A stretch of 63,441 nt of DNA, counting the filler, from Octopus bimaculoides (taxonomy: Eukaryota): NCBI RefSeq assembly GCF_001194135.2. It is 7 parts of 6 records of this genome, joined end to end, with 100 filler letters (N's around TTAATTAATTAA, not from the genome) between each part and the next. Parts side by side here need not be neighbours in the genome. Positions count along the whole stretch, not along the records: positions 13,471 to 23,417 come from NC_069004.1; 6 more parts are not named here. One strand, given 5' to 3'. Below the pieces are notes generated by a model that saw only the letters and a list, made by a program, of their open reading frames with translations, made no database searches and was not told the origin of the DNA. The position numbers and the translations under genes were made by a program. Within the stretch, counting starts at the first letter, position 1. The number at the start of each line of letters is the position of its first letter. Shown one piece after another: positions 1-63,441 of this stretch.

Positions 1-43
<43 letters not shown>

Positions 44-347
44 GAGAGAGAAATAGGTCGCCAGAATTTTGGAAAAAAATCTTTTTATTTCTTCATTATT
101 ATTATTATTAACGCTTTCGTTCGTTTCTTGAACTTATCAAATAAATTTTTGTGAATATACAAACAGCTTGTTCATTTATATAAAACATGTTTTTTTTGTG
201 GTGGGGGGGGGGCGTTAGAAGAAGAGAACATTGTTTTTGTTTTTTGGTGGGATGAGGTTCCATTGACAATGGAGATGGATATATAGAAATATAGGTAGGT
301 AGATAGGCTAATAGACAGATAGACAGACAGATAGATAGATAGACAGG

Positions 348-410
<63 letters not shown>

Positions 411-784
411 TCACGCAGATAGATAAGTAGAGAGAGGGAGAGAGAGAAGGGGATACCCATTCCTATTCAACATTCATTTATTTATTTAGTCATTTACCAT
501 TGTACCATTTATCACGTACAGTCATTGAGATCAGTTTTCCTGTAAATGTGAACGTCTCTTCCAAAATCAAAGAGAAGGTAAATATTTAAGGAGACATGCT
601 TCAAAACCAGCAGGTAATAAATGTTTCAGTGACAAACTGGAAATGTTAGGATTTTAAGGTACAGAAAGAGACCGGCCAAGACAATATGGATCAGTCGAAC
701 ACTAGGGTCGGTGTAATTAATTTCCCTGTCCCCCGAAATTGTGGGCTTTGTGTTAGAATTTAAAACCATTATTATTATTATTAT

Positions 785-1065
785 TGTGTAATGAAAATTC
801 ACTGCTTATTTTGCTGGGTATGATGGAAAGGGGGTCAGCTGTCCACAGCCAGCAGACTAAGGTAACACTTGTTATACTGGCCATGCTTCAAGAACCCTGC
901 GAAGAATTCTTGCAGTTCCAAGCAATGCTGATTTTTGTAGGTGTTCTACCTTCACACTTGCACCGGTCTTTTTCAACCATGTTGGTAGTTGAATGCTGGT
1001 ACTTCCAAGTGCACCAATTACTATTGGTATCACGTCTACTCTCTTCATTGACCACCACATATGTT
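785..1065 (-). mobile_element. 3' end of an R4/Dong-type (RLE) non-LTR retrotransposon
   Basis: WWSMKRVDVIPIVIGALG...HLQKSALLGTARILRRVL is the typical RLE C-terminus; a short 3' UTR ends in an (AAT)n run at ~769-785. Confidence 0.75.
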
Positions 1066-1221
1066 TTGTCTTTTGACTGGCACGAATTGATTAGATTTTG
1101 GTTGATCCGGTACCGGATAAGGATTCTAGATTGTTTTGTCCTGTTTTTTTTTCACTTAATTTTGAGAGCGGTCAGGTTCATTTTTAGTATTCTCGTTTGT
1201 GAGAGCAGTCGAGTTTATTTA

Positions 1222-1415
1222 AGATATTCTCATTTTAAAAATTCTCTCTGGCTAATCGTTGACAGGGCCTTGATGTAGCCTTGGTGGAGGTCTGCGCTCT
1301 CTGAGTGCTTTTGTTTCAGATATTTTTCTCATTTTCAAAAATTCTCTCTGGCTAATTGTTGAGAGAACGTTGGTGTTGCCTTGGCGGAGGTTTGTGCTCT
1401 TTGAGTTCTCTTGTT
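1222..1415 (+). repeat. Two diverged tandem copies of a ~100-bp unit
   Basis: aaaaattctctctggctaat...gccttgg(t/c)ggaggt(c/t)tg(c/t)gctct occurs at ~1238 and ~1338. Confidence 0.7.
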
Positions 1416-1826
1416 GTTGATGTTTTCATGAATTCTAGTTTTGTAATTATTCAACTACGTAGCTTACATTGGGTTATTAACACGTGCAATGCACATATCT
1501 CCTCGGTGTTCTTTTATGGTGCCAGCAGCTGCATGCAAGAAGATATCGGTTGTCCATCGGTCTCAAGCAAAATCTTCAATAATTTTTATTGTGAGAATTG
1601 TTTAGTTTGTTTTTTGTTTTTGTTTTGCTTTCTCCCTCTTCTCGTAAAAAAAAGAGCGTTATTTGATGCTAGCTCGGAGAAATTGGCAAAATTATTTTCT
1701 GAGCACGGCTTTAAATTGCGTTTAAACCGTGCATATCAAGGAATCACCTTTACCGAGTGAGTTTCATAGGGACGGATATACGAGGTTTCAATAATGGTGA
1801 TGCTAGTGGCGGTTTGTTTACATCTC

Positions 1827-1858
<32 letters not shown>

Positions 1859-2689
1859 ACTGCCTGTCTCTTTCTCTTTTTCTCTCTCTGTCTCTCCCTA
1901 TGTCCCTCTCTCTTTCTCTATGATCCTCTCTCCCTCTCTCCACCTCTCTCTCTCGCTGCCTGTCTCTTTCTCTCGCTCTCTGTTTTTCTCTCTTTGTCCC
2001 TCTCTCTCTCTCTCTCGCTCGCTTTCGCTGTCTCTCTCTCTCTCTCTCGCTCGCTTTCGCTGTCTCTCTCTCTCTCTCTCTTTTTCGCTCTCTGCCTGTC
2101 TCTCTCTCTATGTTTCTGTCTCTGTCTCTCTTTTTCTGTGACTTTCCCTCCCTCCCTCTCTCTTTCTCTCTCCTATGACTGCTTTCGGCTGGTTTTGATA
2201 TCTTCTGAAAACCGATCATTAGTGTTGGAACGACAATTGCTATGTATCACAGCTCTTTCTCAGGCTAAAAAGAAAAAAGTGATTCCTGCTGTTGAAACTG
2301 TTTAATCGGGAAGTAGTCGGATCCTGGGGTTGAATATGCTTCGTTCCAGTATCTTACAACCGCTTCCGAAAGCCGTTAGGTGGAGATTTTCACGCATTTT
2401 TACATAACTACATCGTCTTTGATTATTCGTGGATTCGAAACTGCTACGGGTATCAATAAGTGCGTTGTTATTATAAATCAAATATGGTGGCTGAGAGAAT
2501 CCAACTGGCGAAAAGTATTCTTGTAATCCGAATTGAATTGTGCCGAGTTGCTAAGTGAACGGTGTTTTCCATTTTTCCATCTTTATAACAGGAAAATCAT
2601 TAGAAAATTACTATTTTTAAATCTCACAACGAGAGATATTCAGCAACAACAGTATATATCACCATTTTGTATCTCTCTCTCTTTCTCTT

Positions 2690-2729
<40 letters not shown>

Positions 2730-3842
2730 CCTCTTTCTCCTTTACTCTCTCTCGTTGCTCACGTGCGACCATCGTCCATCTTTCTTTTCCTCACGTGAAC
2801 ATCTTTCTTTTCTTTCAGGGCTGTCCGAAAGACTGGACATATCCTATTTCTCTCTTCTATCAAAGAAAATATTTCTCCAGCGTTCGTTATTTTACCCTCG
2901 TTCTGGTCTAACGACCGTTCATGTTTATTTTCGTTCGGTTTCTTTTTATGCCTCCACTGTCCTGTTTTTGTTCCCAACTTTGACTCTCCATAAATCCCAA
3001 ATTTCCTTTTGGTGCTTATGGGAGCAACTGTCTTCGAAGACTCATATTGTCGTTCAATATTCGAAATGAGTAGTTGACAGACAGCCTACAACTGATGAAG
3101 TGTCGTTCTTTATGCTACTTGTCCTGTTTTCCATAGACTGTGATACAATAAATACACTTGCAAAAGATTCTGCACTCCGGAATCGAACACATACCGGCAT
3201 GATACCGAAGCGAACTTTTTAACCATACAGCTATGTCTGTATCCAATTATAGCTGCATAAGACTATCGGATTCCCCCATCTATGACGTCAAATCGATGCT
3301 TCGATACAATACAGTAAAAAGAAAATTAATGCTCGCCTTTGAGCGTCACCCAGCTAAATCACATCCGTTTTTATATAAAAGTGTGGGAGTTAGTTACTCT
3401 TTCCATGGACTGGATTCTCAAGAACATCTCAGCAGTAATCTTTGTTATTGTAAGAGAAAACACCTATATCTATAAGGAATTTAAAAAGCAGAATATAACA
3501 ATACCGAAAGAGACAATGGTACTTAATGAACAGCAGAGTAAAGAGAGCTAAAATAGAGAGGAACGCACAGGCAATTAAGAATTGGTAAGACTATTTACAG
3601 AGTAGATTCTGCAAGGCAGTTTTCTAACGATGAAGTGTGTATTGGAGTGTGTGTGTCTGAGAGTGGGTGTGTGTGCCTGTTACTTCTTAAGCCACCTACA
3701 TATCTGTTTAAAAGGTATAAAATAGTCTTCACTACTGGATGTTTTATATATATACATACATAAAAATGTATGTATATATATGCATACATATATATGTATG
3801 TATGTATGAATGTATGAATATATATATACACATACATATATG

Positions 3843-3873
<31 letters not shown>

Positions 3874-3896
3874 ATTATAGAGAGATAGATAGTTGG

Positions 3897-3936
<40 letters not shown>

Positions 3937-4099
3937 TAGAAAGGTAGTTGAATGTATTTGGATGTATATGTATATGTGTGTGTAAGTGTGTGCGTGTGTA
4001 AATGCATATATGTGTATATAGATGGATGTATTCACACACATACGCATGCACATGCACTCATCCACAAATACACGAACGCGCGCGCGCACACACGCACAC

Positions 4100-4400
4100 A
4101 CAGGTGTGGAGAACTTGTAGAAACGTTAGAATATGGAGAGAAAATGCTTTGTAATATTTGTTCCTACGTCGTCCGTTTTTACATTCTGAGTTCAAATTCC
4201 GCCGAGGTCGACTTTGCCTTCCATCCTTTCGGGGTCGATAAAAAAAAAGTACCAGTTGAGCACTGGGATTGACGTAATCGAATTACGCCCTCGTCCGAAA
4301 TTGCTGGCCTTGTGCGAAAAGTTGAAGCCAATATTTTTGCCTTCTCTCTACATTCTGAGTTCAAATCCCTCCGTTATCAACTTTGCCTTTTCACCTCTCT
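4100..4400 (+). mobile_element. SINE-like family B copy with internal duplication
   Basis: ttctgagttcaaattccgccgaggtcgactttgc...tcggggtcgat core; related copies at ~640-775, ~5380-5500, 15843-16040 (+) and ~16660-16760, ~18820-18960, 20343-20660, ~40270-40430 (-). Confidence 0.7.
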
Positions 4401-4824
4401 CTGAGGGTCTTCTTCTTCTTCTTCTTCTTCTTCTTCTTCTTCTNNNNNNNNNNNNNNNNNNNNNNNNNNNNNNNNNNNNNNNNNNNNNNNNNNNNNNNNN
4501 NNNNNNNNNNNNNNNNNNNNNNNNNNNNNNNNNNNNNNNNNNNNNNNNNNNNNNNNNNNNNNNNNNNNNNNNNNNNNNNNNNNNNNNNNNNNNNNNNNNN
4601 NNNNNNNNNNNNNNNNNNNNNNNNNNNNNNNNNNNNNNNNNNNNNNNNNNNNNNNNNNNNNNNNNNNNNNNNNNNNNNNNNNNNNNNNNNNNNNNNNNNN
4701 NNNNNNNNNNNNNNNNNNNNNNNNNNNNNNNNNNNNNNNNNNNNNNNNNNNNNNNNNNNNNNNNNNNNNNNNNNNNNNNNNNNNNNNNNNNNNNNNNNNN
4801 NNNNNNNNNNNNNNNNNNNNNNNN

Positions 4825-4858
<34 letters not shown>

Positions 4859-4871
4859 GTAAATGGAGTAA

Positions 4872-4981
4872 AACGCATATGTTAACTGAATACTTTTATA
4901 TCCAACATACGTTTCGAAGATTACAAATTATACCTTCCATAGGAATAGGTGATGTTGATAAGAATGTAGTCTTCTCTTCAG
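4872..4981 (-). ncRNA. Hammerhead-ribozyme-like core (probably a Penelope pseudo-LTR remnant)
   Basis: CUGAAGA (4981-4975), helix II GAAGACUACA/UGUAAUCUUC (9/10 bp), GAAAC, helix III ACGUAUGUU pairing with AACAUAUGCGU, GUU triplet; helix I not recoverable. Confidence 0.45.
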
Positions 4982-5500
4982 GGAAATGCATGAGAACCAG
5001 CTTAAACGTAAGACATTTTAACCGAATATTCGTATAATGTATAATGTTATACATAATTATATATTGTACAATTTATAATTTATGATGCATGATTGGTTGG
5101 GTAGGATTTGTTGGGCTAAAAATAGTTTACTTCCCTGTATCATTGTTACTATATTTTTCTACAACAGGAGGGAAGAAAATCACAAATGGCTGCGTCAAGA
5201 TTTGAACTCATACTTTTACAAAATTGATAGGGAATGTGGGTGGGGTGGGGGGTGAAGCTTGGCTAAAATTATTCTTTTTATACTTTACAGCGTTTGTAGG
5301 AAAAATATTTTTCCAAACTATAATCAGAAAAACTTTCACATCAGAAAGCTTTCTCATCAATGTTTACACACACACACATCCTTTCGGGGTCGATTAAATA
5401 AGTACCAGTTACACACTGGCGTCGATATAATCGACTTAATCCGTTTGTCTGTCTTTGTTTGTCCCCTCTGTGTGTAGCCCCTTGTGGGCAGTAAAGAAAT

Positions 5501-5568
<68 letters not shown>

Positions 5569-5764
5569 CTCTCTCTCTCCCTCTATCTATCTATCTACCT
5601 CTTTCCCCTCTATCTGTCTCCTTTTCTCTCTCTTTTCGTCTCTCTCTCTCTCTCTTCTTGTCTGTGTGTCTGTTTGTTTTTCTCTCTCTTTTTCACTCTA
5701 TCAATCTATTTCTCTCTTTCTCTTTGTTTTCCCCTCTCTCTCTCTCTCTTTCTCTCTACCACTA

Positions 5765-5844
<80 letters not shown>

Positions 5845-6044
5845 CTCCGATACACACGTATTGTGATAGAAATAACTCGATATTGAGAACAGCATATCTT
5901 ATGTCGTTACAGCTATAGAAAACTCTGAACTTTACTCTTTCAAGATAATTTCCCACAATGCATGTGAAGTGCCGGCAGCAAAATTTAGGCAACTTGACGG
6001 GAATATACAGCGAAACTTTATATTTGAACGTATCAGAAACTTAC

Positions 6045-6345
6045 AGACTCATTTGAAGTGTATAACATATTCATTGTTATACCTCTTCGCTTTCATAACA
6101 TTTTCTGCAATTTTAATTTTATAATCTGCATTATCATGTTTAGATGAAGCTATAAAAGCACTCAACCAATAAAAGCTGTTAATATGATTAACAGCGATAC
6201 TAACCCTGTTGAAATTCCGTTCAGGAACAGACGACCACATAAGCTTTATATCAGTGATTCTAAACCGGGTTCCATACGGCCCCTGGGGATTCCACAAGAT
6301 TTTGTTGTTAAAATTTATTTGCAATAAATCGGTTATGCTTCTACA
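6045..6345 (-). pseudogene. Candidate splice-bounded exon with one +1 frameshift, possibly an iGluR amino-terminal (LIVBP-like) domain
   Basis: ttttgtgcag|TGT...TCT|gtaagt; 301 nt. Removing one A from either AAA run near the 3' end gives an open 300-nt phase 0/0 exon. Similarity to ATDs is judged by eye only and is weak. Confidence 0.35.
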
Positions 6346-6419
6346 CTGCACAAAATATTTTAATAATTTTTTGTTATATAATTCATTATAAATTTATATA
6401 TCTTTTTTTTTTTATTTAT

Positions 6420-6715
6420 CGAGGCACCATCCAGTCGGGCTGATTGCCCGGGACAACCTGACTACCTCTCTCCATCCCTCCTGATCATCCCTTAACGATT
6501 TTAGGTTTTCAACTTGGCATCCAACATCTTCTGCAAGCTGTTGTATGTACGTCTTCCGTGGTCTTCCAGCTGCTATGGTTCCATGATTTGGTGTCCACAA
6601 CAACACATTACTCACGCGTTCTTCTTTACTTCTCCAGCAGTGGCCAGCAAACCTCAGTCTCCGCTCTTGGATGATTGATGAGAAAGTTGATACATTCCCA
6701 TATAACCATATAACG
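6420..6715 (-). mobile_element. RTE-clade LINE 3' fragment
   Basis: RLRFAGHCWRSKEERVSNVLLWTP...GRPRKTYIQQLAEDVG...DQEGWREVV. Confidence 0.8.
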
Positions 6716-6752
6716 GATTACAAACAAATAATTCACTTTACTTCGTTTCTTT

Positions 6753-7150
6753 TGTGGCTGTGAGGTAAGAAGTTTGCTCCCAACCAAATGATTCCGGGTT
6801 CGGTTTCACTCCGCTGCACCTTGGGCAAGTGTCTTCTACCATGATCACAAACCGCAAAAAGCCATGTGAGTGCATTTGGTAGACAGAAACTGAAAGAAGC
6901 CCGTCGTATGTACGCACGTGTGTGTTTATGTGTGTGCGTGTGTGTTTGTGTCTATGTTTGTCTCCCACCACCTCTTGACGACCGGTGTTCGTGTATTTAC
7001 GTCCCCGTAATCTAACGGTTCGGCAAAAGAGACCGATAAAATAAGTACCAGGCTTAAAAAATAAGTACTGGTGACGATTCGTTCGACTAAAATTCTTCAA
7101 GACGGTACTCCAGCATGGCCGCAGTCTAATGACTGTAACAAGAAAAAGAC
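6753..7150 (+). mobile_element. tRNA-derived SINE family A (Octopus OK/OR-like)
   Basis: tRNA-like head (gtggctgtg.ggtaag...ggttc), ccttgggcaagtgtcttctac core, internal (TG)n, gataaaataagtac...ctccagcatggccgcagtc tail; more than 12 homologous copies in the window. Confidence 0.85.
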
Positions 7151-7199
7151 ATTAAAAAATATTCAAATAAAAACATAGCGAACAAATATCTAATAAATA

Positions 7200-7400
7200 T
7201 ACTCTTTACTCTTTAACTTGCTGCCATGCTGGAGCACAACTCTTAGAATCAGCCGTGCAAATGGCGCCCAGTACTTATTTTTTCAGTCTGGTACTCTTTT
7301 GCTGAACAGCTAAGTTACGGAATCGTAAACAAACCGATACCGGCTGTTTGGTGGTGATGGGGATAAACACAAAACACACACATACAAACACACACAAATA
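7200..7400 (-). mobile_element. SINE family A, 3' portion
   Basis: Reverse complement of the family A tail; truncated at an N gap. Confidence 0.65.
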
Positions 7401-8444
7401 TACATACATGTATATATATATGTATATTTGTGTGTGTATTATATNNNNNNNNNNNNNNNNNNNNNNNNNNNNNNNNNNNNNNNNNNNNNNNNNNNNNNNN
7501 NNNNNNNNNNNNNNNNNNNNNNNNNNNNNNNNNNNNNNNNNNNNNNNNNNNNNNNNNNNNNNNNNNNNNNNNNNNNNNNNNNNNNNNNNNNNNNNNNNNN
7601 NNNNNNNNNNNNNNNNNNNNNNNNNNNNNNNNNNNNNNNNNNNNNNNNNNNNNNNNNNNNNNNNNNNNNNNNNNNNNNNNNNNNNNNNNNNNNNNNNNNN
7701 NNNNNNNNNNNNNNNNNNNNNNNNNNNNNNNNNNNNNNNNNNNNNNNNNNNNNNNNNNNNNNNNNNNNNNNNNNNNNNNNNNNNNNNNNNNNNNNNNNNN
7801 NNNNNNNNNNNNNNNNNNNNNNNNNNNNNNNNNNNNNNNNNNNNNNNNNNNNNNNNNNNNNNNNNNNNNNNNNNNNNNNNNNNNNNNNNNNNNNNNNNNN
7901 NNNNNNNNNNNNNNNNNNNNNNNNNNNNNNNNNNNNNNNNNNNNNNNNNNNNNNNNNNNNNNNNNNNNNNNNNNNNNNNNNNNNNNNNNNNNNNNNNNNN
8001 NNNNNNNNNNNNNNNNNNNNNNNNNNNNNNNNNNNNNNNNNNNNNNNNNNNNNNNNNNNNNNNNNNNNNNNNNNNNNNNNNNNNNNNNNNNNNNNNNNNN
8101 NNNNNNNNNNNNNNNNNNNNNNNNNNNNNNNNNNNNNNNNNNNNNNNNNNNNNNNNNNNNNNNNNNNNNNNNNNNNNNNNNNNNNNNNNNNNNNNNNNAG
8201 TGATGGTGGGGATGGTGTCAAACAACTTCTAATTAAGAATCAGTCTAGACAGCTTTTGAGCTTTTCATACAATACTTACCAAACGGCATTGGCAGTGACA
8301 AATGAGTGAGACTCTGGAAGCCATTTTACTTTCATACACGAGCGTCTTGGTCGAAGCACAGGCTTGAAAAATAAGATGGATAAAATGCGTCGCCTGGATA
8401 AAGGCATTTAATGTTTAAAGTCTTAACATCTTAAGAAGTATTCA

Positions 8445-8528
8445 ATTCTAAAGTAAGAAAGGAATACAGCACCTCACTGGCTAAATTCTAAAGTAAGAAA
8501 GGAATACAGCACTTCACTGGCTAAATTC
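8445..8528 (+). repeat. 40-bp tandem duplication
   Basis: attctaaagtaagaaaggaatacagcac(c/t)tcactggctaa x2, one mismatch. Confidence 0.95.
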
Positions 8529-9624
8529 AACTGGGACTTCATGAAGAAAAATATCAATTACTCAAATTATGGTCAATTATATGTAAGAGTACTTCTATAC
8601 GAATGGAGTAGGGCAGCTGTAATTTGTGCTAAGCTGAAGTATTGAAAATTCTCAAATGTCGGTTTAATTTGATTAGTAGGCATAATGCTTTCTTGAACCG
8701 TTTAATAAATAAATATTTAAGAAAACCTTAACAATTTCCACATAAAAATTCCGCTCAACTGACTGGATTAAAATTGTATTAATAGTAGCGTTTTTCCCCT
8801 TTTAATTCTCTCACTCTTCGCTCAAACATATTTTTTATGCAACCAATGACTCGTTCCTTTCTTAAACTAATGTATCTAATTTAATTTTAATGTTAGATTA
8901 GTTTTAATTTAATTAGAGATGACCCAATATTCTAAATTGGAATACTTGATAGCACGCAGATTTTTTCCTGTACCTTTGTTCTAACACCACGTTTTTCTTT
9001 TCGTTCCTGTCAAGTCTCATCCCAATATTAATTATTTTCTTTTTTTTTATACAATTCCTTTCTTTACTGACACCTCTGAGACTAGTTGTAAACCGCCTCC
9101 TCTTTAAAATTTCGTGTTTATCTCTTAAATTCCTTTCTCTTCATCACTATAACAAGCAAACAATAAATCTGACAACATCTTGACCTATCAGAGCCAGTAA
9201 TACTGGCTCTTTGTACTATAATCACACGAAGGAAATTGATATATCTCTTAACTTCATTATCTCCATGAAATATCGCCATGATGAAGTCACAGCTTGCAGT
9301 TTAATTTATTACTCTCATATTCTGCACCTTATCATCTTTCACGATATGTATTGGAAATAATTCGAAATGTGCTTCAGTGTTATTACATTAATTGGTTCGG
9401 AGAGACGGTTAATGGTGCCGTATACATGTTTTATATATATTTATATGTATAAACCAACATGTATACTGTTGAATTAGTATGAGCCTATTTCAAAAATTTA
9501 CACGTTGGTTTATATATTTCAATACGTATAGGGGAACTATGTATGTATGTATGTATGTATGTATGTATCTGTCTGTGAGTGTGTGTATATTTCAAGGCGC
9601 ATGGCTTATGTATATATATAAGTG

Positions 9625-9900
9625 AAGGCGCATGGCTTAGTAGTTAGGGTGTTGCACTTACGATTGTGAGATCGTGGGTTCGATTTCCAGACCGTGCGTT
9701 GCGTTGTGTTTGTTCTTGAGCAAAGCATTTACGTTCATTTTACGCTGCTCTGCGATCATTCCGACATCTGACCTGTGGCACCCAGTTGCACCTGTACAGG
9801 TAACGTCGGTTTGATGGAGGAAGTGAGCTTATGTCTACTATAAACAAATCATCTATGGGGTAATTCGGTAACAGTCGAACTCTCATACGTCGTCTAATGA
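9625..9900 (+). mobile_element. tRNA-derived SINE family C
   Basis: ggcgcatggcttagtagttagggtg (A box) ... gggttcgatttcc (B box) followed by a non-tRNA body; similar head at 22752-23050. Confidence 0.6.
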
Positions 9901-9904
9901 CGCA

Positions 9905-10488
9905 TGGAGACAGCCAGTCTGACCCAGACTGGCTTCTTCCAACTGTTAAAAATGGAGGAGGATCTGTGATGATTGGTGTGGGGGTGGCTATATCTTGGAA
10001 ATCTGCCAGCCCAATGGTTTCCCTTCATAGCAGAATTAATAGTCAAGACTATTTAAGCATTTTATCTGATCAAATTCATCCTATGGTTGTGGAACTTTTC
10101 CGGCGGGAAATATTCAATCTTTCAGGATGATAATGCATCAATTCACACAGCTAAAATTGTTACTGAATGGCACGAGGAACATTCTAGTGAAGTTGAACAT
10201 CTTATCTGGCGACCACAGTCCCCAGATCTCAAATATTACTGAACATTTATGATGCATTTTAGAAAAAACAAGTAAGGAGTCGATATCCTCCACCATCATC
10301 ACTACAAAAACTGGAGACTGATTTAGCTGAAGAATGGACAAAAATTCCTTTGGAAAAAAATTCAAACTTTGTACGAGTCCATGCCTCATAGAATTCAAGC
10401 TGTAATTACTGCCAAAGGCAGTCCTACCCAACATTAAAAAAATTTGTTTGAAATTTTAAGGTGTTTCCATTATTTTGTCCAACCCCTG
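9905..10488 (+). mobile_element. Tc1-family transposon, 3' half with right TIR (frameshifted)
   Basis: WRQP..DPDWLLPTVKNGGGSVM..., FQDDNASIH, W.PQSPDLNI.EHL; TIR aggtgtttccattattttgtccaacccctg at 10459-10488. Confidence 0.92.
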
Positions 10489-12422
10489 TGTATATATTTC
10501 AAAACTGTTTTGGTAGTATCTATTCACCATTACACGTGTTTCATTTGCTAATAGGAGTCACATAATTGTACATGTTGGATAAAAATTCCCTATTATTAGA
10601 AATTCTTCAGACAGAGAATCAAATAATTTCCAATTTTCTGTTNNNNNNNNNNATTACTACAAATACACCAGGCTAACAAAATATTTTCACTGCAGGAAAT
10701 TTTAAGCCCAAGACCGAAGTCCTAAGCCCAGTCGATTTTGTAAATCCAGAGTTGCATTCCTCAATTAAACTGATCTTTTTCACAGAGTCATTCACAGAGT
10801 CATATACAAAAAAAAAAAAGGCATAATGGATTGATTGAGTAAAGGGGAGTATGAACTCACCAATAATGCATATCAGCTGTAAAGCTCATTATTTATGCCT
10901 TTTCTATGTAAGTATTTACGTATGTATGTATGTATGTATGTATGCATTAAAAAGACATTCCTCGTGTTATTAATGCCCGGTTTATTTATACAAATTACTA
11001 TTTCAATTTACACGATTCACATTCGTGGAAATGTAAATATGATCGAAAACAAGTTCAGTTTTAGATAAATAATTCCAGAGTCTAAAGAAATAAGAAAGAC
11101 GGCATCGTTTGTTGTTCAAAGATTTCTGTGAGGCCGAACATTTTAATGAATCTGCTGGCTTGTTTTTTCTTTTATATTTTTTAAACCGTATATAAATGGG
11201 AAACATAATTAAATTAAAACTTGATTGCCATAGAAATAACATATATCTCAATGAAATAAACAGCTATAGAGACGAAAATAGCTGAAGAGGTTTTCCTTAT
11301 AAGTCTCCTGAATCATGCTTCGGGTTGTTGTTTAAACCAAAGTCTAAACCACATGAATAAGTCACTTATTATATCGAGCACTGATTTTGTTACGACGTTT
11401 TGTTTCCCAGACGCCGAATGTAAACAAACAATGAGATCAAAGATGAGAAAATGGGTAATGGGTGTGTATGACATATTTCGGGAATTTTAGCTCCTCTATC
11501 AGCACCCATCCAACACATTAATCATCCATAAACTCATTGCTTAAATAACCGCTGAGTATACCACATGGGAGTGTTTGGGGGTTTTTTGTTGTTTTTTTCT
11601 TCTTTCTGCTTTGCAAAGAACCAAAAGCGAAAAGTAAAAAAAATCCGTCCTTTACAATGGGTAAAACAGAATATTTACATTTCGCAATTCCTTATGTAAG
11701 ATGTATTGAATAGAAATTTCGTGGTAGATTACAACGAATTAATTTAATCTCCCTACTTGAAAACCTGCCCGAGAGCGGAGTTCGACTGGTTTGGGGGAAT
11801 CCCCTATCAATAGATCTTGTAAAATCCATTTTGTATAAATATTTTTTATGTGAAAATTCTAAAAGAAAAGGAAAAATATTCTTATATGACTCTACTGGTT
11901 GGCCTATNNNNNNNNNNNNNNNNNNNNNNNNNNNNNNNNNNNNNNNNNNNNNNNNNNNNNNNNNNNNNNNNNNNNNNNNNNNNNNNNNNNNNNNNNNNNN
12001 NNNNNNNNNNNNNNNNNNNNNNNNNNNNNNNNNNNNNNNNNNNNNNNNNNNNNNNNNNNNNNNNNNNNNNNNNNNNNNNNNNNNNNNNNNNNNNNNNNNN
12101 NNNNNNNNNNNNNNNNNNNNNNNNNNNNNNNNNNNNNNNNNNNNNNNNNNNNNNNNNNNNNNNNNNNNNNNNNNNNNNNNNNNNNNNNNNNNNNNNNNNN
12201 NNNNNNNNNNNNNNNNNNNNNNNNNNNNNNNNNNNNNNNNNNNNNNNNNNNNNNNNNNNNNNNNNNNNNNNNNNNNNNNNNNNNNNNNNNNNNNNNNNNN
12301 NNNNNNNNNNNNNNNNNNNNNNNNNNNNNNNNNNNNNNNNNNNNNNNNNNNNNNNNNNNNNNNNNNNNNNNNNNNNNNNNNNNNNNNNNNNNNNNNNNNN
12401 NNNNNNNNNNNNNNNNNNNNNN

Positions 12423-12475
<53 letters not shown>

Positions 12476-12488
12476 AAATATGGATATG

Positions 12489-12709
12489 TACGAGTTGGGT
12501 ACTGAAAAGACCCTGGATTTAAGGGCATTGCGGAAGGCTTGGTTGCAGGCCCTACATCCTGAGTTCTTTTACAGCGCTTAGAAAAACTGAAGAACCGCTG
12601 AAATAAGCGTGTAAATCTGAGAGAGGAATACGTTTAATAAAATCATAATTAGCTGATCCCCTGTATTTTCTTTTACCCAAAGCCAGAAACTTCCCAGCAC
12701 ACCCTCGTA
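12489..12709 (+). mobile_element. Mariner-derived MITE
   Basis: Imperfect TIRs tacgagttgggtactgaaaag / cttcccagcacaccctcgta; second copy inverted at ~29290-29460. Confidence 0.65.
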
Positions 12710-12755
12710 TGTATATGTATGCATATACAGACATACATACAAACATAGATAGATC

Positions 12756-12806
<51 letters not shown>

Positions 12807-13298
12807 GGAATTTAAGCTTCTTGAACAAGAACTCGGACCTTCACTCCACCTATCATTTTTGCGATTTAAAAGTAACGGAGTAGCATAAAATATATATTAG
12901 CAAAAAATTATATGCGCATGCAAATCGAAATACGATGCTCCAACAGTACATTCAGATTTGATTGAGTGTCTAAAAACAAACGCATCACAGATTTATCCAT
13001 TGACATGTTATTTACGGAACACATGTTCTGCACATGACAAAATAATGCCATAAATATGAGACTCATTTTCGAAATTTCATACATAGAATATATACACTCG
13101 CTTGCATTAATATACACTTATAGTATTTCTATCATTATTCCCCGCATTTAACTACAAACTTCTATGAAACAATCAAGAATTCAATTTGTGTGTGTGTGTG
13201 ATGTGTGTGTGTGATGTGTGTGTGTGTCTGTGTGTGTACATGTGTGTATGTGTGTGTCCATATATGTGTGTGTATGTATAGAAATGTGTGTGTGTGCG

Positions 13299-13370
<72 letters not shown>

Positions 13371-13470
13371 NNNNNNNNNNNNNNNNNNNNNNNNNNNNNN
13401 NNNNNNNNNNNNNNTTAATTAATTAANNNNNNNNNNNNNNNNNNNNNNNNNNNNNNNNNNNNNNNNNNNN
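13371..13470. other. Artificial assembly spacer N44-TTAATTAATTAA-N44
   Basis: Exactly 100 nt with a palindromic six-frame stop; identical spacers at 23418-23517, 28909-29008, 34154-34253, 40449-40548, 61372-61471. Confidence 0.97.
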
Positions 13471-13559
13471 TATATAATTTCCCCTATATGTTCAACATTT
13501 TCTCTTTCGTCTTTACACTTAGCAACATGGACTATGAATAAATAAATATATTAAAGTAA

Positions 13560-13720
13560 TATCATAACGGGGTTTGTTGTGCAAGACCGGAACAATGCGA
13601 GAAGATATACAGTAAACTACAAAAAAAAGCAACGACCTTTTCTAACCCGGACTTTCCAAAATGTGCTGAAGGGTCTATAGCCTCGAAATATAGAAATATG
13701 AGGTAATACTACATCTTTGT
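13560..13720 (+). mobile_element. Decayed Penelope-like 3' end with degenerate hammerhead-like core
   Basis: ctgaagggtctatagcctcgaaat at 13666-13689 has the CUGANGA/hairpin/GAAA layout with substitutions. Confidence 0.35.
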
Positions 13721-14049
13721 TTTTTGTTTTTCTTTCTGTAGTTTAGTTTATATCTTCTCGTATTGTTCCAGAAGTGGCTCCGTGGTAAGACATTTGCATC
13801 CCAAGCACATCGTTTGGGGTTCAGTCCTATCGCTTGGTACTTTGGTGAAGTGACTTCTTCTATAGCCTTGGGCCGACCAAAGCCATTTGGTAGACGAAAA
13901 TTGAAAGAATCGTATTTTTATGTATGTGTGTATGTGTATGTGTGTGTGTGTGTGTCTATGTGAGAGAGAGTGCCTGTGTTTGTGTCCCCTCCCCCATCAT
14001 CGCTTGACAACCAATGTTGTACACACACACACGCACATATATATATATA

Positions 14050-14320
14050 TTGAGGCACTCCATAAATAACGCGTTTTTTAATACCTTTTTTTATTTTTCA
14101 AAATTCAGACAAAGTTCTTTTTTAATCTAAAATATACTCTCCTTCATTTTCTGCAATGTTCTTTCATCTATCTGGTAAATTTGCAAGGCCCCTCTTCCAA
14201 AATTCCCTTGGTTGAGATGAAAGATACTCCTCTAGTACTATTCTGCCCTCATCCACTCTCCTCCGACTTTTAGTTCATGCAATTAAAAAAAAAAACCGCA
14301 TTATTTATGGGATGACCTAA
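14050..14320 (-). mobile_element. Internally deleted mariner element
   Basis: TIRs gaggcactccataaataacgcgtttt / aaaaccgcattatttatgggatgacct; internal FSSQPREFWKRGLANLPDR*KNIAENEGEYILD* is a mariner transposase C-terminus. Confidence 0.8.
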
Positions 14321-14329
14321 TCTATATAT

Positions 14330-14712
14330 TCTTTTACTCTTTTACTGGTTTCAGTCATTTGACTACGCCCATGCTGAAGCACCGGTTTAAATGGTGTTAG
14401 TCAAAGAAACTGACTCCAGGACTTACTCTTTGCAAGCCTAGTACTTATTCTATCGGTGTCTTTTGACGATACGGGGACATAAACACACCAGCATCGGTTG
14501 TCAAGCGATTGTAGGAGGAGAAACACAAACACAGACACACACACATTCGTGTATATATATATACGACAGGCTTCTTCCGGTTTCCGTCTGCCAAATCCAT
14601 CTTTGGTCGGCCCAAGGCTATAGTAGAAGACACTTGACCAAGTTGCCACGCAGTGGGACTGATCATGTGGTTGGGAAGCAAGTTTCGTACCACAGAGCCA
14701 CGCCAGCGCCTT
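14330..14712 (-). mobile_element. SINE family A
   Basis: Reverse-complement match to the family A head, core and tail. Confidence 0.85.
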
Positions 14713-14889
14713 CATTTATATATGAAATGTTACTGCAGACGTCACAGTGTATGCATCCATTGATTAAATAAAATAATATTCATAAAAAGACAAATACAAT
14801 CCTAAATATCATAAACAAAATAGATAAACACATGAATAAAAGCAAATTGGAGACGAGAATCACAGAAGTTATAGCAAATCACGACTAAC

Positions 14890-15107
14890 CAAAAAATATG
14901 ACCACCACGTTGATCCGGAGAGCGTTATGGGCCGTATAGAAGGATGATGTGCTAAATCTTCTAGACTTGTGATGGATAATTTGGAGACTTTGACTGTAAG
15001 AATAGCAGCTAAGAAGGCTGTGTAGTATGTGGTCAACAGGATAACAAACAGCCACCAGAAGATGATCATGATTCGACCTGATATGTTCTTTGGTTCGTTG
15101 TTTTGAC
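14890..15107 (-). CDS. iGluR/IR-like gene, exon E (M3 and start of S2)
   Basis: acttgcag|GT CAA...TTG|gttagt; 218 nt, phase 1/0; PKNISGRIMIIFWWLFVILLTTYYTAFLAAILTV...ITSLEDLA; the five exons total 951 nt with no stop. Confidence 0.95.
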
Positions 15108-15136
15108 CTGCAAGTAGATTGTATATCTGTATATAT

Positions 15137-15193
15137 GTGAATCATATATGTGAATCATATATGTGAATCATATATGTGAATCATATATGTGAA
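15137..15193. repeat. 13-bp minisatellite, ~4.5 copies, in the 226-nt iGluR intron between the M2 and M3 exons
   Basis: gtgaatcatatat repeats starting at 15137, 15150, 15163, 15176, 15189. Confidence 0.95.
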
Positions 15194-15333
15194 TGCATAT
15201 ATATGTATATAAATTAAACATACATATAGAGATACCCACATGAAGCACATAACCACTATCACCACTAAATCACCACTCACGAACGCAGGTATAAAAATCG
15301 TTCAATCAAATCAGATTACTTCGATGTTTTTAC

Positions 15334-15652
15334 CTTGCATGAGGGCTGTTCCAAACGTGTACCAGCAATTCTCGTAGTAGGAACAGTTTAATTCTTCACT
15401 AGCTTCAGTAGATCTGAACATGGCGCTGATCTTGTTGATTACTGTCAGGAAGATACCGACAAAAAATATGGCAGCAGGCGTTAGTATCCAAACCCACAAT
15501 TGAAATGGTCGAAATATCATGTCCATGGAGACACGGTCATCTTCCAGTCTGTAGGCGATGCCAATTCCGTCTTCAGAGAAAGGATGTGTGAAGTCAATAT
15601 ATTCAAAACGATGGGCTGTCAGTGTAATAGGTCCGATTCCGAGATCGACTTC
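15334..15652 (-). CDS. iGluR/IR-like gene, exon D (end of S1, M1, M2 pore loop)
   Basis: tctccag|GAA...CAA G|gtaaaa; 319 nt, phase 0/1; EVDLGIGPITLTAHRFEYIDFTHPF (cf. APLTITLVREEVIDFSKPF), FRPFQLWVW plus hydrophobic M1, then WYTFGTALMQG. Confidence 0.95.
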
Positions 15653-15748
15653 CTGGAGAGGAAGGAGGAGAAAAAAATTAATATAGTGCACAGCATGTAA
15701 TTGTTGTCGGTGCTGTTGTTGTTATTATCATCATCATCATCATCATCA

Positions 15749-15827
<79 letters not shown>

Positions 15828-16061
15828 CATTATTATTATTTAAGGTGGCGAATCGTTAGCACACCAGGCAAAATGCTTTGTAGCATTTCGTCTGTCTTTA
15901 CGTTCTGAGTTCAAATTCCGCCGAGGTCGACTTTGCTTTTCATCATTTCGGAGTCAATAAATTAAGTACAAGTGAAACACTAGGGTCGATGTAATCGACT
16001 AGCCCCTTCCCTCAAAATTTCAGGCCTTGTGCCTTTAGTAGAAAAAAATATTATTATTGAT

Positions 16062-16555
16062 AATTTCCAGATGTCCTTGACCTGGCAGTGCTACCAGGGG
16101 CGATACCGGTTCGAAATAAACACTACAGGCACGGATGTGCTGTCATACGGGCTTGTCTGAGGTGCACACAGAGTGAGTGACGAAACCGTTCTGTACGCTC
16201 TCGTTCAGTGTCTGGGCTGACTTGTGGGGTTATGTCGAACAGCTGTTGTCAGGTGTGGGATGGATCCGTCTGCGCAGCCGAGTCGGTAGTGACGATCGCT
16301 CTGCCGCCCTCCTTCAATCGGGCAAGCCAAAGCACTTTTCCTTTGCTTGGTGGATGTGGCGAAAGAGGTTGCGTGGTGGCCATGGTTGAAAGGCATGAGG
16401 ATAGATACATTCCTCTTTGGTAGAGCTCTCATTAACTTCTTTAAGTTTCCCTTGAGAAGGAGATTGAGCGTTGAGAGGGAAGTGTTTTCCTCGAATGAGT
16501 TTATTGGAAGGTGGATAAAAGTTGGGAAGTCTGGACATTAACTACGGGATGACCT
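16062..16555 (+). mobile_element. Tx1/L1-clade LINE, 5'-truncated ORF2 C-terminus (zf-RVT), frameshifted
   Basis: SLTWQCYQGAIPVRNKHYRHGCAVIRACLRC...DETVLYALVQC..LWGYVEQLL...AKEVAWW...LINFFKF..RRRLSVERE; GC-rich island antisense to the iGluR. Confidence 0.8.
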
Positions 16556-17086
16556 GATAAATGTAAAATATTTCTAAAATAAACTCAGGTCAGCACTTCT
16601 AGTTTGAGGGGATTATTTTCATTTATATTGGTTTCATTACGAGGCGTGTATTTTATTGTTGACCCTCCCTTTATCTATTCGAGAGGGATGAAAAGCAAAC
16701 TTGACCCGGACACGAGATGGTGATGTGATCTCAGAATGCAAACTGACTTAGCTAATTACTGTAAGATATTGTTGTAAGATGTATGCGGCATACATATAAC
16801 AACAGAGCGTCTATGTAGTCGTTAATTCTGCTAAAAATGCCAACCAGATCCCTTTTAAATCATACCCTTCTATCCTGAATTAAAAGGTAGAGATATTAAA
16901 CTATGTTGTATTTGATACACCAAGTAAATATACTTAACAATGTTGTCTTTGATACACAAAAAAAATAAAAATTGGAAGGTATATTGGAAGGTATATATAA
17001 TCACCACTGATTATAGACCAGCTTGATCAGTGCTGTTCTTGGTTTGAAAAGCAACAACAATGAAGATAACATTCTAAGGAACTTAC

Positions 17087-17180
17087 ATTGCGGTATGCCA
17101 TTCCTATAACTCCAGTCCAGTTATGCGTTGCATTATCATAAACACCGAACATCTTGTCTTCAGGTTCTTGCAGTACATAA
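17087..17180 (-). CDS. iGluR/IR-like gene, exon C (S1: FG...WTGVIG)
   Basis: ttctttcag|T TAT...AAT|gtaagt; 94 nt, phase 2/0; YVLQEPEDKMFGVYDNATHNWTGVIGMAYRN aligns with GluA2 'DGKYGARDADTKIWNGMVG'; phases match both neighbours. Confidence 0.93.
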
Positions 17181-17954
17181 CTGAAAGAACATGAACAAGG
17201 GAGATAAATAAGTGATCAATATATCTGTAAAATTGTAAAGGCGAAGAAACAGATCTATTTGTTTTTTATTGATAATTCTTGTATAAAATTATAATAGTTT
17301 TTTAATTATAACATTTTTGTTAATTAATAATTCTCAGGTTGAGTGAACGGTTATAAACTTCGACCACAAAGTTGGGTGTGTTCCGCAAAATGAAAATATT
17401 TTTCACCACAGAAGTTCTACACTGATCATGTTTTGCTTGTCTAGAGTAAAACTGTAGCAGAGCTACATATTACAAAGTAATATGTGAATCGACCTGCATA
17501 GTAGACGAATATATCGATGAGGCGTTTAGCCTTGCTTTGATACAGTAGCCTCGTTCTGATACACTGGCCTCGTTCTGAGCTACACTGTAAAAAATCACAG
17601 TTCCTGCCAGGTTTCGGCCAGAGGTACATGTCTTCTCTGCAGATCCACGCGCAATATCCCACTGCGACTCACATGTCTATTCACCTCGACACAAGATATA
17701 TGGTTCGTAAACAAAGATCTCACACACACATTCTCAAAATGACTGTTCTCAGAATAAACAATATATTTATACACAAAAATGTCTTATGGTGATTCATACT
17801 GAGCGTTTTTTCCATTTAATAACACGCACTTGAACAGCCAGGAGAATTATTCAACCACATGAACAGACCCTATCTCCAACCAATAGCTAAAGACAGGTTA
17901 AGTCAAAATTGATGGCATGAAACTGCGTAAGCTAAGTTCCCGATTCAGAATGAT

Positions 17955-18160
17955 CCTTTTACTTGTTTCAGTCATTTGACTGCGGCCATGCTAGAGCACC
18001 GCCTCGAGGGGTTTTCCTTGACCAAATCGACCCAGGGCTTATGTTTTAAACCTAGTGGTTATTCTATCGGTCTTATTTGATGAGCCACTAAGTTACGGAG
18101 ACATAAACACATCAACACCGGTTGTCAAGCGGTGATGGAGGAACAAACACAAACACAAAG

Positions 18161-18214
<54 letters not shown>

Positions 18215-18408
18215 ACGCACGCACATATACACACACATATATATATTCGGCTGGCTTCTTTCAGTTTCCGTCACCAAATCCACTCACAAGGCTTTGGCCA
18301 ACCCGATGCTATAGTAGAAGACATTTGCCTAAGGTGCCACACAGTGGGACTGAACCCGAAACCATGTGGTTGGGAAACATGCTTCTTACCACAAAGCCAC
18401 GCCTGCGC
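17955..18408 (-). mobile_element. SINE family A, near full length
   Basis: Head ggcgcaggcgtggctttgtggtaag (minus strand), internal (CA)n, full tail. Confidence 0.88.
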
Positions 18409-19571
18409 CAAATGTCTAAGTTTTTTCTATCAAAGCATTTATTTATATAATTCACTCGACGCATTTCATTTTCTTTTACTCTGATTTGGTATCTTATTTA
18501 ATGAGCTATGTAACCCATTGGGTGAGTGTTTAGAATCAATTAAAGTATTCAATTAATGTATGTAAAGGCTTTTCTCTGCTCCCTATCATCATTTCTACTA
18601 TGCATATTTTGATAATATTTTCTCGCAGAGACTCCATGTGTTTGGAGAAGAGACACCATAGGTTTGAAAAAAAAAATGACCTCAGTACGATTTGAAACCA
18701 AAATCCAAAGAGACGTAACCAAATAGCAATTGTCATATTATCCACTACTCTGCTGATTCTACCAACACACTTTTCTTTTTTCTCAGAATATCATAGCAAT
18801 AATTTCTAATATAAGCACAAGGTCACAAATTTAGTGGGAGGAGGAGTTTAACTGATTACATCTGTCTCATGTTTCACTGGTCCTCTATTTCAGAAACCAC
18901 GAGAGGATGAAAAGTAAAGGTGACTCTGATGGGATTTAAACTTAAAACATAATAGCAAGAATACTGGAAAACATTTTATACAATGCTCTAATGATTACAT
19001 AAATCTACCATCATTTCTGGCGATAATAATCATACCTACGTGAGGTTCATGGCCATTTACTACAAGTGGGTAAGGAAGGGGTAAAGTTGATAATATCAAG
19101 CATAGTACCAGACTGAACCAGTGTTTTATTGGAATTGCAGTCCTTGTATTTAGAACTAAACTTTCTGTTTATGTGCTTTCTAATGTGTTTTCTTTATGAA
19201 GACAGTAGCATATAATTTGTAGTTAATATGGTTGCTGTGTGCATATATGTACGAGAGTGGTACTTTTGCTTCGATTGTTCGGTTATTCCTCATTTTTAAT
19301 ACCTTGTTTTCGCTCTACAAGTTACTCTGAAAAAGGACAATATCCGAAACGTCTTGATTACTTTCCATTTGTCTAAGCCACAAACAATCTCGGTCGTTAA
19401 CTTATCTCGTTTTGTTGCAGATGGCTATTGTTTTGTTTTGTTTTTTTTCGCCATTAATATACATACATACATACAGACAGCCAGACAGCCAGACAGCCAG
19501 ACAGCCAGACAAACAAACAAGCATACACATAAACACATACATAGATTGTATAAGTGAAGTAACCGACTTAC

Positions 19572-19663
19572 TTGAAGTTCATGGTACTACTCATTTCATT
19601 GAGTATATCGATACAAAATCCTTCCCATCCGGTACCGTTTACTCTAGTAATGTATGGAGCCAG
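19572..19663 (-). CDS. iGluR/IR-like gene, exon B (S1: PY...EGFCIDIL)
   Basis: gtttcag|CTG...AA|gtaagt; 92 nt, phase 0/2; LAPYITRVNGTGWEGFCIDILNEMSSTMNF matches the conserved 'EG(F/Y)CIDLL' S1 motif; absent from the ORF track. Confidence 0.93.
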
Positions 19664-19693
19664 CTGAAACATAAGCATATATATATATATATC

Positions 19694-20342
19694 CAGGGGT
19701 TGGACAAAATAATGGAAACACCTAGCATCATAATTTGAAATATCTATAAAACCGTCAAAAGCTTGTTATTATTTTTGTTTTTTGATTTATTATTAGTGCT
19801 GCTCAATATGTTTTGCTTAAAATTGATGTTTCTTTTCAGATATCATCAGAAAAAAGGTAGTTAAAATTCATTAAAATGACAGATCTGCCGGACTTTCGAA
19901 GAGGTCAAATTGTTGGTGCTCTTATGGAAGGCGCGAGCGTAACGAAAACAGCCGAAATGTTTGGTGTATCAAGAAGTACTGTTTTGAAAGTAATTACAGA
20001 CTTTGAGAAAGAGGAGGAAACCTCTTCTTCGAAACAAAACTCCGGAAGAAAAGCAAAACATTCAGATAGAGACCGTCGGACTCATACGCGAATTGTTAGA
20101 AAGGATCACAAAAGTACAGCTCCCAAAATTACTGCAGAGCTTAAATACCACCTCAAGGACCCAGTTTCCACAAAAACTGTTCGCTGCGAGCTGCATGAAA
20201 CCGGATTTCACGGGAGAGCTGCATTGAGAAAACCACTATTTTCAAAAACAAACGTCGCAGAGTGTTTAGAGTAGAGTAAAAACCTACAGAATTGGTCTCT
20301 AGAGCAGTGGACGAATGTTATTTTCTCGGACGAGTCATCCTT
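19694..20342 (+). mobile_element. Tc1-family transposon, 5' half with left TIR
   Basis: TIR caggggttggacaaaataatggaaacacct; MTDLPDFRRGQIVGA...GVSRSTV...GRK...VSTKTVRCEL..GF.GRAA.RKPL, stop at 20272-20274, then W..VIFSDESSF; ends at a SINE. Confidence 0.93.
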
Positions 20343-21103
20343 TATCGATCCTTGAGGAATAAAACACAAGATTGATCCCGGAAGAATTTAAACTCAGAAC
20401 ATGAAGACAGACGAAATGTCGTTAAGAATTTCGCTAACGATTCTGCCAGCTCTCCGCCTTCATGAAATGAAATTTTGATTTCAAATTCTGGCACAAAGTC
20501 AACAGTTTCATAGGGAGGTGGGCAGCCAATTAGATCGACTTCAGAGTTCAACTGGTTCTTATTTTATCGATCCCCGAATATATGAAAGGCAAAGCTGACC
20601 TCGGCGAAGTATGGACGCAGAATGTAAAGACTGACGAAATGCCGCCATGAAACGAAATAGTAAAAACGTAAATATATATAACTCGTAAGATGCAGGCATT
20701 GCGGTGTGGTTAGGAAGCTAGCTTTGCAATTACGTACTTTCGGTGGCTTGGGCGTCCCGTTCAAGTGGGGAATAAATAAGCCACGGAAATTGGAGAAACA
20801 GCCCCTTATGAGTCGGTATGAGAAGGGAAACTTTATTTTATTTACTTATACACACATACTCAAACGTGTGTGTGTGCATCTTTACACACAGTTTGACAAT
20901 CATTATGTCGCCATAACTTAGCAGTCGACATCAGAGTCAAATAGAATGGGTTTGATGCGTTTAAACAAACATCTGTACTGTGGTCGATTTCTTCGCCTGT
21001 CAAGACGGTGCCCCAGCACAGCAGCAGACAAATGACTGAAACAAAGAAACGGTAGATGGCAAAAGAAAAAGAAAAACTACAATGACGATTCAGGAGTACT
21101 TAC

Positions 21104-21331
21104 TACGATGGTTCCAACCTTTAGGGTTACGTTACCCAATCCAGGTAAAGCGTTGGGAAAGACATCCCTCGCGTCTATAGGCGTCACTGTGAAAACTAGA
21201 CCAATGTCAAAACACCACTCTCCTATTCGCTTGTAAGTGGCCTCTTCTTCGTATCCATCTACACGGAATATATCGTATTTTCTATCGATAACCTCTTCTG
21301 GATCAACCATAAACATGTTGTCGTTGCTTTC
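21104..21331 (-). CDS. Divergent ionotropic glutamate receptor / IR-like gene, exon A (end of ATD, start of S1)
   Basis: tctgtttag|GAA...GTA|gtaagt; 228 nt, phase 0/0; ESNDNMF...RKYDIFRV...YKRIGEW...GL...VFPNALPGLGNVTLKVGTIV fits the ATD C-terminal 'IGxW' segment and the first S1 strand of iGluRs. Confidence 0.88.
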
Positions 21332-22594
21332 CTAAACAGAGAAAGAAGTAAGAATCGGTACAGCGACGGTGTGGTATTAGGGTGGTAATTAATCTATTCT
21401 ATTCAATTTATATGTGTATTGTGGAAGCTAAGCGTTCGTAATGTTTAACAGAACAAAAGTCAGTGCACAAAGTGTGTAACTTGAACGAATACAAGGTTGT
21501 AACAACTTGAACAAACCTATCAAGTATATTGTTTTTAATAATTACTCATTTCTTAACTTTTGACTACTTATGGGGCCTAAATACTCATAGATATAGTCGT
21601 ACATACAGTGACTTATGATACTTTTTGGCTCTGGTAGGGTTGTCTTTTTTTTTATAAATAGATTCATTTTCTCTTTTTCGAAGGCATAGGTATGAACGTA
21701 ATTGAGTTTTTTTTTGATTAAATGTAAACTTTAATTTCATAAAAATGCAACAACTTCAGGTTTGATTTCATTACATATTTTGAGTACTTGTTATCTCTCA
21801 CACTCACAGTTTGACGAATTCTTTGAATTGAATAATTTGGTTAAAAGAAATTATGAAATTGTTCTGAAACACGTTACTTGTCGATATATATATATATATA
21901 TANNNNNNNNNNNNNNNNNNNNNNNNNNNNNNNNNNNNNNNNNNNNNNNNNNNNNNNNNNNNNNNNNNNNNNNNNNNNNNNNNNNNNNNNNNNNNNNNNN
22001 NNNNNNNNNNNNNNNNNNNNNNNNNNNNNNNNNNNNNNNNNNNNNNNNNNNNNNNNNNNNNNNNNNNNNNNNNNNNNNNNNNNNNNNNNNNNNNNNNNNN
22101 NNNNNNNNNNNNNNNNNNNNNNNNNNNNNNNNNNNNNNNNNNNNNNNNNNNNNNNNNNNNNNNNNNNNNNNNNNNNNNNNNNNNNNNNNNNNNNNNNNNN
22201 NNNNNNNNNNNNNNNNNNNNNNNNNNNNNNNNNNNNNNNNNNNNNNNNNNNNNNNNNNNNNNNNNNNNNNNNNNNNNNNNNNNNNNNNNNNNNNNNNNNN
22301 NNNNNNNNNNNNNNNNNNNNNNNNNNNNNNNNNNNNNNNNNNNNNNNNNNNNNNNNNNNNNNNNNNNNNNNNNNNNNNNNNNNNNNNNNNNNNNNNNNNN
22401 NNNNNNNNNNNNNNNNNNNNNNNNNNNNNNNNNNNNNNNNNNNNNNNNNNNNNNNNNNNNNNNNNNNNNNNNNNNNNNNNNNNNNNNNNNNNNNNNNNNN
22501 NNNNNNNNNNNNNNNNNNNNNNNNNNNNNNNNNNNNNNNNNNNNNNNNNNNNNNNNNNNNNNNNNNNNNNNNNNNNNNNNNNNNNNNNNNNNNN

Positions 22595-22678
<84 letters not shown>

Positions 22679-23386
22679 ACAGTTGTAATAAGAAACTCTC
22701 AATAGAGCTGAATAGCAGATGGTCTTTAGATGAGAAGAAACCCCACTCCGGCTGCACATGGCTCAGTGGTTAGAGCGTCGAGCTCACAGTTATAAGGTAG
22801 TGAGTTCGATTTCCGAACTGGGCTGAGCGTTGTGTTCTTCAGCAAAACATTTTATTTCATGTTGTCCCAGTTCACTCAGCTGCAGAAATTAGTTGCGACG
22901 TCACTGGTGCCCAGCTGTATCGGCCCCTTTATACCAGGGGAGGCTGGTATAAATGGGCAACTGCTTGTTGTCCATAAACGACCTTTCCCAGACTTGTGTG
23001 CCTTCGAGGGAAACTTCCTAAGTGCAATCGCATGGTCATTCATGACCGAAGCGCGTCATTGCACTTGTATAAAATTAATGTGGACCGCAATGGAAGCACA
23101 CTGTTGGCGATTCCCATTAGGATAAACCTGTGCAGTTCAATCTTCCACCTTCGGTCATGGTGCAGTTATCTACCCTGTCAGTATGTATAAATGTGCTTTT
23201 ACGCAGCTATAAGCGGTTTAAGTTTCATTTCTAGAAATATATGTGCTTATATCATACTCAGTCGCAATTAGTGAGTGCATTTGTTCATGTATATGTGTGT
23301 CTGTCTGTGCGAGCGTGCGTGTGTATGTGTATATGTGTGTATGTGTGTGTATGTATGTTTGTATATAGAAATCCATCTACATTCAA

Positions 23387-23417
<31 letters not shown>

Positions 23418-23517
23418 NNNNNNNNNNNNNNNNNNNNNNNNNNNNNNNNNNNNNNNNNNNNTTAATTAATTAANNNNNNNNNNNNNNNNNNNNNNNNNNN
23501 NNNNNNNNNNNNNNNNN

Positions 23518-23578
<61 letters not shown>

Positions 23579-23899
23579 CATACATATATATATGTAAACA
23601 ATAATTTAAATAGAGTGATTCAACTGACAGTCTAATAATTTATTTATGTGACAATATAACATAATGTAATATGAACATAATAAAATATAAGGTTACAAAA
23701 AAATCATTAAAAAAAAATTATATGAAAGATGTTATTATAATGATTAGAATAGTTTTTTCAGTATGTAAAAAAATTGTTTAGAATTATCTCTTCTTTTAGT
23801 AATAAAAGATAAGACAATTTTTACAATAACAGAAATAATAATACTATTACAGAGGATGATCTAGCTAGAAATTCCGATTGTAGATATAAGGATTAATGT

Positions 23900-24290
23900 T
23901 ATTTTAATGATTTTTGTTGCAAAACAATAATATATATAGTTGTAGGGTTGATTCCGAACGGAAAAAAGTATTTTAACATAGTGGGGGCGGAGAAACTTAA
24001 TAAAAAACGAATCGTAAACCCTCAGGTACACCTTTAGCAATAGAGATAGGTTTAAGAGTGTTTGTCTGAGTGAACTAATTTGGAAATTGAAGGATAGTGA
24101 GAAATTATACGGCACAAATGGGAAAATACTTAATCGTGCTATATCGTACAAAATTAATGATGCTAGAAGCAACCTATGCATAGATGAATATTATATCAAA
24201 TATTAACATCTAAGAAGAAATTACTTAATGATAGACGCGAGAGTGTTCGATCTTGTACACACAGTTCTAAATATGTGTTTAGAAAATTTT
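23900..24290 (+). mobile_element. Penelope-like element, GIY-YIG endonuclease fragment
   Basis: FSNRDRFKSVCLSELIWKLKD..KILNRAISYK...NLCIDEYY...LNDRRESVRSCTH resembles the PLE GIY-YIG C-terminus. Confidence 0.7.
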
Positions 24291-24375
24291 AAGTGTGTAT
24301 ATATTTGTACTCGTATGTATCCCTTTATATGTACACTTGTATATGTATGTTTGATCGTATATTTGTATACGCACG

Positions 24376-24434
<59 letters not shown>

Positions 24435-24438
<4 letters not shown>

Positions 24439-24585
24439 GAGAATTTACGAAAAAAACAACAGACGAGGACAGGTGGTGTAAACTACAAAAGGATGTATTA
24501 GTTTAACGCTCGGGAATAGAGAAAATCTTTAACGCTTGGAGCTACGCTCTTCAACAGAAAGAAAAGGAGAAAAACACGGAGAAAA
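24435..24585 (-). mobile_element. Penelope-associated pseudo-LTR fragment
   Basis: Reverse complement matches the gaagagcgtaggctcgaaacg...actaatac...tgtcttcg unit at 28300-28420 and 40125-40260. Confidence 0.65.
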
Positions 24586-24980
24586 AAATATATATGTATG
24601 TATTTGTAATGGTCTTTGTATGTATATCTCATGCTATATTTATTTGTCGTTATGCATATGTATATGTTTGTGTATGCATATATATGTATAGATATGTAAG
24701 AATATGTGTATATATGTCTATATATGTGTGCATATCTGTATATCTTTAAGTTTTGCCATCGTAATCTATATAATGTAGAATTTAAAAATAAATTAGTGGA
24801 TTAATTCAAAATATTTTGATTCTTTCTAATGCTAATCCGTGTAGTTAATGCAAAATAAGTCATAATATTAGTATCTTAATATTAATTACATATTACAAAT
24901 AAGATTTCATTATTATACTAAATAAGTATATGTATTAATACGTTCATTTAATTCATCAAATGATAATAATAATAATGATG

Positions 24981-25061
<81 letters not shown>

Positions 25062-25099
25062 GTAATAATGAAGATGATAATGATAATAATGATAAATGA

Positions 25100-26100
25100 A
25101 TAGCTTTATTTCACTTAATCACTAAATTTAATAATCAACATATTAATTAATAAAGTATTGCATTGTTTATAATTTGTATTCTTATTACAACGGTATAATT
25201 TTATTTCTCAAAGTATTCATAAAATTTGGATACATACTATTTATAATCCTTTATCTAAAAAATAATTTTAAATGAATTTTTCGAGGATCGTTACTCAATC
25301 CTTGTTTTTGCTTATCGTACTTTATATTACGTACTGAGTTCTCCCTTCCATAATATACGAACATAGGGGCATCAACTTGTTAGTTATTGTGAATAATTCT
25401 TATTTAAGTAACTTCAAATCTGATTACTTCTGAAAAACTAGTAATATATTGATATCCATTATTATACCCTAACTCTATATTTATGGGGTAATATAGGTTG
25501 TAGTTTTTATAGATCTAAATTTATCTTCATATTTATTACGGACTTCTCCCTCCGATAAATTAAATGAATAAAGAACATTTTTTGTTAGTTACTTTACACA
25601 ACTTTTGTTTTATATCAATAAATTTAAATAAAATAGAAAAGTTATATATTACCAATACATTAGTATATTAACATTTATAGTGATTCACAAGTTTTACTAC
25701 AATTTCTAGATTAAGTAAGACTCTGGTACTTAATATATATCCATATATTGCTGTTGCATGTTATTATAATAGCCAATGATTGTCTTCGACCTAAACGAAT
25801 GTGGATTAATATTATTTGAGATATATAGAAATATATTTCGATAGATGTAGATTCTATTTACTTAATTATGTTGTCCGTTATAATTTTGTTGTTTTTTTTT
25901 AAATGTCATTGCTATGTAGTTGGAAAGTTAACACTTACGCTCATAATACACAGGCATTTGAATTATTGCTTTTACAATCCAGCTGTCCTTTCATACGGAA
26001 TTTCGTTTTTCTATAAAACCAAGCTCTGATGAGACATATACAAGTGGATATGAATTGTTAATACACTAAATAATGTATATATTTTGAATGCATATACATG
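25100..26100 (-). mobile_element. Highly decayed possible Penelope-like fragment
   Basis: Broken-frame similarity to PLE 'CP...VIYK' and 'LSKFIW.L' motifs; very AT-rich. Confidence 0.3.
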
Positions 26101-26269
26101 CTGGCTCTTTTGAGTTTTTTAAGGATTTTTTAATGTTATCTTATATTCATAACATATTATGTTATAATATAATATAAATAAATTATTGGATTATGATTTG
26201 AATCTCTTTATTTAATTCATTGTTTCTAATTTGCATTATACCCATATTTATGTAGACAAGGACAAATAT

Positions 26270-26560
26270 TCAGAATTTAATCCAACTTCACCTGCACCTC
26301 TGAAAACCTCATTTATGTAATCAGATAGTCATGTTGCCATAAAAACTATACAGGGTCTACAGGAATGCAAGAATATCGATCAGACGAAGATGTACAGGCC
26401 ACAAACAACAAATACCTTTCCCACAATATCGCTGTATATATCTCAGTGATAATCTTCTTGTTATATCATTTTGCTATTTGTACCTCAACACAAGTGCGAC
26501 GAAATAAAGAGGCCTCATTCATGGAAAAATATAAACCAGAATTAAATATAAACCCATATT
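26270..26560 (+). mobile_element. Penelope-like (Neptune-type) GIY-YIG fragment
   Basis: NFTCTSENLIYVIR*SCCHKNYTGSTG..IRRRCTGHKQQI...RRNKEASFMEKYKPELN. Confidence 0.78.
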
Positions 26561-26657
26561 GAAAATTATGATTCATCCCATGTATTGAATATAATATTGA
26601 TATAAGCCAGAATTAAATACAAATCGAATATTAAAGATTTACCTCCCCTTTACAGAA

Positions 26658-26733
26658 ACATAAGTCCATCTTGACATAGCCGAGTCTATCAGACTAGCCT
26701 GATAGACTCGGCTCTGTCAAGATGGACTTATGT
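26658..26733. repeat. Fold-back inverted repeat: 35-bp arms, one mismatch, 6-nt loop
   Basis: acataagtccatcttgacatagccgagtctatcag-actagc-ctgatagactcggctctgtcaagatggacttatgt. Confidence 0.95.
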
Positions 26734-26830
26734 ATTCTTCCTCACATTTGGATTTTTATGTATTCTCTCTCCCACTTGGATTTGAAATGTAGCCACATTT
26801 ATAATATGTCTTTTCTACAGTATTTTTTTC
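26693..26830 (-). mobile_element. Unclassified dispersed repeat ending in ...ctatcaggCTAGT
   Basis: Reverse complement aligns over ~120 bp with 61472-61590. Confidence 0.7.
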
Positions 26831-26991
26831 TGCATTTTCGTGCAGCTGAAGATTGNNNNNNNNNNNNNNNNNNNNNNNNNNNNNNNNNNNNNNNNNNNNN
26901 NNNNNNNNNNNNNNNNNNNNNNNNNNNNNNNNNNNNNNNNNNNNNNNNNNNNNNNNNNNNNNNNNNNNNNNNNNNNNNNNNNNNNNNNNNN

Positions 26992-27027
<36 letters not shown>

Positions 27028-27210
27028 CAATGAAAATGGAAAAAATTGAGGTACAGACGTTATACATTTGAAGACATTCAAATTCATGCAGAGAAATTCC
27101 TGCCTACAGCCATTTTCACACCCAATCAAATTAATTACAGAAATAAAATTCAAATTCCCATATTAGAAACCAGTTAATATTCTCAACCGGAGAACTAGAA
27201 TGTTTGCATA

Positions 27211-27371
27211 AGCGCAGGAGTGGCAGTATGGTAAGTATCTTGCTTACCAGCGACATAGTTCAGCGTTCAGTTCCACTGCGTGGCACCTTGGACAAGTGTC
27301 TTCTACTATAGCCTCGGGCCGACCAAAGCCTTGTGAATAGAATTGGTAGGTGGAGACTGAAAGACGCCCGT

Positions 27372-27410
<39 letters not shown>

Positions 27411-27600
27411 CTGTGTGCTTGTATGTCCTCCCAACATCGTTTGACAACCGATGCTGGTATGTTTACGTCCCTGTTCCTTAGCAGTTCGGCAAAAGATACC
27501 GATAGAATAAGTACTAGACTGACAAAGAATAAGTCTTGTCGATTTGCTCAACCAAATACGTTGCCCCAGCATGGCCACAGTCAAATGACCGAAACAAATA
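27211..27600 (+). mobile_element. SINE family A, near full length
   Basis: gcgcaggagtggcagtatggtaag head, core and tail; further copies at ~13770-14010, 29150-29290, 31880-32030, 32830-33045, 36340-36545(-), 54190-54420. Confidence 0.88.
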
Positions 27601-27689
27601 AACGAATAATAGGATACAAGAATCCCTTAAGGGACTTTACTACCTTGACTAAATAATATATATAACATATATATTGCATATATACATCC

Positions 27690-27744
<55 letters not shown>

Positions 27745-28089
27745 GGACGTGTTGTCTAGGCAGGCAAGGTAGGCAATGCTTGCCTTGAAGAAAATTGATC
27801 GATAGCAACATTTCCCTCTCATGGCAAAATATGCACTTAATTCAATAAAATTATTAATTTACTCTGATAACTATGCATAAAATTCAAAATACTTAATTTC
27901 CTTGTAGATTAGGTAGGCATAATTAGCCCCTGCTTTTCAGCCTCAGTTTTTGAGCTACGTGCTGCATATGTGACAACAACGCTTGCTTTACGCGCTACAA
28001 AGGCAGAAAGAGATATGCCTTCAACTCAGTTACACCCATATGTTACGTTTATTGTTGTGCGTTTTAGTACATATAGCTCGCCATCTGCC

Positions 28090-28420
28090 TACTCTGAGTA
28101 TCTACTGATATATAAGTGTAGGACTTTCTACTCTTTTACACTCGGTATCCTACGCTTCGGCTGCACCTCCCCTACCCATGGATCACACTGGACTCTTCCT
28201 TTCGTGAGAAATCGCTCCAATACACCCGGATATTTGAACCTTTTGAAATTTTCTAAACTTTCTTGTACTTTCTGCTTTTCGTATTGTCGTTTCTCTATTT
28301 CGTTCCTCTATTTCTGTATTTCTTTTTTGTCGAAGAGCGTAGGCTCGAAACGTAAACGATTTTCTCACTAATACATCCGTTTGTTGTTTACACATATGTC
28401 TTCGTCTTTTGTTGTTTTTG
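28090..28420 (+). mobile_element. Penelope-like 3' end / pseudo-LTR
   Basis: Pyrimidine-rich tract followed by cgaagagcgtaggctcgaaacgt unit shared with 24435-24585 and 40125-40260. Confidence 0.55.
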
Positions 28421-29008
28421 TAAATTCTCACTATATATATATATATATCTTAATATATAAATCTGAAGTTTTGTGTTTGTGTGAAGCCTTTTTGAATGTT
28501 TATAGAAATCCATATTTTCCACTTTTTCGTAAAAATATTTACATCAATGGAATTTTTCCGATGTGAACTTTCCAGTGCAGTAATTAGATTTTTAAAATTC
28601 CGTTTACTTTGTGTGATTTAAGGGAGATTTGGCTGTTGTTTCTAGCAACTTTGGAAGGTCATAACTATCATAAAAATGAATATTTTTTAATGAACTTTTC
28701 TATGCATATATTGTTTATTATGTAGATTCCAAATATACAACAATTTTCGGTGGAAGTGTTTTGGAAGGGGGTGGGGTACAATATTCGGAAATTCCACTTA
28801 AATTCCTCTTAACTTCCAAGAAAATGAATATTTTTTCATGAAATTTTGTACAAATGTACCTTGATGTACGTATATTTCAAGCATGTAGGAAGTTTGAAGG
28901 AAACAACTNNNNNNNNNNNNNNNNNNNNNNNNNNNNNNNNNNNNNNNNNNNNTTAATTAATTAANNNNNNNNNNNNNNNNNNNNNNNNNNNNNNNNNNNN
29001 NNNNNNNN

Positions 29009-29045
<37 letters not shown>

Positions 29046-29840
29046 GAGAGAGAGAGAGAGAGAGAGATCGTTGCTATCATGTTAAACTGTCGTAAATCGA
29101 AATTTTGGCAAATGAGTTTTTTTTCAATTGTATTTGCTCCTCCCACCATCATCATCACTTGACAACTGATGTTGGTGAGTTTACGCCCCCGGAATTTAGC
29201 GGTTCGGCATAAGAGACCGATAGAATAAGTACTAGGCTGACAAAGAATGTCTTGGGGTCGATTTGTTCGACTAAAGGCGGGGCTCTAGCAGTTCATTTAA
29301 TTATGATTTTATTCAACATATTCTTCCCCTCTCACATTCACACACATTGCAGCGTTCCTTCAGTTTTTCTAAGGTCTGTAAAAGAACTTGGAAGGTTGGG
29401 ACCCCAACCAGGCCTTTTGTGACACCCTTAAAGCCAGGTACCTTTCAGCACCCTCTCGTACATATATATATATTACTGCATAGTAAGGGTCATAAAAAGC
29501 GATTTTAATAAAAAAATTAAGGGAAATTAAGAGAATAAAATGTACACAAGCTACACGCATCACACGACAACACAAGTGCAGCCTGCAACATATATATATC
29601 CACACAAACTAAAACGTTAAGTTAAAATGCTATAAAAACTACAGCTCTCTCCACTTAAAAAAAAAACAAAAAAATATTTAGTCAATTACTCAGGTCTTGT
29701 AAAATATATGAAGCTTTTATAGCTGTCAAGCCAATTTTTCTACATTTTATTGCCTCTAAACAGAAAGCAGTCCCCACACTATGCCTGAAGAGCCCTGCTG
29801 GTCTTTATTTGTATTCATTAAGAATTGTTTAGTTGTTGCC

Positions 29841-29871
<31 letters not shown>

Positions 29872-30144
29872 GGTTTCCTTCTACCGGAAGCTCTGAACCG
29901 GAATTTTTATTTATTCATTTGTGAAATTATTTTTTAAATTTTTATTGCTGTTGATGGATTCTGATTGACTTAGCTTTCAAATGTCCGCAAGTTGTATGTA
30001 GGTATGTTTATGTGTGCATATGTGTGCGTGTGTGTCTATGCTTGTGTATTATGTGTTTGCGTGGTGTGTGCTTGTATTATGTATGTATGAAAATATGTAT
30101 ATACACATACGTGTGTGGGTGTCTATATATATTTGCGTATATAA

Positions 30145-30179
<35 letters not shown>

Positions 30180-30279
30180 TATACATACATATATATATAT
30201 TTATATATATACACACGCATACATATATATATGTGTATATGCATGAATGTATATATGACTCTAAAGGAGAGAAAGAGAA

Positions 30280-30326
<47 letters not shown>

Positions 30327-30383
30327 TAGAGAGAAAGTGAAAGTGAGAGATGATGATTATGATGATGATGATAATGATGGGGA

Positions 30384-30445
30384 TGACGTCTTTCCACTTC
30401 TGGACTGAATTTAGCCAATCAAGTTAACTTCCGTCTCTGACGTCA
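30384..30445. promoter_or_regulatory. Candidate promoter/enhancer motif cluster (CRE-like, CCAAT, ETS, CRE)
   Basis: TGACGTCT 30384-30391, AGCCAATCA 30413-30421, ACTTCCG 30427-30433, TGACGTCA 30438-30445, embedded in microsatellite-rich DNA. Confidence 0.4.
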
Positions 30446-30747
30446 GTAACTGCACGCTTTTATATTTCTCGTTATATTTTCTTTTAATTTATATATTTCT
30501 AATTGTTGTCTCTTCCAATTGTTAAACTATAATGTTTACAATGGGGACGTCATATCGTTAAGTTCATGGCACTCTAGTATATCACTTCTTTCCTTCTTTG
30601 TTTGTTAGTTTGTTTGTTTGTTTCTTCTTTCTCTCTCTATTTTCTTTCTTTCTTTCTTTTTTAATTTCTTTCTTTGTCTCCTTCTTACCTATATCCCCCC
30701 TTTTCATTCTTTTTTCGTTTTGCCACTTATGTATCTTTCCTCTTTAC

Positions 30748-30813
<66 letters not shown>

Positions 30814-30920
30814 TTTGCTAGCTACATACATGTATATAATATATATATACATATATCATATCTAGACACACATATATATGTGTATATACATATATACATA
30901 CATACATATATACATACATG

Positions 30921-30977
<57 letters not shown>

Positions 30978-31082
30978 TTACAAACATATACATCTTTTGG
31001 TGTGTGTGTGTATGTGCATACATATATTTATACATACATACACATATATATACATACATATATATATATAATGAAAAACCTG

Positions 31083-31116
<34 letters not shown>

Positions 31117-31148
31117 GCAAACATACATATATATATATNNNNNNNNNN

Positions 31149-31225
<77 letters not shown>

Positions 31226-32035
31226 TTTCTCCACAATTGTTTTGCCTGTCGTTTTTACTTCATACTTCCACTCCTCACACTATCCTACCCCTCCACACAT
31301 ACTCACACTACATGCTTCCCGTGGCTTCACTTCATCCTCAACTTTCACTGATTTATTGCAGCTGTTGTTTTATTTTATGTTGTTTCTATTGAATGTTATT
31401 ATTGTTTCCGCTGCTCTTTATAGAACCAATATATATATATAGATTATTAAAATATGACTCAATATTTTGCTTCTCTCTGTGTCATTCTATCTCTAACTCT
31501 TCCCTACTTTCTTTCAGTCTTCTCTCACTCTTTTTTTAACTCTCATACACTTATATATACATAAATTTGTGTTTAGTATATAAGAATGCATTACGAATAC
31601 AGTCAATGTATTATATATTATTTAACATAAGATCTTGTAAAGATATTTTGTTATTTAGTTCTCTAGTGACCATCTTTCTAGCTGTGACCATCCCGTCTTT
31701 TTTTTTTTCGGTAGGTTAAGCCAGGGTCGCATTATAAACGTGACTTTCATTTCTAAGATAATCAGATGTGATTTGTAGGAAATTTCGCTCCTTTTTCAGC
31801 AGCTGTCTTGCAGGGCAGTTTATTGTAGGTTGTAGCATAACGCTGTATGACGTGTGTTCATATCCGATAGTATAGTCTCAGGCATAGCTCTGTTGTTAAG
31901 AAGCTCGCATTGCTGTCGTGAGCTTCTTAGTTCAGTCCTACTGCGCGCTCCCTTGGGCAAGTGCCATCTACTACGAGCCCTGGCCAACCAATGCATTAAT
32001 TGAATTTCTTTGACGGAAACTGTGAAAGCCTACCG

Positions 32036-32075
<40 letters not shown>

Positions 32076-32776
32076 TACACATATGTATATATANNNNNNN
32101 NNNNNNNNNNNNNNNNNNNNNNNNNNNNNNNNNNNNNNNNNNNNNNNNNNNNNNNNNNNNNNNNNNNNNNNNNNNNNNNNNNNNNNNNNNNNNNNNNNNN
32201 NNNNNNNNNNNNNNNNNNNNNNNNNNNNNNNNNNNNNNNNNNNNNNNNNNNNNNNNNNNNNNNNNNNNNNNNNNNNNNNNNNNNNNNNNNNNNNNNNNNN
32301 NNNNNNNNNNNNNNNNNNNNNNNNNNNNNNNNNNNNNNNNNNNNNNNNNNNNNNNNNNNNNNNNNNNNNNNNNNNNNNNNNNNNNNNNNNNNNNNNNNNN
32401 NNNNNNNNNNNNNNNNNNNNNNNNNNNNNNNNNNNNNNNNNNNNNNNNNNNNNNNNNNNNNNNNNNNNNNNNNNNNNNNNNNNNNNNNNNNNNNNNNNNN
32501 NNNNNNNNNNNNNNNNNNNNNNNNNNNNNNNNNNNNNNNNNNNNNNNNNNNNNNNNNNNNNNNNNNNNNNNNNNNNNNNNNNNNNNNNNNNNNNNNNNNN
32601 NNNNNNNNNNNNNNNNNNNNNNNNNNNNNNNNNNNNNNNNNNNNNNNNNNNNNNNNNNNNNNNNNNNNNNNNNNNNNNNNNNNNNNNNNNNNNNNNNNNN
32701 NNNNNNNNNNNNNNNNNNNNNNNNNNNNNNNNNNNNNNNNNNNNNNNNNNNNNNNNNNNNNNNNNNNNNNNNNNNN

Positions 32777-32825
<49 letters not shown>

Positions 32826-33039
32826 TCACGCGCGCCTCCCTGTGCTTGTGTTTGTCCCCTCACCGCTTGTCAGCCAGTGTTATGCTTTTTTTTACGTCTC
32901 AGCAGTTTAGCAGTTTGGCAAAAGTGAATTCAGAGTAAGTACTCGACTGAAAATAAACGTCCTGTGGTAGACATTTTTCGACTAAACTCTTCAAAGCAGT
33001 GCCCCAGCATGACCACAGTCCAATGACTTCAACAAGTAA

Positions 33040-33310
33040 AGGACAAAAGGCAGCGTTGTAGTGTTGTTGTATGGCATTGTGCAGAGTAGTGTTGTGTGAT
33101 GCAGCATGATGTGGTTTGGCGCAATGTTATGAGGTTGAGCCACAGAAGAGAGGAATCGTATGGTGAGTGTTGTAGTGTGGAGATGCGTTGAGCAATAGAG
33201 TAAGGATGTAATGTAATGTATCATTGCATAATGTACTTAGTTCGGTGTAGTACAATGTTCAGTGGTCAGTGTAGAGTATAGAGGCGCAGCGTAGTATAAT
33301 GTGAGTTGGT
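33040..33310. repeat. Degenerate 5-bp periodic tract (gtagt/gtaat-like)
   Basis: agtgt tgttg tatgg cattg tgcag agtag tgttg tgtga... with retained 5-nt periodicity. Confidence 0.6.
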
Positions 33311-33919
33311 GTTGTGGTTTTCATGTCCTTGAATAGGTCTGGTGAAATTCAGGTCGTCAGCTGAAAGACGAGACGTAACCTAAAAGATTCGTTTTCACAA
33401 TTAAGCTATGCTTCAGCCAAGTTGAAGATTATATTGCATGCTTTGATATACAATGATAGTTGTACGGGGGTACAGCGTTACCATCTGGGTATATTATACT
33501 AACTGCACCGTAGATACTAGTGGTAGCCACAACGAGACAGTGAACACGTACTCGTTTAGAACGCTATAGTTGCTACTCCTCTGCACTTATTTCCGGTGGT
33601 ATCCATTCCGGCATTGTGTTTTGAGGACAAAACTTGTCCAGTGGTTACTCATATTTGTCCGATGACTGAGATTGACAGTTTTTTCCCCAGAAGATTTATT
33701 GTAGTGCTCTGTAATTGGTTTAGTGAGTAACCTGTGTGTATGTCGATGTGGATTGTTTTAGATGTAAAGGGAGTTTAGTATCGATGCGATTAATTTATCT
33801 CCCATCTGCAAAGGTATTTGACTTTCCGCCCGGAGAGGATATCTGTGTTTCCGTTATTAAAACCTACAGATTTGGCGAATAAATATCTCCCCTAGCCAGA
33901 TGGTTTCATCGTCCAACGT

Positions 33920-34150
33920 CACCACCATTATCATGAGAATCAAACCCCGCCATCACCACCAACATTATGAGAATCCACCACCCACTACTGCCATCATCAC
34001 TCTTAGGAGATTCCTCCCTCGCCGCCACCACCTCTGTTATGAGATTCCTTCCCAACCGACCCCACAGCTATTATAATAACCATCCTCCACCGCCACTGCC
34101 TCTACGATGAAATCAATCTCCGCTCATTACTCTTATGCGAGGCATGCCCC
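33920..34150. repeat. Degenerate ~35-bp minisatellite
   Basis: atgag(a/-)att/atc core recurs at ~33933, 33968, 34006, 34040, 34107, each flanked by cacc-rich runs. Confidence 0.55.
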
Positions 34151-34253
34151 GCCNNNNNNNNNNNNNNNNNNNNNNNNNNNNNNNNNNNNNNNNNNNNTTA
34201 ATTAATTAANNNNNNNNNNNNNNNNNNNNNNNNNNNNNNNNNNNNNNNNNNNN

Positions 34254-34308
<55 letters not shown>

Positions 34309-35039
34309 CGTGCGTGTGTGTGTGTGCGGGCGCATGCAACATGCATCTCTGCATTGATTAATATGACTTTGAATACCGTAGTTCCCTTGTTTAAACGGTT
34401 TATGTATTTTTGCCAAATTCTGAATAATATCTCTCCTAAGGTGATGTGGAAAATATTGTTATCACGACGTAATGTAAATTTTAATGACTCCTTGTAGGCA
34501 TTATACTTATGAGCATGAAAATATGGCCATTGTTTAGTTTTACCGCTTGCTGAACCTATCATACTAATAGCATATAAATTTTTCTGTATTGTGTTTTTTT
34601 TTAAGATTACGAAATAAAGGTTGCAAGCTTGAAATAAGCATAAGTTAAGTTCACCAAGGAAATGTGCATATGAATATTGGACACATTGATTGTGTGATTG
34701 AATCTTGCTAGTGTTTTCCAGCATTGCAAGCTTTGTGTTTTGTGTCGTATGGCACCCATTTTACTTCCAATGGTTCTGAATTTAAGATTGACCAGTATAA
34801 CCTTGGTGTGAAGAAGAGAGACGTGTTCGCCTTTAATGATAAAGATATAGTGTATTGACAGCATAGGAAAAACACGCTAGAGATGGGAATGTATAATACG
34901 TTAGTTAGAACAATTATACGCAAAGTTGGTGACTGTGCGTAGAAAGGTACATGTGTATTAATTTCAGATGTGCTGACAAGTTAATATAAACTGTATCAGG
35001 ATCAAACTGGAGAGAAATTTCTCTTTTTAAAGGGAAGAT

Positions 35040-36000
35040 TGCAACTGAACCAGGATTCCCATAGTCACCATGGCAGTCAAAATTAAAATTTTAGATATCA
35101 TCTTTACAATTAAAGAATATGTTACATAAAAAAAAAATGAGATTCCAGCAGAAGATGGAGGAACCATTATTTCTAGTGCTAGTTGGTTTGAGAAAGTCAA
35201 ACCTCAAGCATGAATTCACATTCTCTGTATTACAGGTGGGGCTGCAGCTAATGCCAAAATTGTTGTTCCGAAGTATCTCGGTGTTTCGAAAAAGTAAAAT
35301 TAAATAACTGAAAAGTTTTATGACAATAAAAGAATACGAAATTTCGAGGAATCAGTTCTCCTCCGGAAAATTCTTGAACCTGTTTATCGATGAAAAAAAA
35401 AATGTAACATAAAGTGTCACTCAACTCTTCAGTTAGAATGAAATGTAAAAGAAAGCATGAAGATTTTGAAAATTTACCCTTAAAATGTATTGCAAATATA
35501 AATTCTTACCTTCAAATATCCGTGCACAAACTTGCTTTCACGGTTTTATTAACTATAGACAATGTTCCTAGTCACTCTACAAACAATCTTTCTATCTTTT
35601 TTTAACCCATAGACTAGGGCTTAATTACTTCACAAAGCTTAGTTTCTGAGAAAAACTGATTGAGCAATTAAAATTACAACTGCAGAAAATACAATTTCTT
35701 TAGTAGAATTTTTGAAAACAATGTGCTGCCATTGAGAATATTTATAATCCAGAAAGAAGAACTAACAATGAACAACAGGAAAAACGTTCGAGAAGATATT
35801 TTAATTTTACGGCATTGTGTTAACGATTTCACCGACCAGAAGAAATATTTGTAAAAATAACTAGCATTGGAAGAGAGACTGGTTTCGATGAAATGGATAA
35901 TACAAATGTTCGTGATCTGGTTAACTTACATTCAAGGGAATCAACTGAGTGTGACCTCCTTAATTTGGATCAAGAGCATGAGTAGGAAGAAGACATTAAT
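35040..36000 (+). mobile_element. Tigger/pogo-family DNA transposon remnant
   Basis: ISSASWFEK (CENP-B HTH end), KLAFTVLLTIDNVPSH and QPID*GLI (DDE), acidic C-terminus RETGFDEMDNTNVRDLVNLHSRE; many stops and frameshifts. Confidence 0.75.
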
Positions 36001-36759
36001 CAATATTATGGACAACAAATAATACGAAATTAAAATGTTTCGGTAATTTGACAAGTTCAAGTAATTAATAATAGATATCAACTCTCACATCGGACAGAGC
36101 TTGTAAGATCGGTAAAAAAAATTGAGGACAGTTTCGATGTTAGAGGCAGATGTATGTAAAGAAAAAGGAAGAAGATATGAATGCGTTAAGGATTTTTCAA
36201 ATAAATAAATTTCTAAAACTATATTTTGTCCTTTGTTGTATATGCACCACACAAAAGTACAATACTTCAATGATATTTAACTGTTATAATATATAATTTA
36301 AATACTATTTAACTGTCGGGAGGCAAGAATCTTACGACACAGCCATGCCTGCGCCTATATGCATATATGGTAAAAGTAAATTTATAAAGATTCTGCAGCA
36401 TATTTAGTAAGTACTTATCCGAATGATTACATACAACCACGACGGCTTGAGTTCGGTTCCTAAGGCAAGTGTATTTTAATCGAGCTTCGGGACGACAAAA
36501 ACCTTGTGCCTTGTGAGAGTAATTTGGTAGACTGAACATAAGAGTTTGTGTATATATTTACGCATGAATGTGTGTACACGTGTGTGTGTGCGTGTGTCGT
36601 TGCGTAATTGGCTGGTTACACGACTATGTCGTGTAGCCAGCTAATTACGTGTAGTCAGATGGGGGTAGAATTAGTGTTAGTGTGATTAGATTTTTATGAA
36701 GAAATTTTAAACTAGATGTTAAGGAAAGGTTAGGATTGGAAAGGCTATTTAACTATATA

Positions 36760-39593
36760 CTAGCAATAATACCCGTCGTTGATTGGGTAATTACTTTTAC
36801 TCTTTTATCAGGAGCCACATTCAAAGTATTATATANNNNNNNNNNNNNNNNNNNNNNNNNNNNNNNNNNNNNNNNNNNNNNNNNNNNNNNNNNNNNNNNN
36901 NNNNNNNNNNNNNNNNNNNNNNNNNNNNNNNNNNNNNATATATAATTTACCCCTCCTGCATGTGGTATTTTATAAGAGAAAAACGTCTAACAATTGAAGT
37001 AGAAAGAAGATCAGTTTCATACACGATCTTTTGTTTGTTTATTATATGACAATAATAAGTGAGTTGTTTGTGTTATTTTATTTATCAATACACTAATGGC
37101 ATTTACATAATACATTCATTTAAATAGGTAATTTACTCATTCTTGAATGTAATGATAGTAATGGCAAATTAAGTTATTGAAGTATTCATGTTGCATTAAG
37201 AGTGAACATTTCTGTATAAACAATGTTTTTTGTTTTATTTTGGGGTGCATTAGCAAAAAGATTTGCTTTTGCTCTCACGCGTGACACCTCTACATAAAGT
37301 TGGCCATTTGAAGAGCATGGTTCTTCAAATTGCAATCCAGGAATCTTTAGTGTCTGGTCTTAACTTTTATTAATGTTCATGGCAAAAGAAACTTGGATGG
37401 GAGACTGTAACCGTTTAAATTGGAATGAGACATTAGATGGCATAACATGTATGCGAGGAATGAATACGGTCTTACCTTTACTGCAACCAATGACAATATT
37501 TGCCCCAATGCAATTTCCCACGAGTTTGTGCACAATTAATTTTGTACCATTGCATAATTTTGGTTGAGACAAATTATGTAATAGCATAGTAAGAGACCAT
37601 TTTTTCATCTGTACCTGGTGGTTCTAGTGAGTTCAAAAATTCGATGGGCTAGTTAACACTATCTTGATCATCAATAATATGGTCAATCGAGTGAATAATT
37701 CTCCCGGAAGTTTATTCAATAGCATATTATTAATGCTATTTACAGCAACATTTTTCGGAGCCAGGATTGCCTGGTCACAGACCCAGTCTGTATTTTTGTA
37801 ATTATGAAGAAGATACGGAAAGATTTCAGCCACCAAATCATCGATGGAATCAGCAGAATTACATATTGGATTGAGAGTAAGAAACTGTTCTTCATCAATT
37901 GTAACTCCTCTTCATCGAATTTCAAAAACTGCGCTGCAAATAGTTCAACTGATTGATCTCTTGAAAGTCACGATCTCATATTTGTCGAAAGTTGAAGTGT
38001 TTTTACATGGTGCCATAATACAGAAAACTTTATTGAAGCATTGAGCTCATCCACTTTTGTTCCTCTCGGAACAATAATACTGTGAAATTTCCCATCATGA
38101 AATTAAAATTTCTAATGTCTCGCAATGTTCTATCCACAGCTTCAATAGATTTTTTGTGGGCCATGGTACATTCGTCCCAGACAATTAAGTGACATCTTTG
38201 TATTAGTTCACCCATTGCAGAATTTTTAGATATATTACAAACTGGATCTTGTTAGATAAATCTAAAGGTAACTTGAATGTTGAATGGGCAGTCCGACCAC
38301 CGGGTAGTAATGTTGCTGCAATTCCAGAAGTGGCAGTAGCTAAAACTATTTTATTTTCTTGACGAACTTTAGCCAGAAGTTTAATTACAAATGTTTTCCC
38401 AGTAGACAGTAGAATATGCACAACGTTGATCAAGTAGAAGCTTGGGAAGATTATCATTTATGTACATGGTCAGTTCCTCTATATCAGGAAATTTCCTTTA
38501 TTATTTCAGTGAACAGACTGTTAAGATCCCCTCTATTAGTTAGTGGGAGACCTAAATTTTCTATAGGTTCACTTTCCATCGAAATAATTTGATTTTCTAT
38601 TTCAATCAAAGCCGTATTGTATATAACACCAGTGAAACTATCTTGCTCGAGATTACTCAACTGAACTTGGTGCTTGAAATCTTCAGCAAGTTCAATTCTG
38701 AACTTATTCCACAGTTCAAGAGGATTACTTACCTCACAACTTTTGAGAATAATAGCAAAAAGACTTCTTAAACTCGTTGGTGTTTTTGATATTGAAGCTT
38801 CTTCCAGGATTGCATCCCATTGCTGATCACTTGCAAGCAAACCTAACTTTAAACACGTTTCTCGATATGTTCTGCAAATCTCACCATAATCTTACAAACT
38901 TACCCATGAAGTTTGTCCTCTTTTTACATGAAGAAGCATTCTGAGATGAAAGCATTGATTTTCGTTAGGATGTTCAGTATATACTCTACCAATTGTTGTA
39001 CCAATATTAATCCCAGAATGACCTTGAACCTTTGTACCTATTTTGCATCTATTCCATTTATTATTACTCCATGTATAATAAGAAAGAACCACATGATATA
39101 GTAGCGCTTTTGAAATATTGTCGCCACGACAAAGATTGAAAAAGACTGTTAAAATGGTATCCTTTGGATTTGAAACTTGATTTGCAGCTGCCTCAGCAGT
39201 GAAGTAAACCCTTGGGCCATTTTCTAGATGCATAGAAAGTTGTTGAATGGATAGCTGCCTTTCGTGGATTGGGAATCCGGAATATGTCAGAAGACCTCAT
39301 ATCATTACAACTTCTATATCTCCTTAAATGGTATTATTTAACTTGATAGGTCGTATGCTTAAGGAGAATTGAAATATTCAGTTTCAAATCTGAACCAGGG
39401 TGAGACTACTCCTACAGGTTTGCAGTCTTTACGTTCATTTTGACAGACAGTTTCGAATCTGAACCAGGGTGTAACTACTCCTAAAGATTCACTGTCTTCA
39501 CTTTCATTCTGATAGGCAAACAAACCAACAAACAGACAGAAATTCAATTCGCTTTGAGGGATAAACAAAGAGAAATTCAATTTTATATATAGA
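36760..39593 (-). mobile_element. Internally deleted Helitron (late Rep plus PIF1 helicase pseudogene) with both termini
   Basis: HLENGPRVYF, QQWDAILEEA, GKTF...ATSGIAATLLPGGRTAHSTFKLP, IVWDECTM, AILAPKN, LCNGTKL, FIPRI, F.RLQ.P...FAM.INKS; 5' TCTATATATAAAA at ~39593; 3' hairpin TACCC..GGGTA then CTAG|T at 36760 (across a ~100-N gap). Confidence 0.9.
39379..39516. repeat. 69-bp tandem duplication in the Helitron 5' subterminal region
   Basis: cagtttc(a/g)aatctgaaccagggtg..actactccta at 39379 and 39448. Confidence 0.85.
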
Positions 39594-39595
39594 CA

Positions 39596-40115
39596 TGCGA
39601 GGAGGTACCCAAAAGAAGCCGGGATTTTGTTGTAATATTTTATTCACTTAGTTTTACATGTTTACACCATTATCACCTTCAAAGTATTCCCCATTTGAAG
39701 CAATTCTTTAGCCCAGAAGCATTTTCCACTGTTAGAAGCAGCCTTAGAACTCTTGCAAAGTGATATCTTTTAACGCCTCTGTTTTTTTCTTTGTTTTTTT
39801 TCTTCACCTCCTCCACATCTGCGAAACGTTTCCCTTTAAGGTCTTGTTCATTCGAGGAAACAAAAGAAAGCTGCAGGGAGCAAGATCGGGTGAATAAGGA
39901 GGGTGGGTAAGAGGGGTCATGCCATTGTTGGTCAAAAACTGTCTCACACTCAAGTAGGTGTGCGCAGGTGCATTGTCGTAATGTAACCACCACCCTCCAT
40001 TTTGTTACTAGTTGAGGCGTTTTCGACTCGCCGCGTCTCGCAAACGCTTCAGAACCGCCAAGTAAAATGTCTGGTTAACAGTTTGACCATGAGGAACAAA
40101 TTCTGTGCGAACAAT
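39596..40115 (-). mobile_element. Mariner-family transposon 3' fragment with TIR
   Basis: Frameshifted HYDNAPAH...P.SPDLAPC.F...DLKGKRFADVEEVKK...KCIASNGEYFEGD; TIR gcgaggaggtacccaaaag at 39596. Confidence 0.85.
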
Positions 40116-40124
40116 TCCTTTCCT

Positions 40125-40260
40125 CGTGTTCCTTTCTGCTGAAGAGCGTAGGCTCGAAACGTAAAAGACTTTCTCACCTTCCCGTGCGTTAAACTAATAC
40201 GCTTGTTTGTTGTTTATACAACTGTCTTCGCCTTTTGTTTTTCTGTAAATTCCAACAATA
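40125..40260 (+). mobile_element. Penelope-associated pseudo-LTR with minimal hammerhead-like core
   Basis: CTGAAGA-gcgtaggctc-GAAAC at 40139-40160. Confidence 0.6.
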
Positions 40261-40548
40261 CACACACACACACACATATGTATACTGACTTCAAATTTTG
40301 GCACTAGGCCAGCAATTTTAGGGGCGAGGTAAGTCAAGCCCGAAAGCATGAAATGCTAAGTCGGCTGGGTGAGAATTTGAACTCAGAACGTAGACAGACG
40401 AAATACCGCTAAGCATTTTTTACCAGCTCACATTATACTATTTACACANNNNNNNNNNNNNNNNNNNNNNNNNNNNNNNNNNNNNNNNNNNNTTAATTAA
40501 TTAANNNNNNNNNNNNNNNNNNNNNNNNNNNNNNNNNNNNNNNNNNNN

Positions 40549-40589
<41 letters not shown>

Positions 40590-40592
<3 letters not shown>

Positions 40593-40945
40593 TATGTATA
40601 TATTTGTGTCCCATTGTGTGGAATCTTGGGCATGTGTCCTCTACTTTAGTCTAGGACTGACCAAAACCTTGTGAATGGATTTAGTAGATAAAAACTGAAA
40701 GAACCCTGTTGTATATATATGTATATCTGAATATGTGTGTTTGGTTCTGTGTCTATCCTTCACCAATGCTTGACAACTGTTGTTGGTGTATTTACATTAC
40801 TGTGACCTAGTGGTTCAGCAAAAGAAACTAACACCATAAATACCCACTTAAAATGAAATATAAATAACAGGGTTGATTTGTTAAACTAAAATTCTTGAAG
40901 ACAGTACACCTGCATGGCCACAGTCCAATGAGTAAAGCAATAAGA
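40590..40945 (+). mobile_element. SINE family A copy with heavy CpG decay
   Basis: accg>actg, acgt>acat, ccgt>ctgt, agcg>agtg, tcgg>tcag relative to the copies at 27211 and 6753. Confidence 0.75.
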
Positions 40946-41029
40946 TATATGTAAATGCACGCACACACATATGCATATATCTATCTATCTCTCACTGTAT
41001 TTATGTAATAAATATGTATACACACATAT

Positions 41030-41065
<36 letters not shown>

Positions 41066-41067
<2 letters not shown>

Positions 41068-41209
41068 CAGGAGTAGCTCGCTTACCAACCACATGGTTTT
41101 GGGTTCAGTCCTACTGTATGGCACCTTGGGCAAGTGTCTTCTACTATTGCCTAGGTTCGACCAAAGCCTTGTGAGTGGATTTGGTAGACAGAAACTGAAA
41201 GAAGCCTGT

Positions 41210-41293
<84 letters not shown>

Positions 41294-41500
41294 TGTGTGT
41301 GTGTGTGTGTGTCTGTGCTTGTCCCCACAACATTGCTTGACAACCGATGCTGGTGTATTTACGTCCCCATCACTTTGCGATTTGGCAAAAGAGACCAATA
41401 GAATAAGTACTAGGCTTACAAAGAATAAGTCGATTTGCTCAAGTAATGGCAGTGCTCCTGCATGGCCGCAGTCAAACGACTGAAACAAATAAAAAATAAA
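41066..41500 (+). mobile_element. SINE family A with long internal (TA)n
   Basis: Head, core and tail match family A; another decayed copy at ~43070-43345. Confidence 0.85.
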
Positions 41501-43091
41501 AGAAAAAGAAAATGCACATATATAAACACACAAACATACACATCTACATCCAAACACAAGCACATACACACACGCACACTCACACACACACATATTCTCT
41601 TCGGTTCTACTGAACCCACAATGCAGCTTTTCTTCAAAAATCTATAATGTCATCATGTTGTCTAAAATTACTAATTCCTCTCCATTCACCTCATAATATC
41701 TCTTCAGAATAAATGAATAAATAAAAAAAACCTATAGGCATCCTTCATCTGTCACAGGATCAGCAGAAGTTTGAATGAAAAATCACTATACCAAAATTCT
41801 CTATTGCTGCAATTTTGCCATGAAAAGGAGATCAAAGTCAGCCCATTTGAAAATAACTCTTTACATTCCAGTTGCAGTATAGAGAATGTTAACTGTTTGC
41901 AATTTCAGAGATTCCATTCACAGTAGACAACACTTGAGTTATTATAAAACGTATTTGATTTGTTTTTTTTAGTTCTTTATTTAGAACTGTTCTTTTTCTA
42001 ATTTTACAATTTCTTATATTTTATGTGGTATTAGTTTGAATTTGCAAATGCAATTTTGCTTCCTAATCTATGAAATATAACAAGGGGAATTCTGAATTCT
42101 TTACTGTTTCGAACATCACTTCTTGTGTTTTATATTGTTAAAATTCATTTTGAAATATCTATTTTTTCAGAAGTGTGATAGAATGGCAAGTAAATAGTTT
42201 GTGTGTTTGTATGTGCATGCATGTCTGTATGTTTGTGTATGTGTGTGACAGAATATACATGCATACATTTTAGAAAGGTGGGGGAGAGAGAAGGTGACAT
42301 TTGACAGAAAAGATTGTTTCAACAATAAAATTCATCTGCTTACTACTCTGATGGATGACAGCACTACAACCTTTGTGCCATGTCTATAGAATCAGGCTAT
42401 ATGTTGTATTGTAGGAGGAGATCACCCATTGACTTTTCACTTGTAATAAATTATTTTTGTATACCTATTGCTGGTTCTTTGAATCAAAGGTATCACTCAA
42501 TATCATCAAAATAAAGCAAAATAATTTCCATAATTTTTTTTATCCTTTCACACACCAAAAGATTATTTGAAAACAATTTCATATTTTTATCTTGTTTTTT
42601 CATTTTTTTCACCTTTTAGCATATATTCATTGAAATATTTTCATATCTGCTGATTTATTGAAGACAAAACAGAACGTTTGTAGTTTCACATAGATTGGCA
42701 TTTAATGATTATTTTGATACATTGCAAAGAGATGTAATTGAAAATACTCTACTTCTATTTTTCTGAATGTACCAATGTACTTGTACAACATGAATGCTTA
42801 TAAAACTTCATTTATTTACTTGTATGTTACTGGTGAAGATTGCCCATCCAAAACTAGTTAATACAGATTGAGTACAGCTCAGGAATTTGACCATATCTGA
42901 TATACTAATTTCCTAGTTGACCAGCTTGTAAGGGTGTCAATTATTTCTCATCTTCTGGATTTTGAACTTTCAGCTGCACATTATGACATTCTTGGATCCA
43001 TGCTCAGGGTCAAATATGTCCCCAATAATTTCTTCTGTACCTTAATGTGTTTGATATCATCAACAAAGAGCACAAACTGAAAGAAGCTCAT

Positions 43092-43133
<42 letters not shown>

Positions 43134-44222
43134 TTTGTGTCTGCATTTGTCTCCCCCATCATCACTTACAACTGGTGTGTTTACATCCCCGTAACTTAGC
43201 AATTTGTGAAAATAGACCAATAGAATAAGACCAGGTTTATTAAAAAAATAAGTACTAGGGGTTGACACATTAGACTAAAAATTCTTCCAGGTGGTGCTCC
43301 ACCATGACCATCGTCTAATGACTGAAACAAATATAAGATAAAAGNNNNNNNNNNNNNNNNNNNNNNNNNNNNNNNNNNNNNNNNNNNNNNNNNNNNNNNN
43401 NNNNNNNNNNNNNNNNNNNNNNNNNNNNNNNNNNNNNNNNNNNNNNNNNNNNNNNNNNNNNNNNNNNNNNNNNNNNNNNNNNNNNNNNNNNNNNNNNNNN
43501 NNNNNNNNNNNNNNNNNNNNNNNNNNATATATAGTGACAAACTGAAGAAAAGAAATCCTTCAAATGGGGGTGTTAAACATCCAATTTACTGGTACTTCAG
43601 TTGGATACCATATAAATATTGATATAATTCAATAATAAAGATAAATTAAATATAGAGATATTCTATTGACATTCAATAATTTATTTATGTTACAATATTA
43701 CATTAAATACTATGAATATAATGTATAACATAAAACATAACATAATATTATATAAATAATTACAGAAACCGTAAAAGGCCAACAAATTGTTCTGGCTTAT
43801 ATATATGTTTTCTTATATACATAATCACAGTTCAATTATATATAAGTCACTGCAGGGTATATCGGTTCAAGAAGATGAAATCCCACCTGGAAAAAGTATG
43901 GCTAGATTGTAAAAAATGAATTCAAATGTCTGTGTTATGGGCGTGAACGTTAATTATTCAACCTTGCATCAATTACTATTAAAACACAACAAAAACGTTT
44001 TAATGGATGATACAATCAAGTTCAATCCACAACCATTAAAATTCACTTTATTATATCTCAAACACCAATTGAAACCCTTTTATGTCCACGTCAGTCTCTT
44101 GTCATCAAAACATACAATAATAATATGAGTGTATATAAATTTATATGATTGTTATATATTATATTTATAGTAATATAAATAAATTATTGAATGTCAGTAG
44201 AATATCTCTATATTTAATCTAT

Positions 44223-44259
<37 letters not shown>

Positions 44260-45525
44260 NNNNNNNNNNNNNNNNNNNNNNNNNNNNNNNNNNNNNNNNN
44301 NNNNNNNNNNNNNNNNNNNNNNNNNNNNNNNNNNNNNNNNNNNNNNNNNNNNNNNNNNNNNNNNNNNNNNNNNNNNNNNNNNNNNNNNNNNNNNNNNNNN
44401 NNNNNNNNNNNNNNNNNNNNNNNNNNNNNNNNNNNNNNNNNNNNNNNNNNNNNNNNNNNNNNNNNNNNNNNNNNNNNNNNNNNNNNNNNNNNNNNNNNNN
44501 NNNNNNNNNNNNNNNNNNNNNNNNNNNNNNNNNNNNNNNNNNNNNNNNNNNNNNNNNNNNNNNNNNNNNNNNNNNNNNNNNNNNNNNNNNNNNNNNNNNN
44601 NNNNNNNNNNNNNNNNNNNNNNNNNNNNNNNNNNNNNNNNNNNNNNNNNNNNNNNNNNNNNNNNNNNNNNNNNNNNNNNNNNNNNNNNNNNNNNNNNNNN
44701 NNNNNNNNNNNNNNNNNNNNNNNNNNNNNNNNNNNNNNNNNNNNNNNNNNNNNNNNNNNNNNNNNNNNNNNNNNNNNNNNNNNNNNNNNNNNNNNNNNNN
44801 NNNNNNNNNNNNNNNNNNNNNNNNNNNNNNNNNNNNNNNNNNNNNNNNNNNNNNNNNNNNNNNNNNNNNNNNNNNNNNNNNNNNNNNNNNNNNNNNNNNN
44901 NNNNNNNNNNNNNNNNNNNNNNNNNNNNNNNNNNNNNNNNNNNNNNNNNNNNNNNNNNNNNNNNNNNNNNNNNNNNNNNNNNNNNNNNNNNNNNNNNNNN
45001 NNNNNNNNNNNNNNNNNNNNNNNNNNNNNNNNNNNNNNNNNNNNNNNNNNNNNNNNNNNNNNNNNNNNNNNNNNNNNNNNNNNNNNNNNNNNNNNNNNNN
45101 NNNNNNNNNNNNNNNNNNNNNNNNNNNNNNNNNNNNNNNNNNNNNNNNNNNNNNNNNNNNNNNNNNNNNNNNNNNNNNNNNNNNNNNNNNNNNNNNNNNN
45201 CAAAACGTCCAGGCTGACGATACAATGCAAACAAGGACAGGTCATTCGGTGTTTTCTGTCCTCAGTCAAGTTCCAGACTATCTTTGCATTTTCGCCTGAT
45301 TATACTCGAAATTGCTCCAATTTGGCCAGCCCCAAGGAAAAACTAAGCTAAGAGCATTAGATTCCTTGGAAGAAAGCAGCGAATGTATAGGAAAACAAGG
45401 ACGGAAAAAAAAAACTGGAGAAATGTTACACAAATACAAATGCAAATAACAAGACATAACAACTGGTGTCTTTCGACTAAGGACGAATTTTCTCTTTCTC
45501 TCTCTCCCTCTCTTTATCTCTCTAT

Positions 45526-45619
<94 letters not shown>

Positions 45620-46879
45620 GGGAGAGAGAGAGAGGGGAGAGAGGGGAGAGAGAGAGAGGGGAGAGAGGGGGAGAGAGAGACAGACAGGCTGACTGACAGA
45701 CAGACATTTATTTTACAGGCATTTGTATATATTACTATGTATTTCTAAATGCATAACTTGTAAAAATCTACCCACACATCTAATCATAACTAACTTTGGA
45801 ATGAAGGTATTTGTCTTCAGAAAGACTACACTCACAATTTAACAGACTTTTAAAGATGTCATCTAAATTCTGTCTTTTGAATCAAAGCAAATCTCATTCC
45901 CAATAATTTATCTTGACTCTAAAATTTAGTAATTAAGTGACATGATAATGCAAAACATTCATTCGTATACATACATTCACGACAACTTTCTAACATGATA
46001 TACACCTCTTTAAATTTGGTTTTCAAAAACAATTATCAACACACATACACAGACATATCTAAAGTTAAACCATCCTTATAAAAACTAAGAAACATTTAAC
46101 CCCCAGCCACAGTAGCATGTGCACATAATAGCTTATGTTTGCATGCATAAATATGTAAACGTGTGTATGTGTGTGTGCATGTATGTGTGCACGTGCATGC
46201 ATATGTATACTAATACATACATATATTGCATATCAAAAATAAAAATGGCTCATTTACAAATCCTGAGTTTATTTTTTTACAGTGAATTTAGCTTCAAGTG
46301 TGATAGTTTCAAATGTTTTGGCCTTGTATCACCAGAATTTTATTGATGCATCAAAAATGTAAAGATTATATTTCAGCGATAAACATCAGTTGTTAGCTAT
46401 ACAAAATAGGAGAGAGTAGGGTTTGAAACAACAACACGCATTTGCTTATTAGATAGTGCAATAATGAGACAAATGGCTTGTATACTGATTAGATAATTCT
46501 TTTCTCCAATAAAAGCAATTAATAAAACTTTGATGAGATACACAAAGAATGGCAAACATTAAGGGGAAAAATATGTCATCAAAATCAGATTGGAAAGGTA
46601 TCTTTCGATGTGAGAGATAATTAAGGATGGCACCAACATCTATTTCTTTCTTCATGGGTCAGCAATATGTCAGTATAATGGAGAGAATTAGTTTGGCTTT
46701 CAAAAAATAAAACAAGACATTTCAATGTTATTTATTGTTTCCTTGTCTGATAGATTGCTCTTCAAATTAATACAAATTCATACATTAATTTTTTCTTTCA
46801 CCAATATCACAATTACATATATATATAATTATGTACATATATGTATAATTATATGTGTACATATATATGTATATATATA

Positions 46880-46940
<61 letters not shown>

Positions 46941-49900
46941 ACACATAAATATATACATTCCTATGTATGTATATGTATAAAAAATTTATATGTACATATA
47001 TATATATGTGTGTTTAAGCATGCATCTATGTGTGCATACATACATGTGTGTGTATATATATATGTGTGTGTGTTTGTGTGTTGTGTGTGTATGTGCATAT
47101 ATACATGTGTATATATATATATGTGTGTGTGTACCACGTAGGTAGAGATGTCAGAAAACTACTGTAAAAAGTAACCTTACACCAAATATTTACTTAAGAA
47201 GAAACCATCAATGCAAATGTAATGTAATGTTTCTCTTAATGATTTAAATGATAAAAACTAATTTATATAGCTTCATTTGTTCGATGGTGTGAAGTATTTT
47301 TGTACATTCAATATCCATAAAAAATGGCTATTAAATTACACTAACTTTCCTATGTAAAAACAACAAACAGTAAAACAATAAACGTATTTAAAAGACATCA
47401 GTAATCAGAAACTAACAAAGAGAAAAATAATAATGTCTTTTTTTCTTCTGCCAAAAATAAATAACTCAAGTAAAAACGCCCCCTCCCACGTTGTAATAGA
47501 TAATTAATCATACTAAATTAACAATGTTCATCAAGATAAAGTATCTTATTTGTGTCTTTTAACTCCTGCTGCTATTAAGCCAATTCATTTATCTAACATT
47601 TGCCAGTATGTGTGCTGGAATAATAAATTAAAAATGCCATAAAACTACTGTGAAGTGATAGGTGATGCTAGGATTAGGATATATTTAACCTAATGACCTT
47701 TTTGTTCTTGATGAGTGATTCAAGTACAGAAATATAATTAGGAAAAAGGAAAAAAAAGCTAAGGTCACAGTAGTCACTTTCTTTGTTACAAAGAGCTGTC
47801 ACTGTTAAGAAATATCACATAGAGTTAAGTAATTGTAATTCTTACCTTTTTTCTTTATACTAGAAATATATGAAAACTAGAAAATAGAAAAATATCTAAA
47901 AGAAAACTATAAAAAATGTCTTTGACTTCCCAAAGAGTACTTATCATTACTTCAGCTCCTTAGTTTGTTTTTCTTAATCATAGCACAGGAAATATGTATG
48001 TATAAAAAAGGATTGTCTGATGGCTCTTGTTAAAGTAAGTTCAAAACTGATTTCAGTTATTCTTTGAAGCTATTGCTCATTACTTAAGTTTTCTGTTAGA
48101 ACTTGGTTTCACAATCACTGAAGATCACTCTTGCAAAACTAACATGCATAACATATCAGACCTGCTAAAAAGCGCTAACCCTTTTGTATTCAGGACAAGA
48201 AAATACTTTCAGCTGGAATAATAACTGATTCTGAACAAAACTGAATTGAGACATACATCAGAATGCTGATCTGACATCTAATATGATTCTACTGTATAAT
48301 CCTCATAGATTGCATCAAACACTTACATATAATTATTGACTACATCAAAATAGAAGCCAACTTGCTGATAGACTAAGATTCATTCCCAAATGTATCTTAA
48401 ACTGAAATTCAAAGATTGCCATCTTATTTTGCTTTTTCTAGTTCTACTACAAAAGTCTTTGTTACTTGCATAACACATCTTCCAAAGCTATATACCTAGC
48501 ACTCTATACCTACTCTCACCTATATAGTCTTTATTCCTTGCACCACACTAAAACCACTATAACAAAACTCCTTTTACCAGAATGTCAAACCTATACACTT
48601 TTCTTTTTACTCACATTTTTCATTTAGATGTCAACTCACAGATGTTCAAAATAGACTAAGTGGATCAACTGAACCATCATCAAAGGATTGCAAATCACTC
48701 CACACAATAGTCATAGTTATCTCACTCATACTAATGTTGGAGTTAAGGACTGTATATAGTCAGCATGCTCTTCCTTTCTTGTATTTGTTTGGCCTGATCT
48801 GTGGGAGATGAAAAAATTTCAGTACAGCTGGAGCTTTTCTTACATCAGATCGCTATAATAGATATTTATTTTTTTTCCCAAATATTTTAGAACAATTAAA
48901 ATGTTTTAGAATTTATTTTTGTAATTGTTTAATATACAAACTCAACCAAATGAAAATTTAATAAATGTAACCTAGACTAACATCATTAAATATATATTTA
49001 CATTTGAAAAAAATATACATGGCAAAATGTTTTTGATAGTCTTTGAAATGATTGTTTCTGATGACACAAATCAAACATTTATTACGAGCAATAATTGGGA
49101 TTTATTTGATTGGATAACATTGGTATTTTCCTGTTTTCAACATTTTGAATTAAAAAAAAAGACAATTCAGCAACTAAATTTCTAGCAGGTTGGGCTATTT
49201 TTTAATTATTATGTGACTGAATTTAAGAAATAAACTAATTTTTCTAAAACGCTGTCTCTGTTAATTATATTGAAATAATTTTTTTATTACCAGATCTGTT
49301 ATAATGTCTGTTATCTTTTCTGTTTGTTTCGTAAAATATTCCTGAAAAAATCAAATTTTCGTTTTTTTTTTTCTTAATTCATTTTAGTTATTTCATTGCT
49401 TTTATTCATATACTCATTAAAATTACATGTCCCATATAATTTGTTTTTACAGAATATCTTGAATGAGAATATGCATTATATATAATGTGACTGAGAAAAA
49501 GAATTGAGCAAACAAAAACTTTTTCTTTGTAATTATGGAAATAACAGGGTCTATACAATGAAAAGACTATTATAGCCACAAAGACAATATGAGTTCTGAT
49601 ATGATTCTAATGTGTTGACAATGGGTAAGTGAAGAGTTCTAGTCAGAGACAGAATCACTTGAGGTGTTTCACAATGATTATAATTCTGCTTGATCAGGGA
49701 TAACTTGAGCCTAAACAATAATAATGAAACTTCTAGCCATGTCGTTTCAGATTATTATGTATACTGTCTGCTGTGTATTAACATATAAACTATGTTTAAA
49801 TCTTATAAATGCATGCATTTAAGTAGTTATTAGTTAATTGTAGTGATGTGGCTGAAAGTATATTGTATCAGAATTTTAACTTTCAGTTCATATATTCATA

Positions 49901-50329
49901 TCCTGATATAGATATTTTATTGAGATTCTGAGAAGTGCATACCCTTCTTCATTTAGCTGTTGGAAAAATGCACTTGCTTACTAGAAATTGTTTCTTGAAA
50001 TAGTCTGGTACCAAAACCCTTATATAACATTTACTTGATACCATACAATCAAAAATAGTGCAAACTATTCAGTATCTTGAAATGAAAATTAGATTTACAA
50101 AACTGTTAATGTTATAAAATTTAAAACAAAGATGTATTTGTAATTGTATTTACAGTACAATACAGTGGTTTTCTTAAGTTTGAAAAGTATTTATTGATTT
50201 ATTCTTGGATGTCATATGCTTAAATTGAATCTGAAATTCTATCCACTTGGAGAATTTTTGTGCTGATATTTCTCTTGTTGGTTTAAACATTTAATCCATC
50301 CATTCATCCATTCATCTTTTCCACTCACT

Positions 50330-50490
50330 ATTCCTGGGAGGGTCATTGGTGGTATAGTATTCAGGCACTGCCTCCATAGGGTCCTATCAGAAGCAGCTAT
50401 CATTAAACTTTTTGGATGGATTCTCTAGTGTGGCCAACTGAGATTTGGAAATTATCCAAGTATTTCGTTTTAAGTCTCCTACAAGCCAGC
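50330..50490 (-). mobile_element. RTE LINE 3' terminal fragment
   Basis: GRLKTKYLDNF...DR.LWRQCL pattern, decayed. Confidence 0.45.
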
Positions 50491-50499
50491 TTATATTTA

Positions 50500-51050
50500 A
50501 AAAATCCATCTTCCCAGTGCACTCTTCATGTTAGTGGAACATCACTGAGATAAATGTAGGCAAGTATCTCGAAGCCATGTTCATAAGCGATAGGAAGCAA
50601 GAGGCTGAGCTGGGTGCTAGAATTGACGATGCTAGCACAGTAATGTGTCAGCTCCAATATTTGATCTTTGGATGAGAAGCGGTTGGTAAAAAAAAAGACA
50701 AACATGTTATCTTCAATTTAGTTTTCGTGCCTTTCATTATCTGTGACGATGAATCTTGGAAAATAAATGAAAGACTATGATTATGAATAAAAGTTGCCAA
50801 AATAGGATTCTTCCAAAGATCACTGGAATGATATTGCTCAACAGGGTGCATAGTGCAGAAATCAAAGTCCTTTCAAGTTGTATCATTACTTCTCCACTCT
50901 TAGAGTACTTAGCCCTGATATTACAAACATGTGATTAGAATGTTGTAGTAAAGAATTACCAAGCTGCTTTTCAAACTGGGCAAACTAGCAGAAGACTTAG
51001 GGGTAGACCAAGAATAAGATTGTTGGGTAAATATTTAATCTTACTCTGAA
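50500..51050 (+). mobile_element. RTE LINE 3' fragment
   Basis: PSQCTLHVSGTSL..., FISDRKQEAELGARID.AS, VFVPFIICDDESW, KVAKIGFFQR, RRLRGRPRIR. Confidence 0.7.
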
Positions 51051-51439
51051 ATCTTGAGATAAAAATAAGAATTGAAAGGTTCATAGTATTTACAGTGCTT
51101 AAACACTGCTTATTTCTTTATAATTTTATTGTTGAATTGTGTTTTAAAATTTCATCTTTCTCTACAAAATTCAGTGTACTAGTACAATACATTAGAAGTT
51201 AAACACATTGAATGGCACTTATTTATAGCTAATGTATAATGGTAAATTATGTAAAGCAAAGACACTTACATTACTCAGGTAGCTGATAGATTGGGTACCC
51301 TCCCTAATACCAACTACTTTACAGAGTATATTGGGTCCTTATTTTGTGGCACAAGCACTAGTGGGGTTACCAAGTAAAGTGCAAGACAAGACCTCCTCAA
51401 AACAGTGGAGTGTCAGACTGAGGGATGTAACTTAATGTG

Positions 51440-52090
51440 TCAGGTACTGGGAGGCTAAACTAAGAAAGGGAGACAGGAACAGGTGCCTTTCCATAGAGAA
51501 GATATGTGGCTACTCCAGCTGGAAAGAAAGGAAAATGTTGGTTGGGAGGTGTCAAAATAAACCCTCAAGTTACAAGAACTGAATATAAGAGACAATAGGT
51601 TCAGAGAATCAGGCATGTTTGGTGGGTAATTTCACGAGAGTGTAAAAGGAGTGTGACAGTTGGGCAGATATGGGAATAGAAGTGAATTGTGAACATGCGA
51701 AGGCATAGTCAATGATGAGTATCAGTTTGAGGAGGGATTGGAAGGAAATAGGAGTGAGTCAGAGAGGAGGTGATAAATGGCAGTACAAAATGGTGGGGAA
51801 AGTAAAAGGAAGATAATTAGAAGTGTGTGGGGTGGAAAGAGAGATCCACAGTGACAAAGATGGAGTTCATGGGGACATGTTCAGTGGAATGGGCGTTCAG
51901 CAGAAAATAAGGTGGTAAGAAGCAATATTGAGAAAGCAGGATGAGTGACAAAATTATTCCAAGGAGGGGGATAAATTATATCACAAAAGTGGGATGAAAT
52001 CTGTGCAGTTCTGCTCTCACATAATTACTGTAGCTGAATAAATAGTGTTGTAGTTAGAAGTGTGATGGAATGCAGAGTGTTAAGAAGATG
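51440..52090 (-). mobile_element. Decayed L2/CR1-like LINE fragment
   Basis: NLRVYFDT...LSSWSSHISSL resembles 'NLGV.FD..LSW..HI'. Confidence 0.4.
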
Positions 52091-52094
52091 AGTT

Positions 52095-53130
52095 TTGAGT
52101 CCAGGAGTACGCATACACGCAATGCATTTAGGTATATTCTTTCTTGCTGAGATGGACGATACTTATCAAACATGGCCATTACTCTCAGTTTTTTGTCATC
52201 TCCTCAATAAGGTCCAACTTCATAAAACCGCTCATCACTATACTGTTGTACATTTTCCTGGGCCTCCCTCTTCCAGATGTACCATCCATATTTAGCCATC
52301 AGCACTTTTTTGTGCATTTATCCTCAACCATACACATCACATGTTCATACTAGCACAGTCTTCTCTCTTGCATCTCTATAGTTGAGGCTTCTTACACCGA
52401 ACGTTTCTCTTAATGCAATTTCCCTTTGTCGTACATAAACATTGGAATTTACATCCAGATAATGCTCGCTTAATTCTTTTCTAATCTTTGCATAACTTTT
52501 GCATTTATGGCCCAGGTTTCACCACCATGCAGCAATGGTGTTTGTAACCAAGCATCATACAATTTGTATTTCACTCTGAGAAAGAGAAGCATTTTCTTAC
52601 TAACAGAGGTGATAGCTCTCTGAACTTTCAACAGCCGGTTCTTATTCTACCAGCTATACTTTCAGAATATACTTTTCCAATGTTAGTTAGTTCACCTAGA
52701 TAACAAAAATTATCTACCACCTTTAAGGATCATCCTTGGCATTCGAGAAAATCTATTTCCCATGTGGTCTTATTGTTTATTACTCCCATGCATCTGCCAT
52801 AAATGAAGTCTACTTACTCTGTTAACCTTCCTATGATTCTACTGCACTTCCAATGTATTCACATTTTGCACTAGTTACACTTATGAAATTTCTAGTAATG
52901 TATTTCCTGCATACCAAACAAGGCAATTTTCCTAAAGGTATTGGCATCCAGTCAGTTTTTCTGCTTATTGGAACTTTGGTCTTTACAAAGTTAACTTTAA
53001 GGCTGTTTGATTCTAAGTTTTACTTCCCCACCCGGATTTTCAATTCTGTTTCTACCATAGTTGCAATTATAAGAACAAAGTCATTATCATAGAGGAGATC
53101 TCATGAGCAACAAGTCTTAAACTCTTTTGT
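52095..53130 (-). mobile_element. RTE LINE fragment (RT C-terminus and 3' end)
   Basis: DNFCYLG...RIRTGC*KFRELSPLL...KLYDAW...LLHGGETWA...GRGRPRK. Confidence 0.82.
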
Positions 53131-54740
53131 TATAGCCTGGAGAACTAAGATACATAAGAGACTGACACCCAAACTCTGGTAAACATTTGTCTGTACACTA
53201 AATTCATTACTGTATGAGTTAGTAATTCAAAAATTACTAGCTGTATTCCTACAATTCATCTACAAATAATTTTCGCAGCAACCACTCGATTGGGGAGCAA
53301 AAAACTCTGTGAAGGCTTTCTCCAGATGGACAAATACTTAGCACAGTGGCATACTTTTGATTAAAAATCTTTACTCTTGCCTTACTAAAAAGAGAGCATC
53401 GTCAGTATTTCTATCTGGCACAAACCAAACTGCATCTCACCTAGCTAACTCTCTTCCTAATTAATTCTGTAACATTCATGACCTGGTCTAGCAATTTGAT
53501 ACTTCTGTAATTAGTTATCTCTAAGGCATCTTTACTCGTGTAACCGTTATACATATATACATGCATACATACACACATATCTATCTATCTGTCTGTGAGT
53601 GTGTATGTGTGTGTATGTGTGTGTATGTGTGTGTGTGTGTATGTGTGTGTGTATGTGTGTGTGTATGTGTGTATGTGTGTGCGTGTGTGGGTGCGTGTGC
53701 GTGTAGAGAGAAAAGAAAGTTTTTATGAGAGAGTAGGAGAGTCATAGCTGAAATGATAATGATGATGATATTGTGCCTCTTAATGGACATAAAGAAGTCA
53801 CACTGCAATAGAATTTTAACTCTAAGCTATGATACTTGATCATCCATTTCAGCTTCTGACTATCTGTGCAATGCAAATAAAATAAATCAAGGTTCTATGA
53901 AGTATTTTTCTATATCAGTCAATGAAAAGAGTATTTCCAGTGTATGAATATATAACACATACACACATACATACGTACCTTGGTTCATACATACATGAGA
54001 GAAAGAACCTGGAATTCACAAGACTAGTATTTACTATGATTGTTTTAATCCATCATGCGTCAGTGCCTCGTGAGTGAGATGCTGTAAAAACTGTTGTCAA
54101 GTTGCTGAATATTGTGAAACAGCATACCACAAGGTGAGTATCCAAATATAAAATCGTATGTATATGATTTTATATTTGGGTATATGAAAACCGGTGTTGG
54201 TTTGTTTACGTCCCTGTAATTTATTGGTTCGGAAAAAAAAAGGAAACCACATAGAATAAGTAGTAGGCTTCTAAAATATAAGTTCTGGGAGCAAATGACT
54301 AAAAAACCCTTCAGGGCGATGCTCCAGCATTGCTGCAGTCATGCTAGAACACAGCCTTGTGTATACATACATATATCTGGTGGTGATCCAGCATGACCAC
54401 AACGACCTGGCTAAAAGAATAAAAGAATATATATGACGATCTACAGATTCAAAGTTAGTTTATTTGGCAATTAATAAAGAAACTCGAGTTCGGGATTTAC
54501 TAATTAATTTTTTTGTTCGTTCTGGTGTTATAGTAGCGTGCCTCATGAATTCATTTTTTCGTGGTTTGGGTTTCAGTTGCCTCCTCTAGCATGTAAGGAG
54601 TCCTGTCAATGGTCTCCTCTCTGTGTATAAAAATATTTTATGCACTTTATATTTTCAAAAATGTGTTATGTCTTAAGGTCTTATGGCTTTTATTTATGCA
54701 TGCTAACCACTGGTAATAAATTATTTCAATTTATTAGCCT

Positions 54741-54830
<90 letters not shown>

Positions 54831-54834
54831 GGCC

Positions 54835-55058
54835 TCAGCGTGGGTGTGTGGTAAGACTTTTGCTACCAAACTGCATGGCTCTGAGTTTATTCTCACTGTG
54901 TGGTACCTTGGGTGTCTTCTACTGTAGCCTTGGGCCGACCAAAGCCATGTGACTGAATTTGGTCGCTGGAAACTGAAAGAAGCACGTCGTATATATATGT
55001 ATGTGTGCATGTGTGTGTGTGTGNNNNNNNNNNCACGTCGTATATATATGTATGTGTG

Positions 55059-55104
<46 letters not shown>

Positions 55105-55280
55105 TGACAACCGATGTCGTGTTTACGTTCCCATAACTTGGTGATTTGACAAAAGGAAATGACAGAATAAGTGCCAGGCTTACAAAAAAAAAGTACGGGT
55201 GTCGATTCGTTCAGATAAACATTCTTCAAGGTAGCTTCCCCAGCACGGTCGTAGTCTAATGATTGAAACATGTAACAAAT
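54835..55280 (+). mobile_element. SINE family A (contains a false duplication at the 10-N gap)
   Basis: Head, core and tail match family A; 54984-55023 repeated at 55034-55073. Confidence 0.82.
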
Positions 55281-55349
55281 AAATGATACAACTCAGTGAC
55301 CAAATAAAAGAAAGTAGCACTAAAGACATTTGGGTAATGTTTTTTGTAA

Positions 55350-56010
55350 CAATTTGACTCAGCTATTTTTTTTATTTTGGTGGAAGTGCACGGGTAAGAA
55401 ATTACCTCTAAAGTGGAAGGGACAGTGGTTGAATCCAGTGAAGATGGTGGTGTTGGAAATATGGTTTAATGTGACAGTATGGACATCGGTTGGGAAGGAA
55501 TCTGGGAGTGGAACGGGCTGTGAGGAAAGAGGAGTAGTGGACGAGGTGGCTGCATTGGTTACAGACACGATGATTAAAGGAATGAATGGTTGGGATAGAG
55601 AAAAAACGAGATATGCCTGGGTTAAACTGTAAGCAGCGGAGAATGGTGTGCTGAAGGAACAAAGTGGCAGAATGGTAGGTGAGGGGAAGGAGAATGCAAT
55701 GACCTGGATTCTGGATGTGAAATGTAAGAACTGAGATGCAATGAATAGCATTGACACGGGAAATGGAAGTCAGGTATGCATGGGTGGTGGGTAACTGCGT
55801 CGAACAAACTGATTGGTCATGTTTTGAACCCGAGTCTCAAAGTCCTTGTTGCAGTTACAGAAGCTTGGAGATGTTTGAACTGGAAATAGTGGATGGCACT
55901 TGATGCGGATGGGTAGGGAAGAGGAAAGTCAATGTAGGAGTTCGGGTCGATTGGTTTTGTAAAAGACAGAATAGAAATGGGTAAGGGTTAGATGATCGAT
56001 AGAGACAATG
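55350..56010 (-). mobile_element. Penelope-like (Neptune-type) RT-thumb / linker fragment
   Basis: SVFYKPIDPNSYIDF..YP...AIHYFQF...CNKDFETRVQNMTNQFVRRSYPP...HISNTTIFTG.N...FHFRGNF. Confidence 0.72.
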
Positions 56011-56502
56011 TCAAGTAAATTACATGCACACGCACACATACATACAAAAATGCATACAAACACGCACACAAATACATATATTACCTAATGTATCCTATTT
56101 CATAAAACAGTTGACAGTATTTGGCAGGTATGTGGTTGCTATTTCTAACAGATGGAAGACCAAATGGAAGCTCTTTAGGCTCGTAGCAAAAAATAAAATT
56201 GCTACTGTTTACCCACAGAACAACTATAAATTAATTGTCCGATGTTTGATTACAGTTATTCCATGCAGAGCATATCTAAGACTACATTACATAACGTAAT
56301 TCAACTTTTAAAGAGTAGTGAAACATTTGTTTGCTGTTTCTAGTAGAGATTGATCTTGTGTAGGGAGTACCACAGTGGGGTTGTTGCTCTTAGTCGGATG
56401 AAACAAACATTAGAATTTCATTTTCATAGTGATCATTTTTCCTTCTTTCTATAAGGCAATAAATCCTCGACCTTTGATCCATTGAATCCCTTTATAAGAA
56501 TA

Positions 56503-57933
56503 CTAGCTGAATTACCCGGTAATACCCGGAAAAGCGGGGGAGGAGGGTTCTTTCCAGTTCCCGTTCCCATTATACTGTTTAATGTCCTATCTCGTTCCTT
56601 GCTCAGTTCCCGTTTAAATTACAAATGGATTTACAAATACACAGTGACGTGGGATAAATTTACAAATACTGGCAAGTAATACAGTTGAATCATACAGTTA
56701 ATTGATTGTAATGGTAAGGTAATATCAAAGTTGAATTGGTGGATGGTTGGAATTATGAGAGGATTGACGATGTGCGACTATGAAACAACTGATTGATGGT
56801 TATTATTATCAATTTTGAGGGTCGTTGTGAAATTTTAAAATTATGTCAACATTTTCAAATTTAGCATATTGAAATAACTTTCCACGTTAAAACCGATTTT
56901 GCTATTTATTTGTTCCAGAAAAAATGCAGTAAAATGTTACTGTGGTTTAAAGTTTAATGAATTTTACCTGATTAGAAAACAACATTTGGAAGCTGGCAAT
57001 TTCCGCATGGTAACTGTCTATCATAAAATGAAAGCAAAATCATTAGGAGGAGGAATTTATATTAAACAAACGAAAGCAAAGCATTACGACAACCTAAGTC
57101 GTAAAAACGTCTGAAGTTTTAATTAGTTTTAATGAATAAAGTGATGTGAAACGGTCGAAGAGACATAAATAATTTAAAAAGGAAAAAGATCGTCAAGGAC
57201 ATTTTTGTGAAAATTGCACAAATCTGTTCTGATCAAGGGGTCTATTTGCCGAGGAAGTCATGGTCTGACATGAAATGAACAAAAATTTATATAAGACATT
57301 CTATTGTAAAAATTGCCCGACAACGACGGGCTATTCATCTAAGGAAGAAAATGAAAGACATTATCTATATGTTTATTATTTCAGTACATTGGTAAAGTTT
57401 TTATAAATCTTAATACGATGATTTGAAAACAAATATAAAAACACTTTACCTTTAGTTTCCTATCTGTTGTTGGATATACTGTAAAAGTTTTGACTGAGAA
57501 TACGATAGTTAATTCATGTATGCGTTAAGTGATAGGTAAACATTGAAGAACAAAGTATTAAAATTCGCTGTTCCCTTCCGTAAACGCATTCTCTCTCTCC
57601 CACTCTGTCCCTGTCACTCGTTCCCTCTCCCTCTCTCACTCTCTCACATTCCCTGTCTCTCTGTCTCTTCCCAATTCCTCCCTTTCTCTGATATCAGCTA
57701 CCCACATTATGCTACCACATTTCTCTCAACCTAACATTCTTTGCATCCTTCTCATTTTATCATATAAAAGTCCAGCCCCTGTAGGAGGCCCATTATCGAT
57801 TTTTACTGAAATCCAATTAGCCTATAATCGAACGGAATGTTAGTTTAACATGTATCCAAAATTTAGTGAAAATTGGTTCGCTGGAGGCAGCAAGCTGGTA
57901 ACAGTCAGACACAGAAATTGCCATTTATATATA
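56503..57933 (-). mobile_element. Probable non-autonomous Helitron
   Basis: 3' hairpin ccgg-gtatta-ccgg followed by CTAG|T at 56503; Helitron-like 5' region (tttatatata) at ~57925; no coding evidence. Confidence 0.45.
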
Positions 57934-58579
57934 AAATAGCGTGTGATCTGAGGCGGATTTGGCTGCTATTGCCAGCAGTCCGTGTGACATGTTGTGGATC
58001 TCCTATTGTCTTGTCACTGGATGAGGTATTACACGCAGATGCTTGTTTGAATATCGACAAATGTACTCACACAATCCACATAAATATATCACTCGAAAGT
58101 GATAAGGTGTTTCTAAGTATGGAATGAGAATGAGGAAAAGCTGATGCACAAAGCTAAGATGTGAGAGAGATATGATCAGAAATTTGGAAAAGCTCTTACA
58201 TTTATTGTACAAAATACATTTTAATATAAAAAAATTCAACTGAAGAGCACAATCTTCTGAATATACGTCGTACGTGTTCTCAGTAGCTGGAAAAAGAAAT
58301 GTAAAAGAAAGAATGTTAGGGTTACATGTCTACCGAGAGGAAGAAAAAGAAACAACGTAATACTGACAAGAAATATGATCCCATAACAAATAAGCTGGGA
58401 TTACAGTACATTATCGACAGGGTCACTTCGCCTCTTCCTCTCTCCCTATAGACAAGCACAATTCATATTTTTAATATCCTTAAGAAAAACATAACATAAA
58501 ATCCTGGTCTTAAAACTTTGACGCTCAATACCTATACAAACATCACATACATACATACATACATACATACATACATACA

Positions 58580-58615
<36 letters not shown>

Positions 58616-60253
58616 TATTAATATATATTATATATTATATGTATCTGTGTGTGTGAGAATGTGTATTTGTATAATTGTATGTGTGCGTATACGTGTGTAT
58701 TCATACATGTGTGTATTATGTACGTATGTGTATGTAGTAGTGTAAGCATTTATGAAATTTGATAATCAATTATAGAAACCCTTTTAACCCTCACAGAAAA
58801 TTTATCTTTCTTATTCCGTTCACTGGGGAAATGAATCTATTAATACAATTGATGTTACTATGTACTGAAAAAGTTATGAATGTATAATGTATTTATTTCC
58901 AGGAATATTTCCTGTCTAGATCTAAACGAAGAATGACAACATACATTTAATATAAATCAATCATGGAAGTTATTAAAAGAGCACCCAACACATGCTAACC
59001 GAAAGATGTAGAATTCCACATTCTAAGAAAAAACAGTATTTAGAGAAATTTAAAAATATAATTATACGCTGTAGAAATTAACAATCTTTTTTATTATCGT
59101 CGACTCAAGTAATTAGTCTCAATGCAATTTTGAACATAGTGTCTTTACTAGACATTTAAATGGTCTTTTGTCTTTATGTTTCTGGCAATAAATTATTGTT
59201 TTTTTACTGCTTTTAACTGTTCTTTTTAATTTTATATATTCCTTTACATTTTAAATGAAAGAATTAATTGATTAAGCATTGACAATCGCTTAATAACAGA
59301 TCTTGAAAGGAAAAACAAAATTTATATCCATAATTGCAAATGTTAACATCATATGATCTTGTTTCAGTTTTTCTACGAGAGAAAACATAGAGAACAAAAC
59401 GTTGCACTTCGAACCGATTGATCCCGAGTTCATATTGTCTGCATACCTTTCATAGTGCATTTCTGCAAGGTACTTATTTGTGAAAGTTATATTTGGGGAT
59501 AATCACTTTGCCAATAAACACACCCACTGTTTATTTGATTTTCATTTTAGCATTACTAGTGAGTGAGAGAGCAATGCATGCTATCAAAATGACACTGGGG
59601 TACAAATGCACGAAGCCCAATATACCCATCATGACTACCTATCTGATAAGGGTACACAAAGCACATGTGTCAAAACCATATGTCCGCGACATGGTGATCT
59701 TATATTAAGATAAATAGCACATGACCTAACAGGTGGGGCCCAGTTCGAATTTTCTTCAGGTCGAGTAACCCAACCTGCTCAAAAGGTTTGTTTAATAATG
59801 ATGAATGGAATACCATGTTTCCAGAGGTGAGTTATTCAAACCCCAAAGAATTCCTCTCAACATATGTTGTGAAGCTCCGCCACTACTCCTGCTCGTGATC
59901 AGAGATGCACATATCTTCAGCTACCAAGGAACATGTTCAACTGTTTAAGGTCAAATAAATTACAAGCAAATTTGTGGTATTGAGCAGAATAATTGCTATT
60001 ATTACTAGTAGTAGTATTACAGAAGTTAAGAGCCTATCCACACATAGAGCTTACATAACACTAGAAAGTAGAATGAACCTCAACAGAAAACGCCAATGGA
60101 ATGGTAACACTCGCAACCCATGTTGCAACTGAGACTGAATAGGGCCAAGCAAACACATAAATACTTGTGCAAGACTAAAAATATATTCAACTGAAAGTCC
60201 TCCGGTAACTTAATATATTTATTAATATACATATATTAATAAATATCTATCTA

Positions 60254-60280
60254 TCTATATATATATATATAAAAATGAGA

Positions 60281-60335
<55 letters not shown>

Positions 60336-60604
60336 TGTGTGATTCCTAAAACTCGAGAACTACACAACCAATTTCATTCAAATTTTACACATGCCTTACT
60401 TCTTGCATAGTTCAAGCCCACAGCAACATCATATCTCCTCCACTATTTCAGTATTACGTGTCAAAAGTGAAACAAAAACACTCATGTCAAATACTTTCAC
60501 TTTAAAAATGAAACTATTCCACTAACTGAAACAATCACATTTCGATACTGTAATGACAGATACTTTCACTTTAATGGTTTCATTTTCATACTGAATCTAC
60601 TACA
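60254..60604 (+). mobile_element. Non-autonomous Helitron 5' end
   Basis: A|TCTATATATATATATATAAAAATGAGAATGTTTGTCTGT, (TG)n, aaaactcgagaactacacaaccaatttcattcaaattttacac; truncated by a gap. Confidence 0.55.
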
Positions 60605-60883
60605 GTGAAAATATGCTCTCACATANNNNNNNNNNNNNNNNNNNNNNNNNNNNNNNNNNNNNNNNNNNNNNNNNNNNNNNNNNNNNNNNNNNNNNNNNNN
60701 NNNNNNNNNNNNNNNNNNNNNNNNNNNNNNNNNNNNNNNNNNNNNNNNNNNNNNNNNNNNNNNNNNNNNNNNNNNNNNNNNNNNNNNNNNNNNNNNNNNN
60801 NNNNNNNNNNNNNNNNNNNNNNNNNNNNNNNNNNNNNNNNNNNNNNNNNNNNNNNNNNNNNNNNNNNNNNNNNNNNNNNNNNN

Positions 60884-60966
<83 letters not shown>

Positions 60967-61471
60967 TAGATATAGATATAGATATACATCTATATGCATT
61001 CATATATATGTATACATATGTGTAGATGTATATATATAGATGTACATGTAATATGTACACATATATACACATATATACATGCATACAGATATCTATACAT
61101 ATATACACCCATACACACACACATACACATGCACACAAACACACACATTAGTTACTTGTTTTTTTTATCCAAAACTACGTCAAAAGTACTGAATGGATCT
61201 TTATGAAATTTGGAAATTATATTCTATGCATAACGGCCATAACCCCCATGAAAATTCATATATTTTTGATGTTGATGAAATTTTTACCATACATATTACA
61301 CACAAATAAAGTAATATTTCTAAAACTTCTTCTTAGAAGTTACAAAGACCCCTTCATGGGGACTTCACACCNNNNNNNNNNNNNNNNNNNNNNNNNNNNN
61401 NNNNNNNNNNNNNNNTTAATTAATTAANNNNNNNNNNNNNNNNNNNNNNNNNNNNNNNNNNNNNNNNNNNN

Positions 61472-61590
61472 AAAAGACATTACAAATGTGGCAACATATT
61501 AAAACCAAGTGGGAGAGAGCATACATAAAATCCAAATGAGAGGAAGAATATATAAGTCCATCTTGACATAGCAGGGTCTATCAGGCTAGT
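61472..61590 (+). mobile_element. Second copy of the repeat at 26693-26830 (no fold-back here)
   Basis: ccaagtgggagagag..tacataaaatccaaatg..aggaagaata.ataagtccatcttgacatagc...ctatcaggctagt. Confidence 0.7.
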
Positions 61591-62039
61591 AATTGATTCT
61601 AGACAAAAGTTTTAACTGTCTCAGAATTCTATTGTTTCTTATCTAGTGGTGATAGCAAAGGGACAATTACTTCTAAAAAGAGGGAAGGTGTAAGCAGTAT
61701 GCATGGACAAGGCTATAAAAGTATTAGAATCTAGAGGTTTCACTGGTCATAGTAGTATCAGGTCATTTTATTACTATCAAAATGTTGAGGAATTAATGTT
61801 GAGGAATTATAGCCCTAGGTATATGGGTCAAATAGGTTTTTTACTTTTAGTCTGAATAGAGTAACATAGAGTAAAAAACCTATTTGACCCATATACCTAG
61901 GGCTATAATTACCATATGACCATATGCACATTCTTATTCTAACACCCTTTCGCAAGGAGGCCATCAAAATATACGAAAATTTGACAATATTGCTAACCAC
62001 ATAAAATTAAGTGGAGTACCCTGATAACACCGGCTCCTC

Positions 62040-62900
62040 ATCTCTATGATTTCGAACTCCAATCGCGAAGAAGGGTTCCATGTACACTAACTCTTACAGA
62101 AAAGTGACATTGAAGGACCTAATTGTGCATTACAATTCATCCCTACCCATCAAGACCAAATCGTCCCACTTAAGAGATGACATCCACAGAATACGCATTA
62201 AATGCAGCGAAGCAAGAGACTAAAAGAGTAGTAACATACAATTCCGAAAAGTTCTTATGAGCAACAGTTGTCCACACTATTTCGCCAAACGCCAGAACAT
62301 CATAGGATCACCTAAGGAAACCCACACATCCAAGGATAACGTGTTTTTTGAAACTGCTGCCGCTGGAAATATCAGCAAGGAATTTGAATATAAAGCTAGC
62401 ACATTCCAGATCCTCCCTGAGGAGGTTCCTAACTAGAAATCGGCCGATCCCCAACAACGTCATTTGCACATTGCCCAATCAATAATGAGAACATATGTTT
62501 GTATTCCTACGAGGCATATAAAATCATATGTAAGAAATGCGATAAATCCTATATTGGAAGTATTGTGGAACAACTACACATCCAGGTTTAAGAACATCCC
62601 TGTTTTGATGTTTTTTCCGTCAAAAGACACCAACGGAAATGCCACGACAAAGACATCCAGGTCTCCATTGAGGCTAAGAAACAAAACACTTGGGAACTAA
62701 GGAAAAAAGAAGCCATCATCATTAGCATGACCAAACTGTGTATCAACAACAGAACCGAGTTGTGCACATCTAATTCGATATTATAGCAATACTATCTTGC
62801 GCATGCCAAATCAACTACTCCTTCCACATACATACATGCGCTACTGAGTAGAAATGGTAGCTTGCGACACAAAAACACCGATTTACTTTTCCTGACGAGG
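62040..62900 (+). mobile_element. Penelope-like element RT-thumb to GIY-YIG fragment
   Basis: TNSYRKVTLKDLIVHYNSSLPIKTK...DIHRIRIKCS...FRKVLMSNSCP, then YIGSIVEQLHIQV*EH. Confidence 0.75.
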
Positions 62901-63441
62901 AGTCTAAATCCTGAAATATCAGAATATGAGGTAAAAGTGTAAACCATTAACGTATTTCTTCTGTGTCACTTTCTTTATATCTCGCATTAATTTGGCTCTT
63001 CAGAAACGTAACACACACACGCACACGCACGCACGCACACACACATACATATGCGCACATACATATACATACATACATACGCACACATACACATAATGTC
63101 ATATAATAAACATTACACACATCTATGCACGCACATTTCTGTGTGCATGCATATGTGTCAGGGGTGTGGGTGCTGTGCGTACATACCTATACATGTCATG
63201 CAAAATGCATGTGAGTATCTGGTTTAATAATAGATTTCCGTTAAGTATTTCAAGTTAATTGATTCTGTTTGTAGTATTGCCACTGAAACAATATAACAAT
63301 TGTTCGTAATTTTATTCGTTTCGAGTATTCAACATCCTTATCAAGATTTTTGAAATCTCATTCAAAATGCGTTACATTCACGTTACCAACATCACATGAT
63401 AAAATGAGTTATTTCTCAGTCTTGCATGTATGGACACACAC

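Follow-up and report, generated by a model that had tools for sequence, protein, structure and literature searches.

Positions 14890–21331 (minus strand) very probably hold five consecutive internal coding exons of a single Octopus bimaculoides gene, XP_014773475, whose product is an ionotropic glutamate receptor (iGluR) superfamily subunit. They lie on one piece (13471–23417) of the window, that is, the whole 63,441-nucleotide stretch of DNA analysed. The first-pass annotation had assigned the exons to an iGluR of a cephalopod, and both parts of this claim held: the Pfam matches are strong (see below), and the piece matches O. bimaculoides chromosome CM046624.1 at 100% identity.

Exon structure and reading frame

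The features of the piece, in the direction of transcription, are as follows.

21332–23417, minus strand: part of the upstream intron, containing an assembly gap (N run 21903–22594)
21104–21331, minus strand: coding exon, 228 nt, phase 0/0, splice sites read from the sequence; last ATD strands, ATD–LBD linker and first S1 strand (...GNVTLKVGTIV)
19664–21103, minus strand: intron, 1440 nt, holding a transposase remnant
19876–20274, plus (opposite) strand: Tc1/mariner-type transposase helix-turn-helix remnant (Pfam HTH_Tnp_Tc3_2, E=1e-10; HTH_23, E=1e-7)
19572–19663, minus strand: coding exon, 92 nt, phase 0/2; S1 (LAPYITRVNGTGWEGFCIDILNEMSSTMNF)
17181–19571, minus strand: intron, 2391 nt, holding a SINE-like interspersed repeat
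about 17956–18409: SINE-like repeat enclosing a (CA)n tract; direct-repeat families D2–D5, 80–89% identical to the copy at 14339–14710
17087–17180, minus strand: coding exon, 94 nt, phase 2/0; S1 (NYVLQEPEDKMFGVYDNATHNWTGVIGMAYRN)
15653–17086, minus strand: intron, 1434 nt, with a microsatellite and a G+C-richer stretch
about 15971–16470: G+C-richer stretch
15698–15849: (ATT/ATC)n microsatellite
15334–15652, minus strand: coding exon, 319 nt, phase 0/1; end of S1 with the alpha-carboxylate-binding Arg, pre-M1, M1, and the M2 pore loop to the Q/R-site equivalent
15108–15333, minus strand: short intron, 226 nt, phase 1
14890–15107, minus strand: coding exon, 218 nt, phase 1/0; remainder of the pore loop, M3 carrying the gate motif, beginning of S2
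13471–14889, minus strand: start of the following intron, to the piece edge, with SINE-like copies inside
14339–14710 and, inverted, 13821–14019: SINE-like copies
19550–19800 of L001, outside the piece: following exon, 251 nt, with the remainder of S2

All five exons proposed earlier, with GT-AG borders and matching phases, were recovered at these coordinates, with AG directly before every exon and GT directly after it (donors gtaagt three times, gtaaaa and gttagt). Together they sum to 951 nt, or 317 codons without a stop, which bears out the uninterrupted frame first described, and all four junctions coincide with those of RefSeq. A five-exon open frame of this kind is far beyond chance. The absence of the exons at 19572–19663 and 17087–17180 from the ORF track was also as reported: since only 36-aa and 41-aa ORFs overlap them, and only in part, an ORF list that starts at 60 aa would not contain these two short exons. 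The domain order likewise stood, running from the end of the ATD through S1, M1, M2 and M3 to the start of S2.

Existing annotation and completeness of the gene

The reconstruction is not new: RefSeq already contains the identical exons, and XP_014773475 appears among the iGluR/IR reference sequences tabulated in a published molluscan set (PMC12837371). A search with the spliced 317-aa peptide found XP_014773475.2 at 100% identity over 312 residues (query 6–317), beginning at the start Met of that model, which lies at 21316 inside the exon 21104–21331. Query residues 1–5 (ESNDN) agree with XP_014773475.1, the older version of 699 aa, whose acceptor is likewise at 21331 and which is also 100% identical to the exon 19572–19663 (tblastn). 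The two versions, named 'glutamate receptor 2-like' (v1, 699 aa) and 'glutamate receptor U1' (v2, 396 aa), represent the same gene. Version 2 takes an internal Met as its start, reads into an intron at its 3' end and is devoid of ATD and M4; the ATD forms a separate 303-aa model in the current RefSeq, also ending by read-through. The gene is thus real, and probably functional, but it is already annotated.

A complete orthologue of 843 aa is present in O. vulgaris ('glutamate receptor ionotropic, kainate 3-like'). Identity is 94.0% across the 317 aa and 94.6% for the whole protein, and most substitutions are conservative; all four junctions read straight through in the orthologue, and the frame is intact between the two species across at least 11 exons. 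If 'lineage-specific', as the receptor was first called, is taken to mean species-specific, this orthologue contradicts it. Though divergent, the gene is well conserved from one octopus species to another.

The O. vulgaris protein additionally has a 45-aa segment before the first of the five exons and a last exon of 99 aa that encodes M4 and the tail, and its Lig_chan match extends through M4. The last exon (S2 end, M4, tail) is missing from both XP_014773475 versions, and the O. bimaculoides DNA sequenced so far, 10 kb downstream included, did not yield it. Nothing in the sequenced DNA of O. bimaculoides matched the 45-aa segment either, so that the corresponding upstream 135-nt exon was not found; the gap at 21903–22594 may conceal it. 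The case that the gene would be complete in O. bimaculoides is thus drawn from the orthologue and from the assembly gaps.

A divergently transcribed paralogue with the same exon plan

The nearest relative is the paralogue XP_014773476, divergently transcribed about 55–65 kb away (O. sinensis XP_036368967; 'delta-1-like'). It follows the same 13-exon plan, and in the shared part the introns agree in position and phase. Intron positions and phases derived independently for XP_036368967 are identical to those of the window (corresponding exons 228/101/94/325/218 nt), and its phase-1 intron falls at the same alignment column as the intron 15108–15333. Homology to the paralogue is detectable over the full length including the ATD (30% identity, E=9e-107), yet its LBD–TMD is just 39% identical to that of the octopus gene. 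Its gate, SYTAHLVAF, is also non-canonical, with Lys at its Q/R site and Ser-Asp-Lys at its 653–655. Between octopus species the paralogue pair shows 91.5% identity, i.e. it is no better conserved than the gene described here. We also observed that the paralogue carries a 114-nt exon at the place matching the upstream gap 21903–22594.

Family membership and phylogenetic placement

The domain searches on the 317-aa peptide returned Lig_chan-Glu_bd (E=1.9e-28) and Lig_chan (E=7.5e-24, residues 192–298). GluD1 was its top PDB match in one search (E=7e-35); the phmmer bit scores were 132.5 for GluK5, 132.1 for GluD1, 131.1 for GluK2 and 127.9 for GluA2. Because these best scores are nearly tied, the peptide is roughly equidistant from the kainate, delta and AMPA classes. 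By phmmer, residues 28–60 align with GluK5 from its residue 385 on, at the end of the ATD, and both GluD1 and GluK5 align to the product of the exon 14890–15107 without gaps.

Trees were built by neighbour-joining (NJ) on corrected p-distances, with some truncated sequences, GluN1 as outgroup, and Phi, Epsilon, IR25a and IR8a anchors left out. The gene grouped with its O. vulgaris orthologue in 100% of bootstrap replicates, with the Octopus paralogue in 80–82% and with Argonauta in 61%. About 30 lophotrochozoan sequences cluster with it, and not with AMPA or kainate receptors; this group received 55–71%, and its union with an IR-C/IR-D-like clade 81–94%. In 0 of 500 replicates did the gene fall inside the AMPA, kainate, delta or IR-A clades, so the position outside AMPA and kainate receptors proposed at first was confirmed. 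Deep nodes were weak (delta adjacency 32–47%), and NMDA receptors, with GluN1 as outgroup, were more distant than AMPA/kainate. By these comparisons the gene is a member of an AKDF-type, lophotrochozoan-only group outside AMPA, kainate and vertebrate-anchored delta receptors, and sister to molluscan IR-C/IR-D-like receptors. A profile of the lophotrochozoan group aligned end to end with full-length GluK3 (its top PDB match), GluD2 and GluA2, ATD included.

Ligand-site, pore and gate residues

A poor fit to the AMPA/kainate/NMDA signature motifs had been suggested. For the core this did not hold: the octopus protein agrees with the consensus at 34 of 36 columns of at least 85% conservation (2 deviations, against a median of 1.5), and the equivalents of Arg485, Thr480 and Asp705 are kept. 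The alpha-carboxylate-binding Arg (codon 15610–15608) is Arg in 145 of 147 aligned sequences. For the pore and gate the suggestion was right. The Q/R-site equivalent (codon 15340–15338) is Met, found in only 2 of 147 sequences at that column, and position +4 from it is Asn. The gate motif YYTAFLAAI (15027–15001) has Phe for the near-invariant Asn of SYTANLAAF, the selectivity positions 653–655 (14913–14905) are Ser-Thr-Trp, and in the conserved LBD disulfide the first Cys has become Lys. The O. vulgaris orthologue shares this Met, gate motif, Ser-Thr-Trp and Lys. AMPA (GluA2) and kainate (GluK2/3/5) receptors have the same fold and domain order, about 30% identity, and Arg485 and Thr480 in common with the octopus protein, but they have Glu for its Asp705, Gly/Thr for its Ser/Trp at 653/655, Gln/Arg for its Met at the Q/R site, and Asn for its gate Phe.

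Alternative readings

The protein might be a delta-like 'orphan' subunit, which would bind glycine, D-serine or GABA and act as a synaptic organiser or modulator with little or no current of its own. Ser653, the non-polar residue 655 and Asp705 fit the GluD/GluN1 pattern (rule in PMC6307864) and, like the ATD–LBD–TMD layout and comparable PDB scores (GluD1 and GluD2 being among the top matches), are shared with the vertebrate delta receptors GluD1/GluD2 and with protostome delta-like receptors such as oyster CraGluD (PMC10861852). Several group members carry the NCBI name 'delta-1-like', the weak NJ adjacency points the same way, and the oyster receptor gave no currents in oocytes (PMC10861852); the gate Phe and the lost disulfide Cys also speak for this reading. 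Residues alone, however, do not reveal function. Delta receptors retain SYTANLAAF and Gln at the Q/R position, neither of which the octopus gene has, and no replicate (0/500) joined it to the vertebrate GluD1-anchored clade, which is well supported without it (86–87%). We therefore regard this reading as unlikely.

The first-pass annotation suggested a variant receptor, possibly sensory. A variant IR in the Drosophila sense would be a chemo-, thermo- or hygrosensory subunit of peripheral sensory cells, here in suckers, olfactory organ and skin, sensing environmental ligands with an IR25-type co-receptor. The IR-C/IR-D-like sister clade, the non-canonical pore and gate motifs and the tandem duplication typical of chemoreceptor families speak for it, as do reports of molluscan IRs in chemosensory organs and of IR25 in cuttlefish suckers (PMC11682238, PMC12837371). 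Gastropod IR-C/IR-D receptors (PMC12837371) also share an FPN...GLG...TL motif before S1. On the other side, identity to gastropod IR-A, IR-C, IR-D and IR25b is only 25–33%, these classes have other proteins as best matches, the M3 of IR-C is far more degenerate (e.g. AYTGKLTSY), and the octopus gene's group forms a clade of its own. The gene is not a classical variant IR in the usual definition, because it keeps a full-length amino-terminal domain, alignable to that of the paralogue and, in the group profile, collinear with GluD2 and GluK3 from the N-terminus, together with the Arg, Thr and Asp that hold the amino acid backbone. We consider this reading quite improbable.

A decaying copy, i.e. 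a pseudogene or truncated remnant, would account for the 396-aa RefSeq model without ATD and M4 and for the M4 exon not found within 10 kb downstream. It is very hard to reconcile with the complete orthologue carrying M4, with 94–95% identity, conservative changes and an unbroken frame over at least 11 exons, and with the intact core positions; both model truncations are intron read-throughs adjoining assembly gaps. Scarcely tenable is a conventional AMPA or kainate subunit made to look divergent by fast evolution, as the NCBI names ('kainate 3-like', 'glutamate receptor 2-like') and the GluK3 match of the group profile would have it, given the nearly tied PDB scores, 0/500 bootstraps inside or adjoining either clade, the roughly 30 lophotrochozoan sequences that join the octopus gene instead, and residues 653 and 655 differing from Gly and Thr.

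Predicted properties of the octopus subunit

The protein would be one subunit of a tetrameric cation channel gated by amino acids. The kept Arg would hold the alpha-carboxylate of the ligand and the kept Asp its alpha-amino group. By positional rules set on other receptor classes, which underlie both the ligand and the pore predictions, the Ser653/Trp655 pattern would be typical of glycine/D-serine-type sites (delta, GluN1) and not of glutamate sites. From the Q/R-site Met, the +4 Asn and the Phe that replaces the Asn of SYTANLAAF, permeation and gating are predicted to be non-standard; as the gate motif is unique and Lys takes the place of the disulfide Cys, gating might differ from that of a standard iGluR.

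Exon structure and integrity of the gene

We inspected the minus strand from 21500 to 14700 and spliced by script the five intervals proposed in the first-pass annotation for the gene now carried as XP_014773475.

Exons of XP_014773475 in the window
Exon 1: 21331-21104, minus strand, 228 nt, phases 0/0
Exon 2: 19663-19572, minus strand, 92 nt, phases 0/2
Exon 3: 17180-17087, minus strand, 94 nt, phases 2/0
Exon 4: 15652-15334, minus strand, 319 nt, phases 0/1
Exon 5: 15107-14890, minus strand, 218 nt, phases 1/0

All five exons are preceded by a pyrimidine-rich tract ending in AG and followed by GT (gtaagt in three cases, gtaaaa and gttagt in the others), and the translated splice of 951 nt yields 317 residues with zero stops. 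The proposed GT-AG structure, its phases and its 317-aa frame are thus borne out at the base level. It is also true that the two short exons were missing from the ORF track: exons 2 and 3 are overlapped only in part, by ORFs of 36 and 41 aa, and the list cut-off was 60 aa. The reconstruction itself is not new, as these exons are already annotated. The spliced peptide (P0001) is 100% identical to XP_014773475.2, 'glutamate receptor U1 [Octopus bimaculoides]', and the piece at 13471-23417 is 100% identical to chromosome CM046624.1 (GCA_001194135.2). The older 699-aa model, XP_014773475.1, reads ...GFNIS|ESNDNMFMVD..., with the acceptor at 21331 that the first-pass annotation had chosen.

The four junctions are supported by two independent checks. 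In the O. sinensis paralogue XP_036368967, whose exon map was derived from its own locus, the introns fall in the same alignment columns with phases 0, 2, 0, 1 and 0 (exon lengths of 228/101/94/325/218 nt vs 228/92/94/319/218 nt in XP_014773475), and the 843-aa O. vulgaris orthologue (P0159) is continuous across all four. The O. vulgaris and O. bimaculoides proteins share 94.0% identity across the 317 residues, or 94.6% when every aligned residue is counted, with mostly conservative substitutions (I/V, S/T, D/E, R/K, M/I); a gene conserved in this way across Octopus species is not lineage-specific in the sense of being confined to one species. Since the paralogue pair of O. bimaculoides and O. 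sinensis shows 91.5% identity against 94% for the orthologue pair, XP_014773475 appears to be constrained at least equally. At the 36 columns that are at least 85% conserved among 62 iGluRs/IRs, it deviates twice (median 1.5; paralogue 5), so that the core fits the family well and the poor fit to signature motifs proposed before is not seen there. Judged from these comparisons, it is unlikely that XP_014773475 is a pseudogene, given its domain and structure matches, the shared intron plan, the complete and conserved orthologue and the intact core columns.

Superfamily membership and domain plan

Pfam assigned the S1 lobe (Lig_chan-Glu_bd) to residues 69-173 (E=1.9e-28; 99.3 bits vs a cut-off of 30) and the channel domain (Lig_chan; M1, re-entrant M2 and M3 between S1 and S2) to residues 192-298 (E=7.5e-24, far above the curated cut-off). 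The 317-aa peptide matched solved iGluR structures with E about 1e-35, and its alignment to GluD1, GluK5 and GluA2 is collinear across S1-M1-M2-M3-S2. The best PDB scores are nearly tied (GluK5 132.5, GluD1 132.1, GluK2 131.1, GluA2 127.9 and GluD2 125.2 bits). No NMDA subunit occurs among the best 60 PDB matches, and the corrected distance is largest to GluN1 (1.82, compared with 1.61-1.77 for the AKD anchors), which served as the outgroup in our trees.

The window holds only the last ~65 residues of the ATD, which can be aligned to GluK5 from residue 385; the claim that an ATD end is retained is therefore correct, and the whole domain is present in XP_014773475.1 and in the O. vulgaris orthologue. 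Pfam ANF_receptor gave no match to this ATD. In a PDB profile search, a profile built from ten members of the wider group described below aligned with GluD2 from residue 16 and with GluK3 from residue 44, and it spanned full-length GluK3, GluK2, GluD2, GluD1 and GluA2 end to end (454 to 413 bits), which shows a complete ATD-LBD-TMD plan.

Relatives and a divergently transcribed paralogue

A HMMER search of 1.84 billion representatives, in which relatives above 50% identity are collapsed into the cluster of the query, returned no non-self protein above 39% identity. About 25 representatives scored 180-258 bits, below which generic iGluRs level off at 130-160 bits. Three lophotrochozoan phyla are represented among the high scorers that have names: molluscs (Octopus, Argonauta, Haliotis, Patella, Lottia, Babylonia, Pomacea, Batillaria, Elysia, Plakobranchus, Candidula, Nucella, Pecten and Mytilus), the annelid Owenia and the nemertean Tubulanus. 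An initial statement from the 317-aa search, that other Octopus species have no orthologue, was dropped when a search with the 699-aa model recovered the one in O. vulgaris. The 90% cluster of P0001 also holds an unrelated-looking 49-aa JGI 'hypothetical protein' (P0004), probably a clustering artefact.

The top relative is XP_036368967 of O. sinensis. Its orthologue in O. bimaculoides, XP_014773476, shares a chromosome with XP_014773475. The two O. bimaculoides genes are divergently transcribed, XP_014773476 starting ~55-65 kb from the 5' part of XP_014773475, and the two paralogues can be aligned over their full length, including the ATD (30% identity, E=9e-107). At the O. sinensis paralogue locus (L002), an iGluR-family gene of 769 aa at 39163-43617 stands tail-to-tail with XP_036368967, and a third consecutive O. 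bimaculoides accession exists (XP_014773475/476/477). The arrangement suggests that the iGluR-family genes beside the paralogue form a small local cluster.

Phylogenetic placement

We computed neighbour-joining (NJ) trees from Kimura-corrected distances for 62 and 72 taxa (339 columns, 500 bootstraps). The rat GluA2, GluK2 and GluN1 cores were checked against PDB chains and agreed at every residue for GluK2 and GluN1 and at all but the edited Q/R position for GluA2; GluD1 and GluK5 segments were taken from PDB alignments, and gastropod IR-A, IR-C, IR-D and IR25b from the supplement of PMC12837371. These distance trees, in which some sequences are truncated and anchors for Phi, Epsilon and IR25a/IR8a are lacking, recovered the anchor clades for AMPA (57%), kainate (97%), delta (86-87%), IR-A (96-99%) and IR-C-like receptors (96-98%).

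Successive groupings around XP_014773475 and their NJ bootstrap support
XP_014773475 with the O. vulgaris orthologue: 100%
Joined by the Octopus paralogue: 80-82%
Joined by an Argonauta protein: 33-61%
Lophotrochozoan group of ~30 members: 55-71%
Lophotrochozoan group with the molluscan IR-C/IR-D-like clade: 81-94%
Joined by the GluD1-anchored delta clade: 32-47%

In 0/500 bootstraps did XP_014773475 fall within or beside the GluA2-anchored AMPA clade, and the same count was obtained for the kainate clade and for the GluD1-anchored delta clade, to which the larger group is weakly adjacent (32-47%). Its position outside AMPA and kainate is solid. Nesting in these two classes, one outcome that would have overturned the first-pass annotation, did not occur. 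Its view of the gene as a divergent member of the iGluR family in a cephalopod, lying outside the classical classes, is upheld.

The octopus protein was never placed within or beside IR-A and never nested in IR-C in the NJ trees. We rejected the idea that the lophotrochozoan group is simply gastropod IR25b, IR-A, IR-C or IR-D: identity to these classes is 25-33%, and they find other proteins as their best matches. A tree of S1-M1 only, with IR-D and IR25b fragments, gave no resolution, and an amphioxus protein (P0160) grouped weakly with IR-A, outside the lophotrochozoan group (NJ). A sister relation between the lophotrochozoan group and IR-C/D is reasonably supported. Groups that could be counterparts of the lophotrochozoan group have been described before: iGluR groups specific to molluscs and a 'GluD' clustering with IRs (PMC12837371), the Phi class and a Zeta class found in molluscs only (PMC8437780), and protostome delta receptors that branch early and whose function is unknown (PMC10861852).

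Ligand-binding and pore residues

Residue positions follow GluA2 numbering and were assigned from gapless alignments to GluD1 and GluK5 and from a 147-sequence alignment.

Ligand-binding, pore and gate residues of XP_014773475
Arg485, which binds the ligand alpha-carboxylate: Arg kept, codon 15610-15608 (Arg in 145/147)
Thr480 and Pro478: both kept
Position 705 (acidic): Asp, in the next exon, outside the piece
Positions 653-655: Ser-Thr-Trp, codons 14913-14905
Q/R site: Met, codon 15340-15338 (found in 2/147 aligned sequences)
Q/R site +4: Asn, where Asp or Glu is usual
SYTANLAAF gate: YYTAFLAAI, 15027-15001 (the Phe is unique in 147 sequences; Asn in 115)
Cys718, first Cys of the LBD disulfide: Lys in O. 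bimaculoides and O. vulgaris, L001 19550-19800 (Cys in 94% of 62)

L001 denotes coordinates of the O. bimaculoides locus. Two assignments made by eye were corrected by the alignments: 'SGST' had been read as Gly653-Ser654-Thr655, which is wrong by one, and the Gln of 'LMQG' had been taken for the Q/R site, where the alignments place the preceding Met, this Gln being the next, near-invariant position. The paralogue carries Lys at the Q/R site. All of the pocket, pore, gate and disulfide residues in the table are identical in O. vulgaris, which indicates that the unusual ones are fixed features and not errors.

Variant IRs are usually recognised by loss of the Arg, Thr or acidic residue and, except for the co-receptors IR25a/IR8a, by the lack of an ATD. 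XP_014773475 keeps all three residues and has an ATD. The earlier label 'IR-like' consequently holds in part: the sister relation to molluscan IR-C/D gives it some support, but the usual definition of a variant IR does not apply to a protein whose ATD is full and whose backbone-binding triad is intact. Its pocket instead shows the glycine/D-serine-type residues of the delta class (Ser653, a non-polar residue at 655 and Asp705), a pattern that XP_014773475 has in common with delta receptors and GluN1. According to a positional rule, this combination goes with a small ligand of the glycine/D-serine type and not with glutamate (PMC6307864).

Annotation state and missing exons

RefSeq has carried the gene for years, but the current annotation models it poorly. 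The accession appears in the molluscan iGluR/IR reference list of PMC12837371, and our literature search found it named in no paper's main text. Current RefSeq breaks the one gene into two truncated models, a 303-aa ATD 'gene' and the 396-aa XP_014773475.2. The former consists of residues 1-298 of the old model followed by VSRQT*, a read-through past the donor TCA|gtaagt (L001 5578-5595). The latter starts at an internal Met (window 21316) and ends in ...SFK* by read-through into the donor AA|gtaggt (L001 19799-19804). When this donor is used, the result is a 251-nt exon of phase 2 (L001 19550-19800), an exact match in length and phase to the penultimate exon of the paralogue.

After that donor, the O. 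vulgaris orthologue continues as N-IIKFQELGLIEKW..., comprising the end of S2, M4 and the tail (a last exon of 99 aa), and directly upstream of window exon 1 it has a further segment of 45 aa (a 135-nt exon). M4, which falls outside the window, is present in this orthologue, where the match spans positions 4-144 of 146 of the Lig_chan profile, and is also encoded by the last exon of the paralogue. In the 10 kb O. bimaculoides flanks, outside N gaps, neither the M4 exon (queried with C-terminal sequences from the orthologue and eight relatives) nor the 45-aa segment gave a match. N runs lie at the expected exon sites (window 21903-22594; L001 6031-7899 and 20988-22220), and the paralogue carries exons at both sites that are absent from the XP_014773475 sequence. 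The 135-nt exon and the last exon of O. bimaculoides are probably hidden in these assembly gaps, or else are absent.

Repeats and other features of the piece

The piece at 13471-23417 is A+T-rich (about 35-40% G+C) and rich in microsatellites, with 21903-22594 as its one internal N run. Neither ARAGORN nor Rfam detected tRNA genes or RNA families in it, including in its SINE-like copies.

Repeats and other features in and around the introns
19876-20274, plus strand: Tc1/mariner-type transposase HTH remnant in intron 1, antisense to the gene; 132-aa ORF (HTH_Tnp_Tc3_2 1e-10, HTH_23 1e-7)
14339-14710 and 17956-18409: SINE-like element, copies 80-89% identical, each containing a (CA)n/(TG)n tract
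13821-14019: inverted copy of the SINE-like element
21000-21052: fragment of the SINE-like element
15698-15849: (ATT/ATC)n microsatellite, ~45 nt upstream of the exon 4 acceptor (15653)
15971-16470: G+C-richer stretch in intron 3 (0.49 vs about 0.35), with overlapping 70-75-aa ORFs on both strands

The Tc1/mariner ORF in intron 1 is likely a transposon remnant, and the G+C-richer stretch may be another repeat or transposon fragment.

Discussion

As a discovery, the gene is of little weight, since it has long been in RefSeq and is listed in a molluscan iGluR/IR set. Comparison with the orthologue from O. vulgaris and with the exon plan of the paralogue adds how the two truncated models should be joined, and it shows that the O. 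bimaculoides assembly lacks a 135-nt exon and the M4 exon.

The product of XP_014773475 would be a subunit of a tetrameric, amino-acid-binding channel. Its ligand is predicted to be small, of the glycine/D-serine type rather than glutamate (positional rule of PMC6307864), and from the substitutions in its pore and gate one would expect either unusual permeation and gating or a mainly non-conducting, delta-like role. One could go further and picture the octopod-specific paralogue pair as a receptor with a non-canonical pore and a delta-type pocket that works away from classical synapses, perhaps sensing amino acids in the suckers, the skin or the olfactory organ; we consider this very improbable, and a sensory role of XP_014773475, which the first-pass annotation had also raised, is pure conjecture. 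If true, it would add an iGluR-derived sensory channel, of an origin independent of arthropod IRs, alongside the nicotinic-type chemotactile receptors.

In conclusion, XP_014773475 belongs to a functionally uncharacterised lophotrochozoan group between delta receptors and molluscan IR-C/D, and it has highly unusual residues in its pore and gate that are nevertheless kept between Octopus species. The octopus paralogue pair is a reasonable candidate for learning what protostome delta-like receptors do.
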